From contig JBKAGE010000077.1 of NCBI GenBank assembly GCA_046290225.1, forward strand, positions 32,001 through 96,000: a DNA stretch of 64,000 nt. The letters run 5' to 3'. Every line of letters starts with the position of its first letter. Within the stretch, counting starts at the first letter, position 1. The DNA comes from Bradymonadia bacterium (GTDB lineage Bacteria > Myxococcota_A > Bradymonadia > UBA7976 > UBA1532). Under the pieces are notes generated by a model that was not told the DNA's origin, searched no databases, and worked only from the letters and a program-made list of their open reading frames with translations. Below, one piece after another: positions 1 to 64,000 of the stretch. Position numbers and translations under genes: made by a program.

Positions 1-484
1 CCCCCTCGGCGAGGATGCCGTCGCCGGCGGCGTTCTGCACCTGGAGCAGCTCCACGGTGACCCCGTCACCGGTGATGGCCACGCCGTTGGCGCCGAGGGT
101 CTGGTCATCGAAGTTGAGGATAGTCTCCTCAGCCCCCTCACCCTTGAGGGTGACGTTGTCCACGGCGAGGGAGATCTCGGCATCGAAGCGGAAGGTCCCT
201 GCAGCCATGCAGATGGTGTCGCCGTCATGAGCCTCGATGAAGGTGGTCTGCACCACCTCGGTGTCGAAGTCGCCGCTGGGCGTGAGCAGGTGATCACACC
301 CGTCGGGCAACATCACCTCACCACCAGCGCCGCCGGTCATGCCCCCAGCACCTCCGGCCATACCGGCAGTCCCGCCAGCACCTGCAGTGCCTCCGCTGTC
401 TCCGTCGTCGTCACACCCTGTGAGGGCCAGAGCGGCAATGCATGTGCTCAGGAAGATGCGGCTGGATGTGCTACGGCGGGCCAT
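1..484 (-). CDS. Lipoprotein with right-handed parallel beta-helix repeats (5' part only; runs off the left edge)
   Basis: Not in the ORF track. Manual translation from ATG 484: MARRSTSSRIFLSTCIAALALTGC (lipobox), Gly/Met tether, then EAHDGDTICMAAGTFRFDAEISLAVDNVTLKGEGAEETILNF..., a typical beta-helix N-terminus. Confidence 0.8.
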   Translation of the reverse strand, partial: MARRSTSSRIFLSTCIAALALTGCDDDGDSGGTAGAGGTAGMAGGAGGMTGGAGGEVMLPDGCDHLLTPSGDFDTEVVQTTFIEAHDGDTICMAAGTFRFDAEISLAVDNVTLKGEGAEETILNFDDQTLGANGVAITGDGVTVELLQVQNAAGDGILAEG

Positions 485-617
485 CGGTACACCTCTGTCA
501 ATCGTGAAAATGTGAAGGTGTGGGGAGTATGCCGTATGTCTGTACTGGAAGTCATGTGTCTGAGCGGACGGCCGTGCTTGCGCACCGCCTGTAGCGGACG
601 GCCGTGACCGTCCGCCC

Positions 618-1382
618 TCAAGGCTTCGAGCCCACCACGATGTACTGATGGGGCAGCTGGGCATCTTTCATCACGTGAGCTTTCAGTCCGCCGGCTTCGA
701 GCTCTTTCACGATGACCTCTGGGGCCAGACGGTGGTGCTTCGGCGGGCCGAACGGGCTGTCCATCGTGAAGTCCACCACGAAGATCTGACCGCCGGCCTT
801 GAGCCCTGAGGCCAGCTTCGCGCTGTACGCCCCTCGATCGCTGATGTGATGCCACACATCGAGGATCACCACTCGATCGACGGCGCCAGCGGGGAGCATC
901 GGATCATCAGGCGCCACCTTGCTGACCTCCACCATGGCCATCTCGGCGCCGGCTTTCTTCGCGCGAGCTTGCATGTGGGTCACGAGTGTATCTTCGATGT
1001 CGAGGGCGAGCACTCGACCCTTGGGGCCCACCGCCCGAGCCATATAAGGCAAGAGGTAGCCCGTGCCTGCGCCCACGTCGGCCACGGTCATGCCTGCCGA
1101 AATCTGCATGCGTGAGGTGATCTCCGCAGGCTTCTGCCACGCGTCTCGCTTGGGATCATCAAAGACTTTGGCCCACTTCTCGGCGTCATCGAAACGATGA
1201 TTCATTCCGTGGCCCGCGTGGCCGCCGTGATTGTGACCGGCGTGTTTCCCATGACCATGAGGCTGACTGTGCGGCTGACTGTGGGACGGTTGACTGTGGG
1301 GCTGTGACGCAGGGGGCTCGGCCATCACCGCCCCCGCCCACATCATGTTCGAGGCGAGCAGGCCATAGAACGAAACTCTCAT
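618..1382 (-). CDS. Class I SAM-dependent methyltransferase with signal-like N-terminus and His-rich linker
   Basis: VADVGAGTG motif I, VLALDIE, and RDAWQKP typical of this subfamily; start placed at ATG 1382 (MRVSF). Confidence 0.85.
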   Translation of the reverse strand: MRVSFYGLLASNMMWAGAVMAEPPASQPHSQPSHSQPHSQPHGHGKHAGHNHGGHAGHGMNHRFDDAEKWAKVFDDPKRDAWQKPAEITSRMQISAGMTVADVGAGTGYLLPYMARAVGPKGRVLALDIEDTLVTHMQARAKKAGAEMAMVEVSKVAPDDPMLPAGAVDRVVILDVWHHISDRGAYSAKLASGLKAGGQIFVVDFTMDSPFGPPKHHRLAPEVIVKELEAGGLKAHVMKDAQLPHQYIVVGSKP

Positions 1383-1420
1383 CGTGGCGTCTCCTGTACC
1401 AGTGCGATACTCAAGAGCGA

Positions 1421-1440
1421 TGTTGCTCGAATGGGCAACA
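1421..1440. promoter_or_regulatory. Palindromic LysR-type operator between divergent genes
   Basis: TGTTGC-N8-GCAACA dyad in the short intergenic region upstream of the LysR gene. Confidence 0.6.
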
Positions 1441-1474
1441 TTCAAACACATTTACAACCATGATGAGGTTTTTC

Positions 1475-2395
1475 ATGAGCCAGGTGGACGCCGCAGAGCT
1501 GCTCTCGGGCATGGTGATCTATGCAGCGGTCGTCGACAGCGGCAGCTTCACGGGTGCGGCAGAGCGGCTGGGCATGAGCAAGTCCACGGTGAGCAAGGCC
1601 ATCGCTCGACTCGAAGATCGGTTGGGTGTGTTGTTGCTCAATCGCACCACCCGCAAGCTGGCCCTCACCGAGGCCGGGCAAGGATTCTACCAACGGTGCA
1701 CTCGCGTCATTCAAGACGCCGAGGAAGCCGAGTTGTCGGTGAGCAGCCATCAAGTCGATCCCAAGGGCACACTGCGCATCACCGCCCCGCTCAGCTTCGG
1801 GTTGCTGCACCTGAGCCCGGCACTGCCGGAATTCATGAGTCGATACCCCGAGATTCAGGTGGAGATGTCGCTCAATGATCGGTTCATCGACCTCATCGAC
1901 GAGGGCTTCGATGTAGCGGTTCGTATCGGTGAGCTCGCCGACTCTTCCCTCATCGCTCGACGCATCGCCCCGTCTCGCGTCACCATCGTCGCCTCACCGG
2001 GTTATCTCGCTGAGCGCGGGCATCCCAACGATCCCAGAGCGCTGGTCGATCACGATTGCCTCATCTACACCTACACACGGCAGCCGAAGATCTGGTCATT
2101 CGCCAGCCCGGAAGGGCCGATACAAGTACACGTCGATGGTCCGCTCGCCGCGAACAACGGCGACATGTTGTATGCAGCAGCCCTCGCTGGCCGTGGGATC
2201 GCCCGTTTGCCCACCTTCATCAGCTGGCGGGCACTCTCAGAAGGGACTCTGGTTGAACTTTTTCCAGATTTTCGATTTACCGGTTCTGCCTATGCAGTGT
2301 ACCCGCACAACCGTCATGTTTCCGCGAAAGTGCGTGTATTTGTTGACTTCCTCGTGGAGAGGTTCGGCCCCGAGCCCTACTGGGATGCCCTCTGA
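1475..2395 (+). CDS. LysR-family transcriptional regulator (CrgA-like)
   Basis: GSFTGAAERLGMSKSTVSKAIARLEDRLGVLLLNRTTR HTH; DLIDEGFDVAVRIG; SAKVRVFVDFL. Confidence 0.95.
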   Translation: MSQVDAAELLSGMVIYAAVVDSGSFTGAAERLGMSKSTVSKAIARLEDRLGVLLLNRTTRKLALTEAGQGFYQRCTRVIQDAEEAELSVSSHQVDPKGTLRITAPLSFGLLHLSPALPEFMSRYPEIQVEMSLNDRFIDLIDEGFDVAVRIGELADSSLIARRIAPSRVTIVASPGYLAERGHPNDPRALVDHDCLIYTYTRQPKIWSFASPEGPIQVHVDGPLAANNGDMLYAAALAGRGIARLPTFISWRALSEGTLVELFPDFRFTGSAYAVYPHNRHVSAKVRVFVDFLVERFGPEPYWDAL

Positions 2396-2482
2396 GACAG
2401 CTTGAGACCCAAAAACCACTCTGGCCTACATGTAGGCACAAGTGGCATAATCCGTTTTGAGCTGTTGACCAGAGAGAGGGAC

Positions 2483-4609
2483 ATGGCCAATCACATCAAA
2501 GCGATCACCACGGATGTTCACGTGGTGATCGAAGCCAGCGCGCTGGGCCGCTCTGTCAAAGAGGCCCTGGACGCCAACGTCGAGCACCTGCCCCGATGGC
2601 AACACGCCGCGGCGTCAGGTGATCCTGCGGGCCACTTCCTCATGGGCCGATGCTTTGAAGAGGGTGTGGGCGTAGAATCGGACTGGATCACCGCCATGGC
2701 CCACTACCGCGCCGCATCAGAGCAAGGTGATCCGTTGGGGCACTTTGCGCTGGCCCGCATGCTGGAGCAGGGTCGCGGCGTCGATCCGGACGAGGCGCGG
2801 GCCCGCGTGCTCTATGATCGCGCAGCGCAAGCAGGCCTGTCCCTGGCCCAGGTGAACCTCTCGCTGATGCTGCAACAAGGCCGAGGTGGTGACCGTCAAT
2901 CCACGACGGCCCTGTCCTGGATGCAAAAGGCGGCTCAGGACGGCAACCGGGTGGCGCAATGCAACCTCGGGGTGATGCTCGAAGCCGGCGAAGGGATCAC
3001 GCGCGATCTTCATCAAGCTCATCACTGGTACAGCCTGGCAGCGGAAGCAGGGTACGGACCCGCATGCTTCTGCCTGGGGCTCCTATATCAAGAGGGCCAT
3101 GGGGTGACCGCGGACATGGACGCCGCCCGCACGTGGTTCGAGCGCGGCGCGCAGCTCGGAGACACCGGTGCCCAGTTCATGCTCGGGGTGTCACTGCTCG
3201 AGAGCGAAGGTGAAGACGGAGACGCCGCCGCTGGCGCTCAATGGATCCGCACGGCGGCGATTCAGGGTGATGCCGATGCCGCCTGGCGCTACGGCCTGTG
3301 CTTGATGACTGGTCAGGGCATCGACGCCCACCCTGAAGAGGGCCTCAGATGGCTGCGGCGAGCAGCCAATCACGGTCAGGTGGACGCCCTCTACGCCCTC
3401 GGCGTCGCCTACGCCCGTGGAGACGGCGCCCCCAAGGACATGCATGCTTCTCTGGAGTGGTTCACCAAGGCCCGCAAGGCTGGCCATCCTCAGGCCGCTG
3501 ACGCGGAGCAGGCGGCGAAGGCGGCCATCAAAGCCCACCGCCCGGTGGAGCGGGCCCAGGGATTGACGACCCTGCTCGCCGACGAATCGGTGCCACCGAG
3601 CCGCTGGCAGATCGAAGCAGCGCACGTCATGGACATGGCCTCGAAGTCCACCACGGAGATCGTCTCGGCCATGATGGTGCACCTGCTCCCAGCACTGTCG
3701 CTGGAAGATCCTGCCCGGGCCCACTTCGCGGCGCTGCTCTGTGGCGCTCTGGTGGAGCAAGGGGCTGATCCGGAGCCCGCAGCACACCTGCTCGCCGAGC
3801 GCCTCACCCTCTCGGTGGAGGCCATCGACTCCGCGGTGAAGCTGATGGAGGCCCTCGATCCCATCGACGACGCTGAGCTGCACGCAGCTCAGGTGGAGCG
3901 CCGTCTCGAAGCGCTCAGAGAGGCCCGCCCCGATGTGATCCACACCTGGGATCACCTCGACGCCCTCTGCCGGGCTGTGGTGACGGTCTGCTCAGCCTTC
4001 GAGCCCCTCAGGGACGATCTCCTCGGCCGAGACTCACTGTGCGCGCGTATGGACGCCGCCCGAAGCTTCCACAAGGGCCTTCGAGACATCATGCGCCTGC
4101 TCGAAGCGCCGAGACGACGTCCCATACGGGTGGTGTGGGAGCGCTCGGTCTTCGAACTCGAGATCACCGGTGTGGTGGACCTCTTCCAGCTGCACGTGCT
4201 CCTCGCCGATGCCCTCGGCGGTGGTGACGACGAAGAAGACGAGGACGAGCCCCCTCTGATGCCCGCTTCGGTGGTGGCCACCGCTCAGGGTAATGGCCCG
4301 CAGCACACCGACGAGACGGTGGACGGGGTCTTTGATCTCTACGGCTGGCGCGCACTGCCCGAGGTGCTTCACGGGCATCAAGTCAGTCACCGCTTCTGGC
4401 TGATGCACGAGAGCGCCCTCGACGCGGTGCCGGCTTTCGAAGGGGTGCCCACGTTGATCCTGGCACCGGCGAGCATCGTGCGAGCCTGGAAGAACGTGCG
4501 CTACTTCGAGCGCCTGGCAGCAGGCATCGACACCCTCAAGCCCCTGCCCCCTGCAGAAGCAGAAGCCCTCATCGATCGCATTGTTCAGGCCTCTTCGATC
4601 AAACACTGA
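2483..4609 (+). CDS. SEL1-like repeat protein with unrecognised C-terminal domain
   Basis: Repeated AQCNLGVMLEAGEG / AAEAG / GDADA-type SEL1 units in the N-terminal half; ATG 2483 after GAGGG. Confidence 0.85.
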   Translation: MANHIKAITTDVHVVIEASALGRSVKEALDANVEHLPRWQHAAASGDPAGHFLMGRCFEEGVGVESDWITAMAHYRAASEQGDPLGHFALARMLEQGRGVDPDEARARVLYDRAAQAGLSLAQVNLSLMLQQGRGGDRQSTTALSWMQKAAQDGNRVAQCNLGVMLEAGEGITRDLHQAHHWYSLAAEAGYGPACFCLGLLYQEGHGVTADMDAARTWFERGAQLGDTGAQFMLGVSLLESEGEDGDAAAGAQWIRTAAIQGDADAAWRYGLCLMTGQGIDAHPEEGLRWLRRAANHGQVDALYALGVAYARGDGAPKDMHASLEWFTKARKAGHPQAADAEQAAKAAIKAHRPVERAQGLTTLLADESVPPSRWQIEAAHVMDMASKSTTEIVSAMMVHLLPALSLEDPARAHFAALLCGALVEQGADPEPAAHLLAERLTLSVEAIDSAVKLMEALDPIDDAELHAAQVERRLEALREARPDVIHTWDHLDALCRAVVTVCSAFEPLRDDLLGRDSLCARMDAARSFHKGLRDIMRLLEAPRRRPIRVVWERSVFELEITGVVDLFQLHVLLADALGGGDDEEDEDEPPLMPASVVATAQGNGPQHTDETVDGVFDLYGWRALPEVLHGHQVSHRFWLMHESALDAVPAFEGVPTLILAPASIVRAWKNVRYFERLAAGIDTLKPLPPAEAEALIDRIVQASSIKH

Positions 4610-4677
4610 TCTGACGAAGACCCCCGGACCTCTGAGACCGCGACTCAAATGTGATAGTTTGTTAGACCGTTGGCCTG

Positions 4678-7626
4678 GTGCGCACACCGCGCATCCGGGC
4701 ACTGAGCGGAGAGGTCGCCGCGGTGAGCGCGTCACATGAAGGGCCGGACCACACCGGCGAGCTCGAGCTGGAGCTCGAGGTCGTCGAGCGCACCGGCCCC
4801 AATGGCCCCCTGGGAGAGCGCCGCGGTGGTGTGTTGGAGCAGTCTGGCTCGGTGATCCTCGACGGCCTCGACGACGAGGAAGAAGACGAAGACGACTCGG
4901 TCACCGCAGCCATCGACCCCCTCGAACTGCCCGACGATCTCGACGGGCCGCCACTGCCTGGCCCCTTCGGTGAAGCCGCCTTTGCCGACAGCGCTTTTGA
5001 AGAGGACGAGCCCACAGCCCTCGCCGACCCCCTGCCCACGCCAAAGCCACGTGTAGACGCGCTCCTCGAGCCGCGCCCCACACCTCCGGCCAGCCGTGGC
5101 CTGCTGCTGCCCACCCCTGCACCTGGCCTGCAGAGCCCACCAGAGGAAGAGGCGGAGAAGACTCGAGACTCCACAGCCCGGGCAGCGAGCAAGCTCACGG
5201 GGAGTACCGGCATCGAGCAGCCCTCAAGTGGCTCTGCCCCAACCTCTAAGCCCGAGCCCTCCATCGAGGCGGACTCTCTGGTGCCCAACGCCCCGGCGGT
5301 GAGCGCACCGGTGATTCGCACCGGTGACCTGAACTCGCAGACGGCGGCCCTTGATCCCCTCGATCTGCCCGAGCCAGAGCCGGACCCCTCTGAAGATGTG
5401 TCCCAGCCTGTGCCCCTCGACGCGCTCACCGGCGAGTCCACAGAGGTGCCGCGCAAGTCTCCCTTGTCCTCTCTGCTCAGCGATGAAGACGACGAGGAAG
5501 AAGAGCCTACGATGGCGCAGCTCCGGGAGCCGGCGCCGGCGCCAGTGCTGCCCCCAGCCGACGACTTCGTGCCCAAGCTTCCCGCCGCCTTTGCACAGGA
5601 TCCGTCTCTCTTCGGCGACTCGATGCCCCCGGACGCCGGTGAGCTGCCCACGCCAGCACTCCCCTTGAAGTCGGCCTCTGCTCCAGTGGCGGGGCCTGCG
5701 GCGCTCTCTTCCACGACCCCAGCGCCCTCATCGGCCCTCGTCTCTCCCGCCCCGAAGTCGGCCCAGGTGCTCGCTCCACCGCCTCTCCCCGACGATCCCA
5801 AACCCCGGGTCTCTCGGGTCGCGCCGACTCAACCGCCGATGCCGGCCCTCAAGGCGCCTCAGAGCGCCCCTGCCGCGCTGAAAGCGCCGGCGACGGCAGA
5901 TGAGATGGGTCCTCGGGTGGTCTACGCCGACGGTGAAGATCACAGCGACAGCATGGACGGCGAGGTCACCTCGATCTACGAGACGCAGCCGCCCCCGAGC
6001 CTGCCTCGAGGGCGGCTGACCCTCATCGGTGGTGAAGAGAGCGGGAAGGTCTACTACCTCAATCGCCCGCAAATCCGCATGGGCCGAGGCAACGAGAACG
6101 ACGTCGTGCTCCTCGACATCGCCGTCAGCCGACACCACGCCCGCATCGAACGCCACGACGCCGGGTTCCGGTTGAGCGATCTCGACAGCGGCAACGGCAC
6201 GATGGTCAACGGCGCCCGCATCCAACGAGCAGAGCTCTACGACGGTGATCGCATCGAGGTGGGCAACATCTTGATGGAGTTCGCCACCCAGGGCGAGGCG
6301 CGCCGACGCCCTACGGCAGAAAAGCACCCGCCTGCCCCAACGACACCGCACGAGCAGACAGATCCGGGCCGGCAAATCGTCGGCCTGGCCAAGGGCAAAC
6401 GCCGCCCACCGCCCCCCGTCTGGCTGGTGTTCCTCGGTACCTTCGTGGTGATCACGGCGCTGACTCTTCTGGTTCAACGATCATTGATGAGCGATCGCGA
6501 GGCTCCAGAAGATCCGGCCCGCATCAAAGCACGCAGCTACTACGATCGCGCCGAGGCGGCGATGAGATCACGCCAATGGACCGAGGCGTTGAACAACCTG
6601 GCCACGGCGGCAGAGCTCGCACCGGAGATTTATCGCGAAGGTGAGCAGAAGAAAGCCCACACCACGCTCATCGCCGAGATCGAAAAGGAGCAGGGGCACA
6701 AGACGGTGCTCGAAGAAGCGACGGCGCTGGTAGAACGCGCCACACCGGAGGCGCTCAAGAGCCTGCTGGGCGGGATCCCACAAGACAGCGTGTACTACCC
6801 CGATGCCATGCGCCTCGTCGATCGCGCGCAGCGACTCACCCTCGACGCCCGCACCAAAGAGGCAGAGCGCCTGGCCCACGCAGGTCTCGTAGCGCAGGCT
6901 CTGGTGATCACCGAAGAGGTGCTCACTCGGGCACCCACCCACGAGGGGGCCCGAGCCCTGGGCGACATGCTCAAGGCGGCGGTCCGTGAGGGTGCTCCCC
7001 CTGCAGAGCTCGCCAAGAGCATGGGCCGGGCAACGCCGGCTGATCAACGGGCGCGCCGGGATCTCGCCGATGCCCTTCGGCTCTATCGCGACATGCGCTT
7101 TGCCGGGGCCCTCGCCGCCCTGGAGCGTGGGGTGGCCCGCAAGCCGTCACGGGCCCTCAAGGCCCGACTGCTCAAGCGCGTAGACAAGCTGAAGGCTTTC
7201 ACCATGGCCTGGGAGGCTGCCGAGCGCGCCATGAAAGGTCGCCGCGCCGAAGAGGCCATCACCCACCTGAGTCAGGGATCAGCCATCGATCAGGAGCTCG
7301 GGGGCTTCTTTGCCCAACGCATTCACGAGAAGCTCGCCCTGCTGCACTACATCCGAGCCAAAGAGGCCTATGATCGAGGGCAGTGGCAGGTCGCCCGGCG
7401 ACACAATGATCGCGTGCTCACCTTCTCGGCGGCCGATGACAACGGGCGCAAGCTCAGGGCCCTGCTGGTGAAGAAAGCCCAGGACCTGCTCTACCGGGCA
7501 CAGAACATCTCGCTCAAGAGCCCGAGAGAGGCCCACACCCTCGTGCGGCAGGTGCTCAACATTGCCCCCCAGAGCAGCGACACCTACCAGAAGGCCTACC
7601 GCCTGCTGCAGCAAGTGAAGCCCTGA
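4678..7626 (+). CDS. FHA-domain membrane protein with Pro/acidic disordered N-terminus and TPR-like C-terminus
   Basis: MGRGNENDVVLLDIAVSRHHARI...DLDSGNGTMVNG FHA motif; TM segment VWLVFLGTFVVITALTLLV; start uncertain. Confidence 0.85.
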   Translation: MRTPRIRALSGEVAAVSASHEGPDHTGELELELEVVERTGPNGPLGERRGGVLEQSGSVILDGLDDEEEDEDDSVTAAIDPLELPDDLDGPPLPGPFGEAAFADSAFEEDEPTALADPLPTPKPRVDALLEPRPTPPASRGLLLPTPAPGLQSPPEEEAEKTRDSTARAASKLTGSTGIEQPSSGSAPTSKPEPSIEADSLVPNAPAVSAPVIRTGDLNSQTAALDPLDLPEPEPDPSEDVSQPVPLDALTGESTEVPRKSPLSSLLSDEDDEEEEPTMAQLREPAPAPVLPPADDFVPKLPAAFAQDPSLFGDSMPPDAGELPTPALPLKSASAPVAGPAALSSTTPAPSSALVSPAPKSAQVLAPPPLPDDPKPRVSRVAPTQPPMPALKAPQSAPAALKAPATADEMGPRVVYADGEDHSDSMDGEVTSIYETQPPPSLPRGRLTLIGGEESGKVYYLNRPQIRMGRGNENDVVLLDIAVSRHHARIERHDAGFRLSDLDSGNGTMVNGARIQRAELYDGDRIEVGNILMEFATQGEARRRPTAEKHPPAPTTPHEQTDPGRQIVGLAKGKRRPPPPVWLVFLGTFVVITALTLLVQRSLMSDREAPEDPARIKARSYYDRAEAAMRSRQWTEALNNLATAAELAPEIYREGEQKKAHTTLIAEIEKEQGHKTVLEEATALVERATPEALKSLLGGIPQDSVYYPDAMRLVDRAQRLTLDARTKEAERLAHAGLVAQALVITEEVLTRAPTHEGARALGDMLKAAVREGAPPAELAKSMGRATPADQRARRDLADALRLYRDMRFAGALAALERGVARKPSRALKARLLKRVDKLKAFTMAWEAAERAMKGRRAEEAITHLSQGSAIDQELGGFFAQRIHEKLALLHYIRAKEAYDRGQWQVARRHNDRVLTFSAADDNGRKLRALLVKKAQDLLYRAQNISLKSPREAHTLVRQVLNIAPQSSDTYQKAYRLLQQVKP

Positions 7627-7678
7627 CCCCGGAATACTCGACTACAGCCCACTTGCATCTTATGAGCGCCGGCCAAGC

Positions 7679-8230
7679 GTTGTACTGGGCTGTGGCGGGC
7701 GTTGTGGCTGGGGCTTTGTAGGCAGTCATCGCTTCGCTCTGCCTGCGTAGGCGCCCGGCCTTCGGCAGTCCTACGGACCGCCTCGTCTGGCGCGTACACG
7801 TCGGCATACTCGCTGGCGCGAGCAGGCCTCCGGGTAGGCAGGGTCGCTCAATGCTGACGCATTGATTGCTCGCTCCCCTGCGTAAAGAGTTTCTTCTGTA
7901 TCTCGTTGCTGAACCCCGCCGGGATTCGACCTACCGCGAACCTGCAAGCTTCTGAACATCGAACGCTCGGCGAAAGCCCCAACAGCATTGGGAATGCCCT
8001 CAAAGCCACACCAGAACTGACTTTTTACGCAGGGGAGCGAGCGAGAAGGGCGAAGCCCTGAGCGACCCTGCCTACCCGGAGGCCTGCTCGCGCCAGCGAG
8101 TATGCCGACGTGTACGCGCCAGACGAGGCGGTCCGTAGGACTGCCGAAGGCCGGGCGCCTACGCAGGCAGAGCGAAGCGATGACTGCCTACAAAGCCCCA
8201 GCCACAACGCCCGCCACAGCCCAGTCCAAC
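7679..8230. repeat. Long intergenic inverted repeat (two ~207-bp arms, 137-bp spacer)
   Basis: 7684-7850 is the exact reverse complement of 8059-8225 (167 bp); 7868-7886 pairs with 8024-8042; lies between convergent genes. Confidence 0.95.
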
Positions 8231-8281
8231 ACATGGTCAGCGCCTTGAGGGAAACTTCATCTCAATGTGAGGGGAGTCAGG

Positions 8282-8665
8282 TCAGGCGATGAGGCCAGCG
8301 ACGATGTCTTTGAGCTCGTTGACGTCGAAGGGCTTGTCGAGGTGAGCGTCGGCGCCATAGAGGGGAGCCGTCATCTCGTTCACCGTGGCGCCGATGGCTG
8401 TGAGCATCACCACCTTGGTCGAGGCGTACTCTTCCTTCTCGCGGACGTACTTCAAGATCTCCCAGCCGGTGAGCTCGGGCATCATCACGTCGAGCACCAC
8501 CAGGGCGGGCTTCTCCTGGATGATCAGGGTGAGGGCCTCTTCACCGTCCCGGGCCTCCATGAACTCGGCGTCCAGGGGGCTCAGGGACATCTTCACCAGA
8601 CGCCTCATCTCCAGGTTGTCATCGGCGATGAGGATGAGGGGCTTCTGGGCGGTATCTTCACTCAT
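8282..8665 (-). CDS. Single-domain response regulator receiver protein
   Basis: ILIADDN, LVVLDVMMP, VVMLTA, GADAHLDKPF. Confidence 0.95.
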   Translation of the reverse strand: MSEDTAQKPLILIADDNLEMRRLVKMSLSPLDAEFMEARDGEEALTLIIQEKPALVVLDVMMPELTGWEILKYVREKEEYASTKVVMLTAIGATVNEMTAPLYGADAHLDKPFDVNELKDIVAGLIA

Positions 8666-8722
8666 CGAGGGACCTCTTGAGAGCTGCCAAGGCCCCAGGC
8701 TTATGCTCTGGGGATGCCAGTG

Positions 8723-9343
8723 TCAAGAAGGCAATCGCCCCTGCGCACCGGGGTGACGCAGGAGTCGCCCTGCTGCGAGGGGGGTATTGACGTTGAGCAG
8801 GACCCCCGGGTCGGTGATCGGCAGCGTCACCGGGCCGAGGGGTCGGAGCACCTCGCGAAGCGGAGTGAGCCTGTGCACGGGCCCTTCCGAAGACCTCAGT
8901 TGATCGACGAGGGCTCCGGGCAGGTACACCGGGTGTCCGGAGCGACCCTGCCAGACAGGCAACACGGGCCTCTGGGCCTCGGCTCCCTTCTCGATGAGCG
9001 CAGCCACCGTGCTCGATCTCAGCGCAGGTCGATCCACATGGGTCAGGACCACCGATGCACCCACAGGCACCGCTCGGACCCCATGTTGGAGCGAGGCCCG
9101 CATGCCCATGGGCCAATCTCTGGCGCGCACCACATGGGCCGCCTCGGCGAGGTGGCGCCCATATGCCTCGGCGTACGCCCCAACCACCACCACCACGTCA
9201 GCACACCCGCCTGTCCGCAACATCTCGACGAGATGAGACGCAAAGGTGCCCTGACCATAGGGGATCAGCCCCTTGGCCCGGCCCATGCGACGAGAGGCGC
9301 CACCGGCGAGGAGCAGCCCCCAGACTTCACCGGACATCGACAC
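8723..9343 (-). CDS. MocA/MobA-like molybdopterin nucleotidyltransferase
   Basis: LLAGGASRRMGRAKGL, GMRASL, VDRP, GHPV, NVNTP; next to xdhC. Confidence 0.85.
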   Translation of the reverse strand: MSMSGEVWGLLLAGGASRRMGRAKGLIPYGQGTFASHLVEMLRTGGCADVVVVVGAYAEAYGRHLAEAAHVVRARDWPMGMRASLQHGVRAVPVGASVVLTHVDRPALRSSTVAALIEKGAEAQRPVLPVWQGRSGHPVYLPGALVDQLRSSEGPVHRLTPLREVLRPLGPVTLPITDPGVLLNVNTPLAAGRLLRHPGAQGRLPS

Positions 9344-10106
9344 CTCGGCGATGGGCCACCAGCTCCGCCAGGATGCTGATGGCGATCTCTTCAGGGGTCA
9401 GCGCGCCGATGTCGAGCCCCACCGGACATCGCACACGATCGAGCGCTTCTCTGGTGATCCCTCGGGCTTCGAGCCGGTTCCGGAACCGGGCCCACTTTCC
9501 GCGGCTGCCCACGAGGCCAACCCATGACGCAGCGCCGCCCACGAGATGCCGCACAGCATCTTCGTCGAGGGCGTGATCGTGGGTCACCACCAACACGCGC
9601 TCGTCAGCCTCTGGCGGTGAGGCCCTCAGGTGCTCCACAGGATCAGCATCGACGACGTGCACCTCAGCAGAAAAGCGCGCCTCTTGAGCCCATGCTTCGC
9701 GGCCGTCCACGATCATCACCTCGAAGCCTGCCTTTGCCGCCCCTTCGGCGAGCACGGTGCCCACGTGGCCGGCGCCGTAGATGCGCAGACGCGGCGCTGG
9801 CGTGTGCTTTTGCATGAAGACCTCCATTCGTCCGCCACAGCACATGCCCAGATCACGGACCAGGTGCACGTCGAGCCGCTCGACTCGACGGTTGTCGTCC
9901 TCAAGCAGGGCTCGAGAGAGACGCATCACCTCCCATTCGAACGCGCCACCCCCAATGGTGCCTTCGAAGTCGTCGGCGGTGATCACCATCTGAGCACCGG
10001 CGAGCCTGGGGGTGGAGCCGCCGGCGCCGATGACGGTGGCCACTACGAAGGATGCCCGCCCTTCGGCGAGGCGGGCCAATGTCGAAAAGATCCCTTGCGT
10101 CATCAA
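9327..10106 (-). CDS. xdhC: Xanthine dehydrogenase accessory protein XdhC
   Basis: GSTPRLAGAQM, GTIGGG, LGMCCGG, IYGAGHVG, THDHALD, GLVGSRGK, CPVGL, PEEIAISI. Confidence 0.92.
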   Translation of the reverse strand: MMTQGIFSTLARLAEGRASFVVATVIGAGGSTPRLAGAQMVITADDFEGTIGGGAFEWEVMRLSRALLEDDNRRVERLDVHLVRDLGMCCGGRMEVFMQKHTPAPRLRIYGAGHVGTVLAEGAAKAGFEVMIVDGREAWAQEARFSAEVHVVDADPVEHLRASPPEADERVLVVTHDHALDEDAVRHLVGGAASWVGLVGSRGKWARFRNRLEARGITREALDRVRCPVGLDIGALTPEEIAISILAELVAHRRGVDVR

Positions 10107-10195
10107 ATCATCCGCGCCTCAATGCGCGGCAGCCGAGGCTGCCTCGACGAGGTGTAGCCCCCGAGAGGGCCTCTGAGAGAGTGTGAGGAGATACG

Positions 10196-11011
10196 ATGCG
10201 AGGACTCAAACGCTGGCTTCTGATCGGTGTGCTGGTGGCTGTGGTCGTCGGGGTGGTGCTCTGGCGGAGTCAATTCACCACCCTGGTGCCTGGCGTCAAG
10301 CCTGATCTCGACGCCATCGAGGCCATGACCACCTTCGACAACAGCGATTGGGCCCATGTGCTCGAGACCTACGTCGATGATCAAGGGCAGGTGAACTACG
10401 CTGCCCTCAAAGCCAACCCCGAGCGGTTGTATCGATACGTGCATCTTATCGGACACGCCGGGCCCACTCGAAAGCCCAAGCTGTTCCCAACTTCGGGGCA
10501 CATGCTGGCTTACTACATCAACGCCTACAACGCCCTCACGATGTACAACGTGATCGAGCGCTGGCCCGACATCAAATCGGTCCGGGACGATCGCGCCAAC
10601 TTCTTCGTGTTCACCCGCTTCGTCGTCGACGGTGAAGACGTGAGCTTGCATGTGCTCGAGACCAAATCGGTCTTCAAGAAGTTCAAGCAGGTGAAAGGCA
10701 TCGAGAAAGCCCACTTCGCCCTGAACTGCGCCAGCAAGGGCTGTCCCCGCCTGCCCCGAGTCCCCTTCGATGGCGAGGCCATCGAGATGCAGCTCGACAC
10801 CGAAGCCAGGAAGTTCCTGCAGGAGCCCCGCAACTACGCGCTGGACGAGGACGCGGTGGTCGTCAGCCAAATTTTTCAGTGGTACGAAGAGCAATTCAGG
10901 CCTGACGTGCAGACATGGATCAAGGCCGAGGTCCCCGAGGTGCGGCTGCCAGAGGGGTTGAAGTTGAGGCACTTGCCCTACGACTGGTCACTCAACGTAC
11001 AACCACGATGA
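10196..11011 (+). CDS. DUF547 domain-containing protein
   Basis: VNYAAL, LAYYINAYNALT, HFALNCASKGCPRL, SQIFQWY, YDWSLN. Confidence 0.9.
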   Translation: MRGLKRWLLIGVLVAVVVGVVLWRSQFTTLVPGVKPDLDAIEAMTTFDNSDWAHVLETYVDDQGQVNYAALKANPERLYRYVHLIGHAGPTRKPKLFPTSGHMLAYYINAYNALTMYNVIERWPDIKSVRDDRANFFVFTRFVVDGEDVSLHVLETKSVFKKFKQVKGIEKAHFALNCASKGCPRLPRVPFDGEAIEMQLDTEARKFLQEPRNYALDEDAVVVSQIFQWYEEQFRPDVQTWIKAEVPEVRLPEGLKLRHLPYDWSLNVQPR

Positions 11012-11021
11012 GCGGTCACGA

Positions 11022-11702
11022 TTACGCGTAGAGATATCGACAGCAGTCGCAGCTCGGCTTCCCAAAGAGATCGGGGTAGTGCTGCATGAAATGCTCTTGC
11101 TGACTGGCGATCTCGTGCAGTCGCTCGAAGGGCACCTCTACGGCCTTCACCCGCGATCCGTCTTCGAGTCGGTGCACCCCGAAGGTGATCTGACCTTCTT
11201 CAGCCTGCTCGTAGACCAGCTCCACAGGGCCCAACACGTAGAAGTCGGCGAGCCTGTCGCGCATCACCGTCAGCTTGAGACACTCCACCAGGGGCTGGGG
11301 GATGCCCGCCCGGGACAGCCGCACCGCCTCGGTGAGGCGCTCGTGCCCGAAGACCAACAGAATCTGACATTCCGACAAGGCCTTCATCACCGGCGAGGGG
11401 GCCGCGCCGAACTCCTGGGCGAAGTAGGCCATGGTCTCTTCTTCGAGGGCCTTGCGGTGGCTGCGATCTGCCCGCGGGTGCATCACCACCCAGAGGCGAT
11501 GCGGCACATCGGCAAAGAGCATCTTCTGCTCTGGGCGCCATGTCTCCCCACAGCCATCACAGGTCAGCTGCGCGAAGGTGCCTGCGAGGACTTCATCGGC
11601 CACATGGGGCAACAGCTGAGCGTTGAGACTCTGGAAACGATTGGTCTGCTGAGACAAACCACAGACCGGACACTCGACGGTGACGTGCTCCAACTTGCTC
11701 AT
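11022..11702 (-). CDS. CpXC domain-containing protein
   Basis: N-terminal ECPVCG...SLNA...GTF..LTCDGCG...LFADVPHRLWV pattern of CpXC zinc-ribbon proteins. Confidence 0.8.
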   Translation of the reverse strand: MSKLEHVTVECPVCGLSQQTNRFQSLNAQLLPHVADEVLAGTFAQLTCDGCGETWRPEQKMLFADVPHRLWVVMHPRADRSHRKALEEETMAYFAQEFGAAPSPVMKALSECQILLVFGHERLTEAVRLSRAGIPQPLVECLKLTVMRDRLADFYVLGPVELVYEQAEEGQITFGVHRLEDGSRVKAVEVPFERLHEIASQQEHFMQHYPDLFGKPSCDCCRYLYA

Positions 11703-12610
11703 GCGCCCCTTGGGTCAGCGTAGTACTTGAGTTGCGGCAGCGGGCTCTCGGAGAGCCGGACCCCCAGATACGACATGCGACGCAGCCCCGCGGTGCGAAT
11801 GAAGTGCCCCATCTCTCTGCGGGCCGTCTCCTGATCTTGTGGCGCGATCCAGGGCTGGATCACCTCGGGCTTCACCTCGGGGTAGTCGAGCTTGAGCCAG
11901 GGTTTGCGCTCGGCGAGGGTGAAGTTGATCGAGGCGAAGAGGGTGGTCTCGCGCTCACCGAGGATCGCCTCGTGCACCGGACGCCAGGTCTCGACCATCT
12001 CCGGTGACACTCCGAAGGGCGCCATGAGCGCGCCGATGCGGGTGGTGACCCCAGGGAGGCGATCTGGGGTGACATATTGAGAGAAGTAGAGCTTGTGATG
12101 CAGCCCGGGCTGCCCTGCTCGGGCGGCGGCGGCGACGAAGTGCACCGTCTCTTTCTCGAGGGTGCGGGCCAGCAGCTCGATCTCACCACGGACCGACTCG
12201 GCCACTCCGAGCTCGTCGAAGAACTCGAGTACCCGCCAGACCTCGGGGCGGCGCCGATGGTAGAACGCCGCCAGGCGCTCGGGCTCCTGACCCTCGCGAT
12301 GATGCCACTCGAGCTTGAGGAAGCCCCGCCGATGGCCCATCAAATGGGCGAGGCGGCGATGATGCGCTCGGGCCGCTTCAGGCAGCTGCATGGCAGCGAG
12401 CACAGCAGCGGCGCGCTCGGTGAACTCTGCCCCCTCCCCGCGGATCATGAAGCCTGCCACTCGGCCGTTGGGGCTCAAGATGGCCTCACCATATGCATCC
12501 GCTTCGGCGCCAAAGGTCTCGAGCATGGCCCGACCTTCGCCAACGGCGTTCATGGGGGCCAGAGCCTCTTCGAGGAAGACCGACAGGCTGCTGCGAATGC
12601 CCGGCTTCAT
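11699..12610 (-). CDS. Hypothetical protein, possibly ABBA prenyltransferase-like barrel
   Basis: ATG 12610 overlaps the upstream stop (ATGA) and its stop overlaps the CpXC start; repeated beta-hairpins ending KLEW, KLYF, KLDY, KYY. Confidence 0.65.
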   Translation of the reverse strand: MKPGIRSSLSVFLEEALAPMNAVGEGRAMLETFGAEADAYGEAILSPNGRVAGFMIRGEGAEFTERAAAVLAAMQLPEAARAHHRRLAHLMGHRRGFLKLEWHHREGQEPERLAAFYHRRRPEVWRVLEFFDELGVAESVRGEIELLARTLEKETVHFVAAAARAGQPGLHHKLYFSQYVTPDRLPGVTTRIGALMAPFGVSPEMVETWRPVHEAILGERETTLFASINFTLAERKPWLKLDYPEVKPEVIQPWIAPQDQETARREMGHFIRTAGLRRMSYLGVRLSESPLPQLKYYADPRGA

Positions 12611-13137
12611 TGAGGCACCATGTAGATCGACGTGGAAGAGAACGCGTAGGCGGCGTCGACGCGGGCCTGCACCTTGTAGACCACCACAGTGCCCGTCTGT
12701 CCGCCCTGCTGGGCGAAGAAAGTGAGCACGGCGCCACTCCCCTGAGACTCGAGACGCATCTCGGGGTTTTCGTCTGGCGGCAACATGGGGAAGCCCGCCC
12801 CCGTGAGCTCGGTGAACCCCGGATGCAGCACCCACCGCACGCGATGGGCGAGATCTTTGGCGCTCAAGGTGGGCGCTTTGGGCACGCCGGCGGCCTTGAA
12901 GAGCGGCCCGAGGGTTTTGGCGAGGGCCACGGTGCCGTCAGCGCCGGCAAACCCACGCATGATCCCCTTGGGCCCATTGGCCTGAAACGCGAAGAGCGGG
13001 CCAGTCTTGCGGCTGGTGTAGTCCTCGCCACCAGTGCTCTCGGTGACTGGCTCCACCTTCACCGCGCCACCCGCCACCGTCCATGTCTTGAGGATGGCCT
13101 CGGTGAAGTGTTTTCGGGCCTTCTCGAACTCACTCAA
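12607..13137 (-). CDS. Hypothetical protein (candidate immunity/partner of the upstream DUF4157 protein)
   Basis: 176-aa ORF, TTG start 50 bp after the upstream stop, coupled to the next gene. Confidence 0.65.
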   Translation of the reverse strand: MSEFEKARKHFTEAILKTWTVAGGAVKVEPVTESTGGEDYTSRKTGPLFAFQANGPKGIMRGFAGADGTVALAKTLGPLFKAAGVPKAPTLSAKDLAHRVRWVLHPGFTELTGAGFPMLPPDENPEMRLESQGSGAVLTFFAQQGGQTGTVVVYKVQARVDAAYAFSSTSIYMVPQ

Positions 13138-13187
13138 TGTCGGGGCTCTCCCATCTCGATGTCGTGGTCAAAGCGGACCACAGTAGA

Positions 13188-16100
13188 TCACTCGCCAGAG
13201 TCGCCGGTCTTCATCCCTGTGCCACCGCTGGTGTTGCCAGAGTCCTGGGCGCTGGTGGGATCCATGTTCCGGTTGTGGATGTTGTTGGTCAGCCAGTTGC
13301 GCCAGGAGGCCACCGGCACCAGACGCCCCAGCTCGGAGTCGGCCACCTGCCCCGCTTCTTCGTAGTAGACCGTGTAGACCTCGGCGAAGAATTCAGCGGG
13401 GGAGAAGATGGAGTAGTCCCGCACGCGGTTCGTCTGCACCGACTCGTTGTAGTAGTGATACTGGTGGTAGTAGTGGTTGATGGTGAAGAAGTTGCCACCA
13501 TAACCCTTCACGTTCTGCGGACTGGTCCAGAACTGCTTGCCACCCTGTACGCAGGGCTTTGCGGCCTCGATGACCGGCACCCCTTTGTTCCAGTATTTGT
13601 TGATGGCGTGCGTGGCATCGAGGCCATTGTTCAGCGCGTGACCTCCGTTGCCGCCACGCTCCGAGTCGATGTGGTTCTTGATCGCCGTCTTCTCGGCCTC
13701 GCTGATCGTCGAGCCATCGTTGGTTTGCCATGGATTGCCCATAGCGCTGGCCCAGTCGTCGAAGCTGGTCCCCGTCTGCCAGCCCCCGAGGCCTTGAGTA
13801 AAGCCCGTCACCCCACCCACCGCGGTGTCGACGGAGTGCGCGATCTCGTGGCGGACCACGGCCTCGAGCCAGTTCACTCGACGAAAGCCCGTGCCATCGC
13901 TCGCCGTCACGGGTGTGAAGGCGTTTTGGTTGTTCGCCAGGTTGTTCTGCAGGGTGTACTTGTTGTTCGCCTCATCTTTGGTGGCGATGGTGTGTGTCTC
14001 TTGAGTGCCACCGCGGCCCACCATGATGCTGTCGCCGGCGTCGAAGACATCGACATCGCGCACGACGAGCTCTTTTTGCCCGCTCGCGGCCTGGGCGCGC
14101 AGTTGAGTGCCCACCCCATAGGTCGATCGCCGGTTGGTGCTGCCGTCGCTCACCATCACCCCTTGCGCGTAATCCTGACTCAGGGGGTTGTCGAGGGTGA
14201 TCTTGTTGGTGGCCATGTCCCGGGCGGTCACCTGATGCACATCAGCGGAGGGCTGAGGGCCGATGGCGATGCCCGAACCGATGAAATACGCAGAGGCGTC
14301 GTACAGGAACACCTCGGTGTCACCGGCGCTCGCCGCCTGAGCGAGGCCCGTACCGGCGAGGGTGTTCGACTCCTCGCCGAGGCGGAAGTTGCCTGAAGAG
14401 TTCATGGTGGCCCCGCCGCTGTCGGCGAGCAGGGTCAACGTGCTGAAGACACTGTTCCGGGCATCTTGAGGGGGCTGATCTTTGAGGTGATCGTGCACCT
14501 GCCTCAGGATCGTCACGCCCCACACTGCGGTGCGCGGCTCTTTCGTACCCGCGGAGTTCTCGTTGTTGGCATCTTCGGTGGCGGTGTCGACTTCCCAATA
14601 CGCCTCAAAGGCCGAGAGCACTGCCGGGGTGTGGTTGCTGTTGGTGATCACATTGTCGGCGAGCGTACGGCGCGGACCCGTGGACAGCGCTTCGAAGTAT
14701 CGATCCGCAGCGTCTTTCGTCGGGGTCCCCGTGGGCAGATAAGGCGTACCGAGGGCCACCAGGGCGTTGTCGAGATCAGGGCCACTCAGCTCGCTGATGA
14801 TGCGGGCGACCATCGTCTCGTCTGCAGCCACCTCGAGCACCTGTGCCGGCGGCGCCGCGGCGATGGAGTTGGCGAGGTAGGCCTCGTCGGTGCCCCACCC
14901 TCTCATGGCCAGGTTGAGCTTGCGGGACAAGTGCACGTTGAGGCGCTCGAGGACCTGCCTCAAATCATCGTCGCCGAGCTCGCCCTCGAGTCGATCGACG
15001 AGAGGATCGTTGCCGGCCACCCGGCTCAGCTCTTCGTCGGTGGCACTTGCGAGGGTGGTGTGAATGTAAGCCTCGTCGGTGCCCCAGCCGTCCATGGCGA
15101 GGTCGAGCTTGCGCTCCACCGACATGTTGAGCTGATCGAAGATGCGGGTCATGTCGTCGTGGCTCAGCTCACTGCGCAGCTGAGCCACGAGGGCGTCGTT
15201 CCCAGCGATGCGGGTACGCTCCTCTTCAGTGGCTTCACCGAGCACCCGGTGGATGTAGGCGTCGTCAGCCCCCCATCCGCCCATGGCCATCTCCAGCTTG
15301 CTCTCCACAGTGACGGGCAGTCGATCGAGCACCCGCAACATGTGATCTCGACTCAGCTCGCTCTGTAGTCGGCCCACAAGGGCCTCGTTCCCCGCGATGC
15401 GGGCGAGCTCCTCGTCGCTGGCGCCGCCAAGCGTCTCGTGGATGAAGCTCTCGTCGGTCCCCCAGCCATCCATGGCGAGCTTCAGCTTGCGCTCCACGCT
15501 CACGGGGAGCATGCGGAATACCTGCTTCATCTCGCTGTGGCTCAGCTCGCTCGCCAGCTCGTTCATGAGGCCGTTGTCGTTGGCCACCGACATCAGCTCT
15601 TTGCCGCTCGCCCGACGCAGGCGGCCGAAGATCGACTCTTCGTCGGTGCCCCAGCCCCCCATGGCCTCTCGCAGATCACTCTTGATGTCGAACTGCACCG
15701 TGGCCATTTGATGCTGCACGCTGGCGCCACCGGCGCTGCCGCCACCGGCCATCTGATCGATGAGGCCCTCGGCAGATTCGCCCTTGACCACCTTGTCGGC
15801 CACAGCGTCGGCGTGCTGCTCGTACTTGTCGCCCACCTTGCCGACGCCACCATCGAGGCTGACGTTGGTCAGGCTGCCCACCACCGCGTGGGTGGCCTCA
15901 TGGGCTGCCGTGTGCAGGCTCGGCGCACCATTGAAGGCCACCTTGGGGGCGCCATCACCCGTGACGGCGTACCCATTGGACCCCATGGCCTCGTTCGCCG
16001 AGGTGGCGTCTCCACCTGTGAACGATTGAACGCCGCTGACATCGTGGCGACCGAAAGAGTTTTGGATGGCATCGAAGTGCGGCAGCTGGCCGCCAGAGCC

Positions 16101-16280
16101 CGCGATCCCCTTCGAGGCGGTCTCGTGGATGGCTCCGCTCACCCCACCACCAGAGTGTTGAACGTTGAGTTCCTGGCTCTGCTGAAGGGTGGCCTCACCG
16201 GTATCGAGCTGGATGGCATCGTCGGCATCGTGTGATGACTCGGGCGCAGCTTCGCTGCTCTTGGTCTGTTGTGCCTTCAA
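13188..16280 (-). CDS. DUF4157 (eCIS-core) domain + 5 annexin-like repeats + C-terminal HExxH zinc metallopeptidase; candidate toxin/effector
   Basis: LPHFDAIQNSFGRHDVSGV...SLHTAAHEATH...YEQHADAVAD; AMxGWG[TA]D[ED] x5 at an exact 63-aa period; VRHEIAHSVD...DYSIFSPAEFFAEVY. Confidence 0.85.
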   Translation of the reverse strand: MKAQQTKSSEAAPESSHDADDAIQLDTGEATLQQSQELNVQHSGGGVSGAIHETASKGIAGSGGQLPHFDAIQNSFGRHDVSGVQSFTGGDATSANEAMGSNGYAVTGDGAPKVAFNGAPSLHTAAHEATHAVVGSLTNVSLDGGVGKVGDKYEQHADAVADKVVKGESAEGLIDQMAGGGSAGGASVQHQMATVQFDIKSDLREAMGGWGTDEESIFGRLRRASGKELMSVANDNGLMNELASELSHSEMKQVFRMLPVSVERKLKLAMDGWGTDESFIHETLGGASDEELARIAGNEALVGRLQSELSRDHMLRVLDRLPVTVESKLEMAMGGWGADDAYIHRVLGEATEEERTRIAGNDALVAQLRSELSHDDMTRIFDQLNMSVERKLDLAMDGWGTDEAYIHTTLASATDEELSRVAGNDPLVDRLEGELGDDDLRQVLERLNVHLSRKLNLAMRGWGTDEAYLANSIAAAPPAQVLEVAADETMVARIISELSGPDLDNALVALGTPYLPTGTPTKDAADRYFEALSTGPRRTLADNVITNSNHTPAVLSAFEAYWEVDTATEDANNENSAGTKEPRTAVWGVTILRQVHDHLKDQPPQDARNSVFSTLTLLADSGGATMNSSGNFRLGEESNTLAGTGLAQAASAGDTEVFLYDASAYFIGSGIAIGPQPSADVHQVTARDMATNKITLDNPLSQDYAQGVMVSDGSTNRRSTYGVGTQLRAQAASGQKELVVRDVDVFDAGDSIMVGRGGTQETHTIATKDEANNKYTLQNNLANNQNAFTPVTASDGTGFRRVNWLEAVVRHEIAHSVDTAVGGVTGFTQGLGGWQTGTSFDDWASAMGNPWQTNDGSTISEAEKTAIKNHIDSERGGNGGHALNNGLDATHAINKYWNKGVPVIEAAKPCVQGGKQFWTSPQNVKGYGGNFFTINHYYHQYHYYNESVQTNRVRDYSIFSPAEFFAEVYTVYYEEAGQVADSELGRLVPVASWRNWLTNNIHNRNMDPTSAQDSGNTSGGTGMKTGDSGE

Positions 16281-16609
16281 CGCCCATCCTCCTCGACGCC
16301 TGATCTCTCACCCATATGGTGCGGGGTACAATGCCACAGCGATGCTCAGCGCATCAAAGGGCACATGGTGTTCTCCGAATATACTCAAAGACATAGCGCC
16401 CAAAAGATGATGCTGGCTCCCCACCTGTTCAGCGCCGGCCGGTCACCTTATCTGTTGAAGGTATGTGCATATGCTTTTCAACATTCTCTGAAATGAAAGC
16501 CCCACATTCCGCCACAACCCTCCCAGAAAACCGCATATGACAAAACTTGATACTTGGCTCAACAAACCTTTGACGGCAACAACCTTTGTTTGTCAGCATC
16601 ATTTACGTC

Positions 16610-17020
16610 ATGAACGTAGGACCAAACATCGCCGACGTGGTTCTGGAGGGCTTCTCCACCCTGCCTGAAGAGCCCATTTCCTTCGATCTGGCCGCCGCCA
16701 TCATCAGCGACGTATTGCGCCAGGGTACGCGGCGACCGGTGACGGATGATCTCTGGCGCCGCTGGCTACAGCAAGGCACCCCTCACCAACAACACATCGT
16801 GTGTGTCGTGGCCAGAGCGCTGGCACACACCGGGCTGAGAGCGGCCACGGTGAGCGCGGTTCAGCGCATGGCCCACTGGAACCCCGATGCGACGCTTGGG
16901 CACTTCATCGAACTCGTCGGGGAGATCGACCTCAAAACGCTCAAGCGCGATCGTGCCACGCAGCAATATTTTTGCGGGGCCTGGCTCACCGCCTGGAGCG
17001 ATGAGGGCTCAGCCAGCTGA
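16610..17020 (+). CDS. Hypothetical protein
   Basis: Protein-like ORF divergent from the DUF4157 gene; no motif recognised. Confidence 0.55.
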   Translation: MNVGPNIADVVLEGFSTLPEEPISFDLAAAIISDVLRQGTRRPVTDDLWRRWLQQGTPHQQHIVCVVARALAHTGLRAATVSAVQRMAHWNPDATLGHFIELVGEIDLKTLKRDRATQQYFCGAWLTAWSDEGSAS

Positions 17021-17048
17021 TCGTACGGCGCGGCCTGCACAACACCAC

Positions 17049-17636
17049 TCAATTGGCGTGCGAGAGCACCACATCTGGCCAGAGCAGCGCATCAGGGCCC
17101 GTGGCCGCCTGAGCCGCTCTGAACTCTGCCACGGTGGGGTACTGATCAGCCTCGAGCTTGAGGCGCACAGCATCCATCACCCGGATGATGTCGGCATAGG
17201 GCACATCTGCATCTGCAGTGAGCACCAGGGGGTTGGCTTCGGGGAAGCGTGCTCGCAGCTGATGCATCACCGAATACAAAGCGTTGAGATCGAGCCCGGT
17301 CTCCAGACGGGGGATCTCGATGGGGGCCTGCTCGCCGGCATCGTCGAGGGGTCGATCGCCCTGGATCGAGAAGCCATGGGCACCGATCCCCAGAGTGATG
17401 GTCACCGGTGGTTCAGCGGGCGGATTGGGTGACGGGATCGCGGGACCGAACTTCGAAGCGTTGACGTTGACCACCCCCAACTGCACGAAGCTGGCCCCGA
17501 AGAGGACCATGGGGATCAAGCACACCACGAGGTTCATGATGGGGACGAGGTTCAACTCCGACTCAGCCTCGGCTGAGCGCACGTATGCTCTGCGCTGCAT
17601 CAGCGTGACTCCCGGCAGCGAGGCTGCCTGACTCAA
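17049..17636 (-). CDS. ExbD/TolR-family protein
   Basis: ELNLVPIMNLVVCLIP TM segment; LTADADVPYADIIRVMDAVR. Confidence 0.88.
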   Translation of the reverse strand: MSQAASLPGVTLMQRRAYVRSAEAESELNLVPIMNLVVCLIPMVLFGASFVQLGVVNVNASKFGPAIPSPNPPAEPPVTITLGIGAHGFSIQGDRPLDDAGEQAPIEIPRLETGLDLNALYSVMHQLRARFPEANPLVLTADADVPYADIIRVMDAVRLKLEADQYPTVAEFRAAQAATGPDALLWPDVVLSHAN

Positions 17637-17925
17637 CAGTTCATGTGATTGATCACCCCCGGGGCATCTGCACAGTGATCATCTCGTAGGACATTGAGAC
17701 TTCGGCAAAGTTCCCCCGAAATCCAGCCAACACGGGTACTTTCCACGGTGTTCCACATCCACCCCTTCGAATGAGTGACTGAAACAAACAGAACGCTTCA
17801 AAGATCAGGAGACAAAATGGGTCACATTCGACCCATGGTTCTCAATGCGGTTTCTGAGGAAAATGTGTAGAGTAGTTCCCCCTCCAGTGAAGGAGAGGTC
17901 ACCGTTGAGGGAGTGTCCGTCGATC

Positions 17926-18870
17926 ATGAGCAACCCGAATGCCCACGAGAGCACCAGCGACGAGGTCGCCGCCTCCAGGGCTGCACCTCGAGATGTACCC
18001 ACCGTTTCGATCATCATGCCGGCCTACAACATGGAGGCCTACATCGCCAACGCGATCGAATCGGTCCTGAACCAGACGGTCCCGGCCACGGAGATCCTGG
18101 TGGTGGACGACGGCTCGACTGATCGCACCACGGAGATCGTCAAGAGCTTTGGCGACAAGGTGCGTCTCTTCGAGCAAGACCACCTCGGGCCCTACCCTGC
18201 GCGTAACCTCGCCGGCCGCTACGCCGTCGGCGAGTGGCTGGCCTATCTCGATGCCGACGACACGTGGCTGCCCAACAAGCTCGAACGTCAGTTCGAGTAC
18301 ATCCGAGACGACGTCGCCCTGATCTACACCGATCGCTACAACACGGGCGTCCTCGCCGGGCTGCCCGACGTGCACAGCCACGCACAGCCCATGTACTCTG
18401 GCGACGTCTTCGAGACCCTGCTCGCGGGCAACTACATCACCACTTCGTCAGTGCTGTTGCGCGCTTCGGTTCTCCACGAGCTCGGCGGGTTCTCGATGCA
18501 CCCCGAGCTCGCTGTGGGTGGGGACTGGGACATGTGGCTGAGGGTGGCCGCCGAGCATCAAGTGATCTTCATCGACGAGCCTCTGGTGAACTACCTGCTC
18601 CATGCTCAGGGGGTGAGTCGCAACCTCAACCGCATGCTCAAATCTCGCATGCGTTCGATCAATCGCGCCCTCTCTTCACCACGCGGCCAGGCCCTCGATC
18701 CCAGCTTCAGCCGCCAGATCCTGGCGGCGACGCATCGCTGCAACGGGTGGGACGCCAACCGCCTGGGCAATCGAAAGAGCGCGATGATCTCCTATGTTCA
18801 GGCTGCGATGACTTGGCCCTTCGAGAAGGAGAACTTCCTGGGCCTCGCCCGGACAGTCCTCAAGCGCTGA
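17926..18870 (+). CDS. Family 2 glycosyltransferase
   Basis: VSIIMPAYN, VVDDGSTD, ARN, YLDADDTW, GDWDMWLR. Confidence 0.93.
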   Translation: MSNPNAHESTSDEVAASRAAPRDVPTVSIIMPAYNMEAYIANAIESVLNQTVPATEILVVDDGSTDRTTEIVKSFGDKVRLFEQDHLGPYPARNLAGRYAVGEWLAYLDADDTWLPNKLERQFEYIRDDVALIYTDRYNTGVLAGLPDVHSHAQPMYSGDVFETLLAGNYITTSSVLLRASVLHELGGFSMHPELAVGGDWDMWLRVAAEHQVIFIDEPLVNYLLHAQGVSRNLNRMLKSRMRSINRALSSPRGQALDPSFSRQILAATHRCNGWDANRLGNRKSAMISYVQAAMTWPFEKENFLGLARTVLKR

Positions 18871-18872
18871 CG

Positions 18873-19880
18873 TCAGTCATTCGGGCCGCACGCTGCGCCT
18901 TCACACCGTACCCGAGCGATGCGATTGAGCACCTGCACCGAGCAGGTGGTGGCGTCGAACTGGAACAGCACCCAGAACTCGTGTGAGTCAGGCGGGATCG
19001 GTTGCAGCACCCGCCCCCCGAACCTGACCCGCTCTCCGCGGCACACCATGCTCACGCTCACTTCACCCTCAGTCTCGACGCCGAAGCTGCCCTCTGCAGG
19101 GCCCACCCCCACGACATAGACCCCCGCTGTGGGTGAGTTGAGTCGCACCTGGTTGCGATTGGCCCGAGGCTCGGCGGCCCAATAACCCGGATTGCAGAAA
19201 GCCGGTGTCGCCCCCTGACGCCAACAATCGTCGGCGCTGAACGGATCAGCGCCTTCGGGGTAGACGTGCACATCGTAGCGCACCCCTGGATCAGGCCAGT
19301 CAGCCGTGATCCAGACTGTGGGGATCACCTCGTCACACACATCGCCGATGCCGTCTTCGTCGACGTCGGCCTGATCGGGATTGGGCAACCCGGGGCAGTT
19401 GTCACAGGCGTCGACGAGGCCATCACCGTCGTCGTCTCCTGGCGGCGGGTTGGCCACCTGAGGGCAGTCGTCGCACAGCTCCCCGATGCCGTCACCGTCT
19501 TGATCAACCTGATAGGGATCAGGGATGTCAGGACACACATCGACGTCATCGGTGATGCCATCATTGTCACGATCACCAGGGGGCTCGACGATACCGCCCA
19601 TACCGCCCATACCGCCCATACCCGCCATCCCGCCAGCGCCACCGAGGCCGCCAGCGCCGCCCATATCGAGCACGCCCAGATCGAAGCGTGCCTCTGCGTC
19701 TGGCTCCATGACCCCGCCAGCACCACCACCTGCGCCCCCCACGGCAGCATCGATGGGCCTGCAGAAGGCATCGCCTATGCCGCAAATGGGCTCGAAGTTC
19801 AGCTCGGGCTCTTCGAGGCAGCCCAGCAGGCTCATGGAGAGCAGGCCGGTGAGCGCGATGTGTCTGAGGGTGATGTTCAC
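18873..19880 (-). CDS. Lipoprotein with thrombospondin type-3 Ca-binding repeats
   Basis: LLSMSLLGC lipobox after GTG 19880; Gly/Met linker; DxDxDG..D.CDNCP repeats. Confidence 0.8.
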   Translation of the reverse strand: MNITLRHIALTGLLSMSLLGCLEEPELNFEPICGIGDAFCRPIDAAVGGAGGGAGGVMEPDAEARFDLGVLDMGGAGGLGGAGGMAGMGGMGGMGGIVEPPGDRDNDGITDDVDVCPDIPDPYQVDQDGDGIGELCDDCPQVANPPPGDDDGDGLVDACDNCPGLPNPDQADVDEDGIGDVCDEVIPTVWITADWPDPGVRYDVHVYPEGADPFSADDCWRQGATPAFCNPGYWAAEPRANRNQVRLNSPTAGVYVVGVGPAEGSFGVETEGEVSVSMVCRGERVRFGGRVLQPIPPDSHEFWVLFQFDATTCSVQVLNRIARVRCEGAACGPND

Positions 19881-20016
19881 GTGCGGGATCGCAGGGTGGT
19901 GCTCGACAGGTCGAGGGTAATGATCAGCGCCGGCGGCGTCTACCAACAGAGACGATACGGGATTTGGACGGACCGAGTCGGTTATCCTGCCCAGCGTAGG
20001 GTCATGTGGGGTGTGT

Positions 20017-21348
20017 ATGCGGGGATCCCTGCTCATCGTGTTGATGTGTGCGCTGACGTCGATCGCTCATGGTCGAGCATCGGTGTACCTCGATGGCCGT
20101 GATCATTGGATCATCCGGCCGCTGACGCCGGTGAATCATCAGCTCAGGCTTCAGCTCGACCAGCCAGAAGCACAGCAGAGAGCGTTCGCCGACATGCAAC
20201 ATGACCGCGTGGCGTTTGCCTCTGACGGCCACATGGGTATGCGGCTCCAACTGCTCGATGGCTCACCGGGTCGTTATCATGGCTTCTATGTGGCCAACAC
20301 ATTCGCCGAAGCCCGGATGCTCGAGGGGCTGCACCTCAACATCAACCCCACCTTCTACAACCCAAGTGCAAGCGACGGTTATCGACTCTCCGCCAGGATC
20401 CAAACAGGGATCGCGCTCCACGCAGAAGGCACACTCACCGAAATCGATGGTGATCCACTGCAAATGCGGGCCCTGCTCCATGATCTCGGCTCGGTGACGA
20501 TCGGCGAAGGGCTGTTTCTCGAAGAATGGCTCTCAGAAGGCAACGCCGTGGGCTTGCGCTGGCGACACTTCGCCCTCGATCAGATGATGATCGGTCGTGC
20601 CCTGTGGCCTTCGGACGATCTCTACAGCATTGCCTTGAGCGCCTTTGATCGGGCGATCACTTTGAGTGCCCTGGCCTGGCTCTACGCGCTCAAGCCGCAT
20701 CCTCTGGTGTCTCTCTCTGGTGACTTCCCGATCACCTCATGGTGGCGCACGAGCGCGGAAGTGGGTCTCAACACCCGGCATGGTGCATGGGCGGCGCTGC
20801 TCAGGACTGACCTGAGAGGCCAGTGGGGTCACCGATTCAAAGCACACCTGTGCTACCAGGGCCGCTTCTATGAGGCCCGTGTGGCACCCCTCGACCAAGT
20901 GGTGCCCACAAGCGTGGAGTTCAACCTGCCCTGGCGAGAGTACGGATATGTGACCAACGCTGCGGAGTTCATGGGTGCTGCGGCAGAGCACACTCAACTC
21001 ACTCACAGCCTCATGGTGGAAGGCCGGCTGCGCCTGCTCGGCACGTTGAGCCTCTTTACAGATGTCGAAGGCATCTATCGGTGGGCTGACACGAGCGCTC
21101 TGGCGGTGACGCGGTTCCACCGACTGCCCGACGACACCCCCCTCCCCGGCGAGAGTTTGAGGTGGTTCTATCGCGCCGGGCTCAGCTGGCGCCCGTGGCC
21201 AGCGGCCCCCCACCGCCTCAAGACGATGGTGTTCAACAAGCACGTGATCGATCCGTCGACGTACCCGTTCGAGATTCGATACACCACAGAGTGGGCCCGG
21301 TTCCTGAGAGCCCCAGCCTGGGCGCTCGAGGTGGAGGTGTGGTTGTGA
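20017..21348 (+). CDS. Exported hypothetical protein, possibly an outer-membrane beta-barrel
   Basis: Signal peptide; amphipathic strands; C-terminal WALEVEVWL; coupled to the next gene by GTGA. Confidence 0.65.
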   Translation: MRGSLLIVLMCALTSIAHGRASVYLDGRDHWIIRPLTPVNHQLRLQLDQPEAQQRAFADMQHDRVAFASDGHMGMRLQLLDGSPGRYHGFYVANTFAEARMLEGLHLNINPTFYNPSASDGYRLSARIQTGIALHAEGTLTEIDGDPLQMRALLHDLGSVTIGEGLFLEEWLSEGNAVGLRWRHFALDQMMIGRALWPSDDLYSIALSAFDRAITLSALAWLYALKPHPLVSLSGDFPITSWWRTSAEVGLNTRHGAWAALLRTDLRGQWGHRFKAHLCYQGRFYEARVAPLDQVVPTSVEFNLPWREYGYVTNAAEFMGAAAEHTQLTHSLMVEGRLRLLGTLSLFTDVEGIYRWADTSALAVTRFHRLPDDTPLPGESLRWFYRAGLSWRPWPAAPHRLKTMVFNKHVIDPSTYPFEIRYTTEWARFLRAPAWALEVEVWL

Positions 21349-22448
21349 GACGACTCTGGCCTCTCGCAGTGATGTTGCTCGGCGCCTGCACCTTCACCCA
21401 CGAGCCAGCGCCTGCAGACACCCCCATCGACTTCTCCCTGGGTGACCTCGACCCTGACGACGAAGATGTGCTGCGGGCCGCGCTGCTGTGGCGGTATGGG
21501 GAGTCGGCGACGTTCTTCGTCACCAGCGACAGCCCTGTCTCGATCATGCCCGGTGAGATTGATCCCGCATCTGGCATGCCTGTGGGGCCTGCCCGTGGGC
21601 GCATCATGGCGCACATGCCGCCACAACACATCGTCGAACAGCTCACGGCGCTTCAATTTGGGGTCCTCATCGGAGAGACCCCTCCAGTCGCTCTGGCGGC
21701 GCCATGGCTGGTGGTCTACGTCGACGAAGACGACAACCAGCGCCTCACCCTGCCCCACCCCGCTCAGTCCGGAACGAGCCCCGATCGATTCGTGGCCATC
21801 ACGCATCCCCGAGAGACCCGCTTGTGGGCCATCACTCAGCTCGACGCGTGGTTCTCCTACCTCAACGCCTTCCAGCGTGATCGCTACTACACATCCACGG
21901 GCAATCGATACACGCCCTTTGTGTTCTTCCAGTCTTCAGGTGGTCTGGTGGACACACCAGAAGAGCTCGTCACCGAGCCGCTTCACCTCGATGTCGACGC
22001 CCTACAAACAGAAGGCACCCTCTTGTGTGTGGATAACACCGAGATCATTCCGTTCAACGGGCTGCCGCTGGAGTTCGTCGACGAGGGCATCCTGCAGATC
22101 GAAGGTGGGCTGAATCTGGTGGATATTCTGTGTCCATTTTCGGGCTGCCGGATCATCGATACGATGGCAGCGTTGGCAGACTTCATGGCCAGCCACCCTC
22201 ATCCAATTCAGGTGCGTACACAGTGCGTCGAGCTGCCTGAGCCAGCATTTCAGCCCAGCGTGACAGTCTACCGTGTGGACATCCCCACACTGGACTGCAC
22301 CGAGTGTCCATGTGACGCGGATCTGGACGAGCTGGTGCTGTACGCATCCAAGGACAACCCTCCAGAAGGCTGGCCGTGTGCAACGGATTGTGAGTTCGGT
22401 GTTCAGGCAGATGGTCTGTGCCAGCCAGATCCATCGGAAGAAAGGTAG
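21345..22448 (+). CDS. Hypothetical lipoprotein with Cys-rich C-terminus
   Basis: GTG start overlapping the upstream stop; RRLWPLAVMLLGAC lipobox. Confidence 0.7.
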   Translation: MRRLWPLAVMLLGACTFTHEPAPADTPIDFSLGDLDPDDEDVLRAALLWRYGESATFFVTSDSPVSIMPGEIDPASGMPVGPARGRIMAHMPPQHIVEQLTALQFGVLIGETPPVALAAPWLVVYVDEDDNQRLTLPHPAQSGTSPDRFVAITHPRETRLWAITQLDAWFSYLNAFQRDRYYTSTGNRYTPFVFFQSSGGLVDTPEELVTEPLHLDVDALQTEGTLLCVDNTEIIPFNGLPLEFVDEGILQIEGGLNLVDILCPFSGCRIIDTMAALADFMASHPHPIQVRTQCVELPEPAFQPSVTVYRVDIPTLDCTECPCDADLDELVLYASKDNPPEGWPCATDCEFGVQADGLCQPDPSEER

Positions 22449-22468
22449 GGGCTCAAAGTGAGCACCGA

Positions 22469-23155
22469 TCAGAGCTCGGGCACGGCCCAGTCGATCGGAT
22501 CTTTGCCCCAAGCCTCAAGCTGTGCGTTCACCTGGGAGAAGGGCTTGCTGTTGAAGAAGCCATTGCGGGCAGACAGCGGCGAGGGGTGAGCGCTCTGCAC
22601 GATGGCGTGGCGATCGGTGTCGATCCACTTGGCCTTCTTCTTGGCAGGACCACCCCACAGGATGAACACCACCTTCTCGGTGTTGGCATTGATGGACTTG
22701 ATCACGGCGTCAGTGAACTTCTCCCAACCCTGCTTGCGGTGGGAGTTGGGCTGATGGGCCCGGACGGTGAGCACGGTGTTGAGCATCAGCACGCCCTGCT
22801 CGGCCCAGTTGAGCAAGAAGCCGTGCTTGGCTCGAGGGATGCCCAGATCCGACTCCATCTCCTTGTACATGTTCACCAGGGAGGGCGGCACCCTGATGCC
22901 GGGCTTCACCGAGAAGCACAGGCCATGGGCCTGACCGACGTCGTGGTAGGGGTCCTGGCCGAGAAGCACCACCTTGAGGTTGTCGACAGAGGCCTTCTGG
23001 AAGGCGGTGAACGTCTCCTCTTCGGGGGGGAAGACCTGCTCGTTGGCCCGCTCGTTGGCGATGAACTCTTCGAGCTGGGCGAAGTAGGGCTTGTCGAGCT
23101 CGTCGCCGACGAGGGCGGACCAGTCTTCGGGAAGCAAATCTTTGAGGGTGCTCAT
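22469..23155 (-). CDS. ung: Uracil-DNA glycosylase (family 1)
   Basis: KVVLLGQDPYH, AHGLCFSV, PPSLVNMYKE, GVLMLNTVLTV, HPSPLSA. Confidence 0.97.
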   Translation of the reverse strand: MSTLKDLLPEDWSALVGDELDKPYFAQLEEFIANERANEQVFPPEEETFTAFQKASVDNLKVVLLGQDPYHDVGQAHGLCFSVKPGIRVPPSLVNMYKEMESDLGIPRAKHGFLLNWAEQGVLMLNTVLTVRAHQPNSHRKQGWEKFTDAVIKSINANTEKVVFILWGGPAKKKAKWIDTDRHAIVQSAHPSPLSARNGFFNSKPFSQVNAQLEAWGKDPIDWAVPEL

Positions 23156-23278
23156 GGGGGTTGCCTTCTCTCTGTGTGGGCCAGTGTTGTGAAAAGCTGC
23201 ATAGTGCGGGTACCAACGCAGCGCCTCGATGGCAAGGCAAAAGCAACTAAACATCTGTTCAGAAAACAATCAATCGAC

Positions 23279-24013
23279 ATGACCCATTCTGAAGACGCTC
23301 CCCCCTGTGTGCCCCTGGACAAAGGGTATGGCCTGGTCGACGGCACCTTCCTCGATCGCCCGAGCCAGATGGTGCTCATGGTGCACGTCGACGGCGCCCC
23401 TGCCCGCGTGCACATGGCCGATCGCGGACGCCTCAAGGGTGTGCTCACGCCTGACCGCACGCTCATCCTCGCCCGGCGACCCGAGCCTGGGCGCAAAACC
23501 GCTTACCAGGCCATGGCTGCGGTGATGGACGACGGCACGCTCGTCTCTCTCGACACCCACTCACCGAACCGACTGGTGAAGCAGGCCCTCGAGCGGCGGC
23601 TGTTTTCACCCCTGGCCGATCTGCCGGAGATCAAGCGCGAGGTCACCATCGGACACAGCCGCTACGACTTCGTGGCTCGAGGACCACAAGGCAGTTGTGT
23701 GCTGGAGGTGAAATCTGCCGGGCATATCGCTGCTGATCGGATCGCACGATTCCCTGATGCGGTGACCGAGCGTGGGCGTCGCCATGTGCTGGGGTTGCGC
23801 GATCTGGCCGCGGGCGGCCAGCGGACAGCTCTGCTCTTTGTCGTGCAAGGCGAGGCCAGGGCGGTGACGCCCTACCGTGCGGTGGACCCGGCTTTCGCCG
23901 AAGCGCTGGAGGCCGCAGCAGAGGCTGGCGTAGAGCTGTATGCGCAGCAGTGCCCACTCACTCGGGCAGGGTTGATTTGGGGATCGCCCTGCCCGGTGAT
24001 CCTCAATCTCTGA
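23279..24013 (+). CDS. sfsA: DNA/RNA nuclease SfsA
   Basis: HMADRGRL, REVTIGHSRYDF, LEVKS, FPDAVTERGRRH, DPAFAEAL; true start ATG 23279 within the 22418 ORF. Confidence 0.9.
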   Translation: MTHSEDAPPCVPLDKGYGLVDGTFLDRPSQMVLMVHVDGAPARVHMADRGRLKGVLTPDRTLILARRPEPGRKTAYQAMAAVMDDGTLVSLDTHSPNRLVKQALERRLFSPLADLPEIKREVTIGHSRYDFVARGPQGSCVLEVKSAGHIAADRIARFPDAVTERGRRHVLGLRDLAAGGQRTALLFVVQGEARAVTPYRAVDPAFAEALEAAAEAGVELYAQQCPLTRAGLIWGSPCPVILNL

Positions 24014-24032
24014 TCTGCTATAAACCCCGCCC

Positions 24033-24614
24033 ATGTTGCGCTTGAGAGCAGAAACCGACGACCGCTGGCTGCCCATGGTGCTCGAAGACTTCGACGCCTT
24101 CCTGCAGAGCCACGCCCACAATGAGCGAAAGGTGGCCACATCGGCCATCACCCTCGCCAGCCAGAACCCGCAGCACGTCGAGCTCGTCGACGCCATGGCC
24201 GCCCTCGCTCAAGAGGAGCTGAGCCACTTCCATCAAGTGTTCAAGCTCATCATCGCTCGAGGCGGCCAGCTCGGCTTCGACCGGCCCGATGTCTACATGC
24301 GGCAGATGTTCAGCCACGTGCGCAAGAAGCACACCCGCACGTTCCTGCTCGACCGGCTGGTGCTCTTCGGCATCATCGAAGCCCGGGGGCTCGAGCGCTT
24401 CACCCTGGTGGCCGAGGGCCTGCCCGAAGGTGACATGCGCGCGTTCTATCAAGAGCTCGTGCGCTGCGAAGCCCGGCACTGGTCCACCCACCATCGCCTC
24501 GCCCGGCTCTACTTCGAGGAAGACGAGGTGAAGGCCCGGCTCGACGAGATGCTCGATCTCGAAGCGCAGTCGTTTTCCGACCTGCCCCTGGCCCCAGTGC
24601 TCTATGGAGCATGA
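24033..24614 (+). CDS. miaE: tRNA-(ms2io6A) hydroxylase MiaE-like di-iron protein
   Basis: HAHNERK, EELSHF, DRLVLFGIIEARGLERF, FYQELVRCEARH. Confidence 0.85.
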   Translation: MLRLRAETDDRWLPMVLEDFDAFLQSHAHNERKVATSAITLASQNPQHVELVDAMAALAQEELSHFHQVFKLIIARGGQLGFDRPDVYMRQMFSHVRKKHTRTFLLDRLVLFGIIEARGLERFTLVAEGLPEGDMRAFYQELVRCEARHWSTHHRLARLYFEEDEVKARLDEMLDLEAQSFSDLPLAPVLYGA

Positions 24615-25387
24615 CGCAGCCCTTCATCGGACGCCGCCTGCTGGCGGTCTTTGCTCACCCTGACGACGAGGCCTATGCCGCCGCGGGCCTGATGGCGTGG
24701 TGCCTCGCAGAGGGCGCCGAGGTGTTCCTGCTCTGTCTGAGCCGCGGAGAGGGTGGGCGACCTCACCCCAGGAGCGGCGTCGAGGTGGCCCCAGAGACCC
24801 TCGGCGATCATCGTTGGGGAGAGCTCAAGGCCGCGTGCGCCGCCATAGGCTGCCCACCCCCCCTGGGCCGCGGGTTGCCTGATGGCCGCATCGAAGATCA
24901 CCTCGATGACGCCGCCGGCGCGGTACAGATGGCCCGAGACCGCCTGCAACCCGATGTGGTGGTCACGCTGGGCCCTGATGGCGCCTACGGTCATCGAGAT
25001 CATGTGGCGTGCACCGCCGCCGTCACGCGGGGCGCTCAGGGGCTGAGGGTGCTGCACGCGGCGTTTCCCCCCGGCATGTTCACCCCCATCCGTCGCGCCC
25101 TGAAGCGCCACCTCGGCAGCTCGGGGCTGGCCCCTCTGCCTCCAGGGGGCCTCGGCGTACCGCTCAAGTCGGCGGACATCGTGCTCGATCTCGGCGCTTA
25201 TCCCGAGCTGCGCACGATCAAACAGGCCACCCTCGCCGCCCACCGATCCCAGCTCGCCAAAGGCGATCCGCTGTCGTTCCTGCGCCCCGGGTTGGTGTTT
25301 CCGTTGCTACAACGCGAGGCCTTCGTCGTCGCCGAGGGGCCTCCGCTGCCCCACCCTGGCGCAGATCTCTTCGCGGGGCTGCCGTGA
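24611..25387 (+). CDS. PIG-L family deacetylase
   Basis: AHPDDE, SRGEGG, DGAYGHRDH, AHRSQ. Confidence 0.92.
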   Translation: MTQPFIGRRLLAVFAHPDDEAYAAAGLMAWCLAEGAEVFLLCLSRGEGGRPHPRSGVEVAPETLGDHRWGELKAACAAIGCPPPLGRGLPDGRIEDHLDDAAGAVQMARDRLQPDVVVTLGPDGAYGHRDHVACTAAVTRGAQGLRVLHAAFPPGMFTPIRRALKRHLGSSGLAPLPPGGLGVPLKSADIVLDLGAYPELRTIKQATLAAHRSQLAKGDPLSFLRPGLVFPLLQREAFVVAEGPPLPHPGADLFAGLP

Positions 25388-26514
25388 TGACAGTGCTGCA
25401 CCTCACCCGTGATCTGGCGCCGTCCGGTGTCGGAGGCCTCTCCACGGCGGTGTACGGCCTGGTCCACAGCCTCGCGGCGGTGGGGTGCCCGGGGGCCGTG
25501 GCTTCCTTCGACCGATGGCGGCCCAAAGCGCAACCTGGACCCGACGCCTCACCTCCAGAGGTCGCCGAGGAAGAGGGGGTGCCGGTCCTGCGGCTGCGCT
25601 ACGCCAGTCACTTGCCCGCCCTCACTGCGTGGATCTCTACCCTGAAGCCCTCAGTGATTTGCGTACACGATGCGCTGCTGTGGTCCACCCTCTCCACGCT
25701 GCCGGTGACGCCAGAGGCCACACTCTATGTGGCCCATGTGGCCCAGCAGCACACGAGCCGGATGCGTGGGCTTGAGGTCCCGACGATGGGTGCAGCGGGA
25801 GAGCGACAGGCGCTGTACGAAGCCACAGCAGTGGTGGCGCCTTCTCGGGCTGCAGCAATGGCCCTCGAAGCAGAGCGTCATGTGCACGTATTGCCATTGG
25901 GCATCGACGTACCCGAGCGCGCACCGACGGGTCTGCCCGCCACTCAGACAGTGGTCTACGTCGGGCGGCTCGGCGACATCAAAGGCACTGACGTGCTGCT
26001 CGACGCAGCCCACGCAACCTTGAGCGCGCGCCCATCATTGCGCTGGATGATCGTCGGCGGCCTGCCGGCGCACCAGAAAGCAGAGCGGCGGTGGCGTCGC
26101 CGATGGGATCGACTCGCCGGACCTCTGGCGCCGAGGCTGCAATGGCGGGGCTGGCTCGAAGGCGAGGCGCTGTCGCTGGCGTACGCCGACGCCACGACAG
26201 TGGTGGTGCCCAGCCGCTTCGAAACCTTCGGACAGGTCCCCCTGGAGGCCGGCGCCCACGGTCGGGCGGTGGTGGCCAGCAACGCAGGAGCGCTCTCGGA
26301 GCACATCGAGCACGGCATCACGGGGCTGCTGGTGCCACCGGGAGACGCCGGGGCCCTCGTCGAAGCCTTGGGCACGGTGCTCGACGATGCCGATCTCGCC
26401 CGGAGCCTCGGGGGCCACGCCGCAGCCCGGGCCCAGGGGCATCGATGGTCGGCGGTGGCCCCTCGATGGCAGGCCCTCTTCGACACCCTCGCCTCTGCCC
26501 TGGGCGCCCGATGA
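25387..26514 (+). CDS. Family 4 (GT-B) glycosyltransferase
   Basis: YVGRLGDIKG, PSRFETFGQVPLEA, TGLLVPPGD. Confidence 0.92.
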   Translation: MTVLHLTRDLAPSGVGGLSTAVYGLVHSLAAVGCPGAVASFDRWRPKAQPGPDASPPEVAEEEGVPVLRLRYASHLPALTAWISTLKPSVICVHDALLWSTLSTLPVTPEATLYVAHVAQQHTSRMRGLEVPTMGAAGERQALYEATAVVAPSRAAAMALEAERHVHVLPLGIDVPERAPTGLPATQTVVYVGRLGDIKGTDVLLDAAHATLSARPSLRWMIVGGLPAHQKAERRWRRRWDRLAGPLAPRLQWRGWLEGEALSLAYADATTVVVPSRFETFGQVPLEAGAHGRAVVASNAGALSEHIEHGITGLLVPPGDAGALVEALGTVLDDADLARSLGGHAAARAQGHRWSAVAPRWQALFDTLASALGAR

Positions 26515-27572
26515 GCGCTCACACCGCCCGATGGATCGGCGGCGGCTTTTGGGATGCCTTCTGGGTGCTCAACGGGGTGTGGTTGATGCTGCTCGCATGG
26601 CCCTTCATCCCCGAAGATGGCCGCGGCTGGGGCACGCTCCACCTGGTCTATTTCGTACCCACGGCCCTGCTCTGGCTCGGGCACCGCTTCAGCTCGACGT
26701 GGCTGGCGTGGTTCAGCGCCGCATACAGGCCCGTACGGCGGCGCCACCCAGTACGGTTCTTTGTGGTGCCCTTCGCTGTGGCCACCCTCGCCTTCTTCTG
26801 GCTGCTGGCGCCTATGTCGCTCGTCCCCATCGAGCCTGGGGTACGGCTGCTCTGGCTCGGCGTCATCGACTTCGGGCTCATCACCTGGCACTTCTCGGCC
26901 CAACATTTCGGGGTGTTGCGCCTCTATCGGGCCCGGGCGGGCGATCGAGGTGGGCGACGCCTCGATCGGCTCGTGGCCCTCGGCCTCGGCGGCGCGGCCA
27001 TCGTGGTGGCCGAGCTCTTCGTGGGCACGAGCCTGATCCTGGACGCGTGGCCACAATGGCAGCGCCCGTGGCACAGCTTCCGCGCGTGGGCTGAGGGTCC
27101 AGTCATGGTGATCATCGCCGCCTCGACGATCTGGGCGTTGATTCGGGGGCCAGCACATCTGGGTCACCGCCTCTACGTGGTGCAACTCGGCGCCTTGGCC
27201 CTCGGCGCCATGGTGTTGCCGCCAGCGGCCTTCGTCTTCGCGTGGACGATCCAACACTGGAGCGTGGCCATGGCCCTCGCCGGTCGCGTGGTGGGCCCAC
27301 GGCCCTGGCGCTGGATGCTGATGATGATGGTGGTGTCGGTGCTGGCCCTGCCCTGGCTCGAAGCCGACGTGGCGCAGAGCGCCGATGCATATGGTCCGTT
27401 TCTGTTTCCCACGTTGTCTGCCTGGATCCAGGCCTCACCGCTGGTGCCCACCCTGGTGGCGGCGGGCTTCGCCACCGGCTTTGTGCACTACACCCTTGAT
27501 CGAGCGGTGTTCAGGCTCTCAGATCCCGAGGTCCGGGCCGCCGCGGCCCATTTGCTGGAGCCGCCCTCATGA
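26511..27572 (+). CDS. Polytopic membrane protein with conserved His motifs
   Basis: Several TM segments; GHRFSS, WHFSAQHFG, IQHW, FVHYTLDRAVF. Confidence 0.75.
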   Translation: MSAHTARWIGGGFWDAFWVLNGVWLMLLAWPFIPEDGRGWGTLHLVYFVPTALLWLGHRFSSTWLAWFSAAYRPVRRRHPVRFFVVPFAVATLAFFWLLAPMSLVPIEPGVRLLWLGVIDFGLITWHFSAQHFGVLRLYRARAGDRGGRRLDRLVALGLGGAAIVVAELFVGTSLILDAWPQWQRPWHSFRAWAEGPVMVIIAASTIWALIRGPAHLGHRLYVVQLGALALGAMVLPPAAFVFAWTIQHWSVAMALAGRVVGPRPWRWMLMMMVVSVLALPWLEADVAQSADAYGPFLFPTLSAWIQASPLVPTLVAAGFATGFVHYTLDRAVFRLSDPEVRAAAAHLLEPPS

Positions 27573-28501
27573 TCATGCTCGCCGCTGTATTGTTTCTGGC
27601 TCAGGGGGCCCCTGCGCCCAAATACACCGTCGGCGACACGATGACGGTCCGCTCTACGGTGACCAGCCACATGCGCATGACCGGTGGCCCGCTCCCCGAG
27701 CTCGACATTCACCACACCGAGGTGGAGATCAGCACCGAGAAAGTGCTCTCTGTCGGCCCCGAGGGGGCCTGGCTCGAGATCACGCTCCAGTCCATGACTG
27801 ACAGCACGACGGGAGACGGTCAGACGAAGAAGACCGCGGCCTCTGCAGACAGCTCGATGGATCACCTCAAGGCTCAAGTGGAGATCTCCTCGGTGACGCG
27901 ACGCCAGCTGGCGGTCCTCGGGATCCCGGCCCACATCCTGGTGGGCCCACTGGGCAGGGTGAAGGCGGTCAAATTGCCCGAGGGCAGCGAAGCGGCCATC
28001 AACGCTCGCTACGCCGCTCTGGCCCCCGCCTCAGAGGCCGAGCCTCCCCCTGTGGACGACCACCCCCTCACCCGCATGCGGGATGCGACCACGTGGCAGC
28101 ACGGTCGAGCGTTCCGCACCGCCGAGATCGACGCTGACGGGCGCTGGACCACCGAAGAGCTGCGGCCCTCGATGTTCAAGGGCAAGGTGAAGCAGCAGCG
28201 CACCTACACCCCCGCAGGCACCAAGTCAGCCATACAGACGTTCACCATCAGCGGCACCGGGGCGCTCACCGACTCGATGATGCTGGCCCTCATGGTCACC
28301 GTGGACCAGTTCAAGATCGAAGGCAGCGCGCTCTATGACACACAGCGTCAACGCTGGGACACCATGGACGAGCGCTGGCAGATCAAAGCCACCCTCCGCG
28401 CCCCCAACCCCGAGAAGAAGCAGCGGGTCGACCCCATGGTGATCACCCGCACCGTGGAGATGAACACGCACACCGTGCGGCACATATTGCCCAACCCATG
28501 A
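27569..28501 (+). CDS. Exported hypothetical protein
   Basis: Short signal peptide, beta-rich, ATGA-coupled on both sides. Confidence 0.7.
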   Translation: MIMLAAVLFLAQGAPAPKYTVGDTMTVRSTVTSHMRMTGGPLPELDIHHTEVEISTEKVLSVGPEGAWLEITLQSMTDSTTGDGQTKKTAASADSSMDHLKAQVEISSVTRRQLAVLGIPAHILVGPLGRVKAVKLPEGSEAAINARYAALAPASEAEPPPVDDHPLTRMRDATTWQHGRAFRTAEIDADGRWTTEELRPSMFKGKVKQQRTYTPAGTKSAIQTFTISGTGALTDSMMLALMVTVDQFKIEGSALYDTQRQRWDTMDERWQIKATLRAPNPEKKQRVDPMVITRTVEMNTHTVRHILPNP

Positions 28502-29835
28502 CCACCCCACCGGCGCTGTTGACGCTCGCGCTCCAGAGCGCGCTCTTCGCGGTGCTCACCAATGGTTACCGCGTCGTCGACCAATACTGGATCCAGGACG
28601 TCTCGGTCGAAGCTCAAGGGGCCGTGGGGGCGTCGTTCTTCGTCATCATCCTCTACTACGCCGCCTTCGAGCTGATCGCCGCGGGCACCAGCCCGCTCAT
28701 CGCCCGAGCCACGGGGGCAGGAGACGCAGATCTACGCCGCCGGTTGCTCGGCCAGGGCCTCTTCGGCGTACTGGTCATGGCGGTGTTGATCATGGTCGCC
28801 GGCCTGCTGCTGGCCCCACACCTCGCCGGCGCCCTGGGGCTCACGGGGGAGACCGCCCGACAGTGCACGCTCTATCTGCGCACGCTGTCGCTCACGGTGT
28901 TGCCCATCGCGGCGACTCCGCTGGTGGATCAGACCTTCGTGAGCATGGGCCTGCCCCGAGCGCCCATGACGTTCCACGCCATCGCCCTCACGGTGAACGT
29001 GGTGCTGTCACCGGCCCTCATCTTCGGCCTCGACTGGGGCATCGTCGGCGCCGCGGTGGCCTCGACGCTCTCGTATGCGTCGACCTCGGGTATGGGCCTG
29101 ATTCTGCTCCGGCGCCTCACGGGCCTGAGCCTCGCCGATGTACGCCCGGGGCCCGAGCTGCGACAGATTCTGAAGATCGGCGGCCCCATCGCTTTGGGCA
29201 CGGCCCTCTACACGCTGGTGTACTGGGGCATGCTCAAGACCTCGATCTCACCTCTGGGCCCTGAGGTGAACGCCGCCCTGGGCATCGGCTTCTCCGCCCT
29301 GGAAGGGGTGTCCTGGCCTCTCACCCACGGCCTGGCCCTGGCCACGGCGGCCCTCGTGGGGCAGCACCTCGGCGCCGGCGACGTCGACGCGGCGAAAGCC
29401 CTGGTGCGCAAGACAGTGGTCATGAGCACCGCCTTGGGGCTGTTCATCAGCGCGGCGTTCTATTTCGGCGCCGGACCACTCACGGGCCTGTTCACCGACG
29501 AATCGGCAGTGCACCTGGAGGCGATTGTCTATGCCGAGGTGCTGGCGGCGTCGCAGCTCTTCGTGGCGTGGGAGTCCCTCTTCGAGGGGGTGCTCTCCGG
29601 GGCAGGGCACACCCGGGTGGTGTTCGTGTGGTCGGCGCCGCTCAATATTCTGCGGGTGCCCCTGGCCTGGTGGCTGGCTCACCCGTTGGGCTGGGGGGCG
29701 CCTGGGGTCTGGTGGGCCATCAACTTCACCACGTGGGTGAAGGCCATCGGCAAAGGATGGGCGGTGCGCAAAGGCGGATGGGCCACAGTGGGACTTTCTC
29801 CCATGAAGGCACACACAGAGACACAAGCGCCGTAG
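28498..29835 (+). CDS. MATE family efflux transporter
   Basis: IARATGAGD, NVVLSPALIFGLDWGIVGAAVAS, VGQHLGAG, LSGAGHT; about 12 TM. Confidence 0.92.
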   Translation: MTTPPALLTLALQSALFAVLTNGYRVVDQYWIQDVSVEAQGAVGASFFVIILYYAAFELIAAGTSPLIARATGAGDADLRRRLLGQGLFGVLVMAVLIMVAGLLLAPHLAGALGLTGETARQCTLYLRTLSLTVLPIAATPLVDQTFVSMGLPRAPMTFHAIALTVNVVLSPALIFGLDWGIVGAAVASTLSYASTSGMGLILLRRLTGLSLADVRPGPELRQILKIGGPIALGTALYTLVYWGMLKTSISPLGPEVNAALGIGFSALEGVSWPLTHGLALATAALVGQHLGAGDVDAAKALVRKTVVMSTALGLFISAAFYFGAGPLTGLFTDESAVHLEAIVYAEVLAASQLFVAWESLFEGVLSGAGHTRVVFVWSAPLNILRVPLAWWLAHPLGWGAPGVWWAINFTTWVKAIGKGWAVRKGGWATVGLSPMKAHTETQAP

Positions 29836-29928
29836 TCACCTGACTCACCCCCTCAGCATCGACGCCCTTGATCTCCCTCACCTTCAGGGGTGAAGGTCTT
29901 CCCAACACCACCGCTCCCCACAGGACAT

Positions 29929-30729
29929 ATGTCGGCGCTGGACATCGGCATCACCACCATCGAAGACGCCACCTTCCTCAAGCTCAGCGGGGTGATCGAC
30001 GAGGACAACACCCTCGCCGGCAGCTTGAAGAAGATCACCGGCCGCACCGTGATCCTCGATCTCGCCAAGGTCGTGCGCATCAACAGCTGCGGCGTGCGGG
30101 ATTGGGTCAACTGGCTCAACGATCTCGAATCGCGAGGCAAGCAAGTGGTGCTCGTGCGGTGCAGTCCGTGCATCGTCAATCAGATCAACATGGTGCACAA
30201 CTTCACCGGTGGCGGCATGGTGAAGAGCTTCTTCGCCCCCTACTACTGCCCGAAGTGCGATCGCGAAGATCAGCGTCTGCTGCGCATCGAAGAGTTCGCC
30301 GGTCAGGCCACCCCCAAGGCCCCCGCCCATCGCGGCGCCCACTGTGAGGGGGTACAGAACGGCACCTGCGCCATGGAGTTCGACGACATCGAGGCGTCGT
30401 ACTTCGCCTTCTTGCCCCACAACCTCGGCAAGGTGGTGGATCCGCGGCTCGACCAGCTGCTGCAGAGCGTGAGCCCCGACCTGCGGGCTCGAATTCAGAA
30501 GCTCGACGAGGTGCGCCGCGAGTCCGACGGAGGTCGGGGATCCCTCTCGGCACAATACTCCCCGCTTACGGTGACCCAGACGGGCATCCAGGCCATCGGC
30601 CCCGAGCCTGAAGAGACCACGCCCGCCGAGCCTGAGAAGCGGCGCTCGGGCTTGATGCCTCTCATGATCATCGCCGCCAGCCTCATCGCTGGCATCATCG
30701 CCTACGTCGTCACGGTGGTGGGCGAATGA
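29929..30729 (+). CDS. STAS-like domain protein with CxxC and C-terminal TM anchor
   Basis: LSGVIDED, LDLAKVVRINSCGVRDW, CSP, PYYCPKC; C-terminal hydrophobic helix. Confidence 0.85.
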   Translation: MSALDIGITTIEDATFLKLSGVIDEDNTLAGSLKKITGRTVILDLAKVVRINSCGVRDWVNWLNDLESRGKQVVLVRCSPCIVNQINMVHNFTGGGMVKSFFAPYYCPKCDREDQRLLRIEEFAGQATPKAPAHRGAHCEGVQNGTCAMEFDDIEASYFAFLPHNLGKVVDPRLDQLLQSVSPDLRARIQKLDEVRRESDGGRGSLSAQYSPLTVTQTGIQAIGPEPEETTPAEPEKRRSGLMPLMIIAASLIAGIIAYVVTVVGE

Positions 30730-31262
30730 GCGAGACGAGCCCCCTACACGCCCTCGGCGCCGCCCTGCTGGACGCCGCCCTCGTCATCGACGGTGAGCAG
30801 AAGGTGGTGGAGTTCAACGGCCACTACCGCGCGCTGTTGCCGCGGCACCTCGCGCGCAAGCTGCCCGGCAGCCAGTGTTGCCAGCTGTTGAGGTTGAGCC
30901 TCTGCGGGCACGATCGGGGTGAGTGCCTCGCGCAGCGATGCGCCCGTGAAGCGCGGCCGCTGCGATATGACGAGATCAACGCTCAGGTCGATCCGGACGG
31001 TGACGGCCACGGAGACACCCTCACCGTCATCGCCAGCGCTGCCCCTCTGGAAGACGGCCGGACCATGCTGATGTTGCGAGATGTGTCCGACACCGCGGCC
31101 ATGCAGCGAAAATACAAAGAGATGCTCGATGCCGCAGATCGCGCCCAGGAGAAGCTCCAGGCCAGCTTGAACCGCAAGACCCAGGAGCTGATGGACGCCA
31201 ACACCGAGCTGAATCGCGTGCAGCAGGAGTTGATGCACCACAAGAAGGGGTTGTTCGGGTGA
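30726..31262 (+). CDS. PAS-domain protein with C-terminal coiled coil
   Basis: ALVIDGEQKVVEFN, Cys-rich GSQCCQLL..CGH..CLAQRC, MLRDVSD. Confidence 0.8.
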   Translation: MSETSPLHALGAALLDAALVIDGEQKVVEFNGHYRALLPRHLARKLPGSQCCQLLRLSLCGHDRGECLAQRCAREARPLRYDEINAQVDPDGDGHGDTLTVIASAAPLEDGRTMLMLRDVSDTAAMQRKYKEMLDAADRAQEKLQASLNRKTQELMDANTELNRVQQELMHHKKGLFG

Positions 31263-32842
31263 ACTGGCTGTCGAGCCTGCCGATCCGGGTGAAGATGATC
31301 GGCACCACCACCCTGCTGTTGTTGTTCACCGTGGGCCTCTACGGCCTCATGAACATCCAGGATCTGGGCAAGGTCTTCGACGCCTCCCGGGCGGAGCAGG
31401 AGGGGGCGGTCCTCACCGCCGCCGCCGCCGACGCCCAGAACCTCACCGGCGCCGTGGCCCAGATCAGCGCCATCCAGATCGCCGCCACGGCCTACGGTGA
31501 TCTCAAGGCCCTCGCGGAGACCCTGCGCCGCCAGGAGCCCCGCCTCGCCTTCGTGCACATCACCGACGGCACCAGCCCCGTGGTCTCCGAAGGCGATCGC
31601 GCCAGCGCCCTCAAAGGCCTCACCCCTGTGGAAGGGCACCCCGGCGAGATCTTCGCAGCTGAGGGGGTGACGCTTCTGGGTCAGGGTGGAGAGCCTGCTC
31701 TGATCCGCATCACCCGGCCCATCAAGGGCCAGGGTACCGAGAAGATCGGGCAAGTCGACACCGGCTGGTCGGTGACGCCCCTGCTCACCCGGCAGGCCCA
31801 GATCGCCGACCGCATCGAAGGCCGCAGAGAGACCAGCATCTTCAACGCCCTCTTCATCGGCGGCCTCGTGGTGCTGCTCGGAGTGGTGCTCAGCGTGATT
31901 CAGGGGCTGGCCATCAGCCGGCCCATTCGGGAGCTCACCGAGAGCGTCGAGCGCCTCGCCCACGGTGATCTCGGCGAGCGTGCGGCGGTCCGGGGCGGCG
32001 ACGAGATCGGCGTGCTGGGGCGCAACTTCAACTTCATGGCCGAGCGCCTGGGGGTGTTGCTCACCGAGACCAAGGAGAAAGCCACCCTCGAGAAAGAGAT
32101 GGAGGTCGCCCGTCTGATCCAGGAATCGCTGCTGCCGCCATCGCAGAGCATCGACAAGGGCTGGATCGAGTTCATCGGCTTCTTCAGATCAGCGAGCATC
32201 TGCGGCGGAGACTGGTGGTCCTATGCGGATCTCATCGACGATCAGATCATGCTGGTCATCGGCGACGTCACAGGCCACGGGGTGAGCAGCGCCATGATCA
32301 CCGCCGCGGCGAAGTCGTGCTGCGACACGCTGCGCCACGTCACCGAAGGCGAGGTCACGAGCACCTTCTTGCTCGAAGAGCTGAACAAGACCATCTACGA
32401 GGCGGCGAACCGCAAGTTCGTGATGACCTTCTTCGCGGCGATCATCGACCCCCGCAGCAAGACGATCACGTTCTCGAACGCGGGGCACAACTTCCCCTTG
32501 CTGTTCCGGGCAGAAGCCAAGGCCGACGAGCCGTCCATCGTGCCCCTGGTGGTGCGGGGCAACCGCCTCGGCGACGTGATGCAGTCCCACTTTCTCGAGC
32601 GCACGGTGTCCTACGCGCCGGGCGACGTGTTGCTGATGTACACCGACGGCATCACCGAAGGGGTGGACGAAGCAGGGGCCGAGTACGGCGAGAAACGCCT
32701 GCGGCGCAGTGTGCAGGCCTCTCTGGGCAGCGCCGCGGGCTCGATCATGCAAAAGATCCTCGATGACGCCGAGCGGTTCTTCACCGACTTCACTCAACCT
32801 GAGGACGACATCACCCTGGTGGTGGCGCGCCTCAAGCAATGA
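31259..32842 (+). CDS. Membrane HAMP + SpoIIE/RsbU-type PP2C phosphatase
   Basis: HAMP (DEIGVLGRNFNFM); GGDWW, IGDVTGHGV, NAGH, YTDGITE, DDITLVV. Confidence 0.95.
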   Translation: MNWLSSLPIRVKMIGTTTLLLLFTVGLYGLMNIQDLGKVFDASRAEQEGAVLTAAAADAQNLTGAVAQISAIQIAATAYGDLKALAETLRRQEPRLAFVHITDGTSPVVSEGDRASALKGLTPVEGHPGEIFAAEGVTLLGQGGEPALIRITRPIKGQGTEKIGQVDTGWSVTPLLTRQAQIADRIEGRRETSIFNALFIGGLVVLLGVVLSVIQGLAISRPIRELTESVERLAHGDLGERAAVRGGDEIGVLGRNFNFMAERLGVLLTETKEKATLEKEMEVARLIQESLLPPSQSIDKGWIEFIGFFRSASICGGDWWSYADLIDDQIMLVIGDVTGHGVSSAMITAAAKSCCDTLRHVTEGEVTSTFLLEELNKTIYEAANRKFVMTFFAAIIDPRSKTITFSNAGHNFPLLFRAEAKADEPSIVPLVVRGNRLGDVMQSHFLERTVSYAPGDVLLMYTDGITEGVDEAGAEYGEKRLRRSVQASLGSAAGSIMQKILDDAERFFTDFTQPEDDITLVVARLKQ

Positions 32843-35283
32843 GGCACCTCATGCGTCGCACGTGCTTGATGCTCTTCGCGTTGATGGGCGCCGCGGCCAC
32901 CAGCACGCCGAGCGCCACCTGGGCCCAGGGGCGCTACGCCCCTCAGGGGGAGGCTCAACGCCATTTTCAGCGAGGAGAGCGCCTGCTCGCGGAGGCCAAC
33001 CAAACCCGGGCGGAGGGTGAGACCAAAGCGTCGAAGGCGGCCTTTACCGAGGCCACAGAGGCCTTTGAGCAGGCCCTCGAGGAAGATCCGAACTATGTGG
33101 CGGTCTACCCCAAGCTCGGCGCGGCGCTGTACAGCCTCGAGCAGTCTGCCGAGGCTGTGTCTTTGCTGCGCAAGGGCAAAGCCAAAGCCCCCGAGAACCT
33201 CGAGATCACGTTCTGGCTGGGCAACCACCTGCTGGCGCTGAAGAAGACGAAAGAGGCGCTGAGTTACCTCGATGTTGTGGCCCGCGCCGACACGCTGCCC
33301 CAAGTGCACCTGGTCCTCGGTGATCACCACTATGGTGCCGGAGATTACGCCACCGCTCAGCAACACCTGGCGCGCTATGTGGCGGAGCAGCCCGACGATC
33401 TCAATGCCCAGGCCAAGCTGGGGAACGCGTGGTTCAAGCTCGGGCAACCCGCCAAAGCTCTGGAAGCCTTCCAGGCAGTCCAGCGGCGCGATCCCGAGAA
33501 CCTGCTGGTGCGCATCAACATCGGCAACGCCCACTACGCCCTGGGCAATTACGCCGAGGCCATTCAAGTGCTCGAGAAGGCCGAGCAGCAGGCCCCCGAC
33601 CGCCCGAGCGTGGTCTTCAACCTCGCCCAGAGCCGCTTCAAGCTCGAGCAACACGCCGAAGCCCTCGCAGGCTATGAGCGCTTCCTGGCCCTCAAACCCC
33701 GCAGCTTCAATGGTCACTACTTCAAGGGGAGTGCCCTCTACGCCCTGGGGCGTAACGACGAGGCCCTCCGCGCCCTTGAGCGCTCGGCGAGCATCAAGGC
33801 CGACGTGGTGCACCCCTGGTACAAAGCCGGGCTGATTCACCTGCAGTCGAACCGGACAGCAGCGGCCCGCGACGCCCTGAAGAAAGCTCAGGCCCTCGCC
33901 CCTGACGATCCCTGGGTCCTCTCAGCGCTGGCGACGGTGGCCCGACGGGAAGGCAAAGCCGATCAAGCGATCACGCTGCTCCAGCGCGCAGTCCAGCTGA
34001 AACCCGGCTCCGGGCGACTGCACGGCAAGCTCGGTCAAACGCTGGCCTGGGCCGGGCGGCTCGACGACGCCCTCGCCGAGACCGAGAGATCGCTCGAGCT
34101 CGCCCCACAAGACGCATGGGTGAAGCAGGCTGCAGCGCAGGTGCTCTCCGCCCACAGCCAGCAGCGCGCTCGACAGGGGGATCAAGATCAGGCCCGACGC
34201 CTCGTCGATCGAGCGCTGTTGCTTCGGCCTGATGATCAGGCGCTGCAGATCAACGCAGCCCTGTTGATGATCGACGCCGGCCAGAGCGCAGAAGCGCAAC
34301 AACGGCTCACCGCCCTCGTCTCCGCCCTGCCCGAGACCAGCCCGCTCACAGCCAACGCCCTGTATGCTCTAGGGCTCGCCCTGATGGCTCGAGGTCAACA
34401 CGACGCCGCAACGCAACCGCTGATGCGCGCCGCAGCCATGCGCCCCGAGGCGCACTTTGCCGGCGCCACGACTGGGGCCCTCGTCGCCGCAGGGCGGGCC
34501 GAAGAGGCCATGACGATCGCCACCGAGGCCCTTCAACGCTGGCCAGAAGACCCAACCCTTCAGAAAAACTACGCCCTCGCCAGCCTCGCCCGCGCCTGGA
34601 GCGCCCTGAGCCGGGGCAACGTGCGACGCAGTGATGTGACTCGGGCCCTCACGGTGAGAGACACCCCAGCCTTGCAGCGGCGTGCTCGCTATGTGGCGCT
34701 GATTCAAGCCCTTCGGCGCGCCGACACGCCTCGAGCCAGGGTGCACCTCGCCGCTCTGGAAGCGGGCTCGACGAAGGGGTTGCTCTCCAAGAAGGCCCCC
34801 GCAGATCACTTGAAGCACCTCTCGGCCATCGCCGAGGCCCTGCAAGGACGCTGGGCCCAGGTGTACGGCGCCCTCAAGGGCACCCGTGCCGGCCGTGGGG
34901 CAGGTGCCCCACTGCTGCGTCATGCCGCCCTCCAGCTGGCCACTGCTGCGTGGAACAAAGGCGACATCAAGGGCGCCATACGCTGGCTCGGTACAGCCCA
35001 GAAGCTCAAGAAATCATCTGCGAGCGCCACCCGCGTCAAACACAACCAGGCGGTGCTGCAGATCGCACAGGGTCAGGGCAAGCGCGCCGAAAAGACTCTC
35101 CGCGCGCTGATGAGCCAGATCCCCGAAGCCCAGTACAACCTCGCCCTGGCCCTCGACGCCCAGGGGCGTCAGCGGGAGGCGACGGCGCTCTACGAAACCT
35201 ATGGCCAGGGCAACGGCCCCAAAGCCAATCAGGCCCGACGCCTCGCCGAGATACGTCGCCGCATCTTCGGGGAGGCACGATGA
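32839..35283 (+). CDS. Exported tetratricopeptide repeat protein
   Basis: Signal peptide ending ATWA-Q; many TPR units. Confidence 0.88.
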   Translation: MRHLMRRTCLMLFALMGAAATSTPSATWAQGRYAPQGEAQRHFQRGERLLAEANQTRAEGETKASKAAFTEATEAFEQALEEDPNYVAVYPKLGAALYSLEQSAEAVSLLRKGKAKAPENLEITFWLGNHLLALKKTKEALSYLDVVARADTLPQVHLVLGDHHYGAGDYATAQQHLARYVAEQPDDLNAQAKLGNAWFKLGQPAKALEAFQAVQRRDPENLLVRINIGNAHYALGNYAEAIQVLEKAEQQAPDRPSVVFNLAQSRFKLEQHAEALAGYERFLALKPRSFNGHYFKGSALYALGRNDEALRALERSASIKADVVHPWYKAGLIHLQSNRTAAARDALKKAQALAPDDPWVLSALATVARREGKADQAITLLQRAVQLKPGSGRLHGKLGQTLAWAGRLDDALAETERSLELAPQDAWVKQAAAQVLSAHSQQRARQGDQDQARRLVDRALLLRPDDQALQINAALLMIDAGQSAEAQQRLTALVSALPETSPLTANALYALGLALMARGQHDAATQPLMRAAAMRPEAHFAGATTGALVAAGRAEEAMTIATEALQRWPEDPTLQKNYALASLARAWSALSRGNVRRSDVTRALTVRDTPALQRRARYVALIQALRRADTPRARVHLAALEAGSTKGLLSKKAPADHLKHLSAIAEALQGRWAQVYGALKGTRAGRGAGAPLLRHAALQLATAAWNKGDIKGAIRWLGTAQKLKKSSASATRVKHNQAVLQIAQGQGKRAEKTLRALMSQIPEAQYNLALALDAQGRQREATALYETYGQGNGPKANQARRLAEIRRRIFGEAR

Positions 35284-36230
35284 AGTCACTCACTCTGATC
35301 ATCTGTGCTGTCTGCCTTGCCCTCGGCAGCGCGCTGCCCACCCCCACCTTCGCCCAGAGCCCCGACACGTCGCTGGTCCTTGGGGTGTATGCCCCTCGGC
35401 TGCGCTTCGCCAACTCCCTGGCTCGGAGCAACTTCGCCAACCAGGTGGCTCAGGGCCTCAGCACCCGCCTGGGGCGGCCGGTGAAAGGGCGCGGCTTCGC
35501 CCGGAAGAGCGAGTTCGTACAGCAGGTAAAGAGCGGCGCAGTGCAGATCGCTGTCGTCGGCGCCCAGACCCATGTCGAGCACCCCCAATGGGCCCCCATC
35601 GCTCAGGGCACCCGCAAGGGCAAACCCGCAGCGCCCATGGTGCTGTTGAGCGCCAGGGGAGGCTCTGGTGTGGCCGCCCTCTCGGGGGGCCCACTCGCCG
35701 AGATCGCCGTCGGTCGTAAGGACGCGTGGTTCCGCACCCAGTTCCTGCTTCAGGGCCTCGTACCTTCGAGCCACTTCGGCAAGGGCCGGGTGGCCCGAGA
35801 TGCCCAGGGTGCCCTGAGCCTCGTCAAACTGGGTAAGGCTCAAGGCGCCTTCGTCTATCAACACGACGCCCAGGGCGGCTCGATCGCCCTCACCACCCGG
35901 CCAGTGATGTACCCCGTGCTCGTCATCACCGGTGAGGTTGATGACGCCCTCCGCGGCGAGCTGAAGCAGGCCGCGCGGAGCATCACGCTTGGAAGCGAAG
36001 GGCCGCTCAGCGCCTTCGCCACTTACAACGCCGGACTCTTCGCCGCGCTGAAGCTCGCTCTCAACGGCAGCCTCGACCGCAGCCAGAAGCTCGAGCCTCT
36101 GTGGCTCGCCCCAGGGGATCCACCCTCGCAGATCCCAGCCTGGCCCGGCGCGCTGGGCGATCTGCCCGCCAAGACCCCAGCCCCTGCGGCGGGCTTCGCC
36201 ACGCCCACCCCACCGCCCGAGCTGTTCTGA
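35280..36230 (+). CDS. PhnD/SsuA-like substrate-binding protein
   Basis: Signal peptide; type-II SBP-like pattern (ALSLVKLGKAQGAFV); GGAGG RBS. Confidence 0.6.
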   Translation: MKSLTLIICAVCLALGSALPTPTFAQSPDTSLVLGVYAPRLRFANSLARSNFANQVAQGLSTRLGRPVKGRGFARKSEFVQQVKSGAVQIAVVGAQTHVEHPQWAPIAQGTRKGKPAAPMVLLSARGGSGVAALSGGPLAEIAVGRKDAWFRTQFLLQGLVPSSHFGKGRVARDAQGALSLVKLGKAQGAFVYQHDAQGGSIALTTRPVMYPVLVITGEVDDALRGELKQAARSITLGSEGPLSAFATYNAGLFAALKLALNGSLDRSQKLEPLWLAPGDPPSQIPAWPGALGDLPAKTPAPAAGFATPTPPPELF

Positions 36231-36233
36231 GCC

Positions 36234-37178
36234 ATGTCGCAGCGGATTCTGCTCTTTGGTGATCCTGCCACCCTGCGCCCGGTCCACCGCGCCGCGGCCT
36301 GTACGGGTGCCACGCTTCTGCACGAGACCGACGCCAGCCGGCTGGTCCCTCAGAGCGCGGCGTTTCAGCCTCAAGTGGCCTGTGTCGAGCTCGACGCTGC
36401 AGGCGCCATCGCCCCGCAGTTGCTGCGTCAGGTGCACCAGGTCTGCCCGGATGCGGCGCTGATCGTGCTGAGCCAGACCACCACACCCAAGGCGCTCGAG
36501 GCGCTCTTCGACGAGCCCTGGCTCACCCACTTGATGGCCCTCGATTCTCCCTGGCTCGTCCCTGACTTCACCGCCACGCTGGCCAAGCTACAAGGTGCAG
36601 ACCTCTTCGGCCTCGATCGCTACCTGCCCTGGGGTACGCGGCTACACAGCCACCGCATCGGCGGCTCCGCAGACAAAGGCATTGTCTTCGACGGCATTGA
36701 GTCACTCATGGCGAGCATGGGCATCGAGGGCCGCGTGGTGCATCACCTGCACGCCATCGCCGACGAGCTGCTCATGAATGCCATCTACGACGCCCCCATA
36801 GACGCCACTGGCCAACCTCGATACACCGATCGAGCCCGAGGTGAGGTGGTTACCCTCGAAGCCCACGAGCGGCCCACGGTGAGGTTTGGCTGCGATGGTC
36901 GCCGATTCGGCATCAGCGTCACAGATCCGTTCGGTGGGCTCGATCCCGCGGTGCTGCGGCGATACATCGGCAAGGGTTTGCGCAAGGCCGCAGACCAGAT
37001 CGACACCAAGCCCGGAGGTGCGGGCCTCGGGCTCTACGTGCTGTTCTCTTCACTGCACACGCTGTGTCTGAATCTGGTGCCAGGACGATGCACCGAGGTG
37101 GTGGGGCTGATCGATGTGCAGGGGCGCTTCAGGCACATCGCTGGAGGATCGCGGGGGCTGAGCATCTTCGTGGGCTGA
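36234..37178 (+). CDS. Degenerate receiver-like + RsbW-like HATPase protein
   Basis: IADELLMNAIYDAP (N box), ISVTDPFGGL, GGAGLGLY (G2 box). Confidence 0.75.
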   Translation: MSQRILLFGDPATLRPVHRAAACTGATLLHETDASRLVPQSAAFQPQVACVELDAAGAIAPQLLRQVHQVCPDAALIVLSQTTTPKALEALFDEPWLTHLMALDSPWLVPDFTATLAKLQGADLFGLDRYLPWGTRLHSHRIGGSADKGIVFDGIESLMASMGIEGRVVHHLHAIADELLMNAIYDAPIDATGQPRYTDRARGEVVTLEAHERPTVRFGCDGRRFGISVTDPFGGLDPAVLRRYIGKGLRKAADQIDTKPGGAGLGLYVLFSSLHTLCLNLVPGRCTEVVGLIDVQGRFRHIAGGSRGLSIFVG

Positions 37179-37214
37179 GGCCAGAGTTTGAGCGGACGGC
37201 CGCCCGCTCACATC

Positions 37215-38564
37215 TCAGCGAGGGTCAGCCATCCGACCCATGAAGATCACCGCACCGGTCACATCATCCATGATGAAGAACAAGAAGGGGCGGTCCAGGC
37301 GCATGGGGGTGAAGACCGGCGCGCTGGTCTCGCCCACCACCACAGCGGTGGCCGCAGCAGCCTCGGTGCCTTCTTCGTCGATGCCCACGAAGGCCTTGTG
37401 CAACACATCGGTGATGGCCAGACCGCCGTCGCCGTCCATCCCCGAGAAGTCGGCCCCGCTGCTGAACGCGATCTCCATGCCCATGGCCTTGAGCACCTTG
37501 GTCAGGGGCAGATCGGTCTCGAAGGTGAACTTGGGCACGAACAGGTCGAGGCTGTTGTACTGCAAATCTCCCACGATGCTGGCGAGGCGCTCCGCAGTCA
37601 GGTTGTCCTCGAAGTCGTCGAGCAAGCCTGCGGCGGGGGCCACGAGCAGCATCGACATCTCTTCACCGAAGTAGGGCAGCCGCACGGCGTCGTACTCGCG
37701 GGTGGTGGTGGACATGAAGCCCTGAGAGGCGTTCATCGTGGGCACCTTCACCACCTCTTCGGTGTCGAGGGTGAAGTCTGCGTCCTGGGTCGCGCCCTCG
37801 GTGAACGGCGTGGACCAGCTCGCCTTGAAGTAGATGGCGTTGGTGAGCACGAGGCGGGTGCTCGGGGTGATGCTGCCCGTGGGGAGCAGATCTTTAATGC
37901 GCTCTTCGGTCTGGTCTTCGACCCAGCCGTTGATCTCTTCGCGGCAGGCCTCGGGATCGGCCTTGAAGTCCATGAGCTGCAGACCTGCGCCGTAGTTCAC
38001 CGCCAGGGTGTCGAGGAAGGCGTCGAGGAACCCAAAGCCCGCCTGGCCCCACAGTCGGTTGACGATGTTGAGCCGGAACGCCTCGCCCTGAGGGCAATCG
38101 GGGCCATCGCACAGCGGTACGTCGCCACGGCTGCTCAGCTCGAGATCGAGCAGGTTGGCGGCGGGGTGCAGTCGATCCTGGTCGAGGTCGAAGTGCAGGG
38201 TGTTCGCCATGTCGGCCTCGGTCTGGTTCCGAGCGCCGGCCCAGGTCATGCCCAGGGCCTGATGAATGCTCAAGGGGCTGAAGAACAGGTTGTCGTGCTC
38301 ACCCCGCACCTGATGGAACAAGTCGATGGCGAAGGCGTTCTGGCCCTTGACCAGAGTCTCGAGATCACCGTCGACCACCTCGGGGTTCTGCTCTCGCTCG
38401 AGGCTCGAAGCCACAAAGCCGGACTGGCCATTGGGATTGGGCTCGGGCTGAGGCTCGTTGTTGGTCGTCGTACTGGTCTCTTCACCGCAACCGGCAAGAC
38501 CGGCGGCGAGGGTGGCGACGAGCAGACCAGGGCGAACAAAACGGCTGAAGGTGCGAGCGTACAT
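37215..38564 (-). CDS. Lipoprotein serpin
   Basis: LAGC lipobox; NLFFSPLSI, LVLTNAIYFKASW, hinge EEGTEAAAATA, DRPFLFFI; start ATG 38564. Confidence 0.95.
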   Translation of the reverse strand: MYARTFSRFVRPGLLVATLAAGLAGCGEETSTTTNNEPQPEPNPNGQSGFVASSLEREQNPEVVDGDLETLVKGQNAFAIDLFHQVRGEHDNLFFSPLSIHQALGMTWAGARNQTEADMANTLHFDLDQDRLHPAANLLDLELSSRGDVPLCDGPDCPQGEAFRLNIVNRLWGQAGFGFLDAFLDTLAVNYGAGLQLMDFKADPEACREEINGWVEDQTEERIKDLLPTGSITPSTRLVLTNAIYFKASWSTPFTEGATQDADFTLDTEEVVKVPTMNASQGFMSTTTREYDAVRLPYFGEEMSMLLVAPAAGLLDDFEDNLTAERLASIVGDLQYNSLDLFVPKFTFETDLPLTKVLKAMGMEIAFSSGADFSGMDGDGGLAITDVLHKAFVGIDEEGTEAAAATAVVVGETSAPVFTPMRLDRPFLFFIMDDVTGAVIFMGRMADPR

Positions 38565-38743
38565 ATGCAAAATCTCTCCGGATTCGGGGGAATGTGAGGT
38601 CGCGGAGGGGGTTAGCATTTGCCGTGCCAAACCAGAGAGAGGGCCAAAACCCCTTAACGGCGTGGGCATGTGACTTTCGAGCCACGAAGATCTGTGAGGG
38701 GCAGGGTGAAAATCTGAATGTCTGTCGTTGAAGAGCGCGATGA

Positions 38744-38936
38744 GGGCTGTGACGGAAGGCTGTGGCTGGACCCTGGTAGGCAGTCGTCGCTGCGCTCCGC
38801 CTGCGTCAGCAGGTGCCTGCACGTGTACGCGCCAGACGAGGTTGCCCGAAGGGCGACCGAAGGCCCGGTGCCTACGCAGGCGGAGCGCAGCGACGACTGC
38901 CTACCAGGGTCCAGCCACAGCCTTCCGTCACAGCCC
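38744..38936. repeat. Intergenic inverted-repeat element related to the 7.7-8.2 kb element
   Basis: Perfect 63-bp arms 38744-38806 / 38874-38936; interior shares GTGTACGCGCCAGACGAGG with 8110-8128. Confidence 0.95.
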
Positions 38937-39096
38937 AGTTCAAGCTCAGCACAAAGGGTCCGTAACACTACGGGCCAATTCGATCTGAACAACCAGCGAG
39001 GACCGGGGGTCTCCTCCCACGAACCGACAGCGCACCTTGCACAGCACGACTGCTCAGGGGCGGTGTCCAGAGATTACACAGATAAGAGAGGTTCCC

Positions 39097-39813
39097 ATGA
39101 TCAAGCAGCTCAGCATCCTCGCCGCCCTCATCATCGCCCCTCAGATCGCCAGCGCCGCGCCGCCTGCAGCCGTCTTCGAAGCGCCCGATCTCAGACCCAG
39201 AGCCGCCAGACAGATAGAAGATCCCATCATCGTGGATCGCCAGGATCTGCGACGAGACATCCGAGGCATGATCCGGGAGATTCACGAGATGCAGGCCATC
39301 GTCGATCAGCTCCCCAGAGGTATGGGCTTGAGGCCCACCCGGAGGGCCCTCAAGCGACAGATCTCCCAAATGGAGGCTCGTCTCGCCGAGGCCCGGGCCG
39401 ATCTGCAACAGGCGCCTTCGCTCACCCAGGTCCGTCAGTATGGGCGACGACACCAGCCAGCGCCGGTGTACCGGCCCGTGAGCCAGGACACCATGCAGCA
39501 TCTCGTTCAGCGGCTGCGAGACGAGCCCTTCCGCTCGGACCAGATGCGGATCATCCGACGTGCAGCGAACCGACATCACTTCACCGCTCGCCAGGCCGTA
39601 CGCCTCGCGAAGCAGTTGTCCTTCAGTGGTGATCGAGTCGACGCCCTTGCAGTGCTGTACCCCAGCATCGTCGATCCGCAGAACGATCATGTGCTCTACG
39701 CCGCCCTCGACTTCCATCGAGACCGTAAAGCCCTCGATCGCAAGCTGACTCAGGCTGGCTATGCCCTCGACGCCCCCCGACATCGCGGACGCCATCGCGC
39801 TCAGCGTGGCTGA
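39097..39813 (+). CDS. DUF4476-like exported protein
   Basis: Signal peptide; EPFRSDQMRII...FTARQAVRLAKQLSFSGDRVDAL..LYPSIVDPQN. Confidence 0.8.
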   Translation: MIKQLSILAALIIAPQIASAAPPAAVFEAPDLRPRAARQIEDPIIVDRQDLRRDIRGMIREIHEMQAIVDQLPRGMGLRPTRRALKRQISQMEARLAEARADLQQAPSLTQVRQYGRRHQPAPVYRPVSQDTMQHLVQRLRDEPFRSDQMRIIRRAANRHHFTARQAVRLAKQLSFSGDRVDALAVLYPSIVDPQNDHVLYAALDFHRDRKALDRKLTQAGYALDAPRHRGRHRAQRG

Positions 39814-39966
39814 CCCCCCCCTATACAACCCCCCACCTTGGGCTACAGCTTCTACATCCCCCTACTTTGCCGTTGAAGAATATGTAGGTGAGACCCATAC
39901 TTGAGGCCTGTCTCAACCCACCGGCCGCCTGTTTTCGTGCCTTGAAGTCTGTTCTTGAGCACATGA

Positions 39967-42900
39967 ATGGCGGTCAACACAGCAGGCCGTCACATGATCA
40001 ACCATCATGCTCTCCTCAGGGGGTTCCTCGCCCTGGCGGTGCCCACTGCGTTGTTCGCAGTGAGTCATCAAACCGCTGAAGCCAGCATTGGTCTCAACAG
40101 CTGCGCCGTCGACATCGACGGCCAGGTGAAGTGCTGGGGATTCAACAACCAGGGCCAGCTCGGCTACGGCGACACCGTCCAGCGCGGCGATCAGGCCTTC
40201 GAGATGGGCGACGATCTACCTCCTGTAGATCTCGGACCCTTCGGCTTCGCCCAGCAGGTGGCTTCGGGGTTCAGCCACGCCTGTGTGCTGCTCGAATCCA
40301 ACGAGGTGAAGTGCTGGGGGTTCAACAACCAGGGCCAGCTCGGCATCGGCAATACAGTCAACCAGGGTGACGGCCCCAACGAGATGGGCAACAACCTGCA
40401 AGCGGTGGATCTGGGGACCGACGCGCTGGTCGTTCAGCTCAGCGCAGCGAACCACCACACCTGCGCCCTCTTCGACGACGGCTTCGTCAAATGCTGGGGC
40501 AGCAACACCCACGGCCGGCTCGGTGTAGGGGACACCAACCGCCGCGGTGACGGCCCCGACGAGATGGGCTTCGATCTGCCCTATGTCGATTTGGGCTTCT
40601 TCGACTTCGCCACGCAGATCGCCACCGGCGAAGGCCACAACTGTGCCCTCTTCGAAGATGGCCGGGTGAAGTGCTGGGGACTCAATCACCTCGGCCAGCT
40701 CGGCTATGGCGACACGGAGTGGCGCGGTGACGACGAGAACGACAACGAGATGGGCGACGATCTGCCCTATGTCGACCTCGGCACCGGCCGCACCGCCACC
40801 CAGGTGGGCACCAACAGCTACTCGAGCTGTGCGCTGCTCGACAACGGTCAGGTCAAGTGCTGGGGGGCCAACTTCGCCGGCCAGCTCGGCCTCGGCGACA
40901 CCAACAACCGCGGTGACGGCCCCGGTGAGATGGGCGACGCCCTACCTGCTGTCGATCTCGGCCCCGGCCGCACAGCCCTGCAGATCGCCATGGGCTACAA
41001 CCACAGCTGCGCCATCCTCGACGACCACACGGTGAAGTGCTGGGGCGAAAACGGCGACGGTCAGCTCGGCCTCGGCGACACCAACGACCGCGGCGATGGT
41101 GCAGGTGAGATGGGGGCCAGCCTGCCCGCCGTCGATCTCGGCTTCACCGCGCAGATCGCGCTGATCAACGCCGGCTCGGGTCACACCTGCGCCCTCTTCG
41201 TCGACGAGACCATCAAATGCTGGGGCAAGAACCTCCAGGGTCAGCTCGGCTATGGCAACAACGGCAACATCGGCGACGCGCCGGGCGAGATGGGCGACGA
41301 TCTCGACATCGTCGACCTCGGCTTCTTCTTCCCCATGGGCCTCTGGGATCCGATCGGGCCCGTCGGTGGTGGTGGCGGTGGGAACCCCGACACGGACGGC
41401 GACACCGTGCCTGATGCCCAGGACAACTGCCCCGACATCTTCAACATCCTGCAGATCGACGGTGACAACGACGGCATCGGCGACGACTGCGACATCTGCC
41501 CGGAGCACGCCGACAACGATCCGGACGGCGACGGTGTATGTGCCCCGGTCGAGCCTGTAGGCGCAGGACAGAGCCATTGCGCCATCGGCGCCAACGGTGA
41601 GGTGAAGTGCTGGGGCTTCAACGCCTTCGGTCAGCTCGGCCAGGGCGACACCACCGATCGCGGTGATGACCCCAATGAGCTCTCGGCCATGCCTGCGGTG
41701 GGCCTCGGCAACGGCCGCTCAGGAGCCCAGGTAGTCACCGGCTCTGCCCACGCCTGTGTGCTCATGGACAACGGCCAGGTGAAGTGCTGGGGCCACAACG
41801 CCCTCGGCCAGCTCGGCCTCGGCGACACCGAGAACCGCGGCGACGCCGCCGGCGAGATGGGTGACGCCCTGGCAAGTGTCGATCTCGGCACCGGCCGTTT
41901 CGCTCAGCAGGTCGTCTCTGGTGCCAGCCACGTGTGTGCGCTGCTCGACGATGGCGGTATCAAGTGCTGGGGCGGCAATGAGTTTGGCCAGCTCGGCCAC
42001 GGCGACACCGAGAACTGCGGTGACGACCCCAACGAGATGGGCGACAACCTCATCTACACCGATCTCGGCGCTGATCTCACGGCGGTGCAGCTGACCGCGG
42101 GCGCCAACCACACCTGCGCAATTTTGAACGACGGCTCGGTGAAGTGCTGGGGCTTCAATACCTACGGCAACCTCGGCTACGGCTTCACTGATCACTGCGG
42201 TGACAACCCCAACGAGATGGGCGACAACCTGCCCTTCACGGTGTTGGGCACCGACCGCACCGCTGGCCAGATCACCGCCGGCAACGATCACACCTGCGCG
42301 GTGCTCGACAATGGCGGGGTGAAGTGCTGGGGCTTCAACACCTACGGCAACCTCGGCTACGGCTTCACCGATCACTGCGGTGACGATCCCAACGAGATGG
42401 GTGACGCCCTGCCCTACACCAACCTCGGCACCAACCGCCTCGCGGACATGGTGGCCGCTGGTGGTCATCACACCTGCGCCTGGCTCGACGACGACAGCCT
42501 CAAGTGTTGGGGCCTCAACCACCTCGGTCAGCTCGGCTACGGCGACATCAACAGCCGCGGGGACGAAGCCAACGAGATGGGCGACAACCTGCCCGCAGTG
42601 AGCCTCGGTGGCCTGCTCCGCAGCAGCGTCGCTGGCGGCGGCGGTGGCCTGAGCGGTCCTGGCGGTGGCGGCATCGGTGGTGGCATCGAGGGCGGTGGCC
42701 CCGGGCTCCGCGTCGGCGGCGGCATCAGCTTCGGTGGCGTGAGTGGTGGCGGCTTCGGTGGCGGCTTCAGTGATGCCATCGGTGGTGTGCGCGTCGGCGT
42801 GCGCGGCGTCGGCGGCAGCATCAGCTTGAGCTCGGGCGCCACGATGGTGTTGCTCGACGACGGCGGCATCAAATGCTTCGGCGACAACGAGTATGGCCAG

Positions 42901-45900
42901 CTCGGCTACGGCGACACCACTGTGCGAGGCAACCTGCCCGGGCAGATGGGCGTCAACCTGCCCTATGTGAACCTCGGCGGGAACTTCACTGGTGTGCAGG
43001 TCTGCAACAGCGTGCCCGTGGGCCTCTTCTGTGCCGACACCGACAGCAACGGCCTCTGTGACACCGTCGACCTCTACGGCACCGGCCTCACCCACTGCGC
43101 CATCAGCGACGCAGGAGCCCTGAAATGCTGGGGCTACAACGGCTTCGGTGGCCTCGGTCTCGGCGACATCCTCGATCGCGGGGATGATGCCAACGAGCTC
43201 CAGGGGCTCGCCTCCATCGACATCGGCAACGGCCGCCTCGCCGCCCAGGTGGTGGTGGGCGCGGTCCACACCTGTGCCCTTATGGACGATGGTCAAGTGA
43301 AGTGCTGGGGCTTCAACGCCCACGGGCAGCTCGGCCTCGGCGATGTCTCACATCGCGGCGACGGCGCCGGTGAGATGGGCAACGCCCTGGCGAGCATCCA
43401 TCTCGGCACCGGCCGCTTCGCCCAACAGATCGTATCGGGTGCGCACCACGTGTGTGCGCTGCTGGACAACGGCGGCATCAAGTGCTGGGGCCGCAACGAC
43501 TTCGGCCAGCTGGGCCAGGGCCACACCGACAGCTGTGGTGACGACCCCAATGAGATGGGCGACAACCTCGCCTACACCGACATTGGTGACGATCTGGTGG
43601 CAGTACAGCTGACTGCAGGGGCCAATCACACCTGTGCGATCTTGAACGACGGCTCGGTGAAGTGCTGGGGCTACAACGCCTTCGGCAACCTCGGCTACGG
43701 CTTCACTGACCACTGCGGTGACGAGCCCGGCGAGATGGGCAACGCCCTGCCCTTCACCGTACTCGGCGCCGATCGCGTCGCGGTACAGATCAGCGCTGGT
43801 GCCCATCACACGTGTGCATTGCTGGACGATGGCGGTCTCAAATGCTGGGGCTTCAACACCTTCGGCAACCTCGGCCTCGGCTTCACCGATCACTGCGGTG
43901 ACGACCCGAACGAGATGGGCGACAACCTGCCCTACGTACAGCTCGGTGCCGGACGCTTTGTCGACCTCGTCGCAGCAGGCGGCCATCACGCCTGTGCACT
44001 GCTCGACAACGGCGTGCTCAAGTGTTGGGGCGCCAACTTCAACGGCCAGCTCGGCCTCGGTGACTTCAACCACCGCGGCGACAACCCCAACGAGATGGGT
44101 GACTTGCTCGCCGGCGTCGATCTCGGCGGTTTGGGCATCCGCACCGGCCTTGGTGGCGGTGGCGGCGGCCTGCGCATCGGCGGCGGCAACGGCGGCGACT
44201 TCGGTGGTGTCGGCGGCGCAGGCCGCGGCGGCATCCTCGGCTTCGGCGGTGGTGGCATTGGTGGCCGCGTGGGTCTCGGCGGCGCAGGCGGCAATGGCCT
44301 CGGTGGCGGCTTCAGCGATGCCATCGGTGGTGTGCGCGTCGGTGTGCGCGGCGTCGGTGGCAGCATCGGCCTGAGCGCCGGCGGCACCATGGTCTTGCTG
44401 GACGACGGCAGCATACGCTGCTGGGGCGCCAACGGCTTTGGCCAGCTCGGCCTCGGCGATCGCATCAGCCGCGGCTTCTCTGCAGGTCAGATGGGCCAGA
44501 ACTTGCCGGCGGTGAGCCTCGGCTTCTCTGTGGGCAACATCTGTAATGCTGCGCCGGTGGGGCGCTTCTGCGCCGACACCGACGGCAATGGCCTCTGCCA
44601 GGACATCGACATCTCGGGTACGGGCCTGGCGAACTGCACCATCAGCGACGCCGGTGAGCTGAAGTGCTGGGGCTACAACGGCTTCGGCGGCCTAGGCCTC
44701 GGCGACCTCCTCAACCGCGGTGGCAACCCCAATGATCTCGCCGGCCTCGCCAGCGTGGCCCTTGGTGCCGGCCGCACCGCCGTGCAGGTGGTGCAGGGCG
44801 CGGTTCACACCTGTGCGTTGCTCGACGACGGCACGGTGAAGTGCTGGGGCTTCAACGCCCACGGCCAGCTCGGCCTCGGTGACATCCTCAGCCGCGGCGA
44901 CAACGCCAACGAGATGGGCGACGCCCTGGCGAGCATCGATCTCGGCGCGGGCCGCTTCGTGCAGCAGCTCGTGTCGGGCACGCACCACGTGTGCGCGCTG
45001 CTGGACAACGGCGGCATCAAGTGCTGGGGCCGCAACGACTTCGGTCAGTTGGGCCAGGGCCACACCGACAGCTGCGGTGATGACCCCAATGAGATGGGCG
45101 ACAACCTCGCTTACACCGACATCGGCACTGACCTCGTGGCGGTGCAGCTGACCGCAGGCGCCAACCACACCTGCGCGATTTTGAACGACGGCTCGGTGAA
45201 GTGCTGGGGTTACAACGCCTTCGGCAACCTCGGCTACGGCTTCACCGATCACTGCGGTGATGATCCCAACGAGATGGGTGACGCCCTGCCCTTCACCGTG
45301 CTCGGGACTGATCGTCTTGCGGTGCAGATCAGCGCTGGCGCTCATCACACGTGTGCACTGCTCGACGATGGCGGTCTCAAATGCTGGGGCTTCAACAGCT
45401 TCGGCAACCTCGGCCTCGGCTTCACCGATCACTGCGGTGACAACCCGAACGAGATGGGCGACAACCTGCCTTATGTGCAGCTCGGTGCCGGACGCTTCGT
45501 CGACCTCATCGCAGCAGGCGGCCATCACGCCTGTGCACTGCTCGACAACGGCGTCTTCAAGTGCTGGGGTGCCAACTTCAACGGCCAGCTCGGCCTCGGC
45601 GACTTCTTCAACCGTGGTGATGGCCCCAATGAGATGGGTGACTTGCTCGCTGGCGTCGATCTCGGTGGGGTGAGCATCCGCACCGGCATCGGCGGTGGCG
45701 GTGGCGGTCTGCGCTTCGGCGGTGGCGGCGGTGGCGACTTCGGTGGTGTCGGCGGCGCGGGCCGTGGCGGCATCCTCGGCTTCGGCGGTGGCGGCATCGG
45801 TGGCCGCGTGGGTCTCGGCGGCGCAGGCGGCAATGGCCTCGGTGGCGGCTTCAGCGATGCCATCGGCGGTGTACGCGTCGGCGTCCGTGGCGCCGGTGGC

Positions 45901-48900
45901 GCCATCAGCCTCAACGGAAGCGGCACCATGGTCCTTCTGGCCAACGGCGGCATCAAGGCCTGGGGCGGCAACGGCTTTGGTCAGCTCGGCCTCGGCGATC
46001 TGCTCGGCCGTGGGTTCCTCGCCGGCCACATGGGCCTCGGCCTGCCCCTGCTCGGCTTCGGTCCGGGCTTCTTCGCGGCGCAGATCTGCAACGCTGTGCC
46101 TGTGGGCCGGTTCTGCGCCGACACCGACGGCAACGGCATCTGTCAGGGCATCGACCTCTCGGGTACGGGCCTGGCGAACTGCGCCATCAGCGACGCCGGT
46201 GAGCTGAAGTGCTGGGGCTACAACGGCTTCGGCGGCCTCGGCCTCGGCGACATCCTCGACCGCGGTGGCAACCCTGGCGATCTCGGCGCCCTGGCGTCGA
46301 TCGATCTCGGCCCTGGCCGCACGGCAGTGCAGGTGGCCATCGGCGCCCTGCACGCCTGTGTGCTCATGGACAACGGTCAGGTGAAGTGCTGGGGCTTCAA
46401 CGCCCACGGCCAGCTTGGCCTCGGTGACGTGAGCATCCGCGGTGACGGCCCCGGCGAGATGGGCGTGGCCCTCGGCGCGGTCGATCTGGGCACTGGGCGC
46501 TTCGCCCAGCAAATCGTCGCCGGTACACATCACATGTGCGCGCTGCTCGACAACGGTGGGGTGAAGTGCTGGGGCCGCAACGACTTCGGTCAGCTGGGCC
46601 AGGGCCACACCGAGAGCTGCGGTGACGATCCGAACGAGATGGGCGACAACCTCGCCTACACGCTCCTCGGCGACAATCTGCACGTCATGCAGCTCGCCGC
46701 TGGGGCGAACCACACCTGCGCGATCTTGAACGACGGCTCGGTGAAGTGCTGGGGCTACAACGCCTTCGGCAACCTCGGCTACGGCTTCACCGATCACTGC
46801 GGTGACGAGCCCGGCGAGATGGGCAACGCCCTGCCCTTCACCCTCTTTGGCCTGGGCCGCTTCGCTCAGCAGATCAGCGCCGGCGCGCACCATACCTGTG
46901 TGCTGCTCGACGACGGCGGGGTGAAGTGCTGGGGCTTCAACAGCTTCGGCAACCTCGGCCTCGGCTTCACCGATCACTGCGGTGACAACCCCGGCGAGAT
47001 GGGCGATCTCCTCCCCTATGTGCAGCTCGGCGCTGGACGCTTCGTCGATATGGTCGTCGCCGGCGGCCACCACGTATGTGCGTTGCTCGACAACGGCGTG
47101 CTCAAGTGCTGGGGCGCCAACTTCAACGGCCAGCTCGGCCTCGGCGACTTCTTCAACCGCGGCGACGGCCCCGGCGAGATGGGTGACTTCCTGCCCGGCA
47201 TCAGCATCGGTGGCGGAGGCGGCATCGGCATCCGCGGCGGCGGCCTCAGCTTCGGCCGCGGTGGCGGCTTCGGCGGCTTCGGTGGCGGCGGTGGCGGCGG
47301 CGGTGGCGGTGGTGGCCTCAGCTTCGGTGGCGGCGGTGGCCGCAGCTTCGGCGGTGGCTTCGGTCGACGCATCGGTGGCAGCCGCATCGGCGGTCGCTTC
47401 GGTGGCGGCGGAGGTGGCGGCGGAGGCGGCGGTGGAGGCGGCGGTGGCGGCTTCGGCATCGGTGGCCTTGGCGGCGGCGGTGGCCTCAGCTTCGGCGGCA
47501 TCGGCGGTGGCAGCATCGGCGGCGGCGGTCTCCGGCTCAGCGCCGGGGGCACCATGGTGTTCCTCGACGACGGCAGCGTGCGGTGTTGGGGCGCCAACGG
47601 CTTCGGCGGCCTCGGCCTCGGCGACTTGCTCGGCCGCGGGTTCCTCCCTGGTCACATGGGCATCAACCTCGGCTCCATCGGGTTCCCCGTGGGCTTCGTC
47701 GTCGGCGAGATCTGCAACGCCGTGCCCATGGCGCTGTTCTGCAGCGACACTGACGGGAACGGCCTGTGTCAGGTCATCGACAATGCCGACAACGGCCTCT
47801 CTCAATGTGTCATCGGCGCCGATGGCGGCGTACGGTGTTGGGGCTTCAACGCCTTTGGTCAGCTGGGGCTCGGAGACATCCTCGATCGAGGTGACGGCTT
47901 CGGCGGCGCGGTGGCCAACCTGCCCGCCATCAACCTCGGCGTAGGCCGCATCGCCACTCAGGTGGTCACCGGCGCCGCCCACGGGTGTGCACTCTTGGAC
48001 AACGGCGGCATCAAGTGCTGGGGCTTCAATGGCCACGGTCAGCTCGGCCTCGGCGACGTGAACCTCCGCGGCGCCAACCCTGGCGAGATGGGTGACTTCC
48101 TGCCCTTCGTGAACCTCGGCACTGGCCGCACTGCTCTGCAGGTGGTCACCGGTGGCCATCACGTCTGCGCCATCCTCGACGATCGCGGGGTGAAGTGCTG
48201 GGGCCGCAACGACTTCGGTCAGCTCGGTCTCGGTGACGTGCTCGGCCGAGGCGGTATCCCCGGCCAGATGGGCGACGCTCTGCCCTATGTGCAGCTCGGC
48301 ACCGGCCGTACGGCGCTTCAGCTGAGCGCCGGCGCCAACCACACCTGCGCGATCCTCGACAACGGTGGCATCAAGTGCTGGGGCTACAACGCCTTCGGCA
48401 ACCTCGGCCTCGGCTTCACCGATCACTGTGGCGACGAGCCTGGCGAGATGGGCGACGCCCTGCCCTTCGTGCAGCTTGGCACCGGCCGCCTCGTGGGCCA
48501 GCTGAGCGCCGGCGCCAACCACACCTGCGCGGTGCTCGACGACGGCGGGGTGAAGTGTTGGGGCTTCAACAGCTTCGGCAACCTCGGCCTCGGTTTCACC
48601 GATCACTGCGGCGACAACCCCGGCGAGATGGGCGACGCCTTGCCCTACACCGGCCTCGGCGGCGGGGTCAGGGTCGACACCCTCGTCTGTGGTGGCCAGC
48701 ACAGCTGTGCCCTGCTCGACAACGGCTCACTCAAGTGCTGGGGCGCCAACAACCTCGGCCAGCTTGGCTACGGCGACGTGTTCCCCCGCGGCATCATCCC
48801 CGGTCAGATGGGCGACAGCCTCGGTGGCATCAGCCTCGGCGGCGGCTCCATCCGATCCGGCAGCGGCCTCGGCGGTGGCGGCGGTGGTGGCGGTGGTGGT

Positions 48901-50580
48901 GGTGGCGGTGGCCTCGGTGGTGCCGGCTTCGGCGGTGGCGGCATCGGCATCGGCGGCGGCGGTACCATGGCCGTCTTCGACAACGGCGCCATCAAGTGTT
49001 GGGGCGGCAACGGCTTTGGCCAGCTCGGCCTCGACGATGTGCTCTGTCGTGGATCCAACCCCGACGAGATGGGAGCCAACCTGTCCTCGGTCGACTTCGG
49101 TGAGGGCGGCTTCACGCCGGTGCACGCCAACGGCGAGATCGTATTGCCCCTGCCCGACTGTGACGATGCAGATGGCGATTTGCAGTGCGACGAGGACGAT
49201 CCCTGCCCGAACGACGCCGCCAACGACGCTGACGGCGACGGCATCTGCGGTGACGTGGACAACTGCCCCACCATCGCCAACGGCGATCAGGCCGACGACA
49301 ACGGCGACGGCTTCGGCGACGACTGCATCAGCCCGTCGGCCAACATCGATCCGTCGGCCAACATCGACGGTGACGTGATCATCGGGCCCAACGCCGAGAT
49401 CGGCCCCAACTGTCACATCGGCGACGGGGCGGTCATCAATGGCACCCTCGGCGACGGCGTGGTCGTTGGCCCCGGCACCGTGGTGAACGAAGGCGCGGTG
49501 GTCTCCGACGGCGCCCGCATCGGTGACAACTGCGGCATCGGTGCCAACTGCAACATCGGCGTGCTCGCCGAGATCGGCAACAACGTCACCCTCGGCGCGC
49601 GCTGCACCATCGGCGGCCGCGCCATCGTCGGCGACGGCGTCACCACCGACGTCGACATCGAGTTCGACGAGCAATGCCGCATCGGCGCATTCACCGAGGT
49701 GGGCGCCGAGTGCTACGTCGGGGTCAACACCAGCATCGGCGAGAACGGCGTCATCGACCGTGATTGCTGGCTGGGCCCGAACAGCCTCCTCGGCGACGAC
49801 TATGTCTTCGGCACCGACGCCTACTTCGAGGCCAATGTGCGGGTGAGCAACACCGCCACCTTCGGCAACAACGTACGCGTCCTCAGCTACGCCGTGGTGG
49901 GCGACAACGTCAGCCTCGACGATGGGGTGGAGCTCGCCTCTGGTGGTGAGGCCGGTGACAACACCGTCATCGGCGCCAACACCGAGATTCGTGGTCAGGT
50001 GGGCGCCGACGTCGTCATCGGCACCGACGCCTTCCTCGGCAACCAGAGCAGCTTCGGCGATGGCTGTGTGGTGGGCGATCGCGTGAGCACGGGCATCTTC
50101 GCCACCCTCGCCACGGGCTGCCAGATCGGATCCGACACGGCGATCTACGACGGGGTAGTCCTCGGCGCCAACGGTGTCATCGGCAACGAAGCCACGGTGC
50201 TCTTCTACTCGACCTTCGGCACCGACGCGAACGTCGGCGCCAACAGCTTCATCGACGAGCGAATCGAGGCGGGCAACAACTTCACGGTGGGCACCAACAG
50301 CCGCCTCTGGCCACGGAGCAGCTACGGCAACGGCATCAACATCGGCAACGACGTGTTGATCCGCGACACCGCCGACGTGGGCGATCGGGTCACCATCGAG
50401 AATGGCGTGATCATCTTCCCCAGCACCACCATCGGCGACGACGCCACGATCCGCGAGGGCGTGGAAATCGGCGTGGCCAACTGCCCGACGCAGCGCTGCG
50501 GTCAGGTCACCATCGGCGCTTGCCAGGATGTCGACGAAGACATGACACCGGTCTCCTCCTCGCCAGACACCTGCAACTGA
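39967..50580 (+). CDS. Giant exported RCC1-repeat protein (six RCC1 modules, Gly-rich inserts, TSP3 repeats, C-terminal hexapeptide left-handed beta-helix)
   Basis: Dozens of HTCAL..DG.VKCWG.N..GQLG.G blades; DxDxDG repeats; hexapeptide tail about 49330-50520; start may be ATG 39994. Confidence 0.92.
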   Translation: MAVNTAGRHMINHHALLRGFLALAVPTALFAVSHQTAEASIGLNSCAVDIDGQVKCWGFNNQGQLGYGDTVQRGDQAFEMGDDLPPVDLGPFGFAQQVASGFSHACVLLESNEVKCWGFNNQGQLGIGNTVNQGDGPNEMGNNLQAVDLGTDALVVQLSAANHHTCALFDDGFVKCWGSNTHGRLGVGDTNRRGDGPDEMGFDLPYVDLGFFDFATQIATGEGHNCALFEDGRVKCWGLNHLGQLGYGDTEWRGDDENDNEMGDDLPYVDLGTGRTATQVGTNSYSSCALLDNGQVKCWGANFAGQLGLGDTNNRGDGPGEMGDALPAVDLGPGRTALQIAMGYNHSCAILDDHTVKCWGENGDGQLGLGDTNDRGDGAGEMGASLPAVDLGFTAQIALINAGSGHTCALFVDETIKCWGKNLQGQLGYGNNGNIGDAPGEMGDDLDIVDLGFFFPMGLWDPIGPVGGGGGGNPDTDGDTVPDAQDNCPDIFNILQIDGDNDGIGDDCDICPEHADNDPDGDGVCAPVEPVGAGQSHCAIGANGEVKCWGFNAFGQLGQGDTTDRGDDPNELSAMPAVGLGNGRSGAQVVTGSAHACVLMDNGQVKCWGHNALGQLGLGDTENRGDAAGEMGDALASVDLGTGRFAQQVVSGASHVCALLDDGGIKCWGGNEFGQLGHGDTENCGDDPNEMGDNLIYTDLGADLTAVQLTAGANHTCAILNDGSVKCWGFNTYGNLGYGFTDHCGDNPNEMGDNLPFTVLGTDRTAGQITAGNDHTCAVLDNGGVKCWGFNTYGNLGYGFTDHCGDDPNEMGDALPYTNLGTNRLADMVAAGGHHTCAWLDDDSLKCWGLNHLGQLGYGDINSRGDEANEMGDNLPAVSLGGLLRSSVAGGGGGLSGPGGGGIGGGIEGGGPGLRVGGGISFGGVSGGGFGGGFSDAIGGVRVGVRGVGGSISLSSGATMVLLDDGGIKCFGDNEYGQLGYGDTTVRGNLPGQMGVNLPYVNLGGNFTGVQVCNSVPVGLFCADTDSNGLCDTVDLYGTGLTHCAISDAGALKCWGYNGFGGLGLGDILDRGDDANELQGLASIDIGNGRLAAQVVVGAVHTCALMDDGQVKCWGFNAHGQLGLGDVSHRGDGAGEMGNALASIHLGTGRFAQQIVSGAHHVCALLDNGGIKCWGRNDFGQLGQGHTDSCGDDPNEMGDNLAYTDIGDDLVAVQLTAGANHTCAILNDGSVKCWGYNAFGNLGYGFTDHCGDEPGEMGNALPFTVLGADRVAVQISAGAHHTCALLDDGGLKCWGFNTFGNLGLGFTDHCGDDPNEMGDNLPYVQLGAGRFVDLVAAGGHHACALLDNGVLKCWGANFNGQLGLGDFNHRGDNPNEMGDLLAGVDLGGLGIRTGLGGGGGGLRIGGGNGGDFGGVGGAGRGGILGFGGGGIGGRVGLGGAGGNGLGGGFSDAIGGVRVGVRGVGGSIGLSAGGTMVLLDDGSIRCWGANGFGQLGLGDRISRGFSAGQMGQNLPAVSLGFSVGNICNAAPVGRFCADTDGNGLCQDIDISGTGLANCTISDAGELKCWGYNGFGGLGLGDLLNRGGNPNDLAGLASVALGAGRTAVQVVQGAVHTCALLDDGTVKCWGFNAHGQLGLGDILSRGDNANEMGDALASIDLGAGRFVQQLVSGTHHVCALLDNGGIKCWGRNDFGQLGQGHTDSCGDDPNEMGDNLAYTDIGTDLVAVQLTAGANHTCAILNDGSVKCWGYNAFGNLGYGFTDHCGDDPNEMGDALPFTVLGTDRLAVQISAGAHHTCALLDDGGLKCWGFNSFGNLGLGFTDHCGDNPNEMGDNLPYVQLGAGRFVDLIAAGGHHACALLDNGVFKCWGANFNGQLGLGDFFNRGDGPNEMGDLLAGVDLGGVSIRTGIGGGGGGLRFGGGGGGDFGGVGGAGRGGILGFGGGGIGGRVGLGGAGGNGLGGGFSDAIGGVRVGVRGAGGAISLNGSGTMVLLANGGIKAWGGNGFGQLGLGDLLGRGFLAGHMGLGLPLLGFGPGFFAAQICNAVPVGRFCADTDGNGICQGIDLSGTGLANCAISDAGELKCWGYNGFGGLGLGDILDRGGNPGDLGALASIDLGPGRTAVQVAIGALHACVLMDNGQVKCWGFNAHGQLGLGDVSIRGDGPGEMGVALGAVDLGTGRFAQQIVAGTHHMCALLDNGGVKCWGRNDFGQLGQGHTESCGDDPNEMGDNLAYTLLGDNLHVMQLAAGANHTCAILNDGSVKCWGYNAFGNLGYGFTDHCGDEPGEMGNALPFTLFGLGRFAQQISAGAHHTCVLLDDGGVKCWGFNSFGNLGLGFTDHCGDNPGEMGDLLPYVQLGAGRFVDMVVAGGHHVCALLDNGVLKCWGANFNGQLGLGDFFNRGDGPGEMGDFLPGISIGGGGGIGIRGGGLSFGRGGGFGGFGGGGGGGGGGGGLSFGGGGGRSFGGGFGRRIGGSRIGGRFGGGGGGGGGGGGGGGGGFGIGGLGGGGGLSFGGIGGGSIGGGGLRLSAGGTMVFLDDGSVRCWGANGFGGLGLGDLLGRGFLPGHMGINLGSIGFPVGFVVGEICNAVPMALFCSDTDGNGLCQVIDNADNGLSQCVIGADGGVRCWGFNAFGQLGLGDILDRGDGFGGAVANLPAINLGVGRIATQVVTGAAHGCALLDNGGIKCWGFNGHGQLGLGDVNLRGANPGEMGDFLPFVNLGTGRTALQVVTGGHHVCAILDDRGVKCWGRNDFGQLGLGDVLGRGGIPGQMGDALPYVQLGTGRTALQLSAGANHTCAILDNGGIKCWGYNAFGNLGLGFTDHCGDEPGEMGDALPFVQLGTGRLVGQLSAGANHTCAVLDDGGVKCWGFNSFGNLGLGFTDHCGDNPGEMGDALPYTGLGGGVRVDTLVCGGQHSCALLDNGSLKCWGANNLGQLGYGDVFPRGIIPGQMGDSLGGISLGGGSIRSGSGLGGGGGGGGGGGGGGLGGAGFGGGGIGIGGGGTMAVFDNGAIKCWGGNGFGQLGLDDVLCRGSNPDEMGANLSSVDFGEGGFTPVHANGEIVLPLPDCDDADGDLQCDEDDPCPNDAANDADGDGICGDVDNCPTIANGDQADDNGDGFGDDCISPSANIDPSANIDGDVIIGPNAEIGPNCHIGDGAVINGTLGDGVVVGPGTVVNEGAVVSDGARIGDNCGIGANCNIGVLAEIGNNVTLGARCTIGGRAIVGDGVTTDVDIEFDEQCRIGAFTEVGAECYVGVNTSIGENGVIDRDCWLGPNSLLGDDYVFGTDAYFEANVRVSNTATFGNNVRVLSYAVVGDNVSLDDGVELASGGEAGDNTVIGANTEIRGQVGADVVIGTDAFLGNQSSFGDGCVVGDRVSTGIFATLATGCQIGSDTAIYDGVVLGANGVIGNEATVLFYSTFGTDANVGANSFIDERIEAGNNFTVGTNSRLWPRSSYGNGINIGNDVLIRDTADVGDRVTIENGVIIFPSTTIGDDATIREGVEIGVANCPTQRCGQVTIGACQDVDEDMTPVSSSPDTCN

Positions 50581-50593
50581 CAGTTCAGGTCAG

Positions 50594-50627
50594 CGCAGGC
50601 GACTCATACCTCTCCGGGTCGCCTGCG
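50594..50627 (+). terminator. Stem-loop downstream of the giant gene
   Basis: CGCAGGCGAC / GTCGCCTGCG 10-bp stem; no U-tract. Confidence 0.35.
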
Positions 50628-50731
50628 GTGTGATGCCCTCCGCCGTTTCCCCTACAGAACAGTGTGTTCTGGCAACGTCCAGCCCTCGATGACGTCTACT
50701 CTGTGTTCCCATCACCAGAGACGAGTACATC

Positions 50732-51691
50732 ATGGGCATGTTGATCGACGGTCAGTGGCATCGGGAGAGCGAGATCCCCCGCACCGATGGCGCCTTCAAA
50801 CGGCAGAACAGCCAGTTTCGCAATTGGATCACGACAGATGGCGCCCCAGGGCCCAGCGGTGAGGGTGGGTTCCCTGCAGAAAAGGGGCGATACCATCTCT
50901 ACGTCTCTCACGCATGCCCGTGGGCCCACCGCACCCTGATCTTCAGAGCCCTCAAGGGCCTCGAGGATCACATCAGCATCTCGGTGGTGCACCCCGACAT
51001 GTTCGACGAAGGCTGGACCTTCGAGCCCGGCGAGGGGGTGATCCCCGATCCGATCCATGGGGCCACGCGTCTCTACGAGCTGTATCAGCGCGCTGATCCC
51101 AGCTACACCGCCCGAGTCACCGTGCCCCTGCTCTGGGACAAGGTCCGCGATTTGGCTGTATCGAACGAGTCATCGGAGATCATCCGCATGCTCAACAGCG
51201 CCTTCGACGACGTGGGCGCCACAGGACCCGACTTCTATCCCGAGCCGCTCCGAGCCGAGATCGACGCCATCAACGATCGCATCTATCACACGGTGAACAA
51301 CGGCGTGTACAAGACCGGGTTCGCCAGCAAACAGGCCATCTACGAGGCCGAAGTCACTGCGCTCTTCGACACCCTCGACTTTCTCGAAGATCACCTCGAA
51401 GGGCGCACCTTTCTCGTGGGTGAGACCCTCACCGAGGCGGACTGGCGGCTGTTCACCACCTTGATCAGGTTCGACGCCGTCTATGTGACTCACTTCAAGT
51501 GCAACAAGAAGCGCATTGCCGATTACCCGAGACTCCAGGCCTATTTGGAGCGTCTCTACGCCACACCTGGAGTGGCTGGCACTGTGCACATGGACCACAT
51601 CAAAGGGCACTACTTCAGGAGCCACCGCAGCCTCAACCCCAAGGGCATCGTGCCTCTGGGGCCAGATCTGCCCTTTATGCGACCCCTCTGA
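50732..51691 (+). CDS. yqjG: Glutathionyl-hydroquinone reductase (YqjG/Xi-class GST)
   Basis: GRYHLYVSHACPWAHR, VTVPLLWD, NESSEIIRM, NNGVYKTGFA, RFDAVY. Confidence 0.93.
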   Translation: MGMLIDGQWHRESEIPRTDGAFKRQNSQFRNWITTDGAPGPSGEGGFPAEKGRYHLYVSHACPWAHRTLIFRALKGLEDHISISVVHPDMFDEGWTFEPGEGVIPDPIHGATRLYELYQRADPSYTARVTVPLLWDKVRDLAVSNESSEIIRMLNSAFDDVGATGPDFYPEPLRAEIDAINDRIYHTVNNGVYKTGFASKQAIYEAEVTALFDTLDFLEDHLEGRTFLVGETLTEADWRLFTTLIRFDAVYVTHFKCNKKRIADYPRLQAYLERLYATPGVAGTVHMDHIKGHYFRSHRSLNPKGIVPLGPDLPFMRPL

Positions 51692-51703
51692 AAGGCGCCC
51701 TTC

Positions 51704-52540
51704 ATGTTGCGTATCATGATGCTGTTGGGCATCGCCCTCACACCAACGCCCATCCTCGCTCAAGCGCCAGGCTCACAGCCCAGCCCTACATCTCAGCCCA
51801 GTTCACAACCCAGCTCACAACCCGCTGCGCAGAACGCCTTCGCTGCGCCCATCGCCAGGGCCCATGGCGCAGCAGTGTATGCGAGCAAGGCCGCTGTGCA
51901 GGCCGACATCGAGCTGACTTTCGGCGGCAAGCCCCGCCTCAAAGGCACGATGCGGTTCGATCGCGCTTTGAGCAAAAGCCGCATCGAAACCCATGATGGG
52001 GTGATCATGGTCTTCGATGGTGAGAAGGCGTGGATCAGCCCCAAGGAGAACCCTCGAAAGAAGGTGCGCTTTGCGTTGCTGACGTGGCCCTATTTCATGG
52101 TGGCGCCCTTCAAGCTCGCTGATCCTGGAGTGAAGATCGCCGAAGCAGGGCAGATGCCATTGATGGCCGGTGGGGCCCCTCAGAGCGTGCTCAAGATGAC
52201 TTTTGCCGCAGGCATCGGTGACACACCAGATGACTGGTATATTCTGTACACCGATGACAAAAAACAGATGAAAGCCATGTCGTACATTGTCACGTATGGC
52301 ACCAAGGCAGAGAAGGCCGAGTCAGAGCCCCACGCGATTCAGTACCATGACTTCACCACTGTGGACGGGGTGGTCTTCGCCACCCGGTGGACCTTCCACC
52401 ACTGGTCCGAGCGCCAGGGAGTTCACGGCGCTCCCCTCGGCGAGGCCAGGCTGAGCAATATATCCTTTGTGCCTGCAAACATTCAGGATTTCACAGCCCC
52501 CGAACGATCTCGGGAAGACACACTCCCCCCCCAGAAATGA
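51704..52540 (+). CDS. Exported hypothetical protein (DUF6503-like)
   Basis: Signal peptide, SQPS repeats, PFKLADPG, GDTPDDWYILY. Confidence 0.7.
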   Translation: MLRIMMLLGIALTPTPILAQAPGSQPSPTSQPSSQPSSQPAAQNAFAAPIARAHGAAVYASKAAVQADIELTFGGKPRLKGTMRFDRALSKSRIETHDGVIMVFDGEKAWISPKENPRKKVRFALLTWPYFMVAPFKLADPGVKIAEAGQMPLMAGGAPQSVLKMTFAAGIGDTPDDWYILYTDDKKQMKAMSYIVTYGTKAEKAESEPHAIQYHDFTTVDGVVFATRWTFHHWSERQGVHGAPLGEARLSNISFVPANIQDFTAPERSREDTLPPQK

Positions 52541-52672
52541 TGGGTGTCTTGCCCCATTCCGGGGCACTGTAGGCTTTTGTATCATAATGTCAGAAACCGG
52601 GTGTCATCCAAGGTCGTACAAGGTATCCTCCTACCGTAGAGATACCTATCACCCGTTTGGGAGACACCGTTC

Positions 52673-54016
52673 ATGCTCAAGCACGCCAGCGCCGTCGCCA
52701 TGGGCCTTACCCTTGCCCTGAGCACACTGGCCCATGGCCAGTTTGTAGGTGGTCAGGGGGCTCAAATCGCTGACGGACTTTATGATCCGATCAGCGTCAG
52801 CCATCCATCATGTGCACCGCTGGCGCCGCCAGCAGGGCCGACGATTCAGATCGGTCCGGCGAATGCGGACACGCTGCCCTCGACGATCCTCAACGCTGCG
52901 TCGGGCACGGTGATCGTTCTCGAAGATGGGGTCTACACGTTCAGCTTCCAGGACGAGGCCTCGCGCCGTCTGCGGTTCGAGACACCCAACGTCACCCTCA
53001 CCTCGTTGTCGCAAGATGCCACTCGGGTGATCATTGATGGTGAGTATCTCACCAACGAGATGGCGTACATCACCGCCTCGAACATCACGATCTCCCACAT
53101 CACCTTCACCCGGGCGGTGGATCACCTGATCCACCTCACGCCGACTACAGGGGTGAACTCGACGAACGTGAAGCTCTATGGGCTGCGCCTCATCGATTCG
53201 GGTGAGCAGTTCATCAAGGGCAACCCCAACCCCGGTCGTACAGCCTGGCCCGACGACACCGAGGTGGCCTGCTCGGTCTTCATGCTCACCGATGACGGTC
53301 GCCCCAACGTGTCGACAGCAGTGAACGGCTGCTACACCGGCGGCATCGATGTGCACGGCGGCCGTGACTGGCACGTCCACCACAACTACTTCGGTGGCAT
53401 CTACTGCAAGAACGGCTCACTGGCTGAGCACGCGGTGCACTTCTGGCGTGGGGCCCGCGACACCCTCGTGGAGCAGAACATCATCGTCAACGGCGCGCGA
53501 GGCATCGGCTTTGGTCTGGCGAGCACCGGTGAGACCCGGCCTTACAACGACAACCCCTGCCCGGGTGCCAACGGCGGCTACGTGGGCCACCACGGAGGCA
53601 TCATCCGCGGCAACATCATCTACGCCGAGCATGCGTACTACGACGCAGGCATCAGCCTCGAGCAGGCCTGCGGCGTCGAGGTGCTTCACAACACGGTCTT
53701 CGAGACGAGCGACGCCTCCAACGGCTTCTCGTCAATCGAGTACCGCTATGACAACACCGACGCGTTGATCCAGAACAACATCACCCGCTTGATTCGCCAG
53801 CGGAACAACGGCTCGGCGACGACGCTCAACAACATCCAAGACGCCAAGAGCAGCCTCTTCGTGCGCCCCGACGCACGGAAGCTCGGCTTCCAGCTGCGCG
53901 CCTCGGCCACCTCCGCGGTGAACCAGGGCGCAGCCACGGCCAACGCAGGTGTCGATCTCGAGGGCAACGCCCGCAACAACGGCAACCCCGACATCGGCGC
54001 CCTCGAGCGGCAGTGA
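52673..54016 (+). CDS. Exported right-handed parallel beta-helix protein
   Basis: Signal peptide; [28 protein letters not shown]-terminal PDIGALE. Confidence 0.85.
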
Positions 54017-54027
54017 GGAGGCTGATC

Positions 54028-57000
54028 ATGAACCGCACATACATCTCTCGTAAGCGTTTGCTTCAAGCCCTCGCCGGCGCCTCGGTCATGGTGGCCACCT
54101 CGACAGCCTGGGCCACGATGGACCGCCACCACAGCTGTGTGGTGTCGACGACGGGTGCACTCTACTGCTGGGGCGCCAACGCCTCGGGCCAGCTCGGCCA
54201 GGGCGACGCCAACCTACGTGGTAACGATGCCAACGAGATGGGGGCCAACCTCTCCGCGGTGAGCCTGGGCACGGGCCGCACAGCCACCCGGGTGGCCATC
54301 GGCGACGATCACACCTGCGCGTTGCTCGACGACGCCTCGGTGAAATGCTGGGGTGACAACGCCTCGGGCCAGCTCGGACAGGGCAGCACCTCGACGCTGG
54401 GCGACGGCGCCAACGAGATGGGGGACAACCTCACCGCCGTCGATCTCGGCACTGGCCTCGCGGCGATGGCCGTGGCAGCCGGTAACACCCACTCCTGTGC
54501 GCTGATCACTGATGGCCGCGTGAAGTGCTGGGGGGCCAACGATTTTGGCCAGCTCGGCCTCGGTGACACCACCGTACGCGGCGACGACGCCAACGAGATG
54601 GGCGACAACCTGCCCTTCGTCGACCTCGGCACCGGCCGCACGGCGACGGCGCTGAGCGCTGGCGCCCATCACACCTGCGCGTTGCTCGACGACGCCTCGG
54701 TGAAGTGCTGGGGCGCCAATGATTTCGGCCAGCTCGGCCAGGGCAACACCGCGATCCGCGGTGATGACATCAACGACATGGGCGATCTGCTGCCCGCGGT
54801 GGCTCTCGGTACGGGCCGCACAGCCCTCGATCTCACCACGGGTGCAGATCACAGCTGCGCGCTGCTCGACAACGGCCGCCTCAAGTGCTGGGGCTACAAC
54901 GGCTCCGGGCAGCTCGGTCAGGGCGACACGGCCCACCGCGGTGACGGCGCCAACGAGATGGGCGACAACCTCGCAGTCATCGATCTCGGCGGCGCGGTGG
55001 GGGCAGGCCTCACGGTGCTGGCGGTGGCCGCCGGCGACGATCACACCTGCGCCCTGCGGGACGACAACACGGTGAAGTGCTGGGGTGCCAACATCTCGGG
55101 CCAGCTCGGCCTGGAGAGCACCGATACACTTGGTGACGCAGCCAACGAGATGGGCAACGCCCTCGCCACGGTCGACCTGGGTACGGGCCGTACTGCTGGT
55201 GCGCTCGGCGCCGGCTCGGATCACACCTGCGCGGTGCTCGACAACAACACACTGGTCTGCTGGGGCCTCAACCAGCACGGTCAGCTCGGTCAGGGCGTGA
55301 CCACCTGGTGGGGCGACGGGGCCGACGAGATGGGTGACGATCTCGTGGCGGTCTCCCTGAGCGGCACGCCCGAGCTGCCGATGAACTTCGGCGGCCTGAG
55401 CCGCTGCCCGGATCAAGATCTCGACGGGGTCTGTGACGCCGACGACAACTGTGTGGCCAACGCCAACCTGAACCAGGCCGATGCTGACGCTGACGGCCAG
55501 GGCGATGTCTGTGACGTCTGCCCCAACGACGCCAACGACGACGCTGACGGCGACGGTCTCTGCGCCGACGTGGACAACTGCCCTGGCGCAGCAAACGCCG
55601 CCCAGACCGACACCGACGCCGACAGTCTTGGTGATGCCTGCGATGTCTGCCCCAACGACGCCACGAACGATGCTGACGGTGATGGGGTCTGCCAAGATGT
55701 AGACAACTGCCCCGGCGTGGCGAACCCCAACCAGGAAGACAACAACGGCGACGGCTACGGCGATGCCTGTGTGAGCCTCGGGGCGAACATCCATCCCACG
55801 GCCACCCTGGGCAGCGCCGTCGTCGTGGGCAATGGGGTCACCCTCGGTCCCTACGCCGACGTTGGCGACGGTGCCACGGTTCTCGGTGACGTGGGCGACA
55901 ACAGCAGCATCGGTGCGGGCTCGGTGGTCGGCGCAGGCTGTGTGGTGGGCAACGCCGTCGTCCTCGGCGCCAACGTCTCCCTCGGCGCCAACTGTGTGGT
56001 CGACACCCTCGCCGAGATCGGCGCGGGCAGCAGCGTCGGCGTCGCCGGCAGCGTGGGCACGCAGAGCACTCTGGGCGCCAACGTCACTTTGGGTGACGGG
56101 GTCTCTGTCGGCGCCATCTCCCAGGTGGGCGACAATGGCAACTTCGCCGCCGGCTCATCTGTATCGCCAAACACCATCGTGGGCGCCAACGCTCAGGTGG
56201 GCACCAACAGCGCCATCAGTGGCAACGCCCGAGTGGGTGACGATCTCGTCCTCGGCGCCGATGCGGTCATCGGGCCCAACAGCATCATTGGCGATCGCGC
56301 CGCCTTCGGTGACAACACGTCCACTGAGGCCTACGCGGTCATCGGCAATGACTTCTCCATTGGCGCTGGCTCCGAGATGGCCTCGGGCGCCACAGCCGGT
56401 AACGATGTCAACATCGGCGCCGGCGTCGAGGTCCGTGGTGCCCTGGGCAACCGCGTGATTCTCGAAGACAACGTCTTTGTGGGCAACCAGAGCAACGTGA
56501 GCGACGACTGCCACCTGCAGACCAACGCGAGCCTGGGCATCTTCGTCGATCTCGGCACCAACTGCGCCATCAGCCCCGACGTGGCGATCTTCGATGGTGC
56601 AAGCCTCGGCGTCGACGCGGTCATCGGCGCTCGGACGACAATTTTGTTCCGCAGCACCCTCGGGGATCGTGCCGATGTGTCCACCGACACGATCATCGAC
56701 GAGCAGGTCACCATCGGCGATGACTTCACCCTCGGCGCAAACAGCCGCCTCTGGCCCCGAAGCACGTACGGCAACGACGTCACCATCGGCGCCAACACCC
56801 TCATTCGCGACACGGCGACTGTGGGCGATGGGGTCATCGTGGAGGACAACGTTCTCATCTACCCCGAGGTCAACATCGGGGATGAGACGATCATCCGCGC
56901 GAGCGTGGAGATTGGCGTGGAGACCTGTGCCACCCGCGTGTGTGGTCAGGTGGACATCGGCGGCTGCCTCGACGTGAACGCTGATCAGGCACCGGGCACG

Positions 57001-57678
57001 ACCCTCGCTGGCCAGTGCGAGGCGACGATCGTGGTGAACGGCGCGAGCCGCAACTGGTCCGATGGCACCTACGCCACGGCCTGTCACGACTACCGCTACC
57101 CCGACGGGGTGGACTACGTGTACGGCGGCGCCACTGGTGATGGCCGCTACACCATCGACACCGACGGCAGCGGCGGCGACGCGCCCTTCGATGTGTACTG
57201 CGACATGACGACTGATGGTGGTGGTTGGACTCTGGTGGACAACGACGCCACCAACGCTGGCACCTTCGGCTCACGTACTCTGGGTGCCAACACCGACATC
57301 AACACCACCCGCGGCGCGGTGCTGCCGTCCTACGACTGGTCGGCCAGCCCCCAGCTGCTCTGCAAGTCGAGCCGCTTCACGGGCACGCTGCCCTGGCTCA
57401 CCTTCAACGTCGTCTCTGCATCAGGCCGCAACTACCCCACGACGACGACGATTGCTGCAGCTGGCTCCGGCGGTCACTTCTCCTACGCCAACCTCAACGG
57501 AAACACCGCTCGAGGCACGGCGGCCTGGATCTACGTGGGCAATGGCCGCTTCGGTTCGGTCTGGATCGGCGCCGGCAGCAACAGCACCTGCTCGTGCAAC
57601 TACGGCAGCGGTCGCCACACCGGCCTGGGCACCTACGGCCCGGGTACCTCTGCAACCTGTAGCACCTGGGTTCGCTAG
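54028..57678 (+). CDS. RCC1 + TSP3 + left-handed beta-helix + fibrinogen-like ([11 protein letters not shown]) exported protein
   Basis: GAGGAGG RBS before ATG 54028; one RCC1 module, TSP3 repeats, hexapeptide region, [15 protein letters not shown]. Confidence 0.9.
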
Positions 57679-57765
57679 GCTCCGGTGCTCCGGCGGCGTC
57701 AGCCGCCGTGAGCGCCTCCGCGGGGTTCGTGCATGCGTAGGTGGCGGCCTCGCTGACGCTCGCAA

Positions 57766-58062
57766 AGAGAGTTTTTCGGGCACGGGCACGGGCACGGGCA
57801 CGGGCACGAGTTGATACATACTCTGACCCGTGGCCTTGCCTGAGTTCAGGGCGAAGATTGTCATTACAACTGAGATGGTGAGCTTCAGCACAGCCTGAGA
57901 ATTCAGGTCTTGGGGGGTATGGAGGAGGTCAGAACCTCCACTGAGAAAAGCGTGGGGCTGAGTAGAGCCTCCACCACCATAAACCTACGAGCGGAGCCAT
58001 GCTGGGCTACGGGTCAGAGTATGTATCAACTCGTGCCCGTGCCCGTGCCCGAAAAACTCTCT
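57766..58062. repeat. Inverted-repeat element with internal GGGCAC hexamer tandem arrays
   Basis: AGAGAGTTTTTC-(GGGCAC)5-GAGTTGATACATACTCTGACCCGT at 57766-57831; inverted copy with 3 hexamers at 58005-58062. Confidence 0.9.
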
Positions 58063-58663
58063 ACCGCTGGTTATCAGCAGACACCCCAAAGAGCCAAGCG
58101 ATGTTCGCTCGGGGCTGATGACAGTTGATGCAGAAGTCGACCTGGCCAGTGAACGACGCAGTCCCATCATTCTCGATGCGGGCCCACCACCAGTCCTCAG
58201 CACCGTTGTCGAAGCCCTCGCCCACCTTGGCCATCACCGTCAGAGCGGTGGGATCACCGTCAGCGTTGAACTGAGGTTTGACGAGCATTGCCCCAGCGGG
58301 GATGTCGAAGTCGCCCTCGGTAGCCTCCGGATCGATGCCGCGGTAGACATCGACGATGTCGTTGCTCACCCAGTAGTCCACCATATCGCCACCATGCTGC
58401 GACATGCGGCGCTCGCTGTTGATCTGGGTGAAGCCCTCGTCCTGGTAGGCCACAGCCCGGGCCACGAAGGCAGCCTCGTCGAGGCCACCGCCAGCACCGC
58501 CCTCAGGGGTGCCGCCCATGGCCTCGCCGCCGGCGCCGCCCATGGCTTCTCCGCCCGAGCCGGCCTCTCCACCACCATCATCGTCGTCGCCACCACAGGC
58601 GAAGAGGGTCAGGCTCAGCGAGGCGATCAACAGTCGATTCCAGCGGCGTTCAACGATGCGCAT
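58061..58663 (-). CDS. Cytochrome P460-like lipoprotein
   Basis: LTLFAC lipobox; PAGAMLVK, LTVMAK, DWWWA, CINCH heme motif. Confidence 0.8.
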   Translation of the reverse strand: MRIVERRWNRLLIASLSLTLFACGGDDDDGGGEAGSGGEAMGGAGGEAMGGTPEGGAGGGLDEAAFVARAVAYQDEGFTQINSERRMSQHGGDMVDYWVSNDIVDVYRGIDPEATEGDFDIPAGAMLVKPQFNADGDPTALTVMAKVGEGFDNGAEDWWWARIENDGTASFTGQVDFCINCHQPRANIAWLFGVSADNQR

Positions 58664-59795
58664 GATGGCTCCTTTTATCGGGTATGCCACAGGCAGTGAA
58701 GGCCTTGGCAAAGGCCTGCCTGCCTCGGGCGTCGAGATGGTTGTAGAGGAAAGCCCGGCCGTCGCACATCGCGTCGGCGTGTTGCCTCACCCCCTTGTCG
58801 TCAGAGGTGAGGGCACACTGGAGGTCAAAGCGCCCCAAGGGCACCTCTCGCTCAGGGCATTGGAACTTCGTGCCTTTGTCGGTGGTGATGCGCTGCACCT
58901 CGGCGCCGCTCGGACACGTCACCGAAACACACGGATCAGCAGCGTTGGGATCGTCGGGCCGATAGCCCTCCAACGGCGCGTGATCCACCAACAAGGTCTT
59001 GGGCGTGAAGAAGCCCACGGCGTCGGTGCCGCGGTTCACATTGATGGGCGATGGCCCCGTGGTGATCTCAGGGCGATGGCTGGTGTGACAGCCAGCACAA
59101 TCCGAGCGGGCGCGGTACACCTTGATGGCCTTCTTCCGCCGCTTGGGACGGGTCTTCCATGGGAAGCCGACGCCCTGGCGCATCGCACCGTAGATCGCCT
59201 CGTGCACCTGCCCTTTGACCGCCTGATCGCCTCGAAGCCAGGTGTAGCCGAACAGATCCGCCTCTGCTCCAGGGCCCACAGGCCGGAACACGCGGAAAGT
59301 CTGAGCCCCGTCAGCACCGATCTCGGTGCCGCGTACATCGGCCACCCGGTAGGGCGCCTGCGCCTTGGGTCGCCAGTACTCCACCCGATCGGAGATTGTG
59401 CCCTTCGGGTAGTCGAGGGTCAGCTGACCATGAGGACCTTCCACTGTCTTGATCACACCATCCTTGGGGATCTTCAGCCAGATACGGGTGGTGGAGCGGC
59501 CCCCGGTTCCGCCGGGCAAGTGCACTGGCGGTGTCAGAGAGACGAACCCCTGATCAGCCCACCATGTCTGCTGGCCAGAGATGATCGTCGCCCCTTCTGG
59601 AGGCGCGGGCGACCCGTGGTCATGACTGTGATCGCCATGATCATGACTGTGATCTCCATGGTCATGCCCATGACCATCGTGCTCGTGGCTTCCACCGGCG
59701 CTGATGAAGTACGCGCCGACGAATGCGCCGATACACACCGCGGCGACACCGAGCATCTTCGCCAGGGTGGCAGCATCTCGGCCCGGACCGCTCAC
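58650..59795 (-). CDS. Membrane-anchored His-rich c-type cytochrome-like protein
   Basis: N-terminal TM, HEHDGHGHDHGDHSHDHGDHSHDH tract, CAGCH motif, extra Cys. Confidence 0.7.
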   Translation of the reverse strand: MSGPGRDAATLAKMLGVAAVCIGAFVGAYFISAGGSHEHDGHGHDHGDHSHDHGDHSHDHGSPAPPEGATIISGQQTWWADQGFVSLTPPVHLPGGTGGRSTTRIWLKIPKDGVIKTVEGPHGQLTLDYPKGTISDRVEYWRPKAQAPYRVADVRGTEIGADGAQTFRVFRPVGPGAEADLFGYTWLRGDQAVKGQVHEAIYGAMRQGVGFPWKTRPKRRKKAIKVYRARSDCAGCHTSHRPEITTGPSPINVNRGTDAVGFFTPKTLLVDHAPLEGYRPDDPNAADPCVSVTCPSGAEVQRITTDKGTKFQCPEREVPLGRFDLQCALTSDDKGVRQHADAMCDGRAFLYNHLDARGRQAFAKAFTACGIPDKRSHHAHR

Positions 59796-59796
59796 C

Positions 59797-60546
59797 TCAA
59801 CGCTCCGGAGCAGGCCAGCGGGCCTCGATGTCGGCGATGACCGGAGATCCGAGGATGCCCGCGCGCTTCAGCTCGAGGGCCGCCTCGACGAGGGCCTTCC
59901 GAGATACACCCGCCTGAGCACAGACCTCGGCGTTGGCCTCTTCGTTCGCCCAGGCGAACGCCACCAGCATGGGCAGGGTGGGCTGGATGAACCGCACCAT
60001 GCGATCGCTGGGGCGCCGGTAGAACAAGATGGTCACCGGCGTCGGCTTCAGCGGGATATCACGGCCACTCTTGATGCCTCGGATATAGCCCGGCACCGTA
60101 TGGGTGTAGGCTCGGATGCTCGCCGTGGGGTTCACGACGTCGGCTTCTACGTCGAAGGGTCGCGTGTCACGGGTGGTCGTGTAGTAGAGATACTCGTAGT
60201 CGGCGATTTGAGCCCACAGCTCACGGGCTTCGAGATCAGTCTGCTCGATGAGCCAACCGGCAAAGCCTTCACCGAAGACGTTGAGATCCCAGTGGCTGCT
60301 GGGTCGCCCGAGGGCATAGGTGTCCACGAGAGCCCGCCAGGCCTTTCGCTCACCCACAGCCTGCTCTACGCCGGGATACAGGTAGCCCATGATCCGCCGA
60401 TGGTTGGCGCGGATCAGCTGCGCATAAAAGGCGATGTGATCATCACGAGAGGGCGAGTCGCCGAGGCGTTGCTGCAGCTCGGCAGGATCAATCTCTCCGC
60501 GCAGGAACGGCACCATGGCGTCGAAGAACTGCTGCAGGTTGCTCAC
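59797..60546 (-). CDS. DUF2063-type MNIO partner protein (HvfC/BufC-like)
   Basis: FYAQL...LYPGV...W..LV..Y...PS...L..FGEGFAGWL...ADYEY pattern; ATGA-coupled to the DUF692 gene. Confidence 0.85.
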   Translation of the reverse strand: MSNLQQFFDAMVPFLRGEIDPAELQQRLGDSPSRDDHIAFYAQLIRANHRRIMGYLYPGVEQAVGERKAWRALVDTYALGRPSSHWDLNVFGEGFAGWLIEQTDLEARELWAQIADYEYLYYTTTRDTRPFDVEADVVNPTASIRAYTHTVPGYIRGIKSGRDIPLKPTPVTILFYRRPSDRMVRFIQPTLPMLVAFAWANEEANAEVCAQAGVSRKALVEAALELKRAGILGSPVIADIEARWPAPER

Positions 60547-61379
60547 GCCTCACCCCCAACGGCCTCGGGCGTGGCGAACTTTTGCCAGATGGCCCGGGCC
60601 TTGTCGGCCTCGTCGATCACGCGATCGAGGGGCGGGATCTCCATGTCCCACTCGATGAGGGTGGGGGCTGGCCCCGTGCGGTGCAACGCCTCGCTGTACA
60701 TCTGCCACACCGGATCGATCACCGGGCTGCCGTGGTTGTCCACGGCGAGATCTCCGACATACTTGTGGCCGGCGAGGTGAATACGCCCGGTCTTCTCCAA
60801 GGGCAGAGCCTGTAGATCAGCATGGGCGTCGGTGCCGTGGTTGTGGGCGTTCACGTACACATTGTTCACGTCGAGCATCAGGCCGCAGCCGGCCTCTTCG
60901 ATGACCGTGGTGACGAACTCACCTTCAGTCATCTCGGCGCCGGGCATGATGGCGTAGGTGCTCACGTTCTCGAGCAGGATCGGGCGCTCGAGCATCTCCT
61001 GCACCTGCTTGACCCGTCGGGCGATGTGCAACGCCGCTTCGTGGGTAAATGGCAGGGGCAGGAGGTCATAGAAATTTTGACCGTGGGCCGTGGCGAAGCA
61101 CAGATGCTCGGTGAACACCGGCACGCCGAGCCGATCGAGCAGGGCTTTCACCAGCTCGATGTGACCCCGGTCAATCGGATCAGGCCCACCGAGGGACATG
61201 GACACGCCGTGCACCCCAATGGGCCAGCGCTCGGCGCAGGCGTCGAGGGTCTTGCCCCCGACGCCGCCGTTGGCGATGAAGTTCTCGGGAATGATCTCCA
61301 ACCAGTCGATCTGTCGATCAGTCTTCTGGATGCTGGAGAAATGCTCCCGCCTCAGGCCAATGCCCACTCCCTCTTCCAT
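60543..61379 (-). CDS. DUF692 multinuclear non-heme iron oxidase (MNIO; MbnB/TglH/ChrH/BufB family)
   Basis: GIGLRREH, EIIPEN, HGVSMSLG, EHL, DLLPLP, LENVSTY, LDVNNVYVN, HLAGH, DNHG, IEWD. Confidence 0.95.
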   Translation of the reverse strand: MEEGVGIGLRREHFSSIQKTDRQIDWLEIIPENFIANGGVGGKTLDACAERWPIGVHGVSMSLGGPDPIDRGHIELVKALLDRLGVPVFTEHLCFATAHGQNFYDLLPLPFTHEAALHIARRVKQVQEMLERPILLENVSTYAIMPGAEMTEGEFVTTVIEEAGCGLMLDVNNVYVNAHNHGTDAHADLQALPLEKTGRIHLAGHKYVGDLAVDNHGSPVIDPVWQMYSEALHRTGPAPTLIEWDMEIPPLDRVIDEADKARAIWQKFATPEAVGGEA

Positions 61380-61385
61380 GGACGC

Positions 61386-61850
61386 TTACTCCTCGCCCTC
61401 GTCACCGGGGCAGCCCGAGGGACAGCCGGCCTCGCCACCCTCGCCATCGTCGGGGCAACCAGCGGGGCAACCCGCCTCGCCGCCCTCACCGTCACCGGGG
61501 CAACCACCGGGGCAGCCGGCCTCACCACCGGCGGGGCAACCTGCAGGACAGCCTGCATCACCACCGGCTGCGGGGCAACCAGCGGGGCAACCGGCAGGGC
61601 AGCCCGCAGGGCAGCCTGCGTCACCACCAGCTGCGGGGCAACCGCCGGGGCAGCCAGCCTCACCACCGGCGGGGCAGCCTGCGGGGCACCCGGCCTCACC
61701 GCCCATGGCCTCACCGCCGCTGCCGGCTGCGGCCTCACCACCGCTGCCGCCGCTGCCGCCATCATCATCATCGTCACAGCCACCAGCGGCGAGGCCGATG
61801 CCGCCAGAAAGCAGAGCCATAGCCAGGATCTTGGAGGTCGACTTGAACAT
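61386..61850 (-). CDS. Putative MNIO RiPP precursor; lipoprotein-like, 16 Gly-Cys-Pro motifs
   Basis: MFKSTSKILAMALLSGGIGLAAGG-C-DDDDD then [ED]AGCPxGCP repeats; ends 6 bp before the DUF692 start; GGGGAAG RBS-like site upstream. Confidence 0.85.
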   Translation of the reverse strand: MFKSTSKILAMALLSGGIGLAAGGCDDDDDGGSGGSGGEAAAGSGGEAMGGEAGCPAGCPAGGEAGCPGGCPAAGGDAGCPAGCPAGCPAGCPAAGGDAGCPAGCPAGGEAGCPGGCPGDGEGGEAGCPAGCPDDGEGGEAGCPSGCPGDEGEE

Positions 61851-61952
61851 ATTTACTTCCCCATATGGTCGTTATTGCACTGCGCTCGGGACGTCAGGCC
61901 CCTGGCGATGTGTACATGACATCGGGCTTCACAGCACAGTGCTAGGGAAAGA

Positions 61953-61979
61953 TACGTGGGGTGGAAAAAAGGTGTTACA
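61953..61979 (-). promoter_or_regulatory. ECF sigma-type promoter for the MNIO operon
   Basis: Minus strand TGTAAC-N17-CGTA about 100 nt upstream of the precursor ATG, with AT-rich sequence further upstream. Confidence 0.65.
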
Positions 61980-62191
61980 ACTGTTTTGTTTTTTTGCTGA
62001 AACAGCACAAAAAACGAGTTGAACCTGTATCAAAGGCGCAAATTTAGCGGGTACGAATATGTTGGCAAATCACTCAACGTGAAGTCCATTTCAATTATTC
62101 GGACTCGTCATTGCGTTTACCTTGATGATTGAGCACACACCAAAGTGCAGCTGTGTGGCAGGCAGGTTGCACCGATCATCGGAGCGCGTGC

Positions 62192-63088
62192 TCAGGCTGC
62201 GTGGGCGTTCATGCGGGCGGGGCTGCCCGAGAGCGTACGCTCGAAGAACGCGTCCATGACTGCCCAGAGCCCCTGACCAGCGCCGCGACGAAAGCCGCGA
62301 AAATGCCCAATTGCTGAAGCGCCCAAATCCTCGGGTCGATACACCGAGTGCTCGGTGGGGGCACGGGGCAGCAAATGTACGAAGTCTGCAGTGGCCTCCG
62401 GCGTGATGTACGTATCATCCGTCACCGAGAGGTGCAGGTTCGGCACCTCGAGGGGTGCCATGATCGAGCGGATCAGCTCGCGCTCTTCTCGCGTGAAGTA
62501 ACCAGGGGTGCTGCAACGCCGCGCCCACTCTCGAGCCACCCCACCAGGCAAATCTTCAGAGGTGCCCATCCAACCGGGCAAATAACCGATGAGCCGCGCC
62601 GTCGTGGGCATGAGCATCTTCAATTGCCACATGCGCCGCCGGCGGAGATGGGCCGGTGCGAGGCCATAGTACCCGCTCCCCGAAGCCACAGTGATCGAGC
62701 CTGTGGGCTCGTGCAAGGCACCGGTCCTCAACATGGCGTGACCGCCGAAGCTGTGACCCACATAGAACAATGGTCGACCCGCAGCGCGCCCTCGGCCCTG
62801 GTCGCATGCCGCCCGGAAGTCCTTGAACATCCAGTCGCTCATGCTGATAGCGTCACCCTTGATCGAACCCCGGCGAGATCCGCCGATGCCCCGATAATCA
62901 TAGGTAAAGACTGTGTGTCCCTGCCCCACGAGGTGCTCGGCATATTGATCGTAATACCCCTGAGGCACCGCTGTGGCGGGATGCATGACCGTCACAGGTC
63001 CGTCATCTGCCGTGTGCTCTGCAGTGAACCAGCGCCCCGCGAGCAGGTGGCCGTCGGTGGACTCGAATTCGATGGGGGTGATCTGCAT
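62192..63088 (-). CDS. Predicted alpha/beta hydrolase
   Basis: PATAV, YDYRGIG, GHSFGG nucleophile elbow, DD acid, GHF. Confidence 0.9.
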   Translation of the reverse strand: MQITPIEFESTDGHLLAGRWFTAEHTADDGPVTVMHPATAVPQGYYDQYAEHLVGQGHTVFTYDYRGIGGSRRGSIKGDAISMSDWMFKDFRAACDQGRGRAAGRPLFYVGHSFGGHAMLRTGALHEPTGSITVASGSGYYGLAPAHLRRRRMWQLKMLMPTTARLIGYLPGWMGTSEDLPGGVAREWARRCSTPGYFTREERELIRSIMAPLEVPNLHLSVTDDTYITPEATADFVHLLPRAPTEHSVYRPEDLGASAIGHFRGFRRGAGQGLWAVMDAFFERTLSGSPARMNAHAA

Positions 63089-63190
63089 GGCGACCTCCGA
63101 GAGGATACGTGAGATTGCACAGATGAAACGTGCTCAACTGTTGTAAACAAGATGATGAGCCGATACCCCAGAAGACAAACGAAAGTAGAC

Positions 63191-63204
63191 TTGCAAAAAC
63201 GCAA
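63191..63204. promoter_or_regulatory. Possible LysR operator dyad
   Basis: TTGC-N6-GCAA abutting the LysR start, between divergent genes. Confidence 0.45.
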
Positions 63205-64000
63205 TGCCAGATAACGTACCCGGTCTGAAGTGGGATGACGTGCCCTATGTACTCGCCGCGGTTCGCCTCGGCTCGTGCGCCGCTGCGGCCCGCACCCTCG
63301 GCGTGGCGGTGACCACGGTGACACGCCGTATCGCGGCCTTCGAAGCCGCCATCGGGCGCCCGGTGGTCCGCCTCACCCGAGATGGTGTCAGCCTCACTGA
63401 GGCAGGTGCCGGCCTCATGGATCATATGGTGCGTATCGAAGAGGCCATGGTGGGGCTCTCACGACAGCTGAAGAGCGGTGATCACCCCTCGGGACCTGTG
63501 CGCGTCACCACCCTGGAGACTGTGGCTACGGCGTTCCTGGCACCCAACGTCGGGGCCTTCGTCGAACAGCACCCGGACATCGAGCTCACTTTGAAGGGTG
63601 AAAACCGCTCCGCCGACCTTCTGCGGGGTGAGGCCGACATCTCCGTGCGTCTAGGACGCCCTCGACAGAAAGATCTCGTGGTACGCCGGCTGGGCCTGGT
63701 GCACTTCGATCTCTTCGCCTCCGCGGGCTACATCGAGCGCTGGGGCCGCCCTGATCCGGAGCACCTCGACGGGCACCGCCTGGTGACATTCACCCGGGAC
63801 TTCAACCACATCTTCATCGTGCAGTGGCTCTCGGAGCGCTCCCAAGGGGCCCAGGTGGTGTGCCGGTCGGTCCACACCACCACACTCCTCGAGATGATCC
63901 GAAGCGGCGCCGGGATCGGGCTGCTGCCCACGCGTATGGGCGAGGGGCTGGTGCCTCTGAACGCCCAGAATCTGCCTGGCGCTCCGCTGTGGCTGGCGTT
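63204..64000 (+). CDS. LysR-family regulator (runs off the right edge)
   Basis: Not in the ORF track. Manual translation MPDNVPGLKWDDVPYVLAAVRLGSCAAAARTLGVAVTTVTRRIAAFE...ADLLRGEADISVR. Confidence 0.9.
   Translation, partial: MPDNVPGLKWDDVPYVLAAVRLGSCAAAARTLGVAVTTVTRRIAAFEAAIGRPVVRLTRDGVSLTEAGAGLMDHMVRIEEAMVGLSRQLKSGDHPSGPVRVTTLETVATAFLAPNVGAFVEQHPDIELTLKGENRSADLLRGEADISVRLGRPRQKDLVVRRLGLVHFDLFASAGYIERWGRPDPEHLDGHRLVTFTRDFNHIFIVQWLSERSQGAQVVCRSVHTTTLLEMIRSGAGIGLLPTRMGEGLVPLNAQNLPGAPLWLA

Follow-up and report, generated by a model that had tools for sequence, protein, structure and literature searches.

A Cys-Pro repeat precursor encoded with an MNIO-partner pair and two CxxCH proteins: a candidate variant of the captophorin/bufferin copper-peptide systems in a Bradymonadia bacterium

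What does an MNIO (DUF692) enzyme do when every target cysteine of its apparent substrate is followed by proline, and when two putative haem proteins stand where a DoxX membrane protein would be expected? This question is raised by an operon located in a 64-kb window (the whole stretch of DNA that was analyzed, 64,000 nucleotides) of a Bradymonadia genome. Captophorin/bufferin-type clusters, in which a Cys-rich precursor with a Sec-type signal peptide is followed by an MNIO and a DUF2063 protein (PME type 1), are usually accompanied by DoxX. Varied reactions are known for the MNIO family in the part of the literature available to us. The characterized members of the MNIO-partner group that includes the enzyme studied here all install 5-thiooxazoles and bind copper, according to the available part of the source (PMC13097082).

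Five genes, designated here A to E, are tightly packed on the minus strand between positions 58061 and 61850. A (61386-61850) encodes a lipoprotein-type precursor of 154 amino acids, B (60543-61379) an MNIO of BufB/HvfB type (278 amino acids) and C (59797-60546) a divergent DUF2063 partner (249 amino acids, PME type 1), so that the captophorin/bufferin-type arrangement is present. D (58650-59795) codes for a membrane-anchored, His-rich CxxCH protein of 381 amino acids that belongs to no named family, and E for a CxxCH lipoprotein of the P460 family, starting either at an ATG (58061-58663; residue 17, 200 amino acids) or at a TTG (58061-58711; 216 amino acids). A and B are separated by 6 nt, B and C overlap by 4 nt, C and D are 1 nt apart, and D and E overlap by 14 nt with the ATG start of E or by 62 nt with the TTG start. 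The five co-oriented, closely spaced genes of the preliminary description are thus borne out by the ORF coordinates, and so is its statement that the cluster has no DoxX: a profile search found no such gene in the cluster and its surroundings, and the sole match in the 8.58-Mb genome scored 25.3 bits and lay on a different contig. The absence of DoxX is not special to this type of cluster, since a scan of flanking ORFs at three myxobacterial sister clusters with K(K/S)CG-repeat precursors (L006, L008 and L017) gave no DoxX match at 1e-5 either.

The precursor contains 17 cysteines, of which one (C25) belongs to the lipobox at the end of the signal peptide (LAAGGC) and the 16 others all stand in GCP motifs forming eight non-overlapping GCPxGCP doublets. 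The signal peptide is followed by an acidic Gly/Ala-rich region. Only G, A, C, P, E, D, S and M occur in the mature part; 23 of its residues are acidic, and basic ones, lysine included, are absent. With all 16 target cysteines preceding Pro, A falls outside the Buf_EGKCG/oxazolin (Lys-Cys) type of precursor. No Pfam or NCBIfam family matched it at E up to 0.01, and there was no match to DUF2282. In the available part of the captophorin paper the table of Cys-rich ORFs holds no GCP-repeat precursor except one Lys-rich peptide with GCPGK twice, and two Enhygromyxa contigs with GCP-type clusters are missing from the list of MNIO-partner pairs. The search for an already characterized family with the properties of A therefore gave no such match, and the earlier view that its motif is unlike the known ones stands, within these sources.

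Low-complexity sequence of this kind could reflect an open frame that arose by chance in repetitive, GC-rich DNA and is no gene, the more so as long shadow ORFs overlap A and phmmer gave no match for it among the 8000 candidates scored. An ORF encoding a signal peptide that ends in Cys and is followed by GCP repeats, however, directly precedes the MNIO gene in 12 other loci, with repeat units (AGCPGTT, EAGCPGT, GCPSGCPT) and DNA that differ from locus to locus, and A ends 6 nt from the start of the MNIO gene; a chance frame is hardly credible. In the 14 precursor proteins compared, the signal peptide ending in Cys was present in every one, and Pro followed 120 of the 130 cysteines beyond the first. 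Cys-Ala sites occur inside the same repeats in two of them (L030 and L039), and in the L037 cluster, which has no separate precursor ORF, seven GCPTG repeats lie between the lipobox and the P460 domain of an E-like protein (L037:9440-10036).

Haem regulatory motifs of the Cys-Pro type occur in eukaryotic and some bacterial proteins, and A might be imagined as a lipoprotein that holds haem or delivers it to D and E, only a fraction of the sites being tuned by the MNIO. Such a role would suit the two CxxCH proteins encoded next to a precursor with 16 Cys-Pro sites, as well as the joining of the repeats to a haem domain in L037, but we regard it as very improbable: A is encoded where the substrate of such systems normally lies, ahead of an intact MNIO and its partner, the sister clusters have ordinary K(K/S)CG captophorin repeats, and the Cys-Ala sites of L030 and L039 lie within the same repeats as the Cys-Pro ones.

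The MNIO is indeed intact. B matched PF05114 (MbnB_TglH_ChrH) with an E value of 2.8e-102, its residues 4-265 aligning with model positions 1-262 of 263, and it scored 319.7 bits with the equivalog model NF050167 MNIO_BufB (cut-off 310) and 298 bits with the equivalog NF003818 HvfB (cut-off 360). All the H/D/E/N columns that are invariant over 32 aligned MNIOs, which we take to be iron ligands, are kept in B (H57, H92, E137, D170, N173, H201, D214, H216, E243 and D245). The partner C matched PF09836 DUF2063 at 39.1 bits, above the cut-off of 27.2, and the NF050145 HvfC model at just 26.1 bits, below its cut-off of 142; its gene adjoins the MNIO gene downstream in 13 of 13 related loci. Profile searches thereby confirmed the assignment of 60543-61379 to DUF692 and of 59797-60546 to DUF2063. 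The MNIOs with Cys-Pro precursors (n = 14, window included) group together in a single clade (ultrafast bootstrap 96, SH-aLRT 85), whose sister comprises L017 and L006, myxobacterial clusters with K(K/S)CG repeats. Judged from these sequences, the clade of B is placed inside the BufB/HvfB-type, thiooxazole-forming group and not on a distant new branch. A clear sequence signature for Cys-Pro specificity was not found in the clade: only three positions, all conservative, are specific to it, and the equivalent of FonB Phe250 is T, L, M or N in its members and is not Phe in the sister K(K/S)CG clusters either.

The chemistry at such sites deserves attention, as proline has no N-H. FonBC, the sole enzyme with a mapped substrate scope, tolerated Pro at no position and accepted only Gly or Ala after Cys, and the favoured route to the thiooxazole proceeds via a 4-thioxo-2-azetidinone and requires the N-H of the residue after Cys, whereas in an alternative, direct route the downstream N-H is unnecessary (PMC13097082, available part). 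The azetidinone route would thus be closed at Cys-Pro, and the intolerance of FonBC implies that activity on Cys-Pro needs a changed specificity. Added to the variety of MNIO reactions already mentioned, these points speak for enzymes that install a different modification from 5-thiooxazole or leave some of the sites unmodified, the product being a new kind of MNIO-modified peptide. We think this rather unlikely, given that B lies above the BufB equivalog cut-off and is 45-54% identical to the K(K/S)CG-type enzymes, with nothing but the three conservative differences specific to its clade, that the direct route would remain available, and that GCPGK is already present in the published table. 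Formation of 5-thiooxazoles remains the preferred reading.

Downstream of the MNIO-partner pair, E carries CINCH at 194-198. It scored 25.7 bits with PF16694 Cytochrome_P460, just below the cut-off of 27, and 13 of its 13 aligned homologues matched this family (best 4.4e-27). A Foldseek search with the model of E returned only P460 or c'-beta proteins at ranks 1-13 (probability 0.97-1.00; TM 0.48-0.65, normalized to the target). A haem-cross-linking Lys separates P460 from c'-beta; the invariant K145 of E aligns with K78 of McP460 (6HIU), presumably the haem cross-link residue, and the c'-beta protein 7EAD has Phe there. The modelled structure has a P460 fold, in agreement with the original annotation of E as a P460-like CxxCH lipoprotein.

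Protein D is harder to place. Its predicted N-terminal helix (model residues 7-33) is immediately followed by a stretch of 28 residues (35-62) with 11 His, a hint of metal in the sequence, and CAGCH is found at 233. Pfam had no family for any of 18 D members; the D family comprises 372 representatives among 1.84 billion proteins, and CxxCH is present in all of the best 150 of the 372. Residues C233, C236, H237, T257, D258, G261, C294 and C313 are invariant, and D carries one invariant CxxCH and four conserved cysteines. With the AF2 model of D (pLDDT 85.6, pTM 0.81) Foldseek gave no match at E up to 0.001, and in a VIA-align comparison with 48,161 chains the top five were all P460 or c'-beta proteins, with Z of just 4.4-4.8. 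Alignment of the D and E families by hhalign reached 66% probability (E value 5.5e-5) over 59 columns. On its model D probably, if weakly, has a P460-like core, and both CxxCH proteins appear to be of P460 fold, firmly in the case of E and weakly in that of D.

The five-gene set recurs at 13 related loci in Myxococcota, many of them from metagenome bins and some with probable frameshifts; E was not present within 10.8 kb in L002 and is represented only by a weak P460-like gene in L036. Gene order varies (D-A-B-C-E or A-B-C-D-E) and the gene set is constant. Among 21 loci found through MNIO similarity alone, D was present in six of six Cys-Pro loci and in none of the 15 others, E in five of six and in one of 15. 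The conserved neighbourhood of GCP precursors and P460-like genes that the preliminary description had proposed as a check on the MNIO clade was thus recovered, and the cytochrome genes are conserved next to the homologues. Searching from the other side, an MNIO gene adjoined eight of 12 loci found via D, one more was cut at the contig end right after a GCP precursor, and three (L032, L038 and L040) had no MNIO nearby. In the 401 sampled genomes, orthologues of E above 160 bits lay beside D in seven of eight genomes.

Known P460 and c'-beta proteins act on small nitrogen oxides (NO, hydroxylamine), and D and E may be stress cytochromes for these compounds, linked to the peptide genes by no more than a common promoter and stress regulon and acting neither on the peptide nor with it. 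The P460 fold of E and the Lys at its cross-link position fit such a function, and P460-like genes, which 74 of 401 genomes in the phylum carry at 1e-8, are common and mostly located elsewhere, unlinked to MNIO genes. Genes for AhpC/TSA, DsbH-like and DsbA-like proteins (thiol/peroxide defence) adjoin several of the clusters, which suggests general envelope-stress islands. An independent function of this kind seems improbable to us, though, in view of the fusion of the repeats to a P460 domain in L037, the strict restriction of D to Cys-Pro loci in the MNIO-found set, the retention of the gene set while its order changes, and the overlapping or nearly touching genes of the window. A joint function of the peptide with D and E is therefore kept as the preferred reading.

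A sigmaF-type ECF promoter-like motif, GTAACA-N16-CGTA, is present on the minus strand at 61953-61978, 128 nt upstream of the start of A, and is the sole GTAAC-N16-18-CGTA sequence in the window when both strands are scanned. The 'ECF-like promoter' noted before is real as a motif match, a putative sigmaF-like promoter of the operon. The consensus used for comparison was the sigmaF site of Caulobacter, GTAACC-N16-CGAA (PMC3511200), and in the same organism the buf clusters are part of the SigF copper-stress regulon (PMC11626156), both as given in the available parts of these papers. In the genome under study the operon of the ECF sigma/NrsF pair has GTAACC-N15-CGTA about 85 nt upstream, and a motif of the same type precedes the precursor of L023, the second captophorin-like (MNIO) cluster of this genome. 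Two strains of Enhygromyxa salina carry GTAACC-N16-CGTA 66-71 nt upstream of their precursors. Of the 18 upstream regions taken from related loci, just 4 showed the motif.

Sequence comparisons of this kind lead us to think it fairly probable that B and C convert the 16 Cys-Pro cysteines of A to 5-thiooxazoles, and that the resulting membrane-tethered, copper-binding peptide works with two P460-type haem proteins; the modification, the copper binding and the role of the haem proteins are all what we infer. Metal stress would trigger expression via the sigmaF/NrsF-like pair. B and C would act in the cytoplasm on full-length A, with the signal peptide serving as leader by analogy with HvfA and the bufferins, and each Cys-Pro cysteine would lose 4 Da and become a 5-thiooxazole through direct attack by the preceding carbonyl. 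Modified A would then be exported by Sec and lipidated at C25, and the paired thiooxazoles of the GCPxGCP doublets would bind copper. D, through its membrane anchor, and E, as a lipoprotein, would both bear c-type haem on the same side of the membrane and would serve as redox partners of the bound metal or of the thiooxazole thiols, in the accessory place of DoxX. Bufferins are modified and functional even when DoxX is missing (PMC11626156, available part). A bolder and doubtful extension is that the modified repeat is no free metal sponge but a tethered cofactor arm, a subunit of the P460-fold cytochrome pair at the membrane, with copper or electrons moving between it and the haems, and that its formation bypasses the azetidinone intermediate. 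If true, a ribosomal peptide would be a subunit of a haem redox module, fused to the cytochrome in one lineage, and a thiooxazole at Cys-Pro would show synthesis without the azetidinone.

How far does the operon depart from known systems? With cytochrome P460 and c'-beta of Nitrosomonas europaea, Methylococcus capsulatus and Thermus thermophilus, E shares the fold and the C-terminal CxxCH, as well as Lys at the cross-link position of McP460, but E is a lipoprotein whose tether is long, acidic and rich in Gly, and its context is a peptide-maturation operon instead of the nitrogen cycle. D resembles these proteins, on weak evidence, in a beta-sheet core followed by a CxxCH helix; it differs from them in two inserted helices before CxxCH and in about 140 additional residues at the C terminus, a region that holds the four conserved cysteines, and from E in having R137 at the site of its Lys. 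The lipidated MNIO peptides of the ChrH subfamily, products of the lipoprotein pathway, have a lipoprotein-type signal as A does, but they belong to another MNIO subfamily with macrocycle/heterocycle chemistry, as far as the available part of their description goes (PMC13056109), whereas the window has a BufB/HvfB-type enzyme and DUF2063.

The bufferins Buf1 (DUF2282) and Buf2 of Caulobacter vibrioides, under SigF/NrsF control, are closer: B passes the BufB cut-off, and the operon has a sigmaF-type motif in a genome with an ECF sigma/NrsF pair. In the available parts of the sources, the share of predicted lipoproteins among Buf2 precursors is about 16% (PMC12452194) and the buf2 cluster likewise has no DoxX (PMC11626156). 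In contrast to Buf1 and Buf2, A is a disordered Cys-Pro repeat that does not belong to DUF2282 and lacks a folded 6-Cys domain (no Pfam match), and haem proteins accompany it. The Lys-Cys (EGKCG-repeat) captophorins oxazolin (HvfABC, Haemophilus influenzae), fontiphorin (FonABC) and gonophorin (NgoABC) share the gene order and an MNIO of the same large group, and K(K/S)CG repeats are carried by the sister clades of the window MNIO; the window precursor departs from them in having Pro, not Gly, after every target Cys, no Lys in a strongly acidic mature part and a lipoprotein-type signal, and the cluster in having no DoxX and two co-inherited P460-type CxxCH proteins. No paper linking thiooxazole to Cys-Pro, or MNIO to cytochrome P460, came up in the literature search. 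The idea of an undescribed subclass therefore stands as regards the precursor, for which no described match was found, and the co-inherited haem-motif genes, and not as regards a distant MNIO branch or the absence of DoxX. Most likely, the operon represents a Cys-Pro variant, so far undescribed, of the captophorin/bufferin copper-peptide systems, in which two haem proteins take the usual place of DoxX; the combination of Cys-Pro repeat, MNIO pair and two haem-motif proteins is new to the papers searched and would probe thiooxazole chemistry.

Genes A to E of the operon lie on the minus strand of the window between 58061 and 61850 and encode the precursor (A, 61386-61850, an ORF of 154 aa), the MNIO of the DUF692 family (B, 60543-61379, 278 aa), its DUF2063 partner (C, 59797-60546, 249 aa), a His-rich CxxCH protein (D, 58650-59795, 381 aa) and a CxxCH lipoprotein of the P460 family (E, which spans 58061-58711 if translation begins at a TTG and 58061-58663 if it begins at the ATG of residue 17). 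A gap of 6 nt separates A from B, B and C overlap by 4 nt, C and D are 1 nt apart, and D overlaps E by 14 nt when the ATG start of E is used; the five co-oriented, closely packed genes of the preliminary description were thus found with the spacings claimed. HMM searches upheld the proposed identity of B and C. B matches PF05114 (E 2.8e-102), scores above the cut-off of the NCBIfam model MNIO_BufB (319.7 bits, cut-off 310) and under that of HvfB (298 bits, cut-off 360), and retains all H/D/E/N columns that are invariant among 32 aligned MNIOs. C is a divergent partner protein with 39.1 bits against PF09836 and only 26.1 bits against the HvfC model (cut-off 142). Judged from sequence comparisons, the locus most likely represents a branch of the captophorin/bufferin systems (copper peptides made by an MNIO and its partner) whose precursors are acidic, of lipoprotein type and built on Cys-Pro sites, and which is linked to D and a lipoprotein of the P460 family. 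The earlier observation is confirmed and the earlier interpretation of the operon is supported.

No Rfam family matched 57600-62300 at E up to 0.1. Immediately 3′ of the stop codon of E there is a MITE-like element of ~297 bp (57766-58062) with terminal inverted repeats (57766-57842 and 57998-58062) and runs of a CGGGCA hexamer; its ~40 near-full-length copies in the same genome (75-86% identity) are spread over many contigs, and it may double as a terminator hairpin of the operon. Convergent with the operon is a gene on the plus strand (54013-57678) for a secreted protein of 1221 aa that has RCC1 and thrombospondin type 3 repeats, an extended left-handed beta-helix of hexapeptide type and an end resembling the fibrinogen C-terminus.

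The signal peptide of A ends with LAAGGC, and the remainder of the protein is made solely of G, A, C, P, E, D, S and M, with 23 acidic and no basic residues after the signal peptide. One of the 17 cysteines occupies the lipobox position and each of the other 16 belongs to a GCP site, the 16 sites forming eight GCPxGCP doublets. Among 14 Cys-Pro proteins, proline follows 120 of the 130 cysteines (the first Cys not counted), the exceptions being Cys-Ala sites (L030 and L039) and a second signal-peptide cysteine (L002). The precursor of L039 (9432-9809), which is metagenome-derived, has an Arg-rich stretch in the middle of its repeats, probably a frameshift. A word-based search with A returned no homologue among 8000 candidates at E up to 0.001, a result uninformative on rarity because the sequence is of low complexity.

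The motif of A had been described as unlike the known ones, and within the literature searched this holds. The Cys-rich ORF table of the captophorin paper (PMC13097082), in the version consulted, contains neither GCPA nor GCPT and lists GCPG in three ORFs only, with a repeat in one of them (GCPGK twice, in a Lys-rich peptide). By term search, Myxococc*, cytochrome, P460 and GCP do not occur in the main text of PMC12452194, which surveys the MNIO landscape; ORFs of this type may be part of its set of small ORFs with 1-18 Cys that were left unclassified. The MNIO-partner list of the captophorin paper does not include two cluster-bearing Enhygromyxa contigs, perhaps as a result of C being too divergent for the partner model. 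Literature searches returned no paper that combines thiooxazole with Cys-Pro or MNIO with cytochrome P460, and nothing relevant for cytochrome P460 with Myxococc*.

An MNIO scan with one genome per species gave 21 loci, six of which (L001-L005 and L009) have a lipoprotein-type GCP-repeat ORF directly 5′ of the MNIO gene. These come from Nannocystaceae, two Enhygromyxa salina strains (L005 belongs to the cultured DSM 15201) and Myxococcota bins, and their repeat units read AGCPGTT, EAGCPGT, EAGCPGAGG and GCPSGCPT. The precursors of the other 15 are of EGKCG, K(K/S)CG, DUF2282 or TIGR04222-like type, or none was recognised. Gene D is present in all six Cys-Pro loci of this set versus none of the remaining 15, and E in five of the six, with a P460-like gene in one of the others (L017), so that the CxxCH genes are conserved beside the MNIOs of the Cys-Pro loci. 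Whole-genome searches with D found it in 2 of 113 genomes of the class to which the window belongs and in 11 of 401 genomes of an even phylum sample. MNIO and partner genes adjoin 8 of the 12 D matches outside the window, one match (L031) meets a contig edge immediately after its GCP precursor, and D stands alone in the other three (L032, L038 and L040). The gene order across related loci is D-A-B-C-E or A-B-C-D-E. The nearest relative, L039, belongs to the same taxonomic family, shares the order of the window and encodes an MNIO of 68% identity.

In a maximum-likelihood tree of 32 MNIOs the 14 Cys-Pro-associated enzymes form one clade (ultrafast bootstrap/SH-aLRT support 96/85), sister to the enzymes of two myxobacterial clusters with K(K/S)CG repeats (L017 and L006).

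Several apparent gene fusions are probable or possible artefacts. The DUF2063-D fusion P0002 is the same sequence as the metagenome-derived L009 locus, where an Arg-rich frame replaces the C-terminal half of C (5879-6620); its Arg-rich linker resembles out-of-frame GC-rich DNA, and the union of C with D in the public gene call is taken as a frameshift or gene-call artefact. P0043 (D with an amidase) may be a read-through of neighbouring genes. P0038 (1544 aa) has LVIVD-like, Big_5, PKD, di-haem peroxidase (MauG-like) and RoxA-like cytochrome domains, after which the frame continues into a membrane helix, a lipobox and a complete D domain; it may be two adjacent genes read as one. The genome that contains the window has six MNIO genes, the other loci (L023-L027) lying on contigs C40, C82, C79 and C48; L023 pairs an MNIO and its DUF2063 partner with a precursor of lipoprotein type that contains EK(G/S)CSG repeats, and L024 has a DUF2282-like bufferin 1 precursor assigned by eye.

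The Cys-Pro precursors conflict with the published substrate rules. Proline has no N-H at the position after cysteine. According to the available text of the captophorin paper, the characterised pair FonBC, acting on an EGKCG substrate, accepts proline at no position and only Gly or Ala after the cysteine (PMC13097082). The route to thiooxazole favoured there proceeds via a 4-thioxo-2-azetidinone and requires an N-H on the residue that follows the cysteine; direct ring closure, which makes no use of the downstream N-H, is also drawn, and the choice of route is left unsettled (PMC13097082). It follows that the Cys-Pro clade uses the direct route or makes something else. Sequence comparison of the MNIOs identified no specificity signature for Cys-Pro: only three positions are clade-specific, all conservative, and the site of FonB Phe250, considered as a determinant, is T, L, M or N in the Cys-Pro clade, yet it is non-Phe in the sister clusters too.

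The assignment of E as a P460-like lipoprotein with a CxxCH motif (CINCH) proved sound. Although its own Cytochrome_P460 score of 25.7 bits is just below the cut-off of 27, all 13 aligned homologues match PF16694 (best 4.4e-27). For the AF2 model of E (pLDDT 75 overall, ~85-95 across residues 80-216) Foldseek found cytochrome P460 or c′-beta structures at each of ranks 1-13 (probability 0.97-1.00), and E is firmly placed in the P460 family. At the position of K78, the haem cross-link residue of Methylococcus P460 (6HIU), E has an invariant lysine, K145; the c′-beta structure 7EAD has Phe there. P460-like genes occur in 74 of the 401 phylum genomes at 1e-8. High-scoring ones (>160 bits) lie beside D in seven of eight genomes, the eighth being that of the sister cluster L017, which also has a tandem double P460 lipoprotein. 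Genes of periplasmic thiol/peroxide defence (AhpC/TSA, DsbH-like thioredoxin and double DsbA-like) adjoin several clusters (L017 1591-3690; L033 8645-12626; L035 8087-10046).

In D, a helix is predicted at the N-terminus (model residues 7-33), 11 His fall in residues 35-62 and there is one CAGCH. Searches of Pfam and NCBIfam assigned D to no family, and the 18 members of its own family all lack a Pfam match. A profile search of 1.84 billion representatives gave 372 matches at an E-value of 0.001 or below, 264 of them at 1e-30 or below, with CxxCH present in all of the best 150 of the 372. The invariant residues of the family are C233, C236, H237, T257, D258, G261, C294 and C313. In the confident AF2 model (pLDDT 85.6, pTM 0.81) a beta-sheet and two helices precede the CxxCH helix, after which comes another region of ~140 residues. 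Foldseek against PDB gave no match with an E-value of 0.001 or better, its best-ranked rows (rotavirus VP8*, TM ~0.1) being meaningless, and ESM Atlas neighbours (TM 0.40-0.46, with cytochrome c domains in some clusters) are leads only. The first five structures in an exhaustive VIA-align search are P460 or c′-beta (Z 4.4-4.8), and a profile-profile comparison of D with E (66% probability, E 5.5e-5, 59 columns) places the invariant R137 of D on K145 of E. D is a CxxCH protein, probably P460-like, from a family without a name, and we tentatively regard it as a distant paralogue of E in which Arg replaces the cross-link Lys. Its His-rich tract (HDHGDHS units), encoded by a 21-nt tandem repeat (59620-59666), is missing from all 17 aligned homologues and is therefore a recent addition in this genome.

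Precursor and haem protein meet in a single gene in L037. No space for a precursor ORF exists there between D and the MNIO gene, and the P460-like protein (9440-10036) has seven GCPTG repeats between its lipobox and the P460 domain, so that by sequence at least one lineage has GCP repeats and a haem domain on a single chain. The E protein of the window, too, has a tether (CGGDDDDGGGEAGSGGEAMGG) similar to the beginning of mature A (CDDDDDGGSGGSGGEAAAGSGGEAMGG).

Available descriptions of HvfBC and the bufferins have the enzymes acting in the cytoplasm on precursors that carry Sec signals (bioRxiv 10.64898/2026.07.17.739211; PMC13097082). Their position, family and clade suggest that B and C would be a thiooxazole-forming pair that acts likewise on A. 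The 16 Cys-Pro cysteines would become 5-thiooxazoles, and the modified A would be exported, lipidated at C25 and able to bind copper through pairs of rings in the GCPxGCP doublets. D (by its membrane anchor), E and A (as lipoproteins) would all be located on one face of the membrane; taken together with the L037 fusion, this is most simply read as a physical or redox partnership. The haems might reduce or oxidise copper held by the peptide, maintain its thiooxazole thiols in the reduced state or serve otherwise.

The postulated ECF-like promoter was recovered as a motif match: GTAACA-N16-CGTA lies 128 nt 5′ of A and is the sole GTAAC-N16-18-CGTA in the 64-kb window. The Caulobacter σF site is given as GTAACC-N16-CGAA in the text available (PMC3511200), and Caulobacter bufferin clusters are described as members of the SigF copper-stress regulon (PMC11626156). 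A single gene for an anti-sigma factor of the NrsF family (37.7 bits, cut-off 26.8) occurs in the genome that contains the window, and the ORF immediately before it, of 191 aa, is by eye ECF sigma-like; the two form a minus-strand operon (ECF-sigma-like ORF 2131-2706, NrsF 1471-2127) in L044 (G000:C37:300512-304036), with GTAACC-N15-CGTA ~85 nt 5′ of the sigma-like gene. This pair is the likely regulator of the MNIO clusters. A σF-type motif also lies an estimated ~125 nt 5′ of the probable precursor start in L023, and in both Enhygromyxa strains GTAACC-N16-CGTA is 66-71 nt 5′ of the precursor. A count over the two strands of 420 kb of related loci gave four occurrences of the motif, three of them before a precursor, and 14 of 18 upstream regions of related loci lack it. 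LysR genes, considered as a common regulator, are found near the cluster in the window (63204-63998, plus strand) and in 5 of 12 related loci scanned (L004, L005, L030, L036 and L037). Those of L030, L036 and L037 look orthologous (39-45% identical to one another); the LysR of the window is just 25-27% identical to those of L004, L005 and L036 and has no match at 1e-3 to those of L030 and L037; it is not a shared regulator.

As had been noted before, the cluster in the window has no DoxX gene; one weak match lies elsewhere in the genome. At E up to 1e-5 DoxX was found in none of 73 ORFs that flank 12 Cys-Pro loci and in none of another 20 beside L002 and three sister loci, and no sigma-factor domains were found in either set. 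Lack of DoxX is thus a general trait of these myxobacterial clusters. DoxX is described as dispensable for bufferin function and modification (PMC11626156).

A natural substrate with all its sites in Cys-Pro would bear on the choice between the azetidinone route and direct ring closure, or could reveal a new modification, and the Cys-Pro clade suggests that the published substrate rules may not be valid across the enzyme group. The peptide is tied to two P460-type haem-motif proteins, one of which (D) represents a nameless family with a few hundred representatives, and the P460 fold would gain a context beyond nitrogen-oxide chemistry. The accessory slot of the clusters, filled elsewhere by DoxX in a role that is unexplained, would gain a second, testable occupant. 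Copper-peptide systems have so far comprised Lys-rich or folded small proteins; judged by its sequences, the Cys-Pro clade would widen them to acidic, lysine-free, membrane-anchored repeat proteins.
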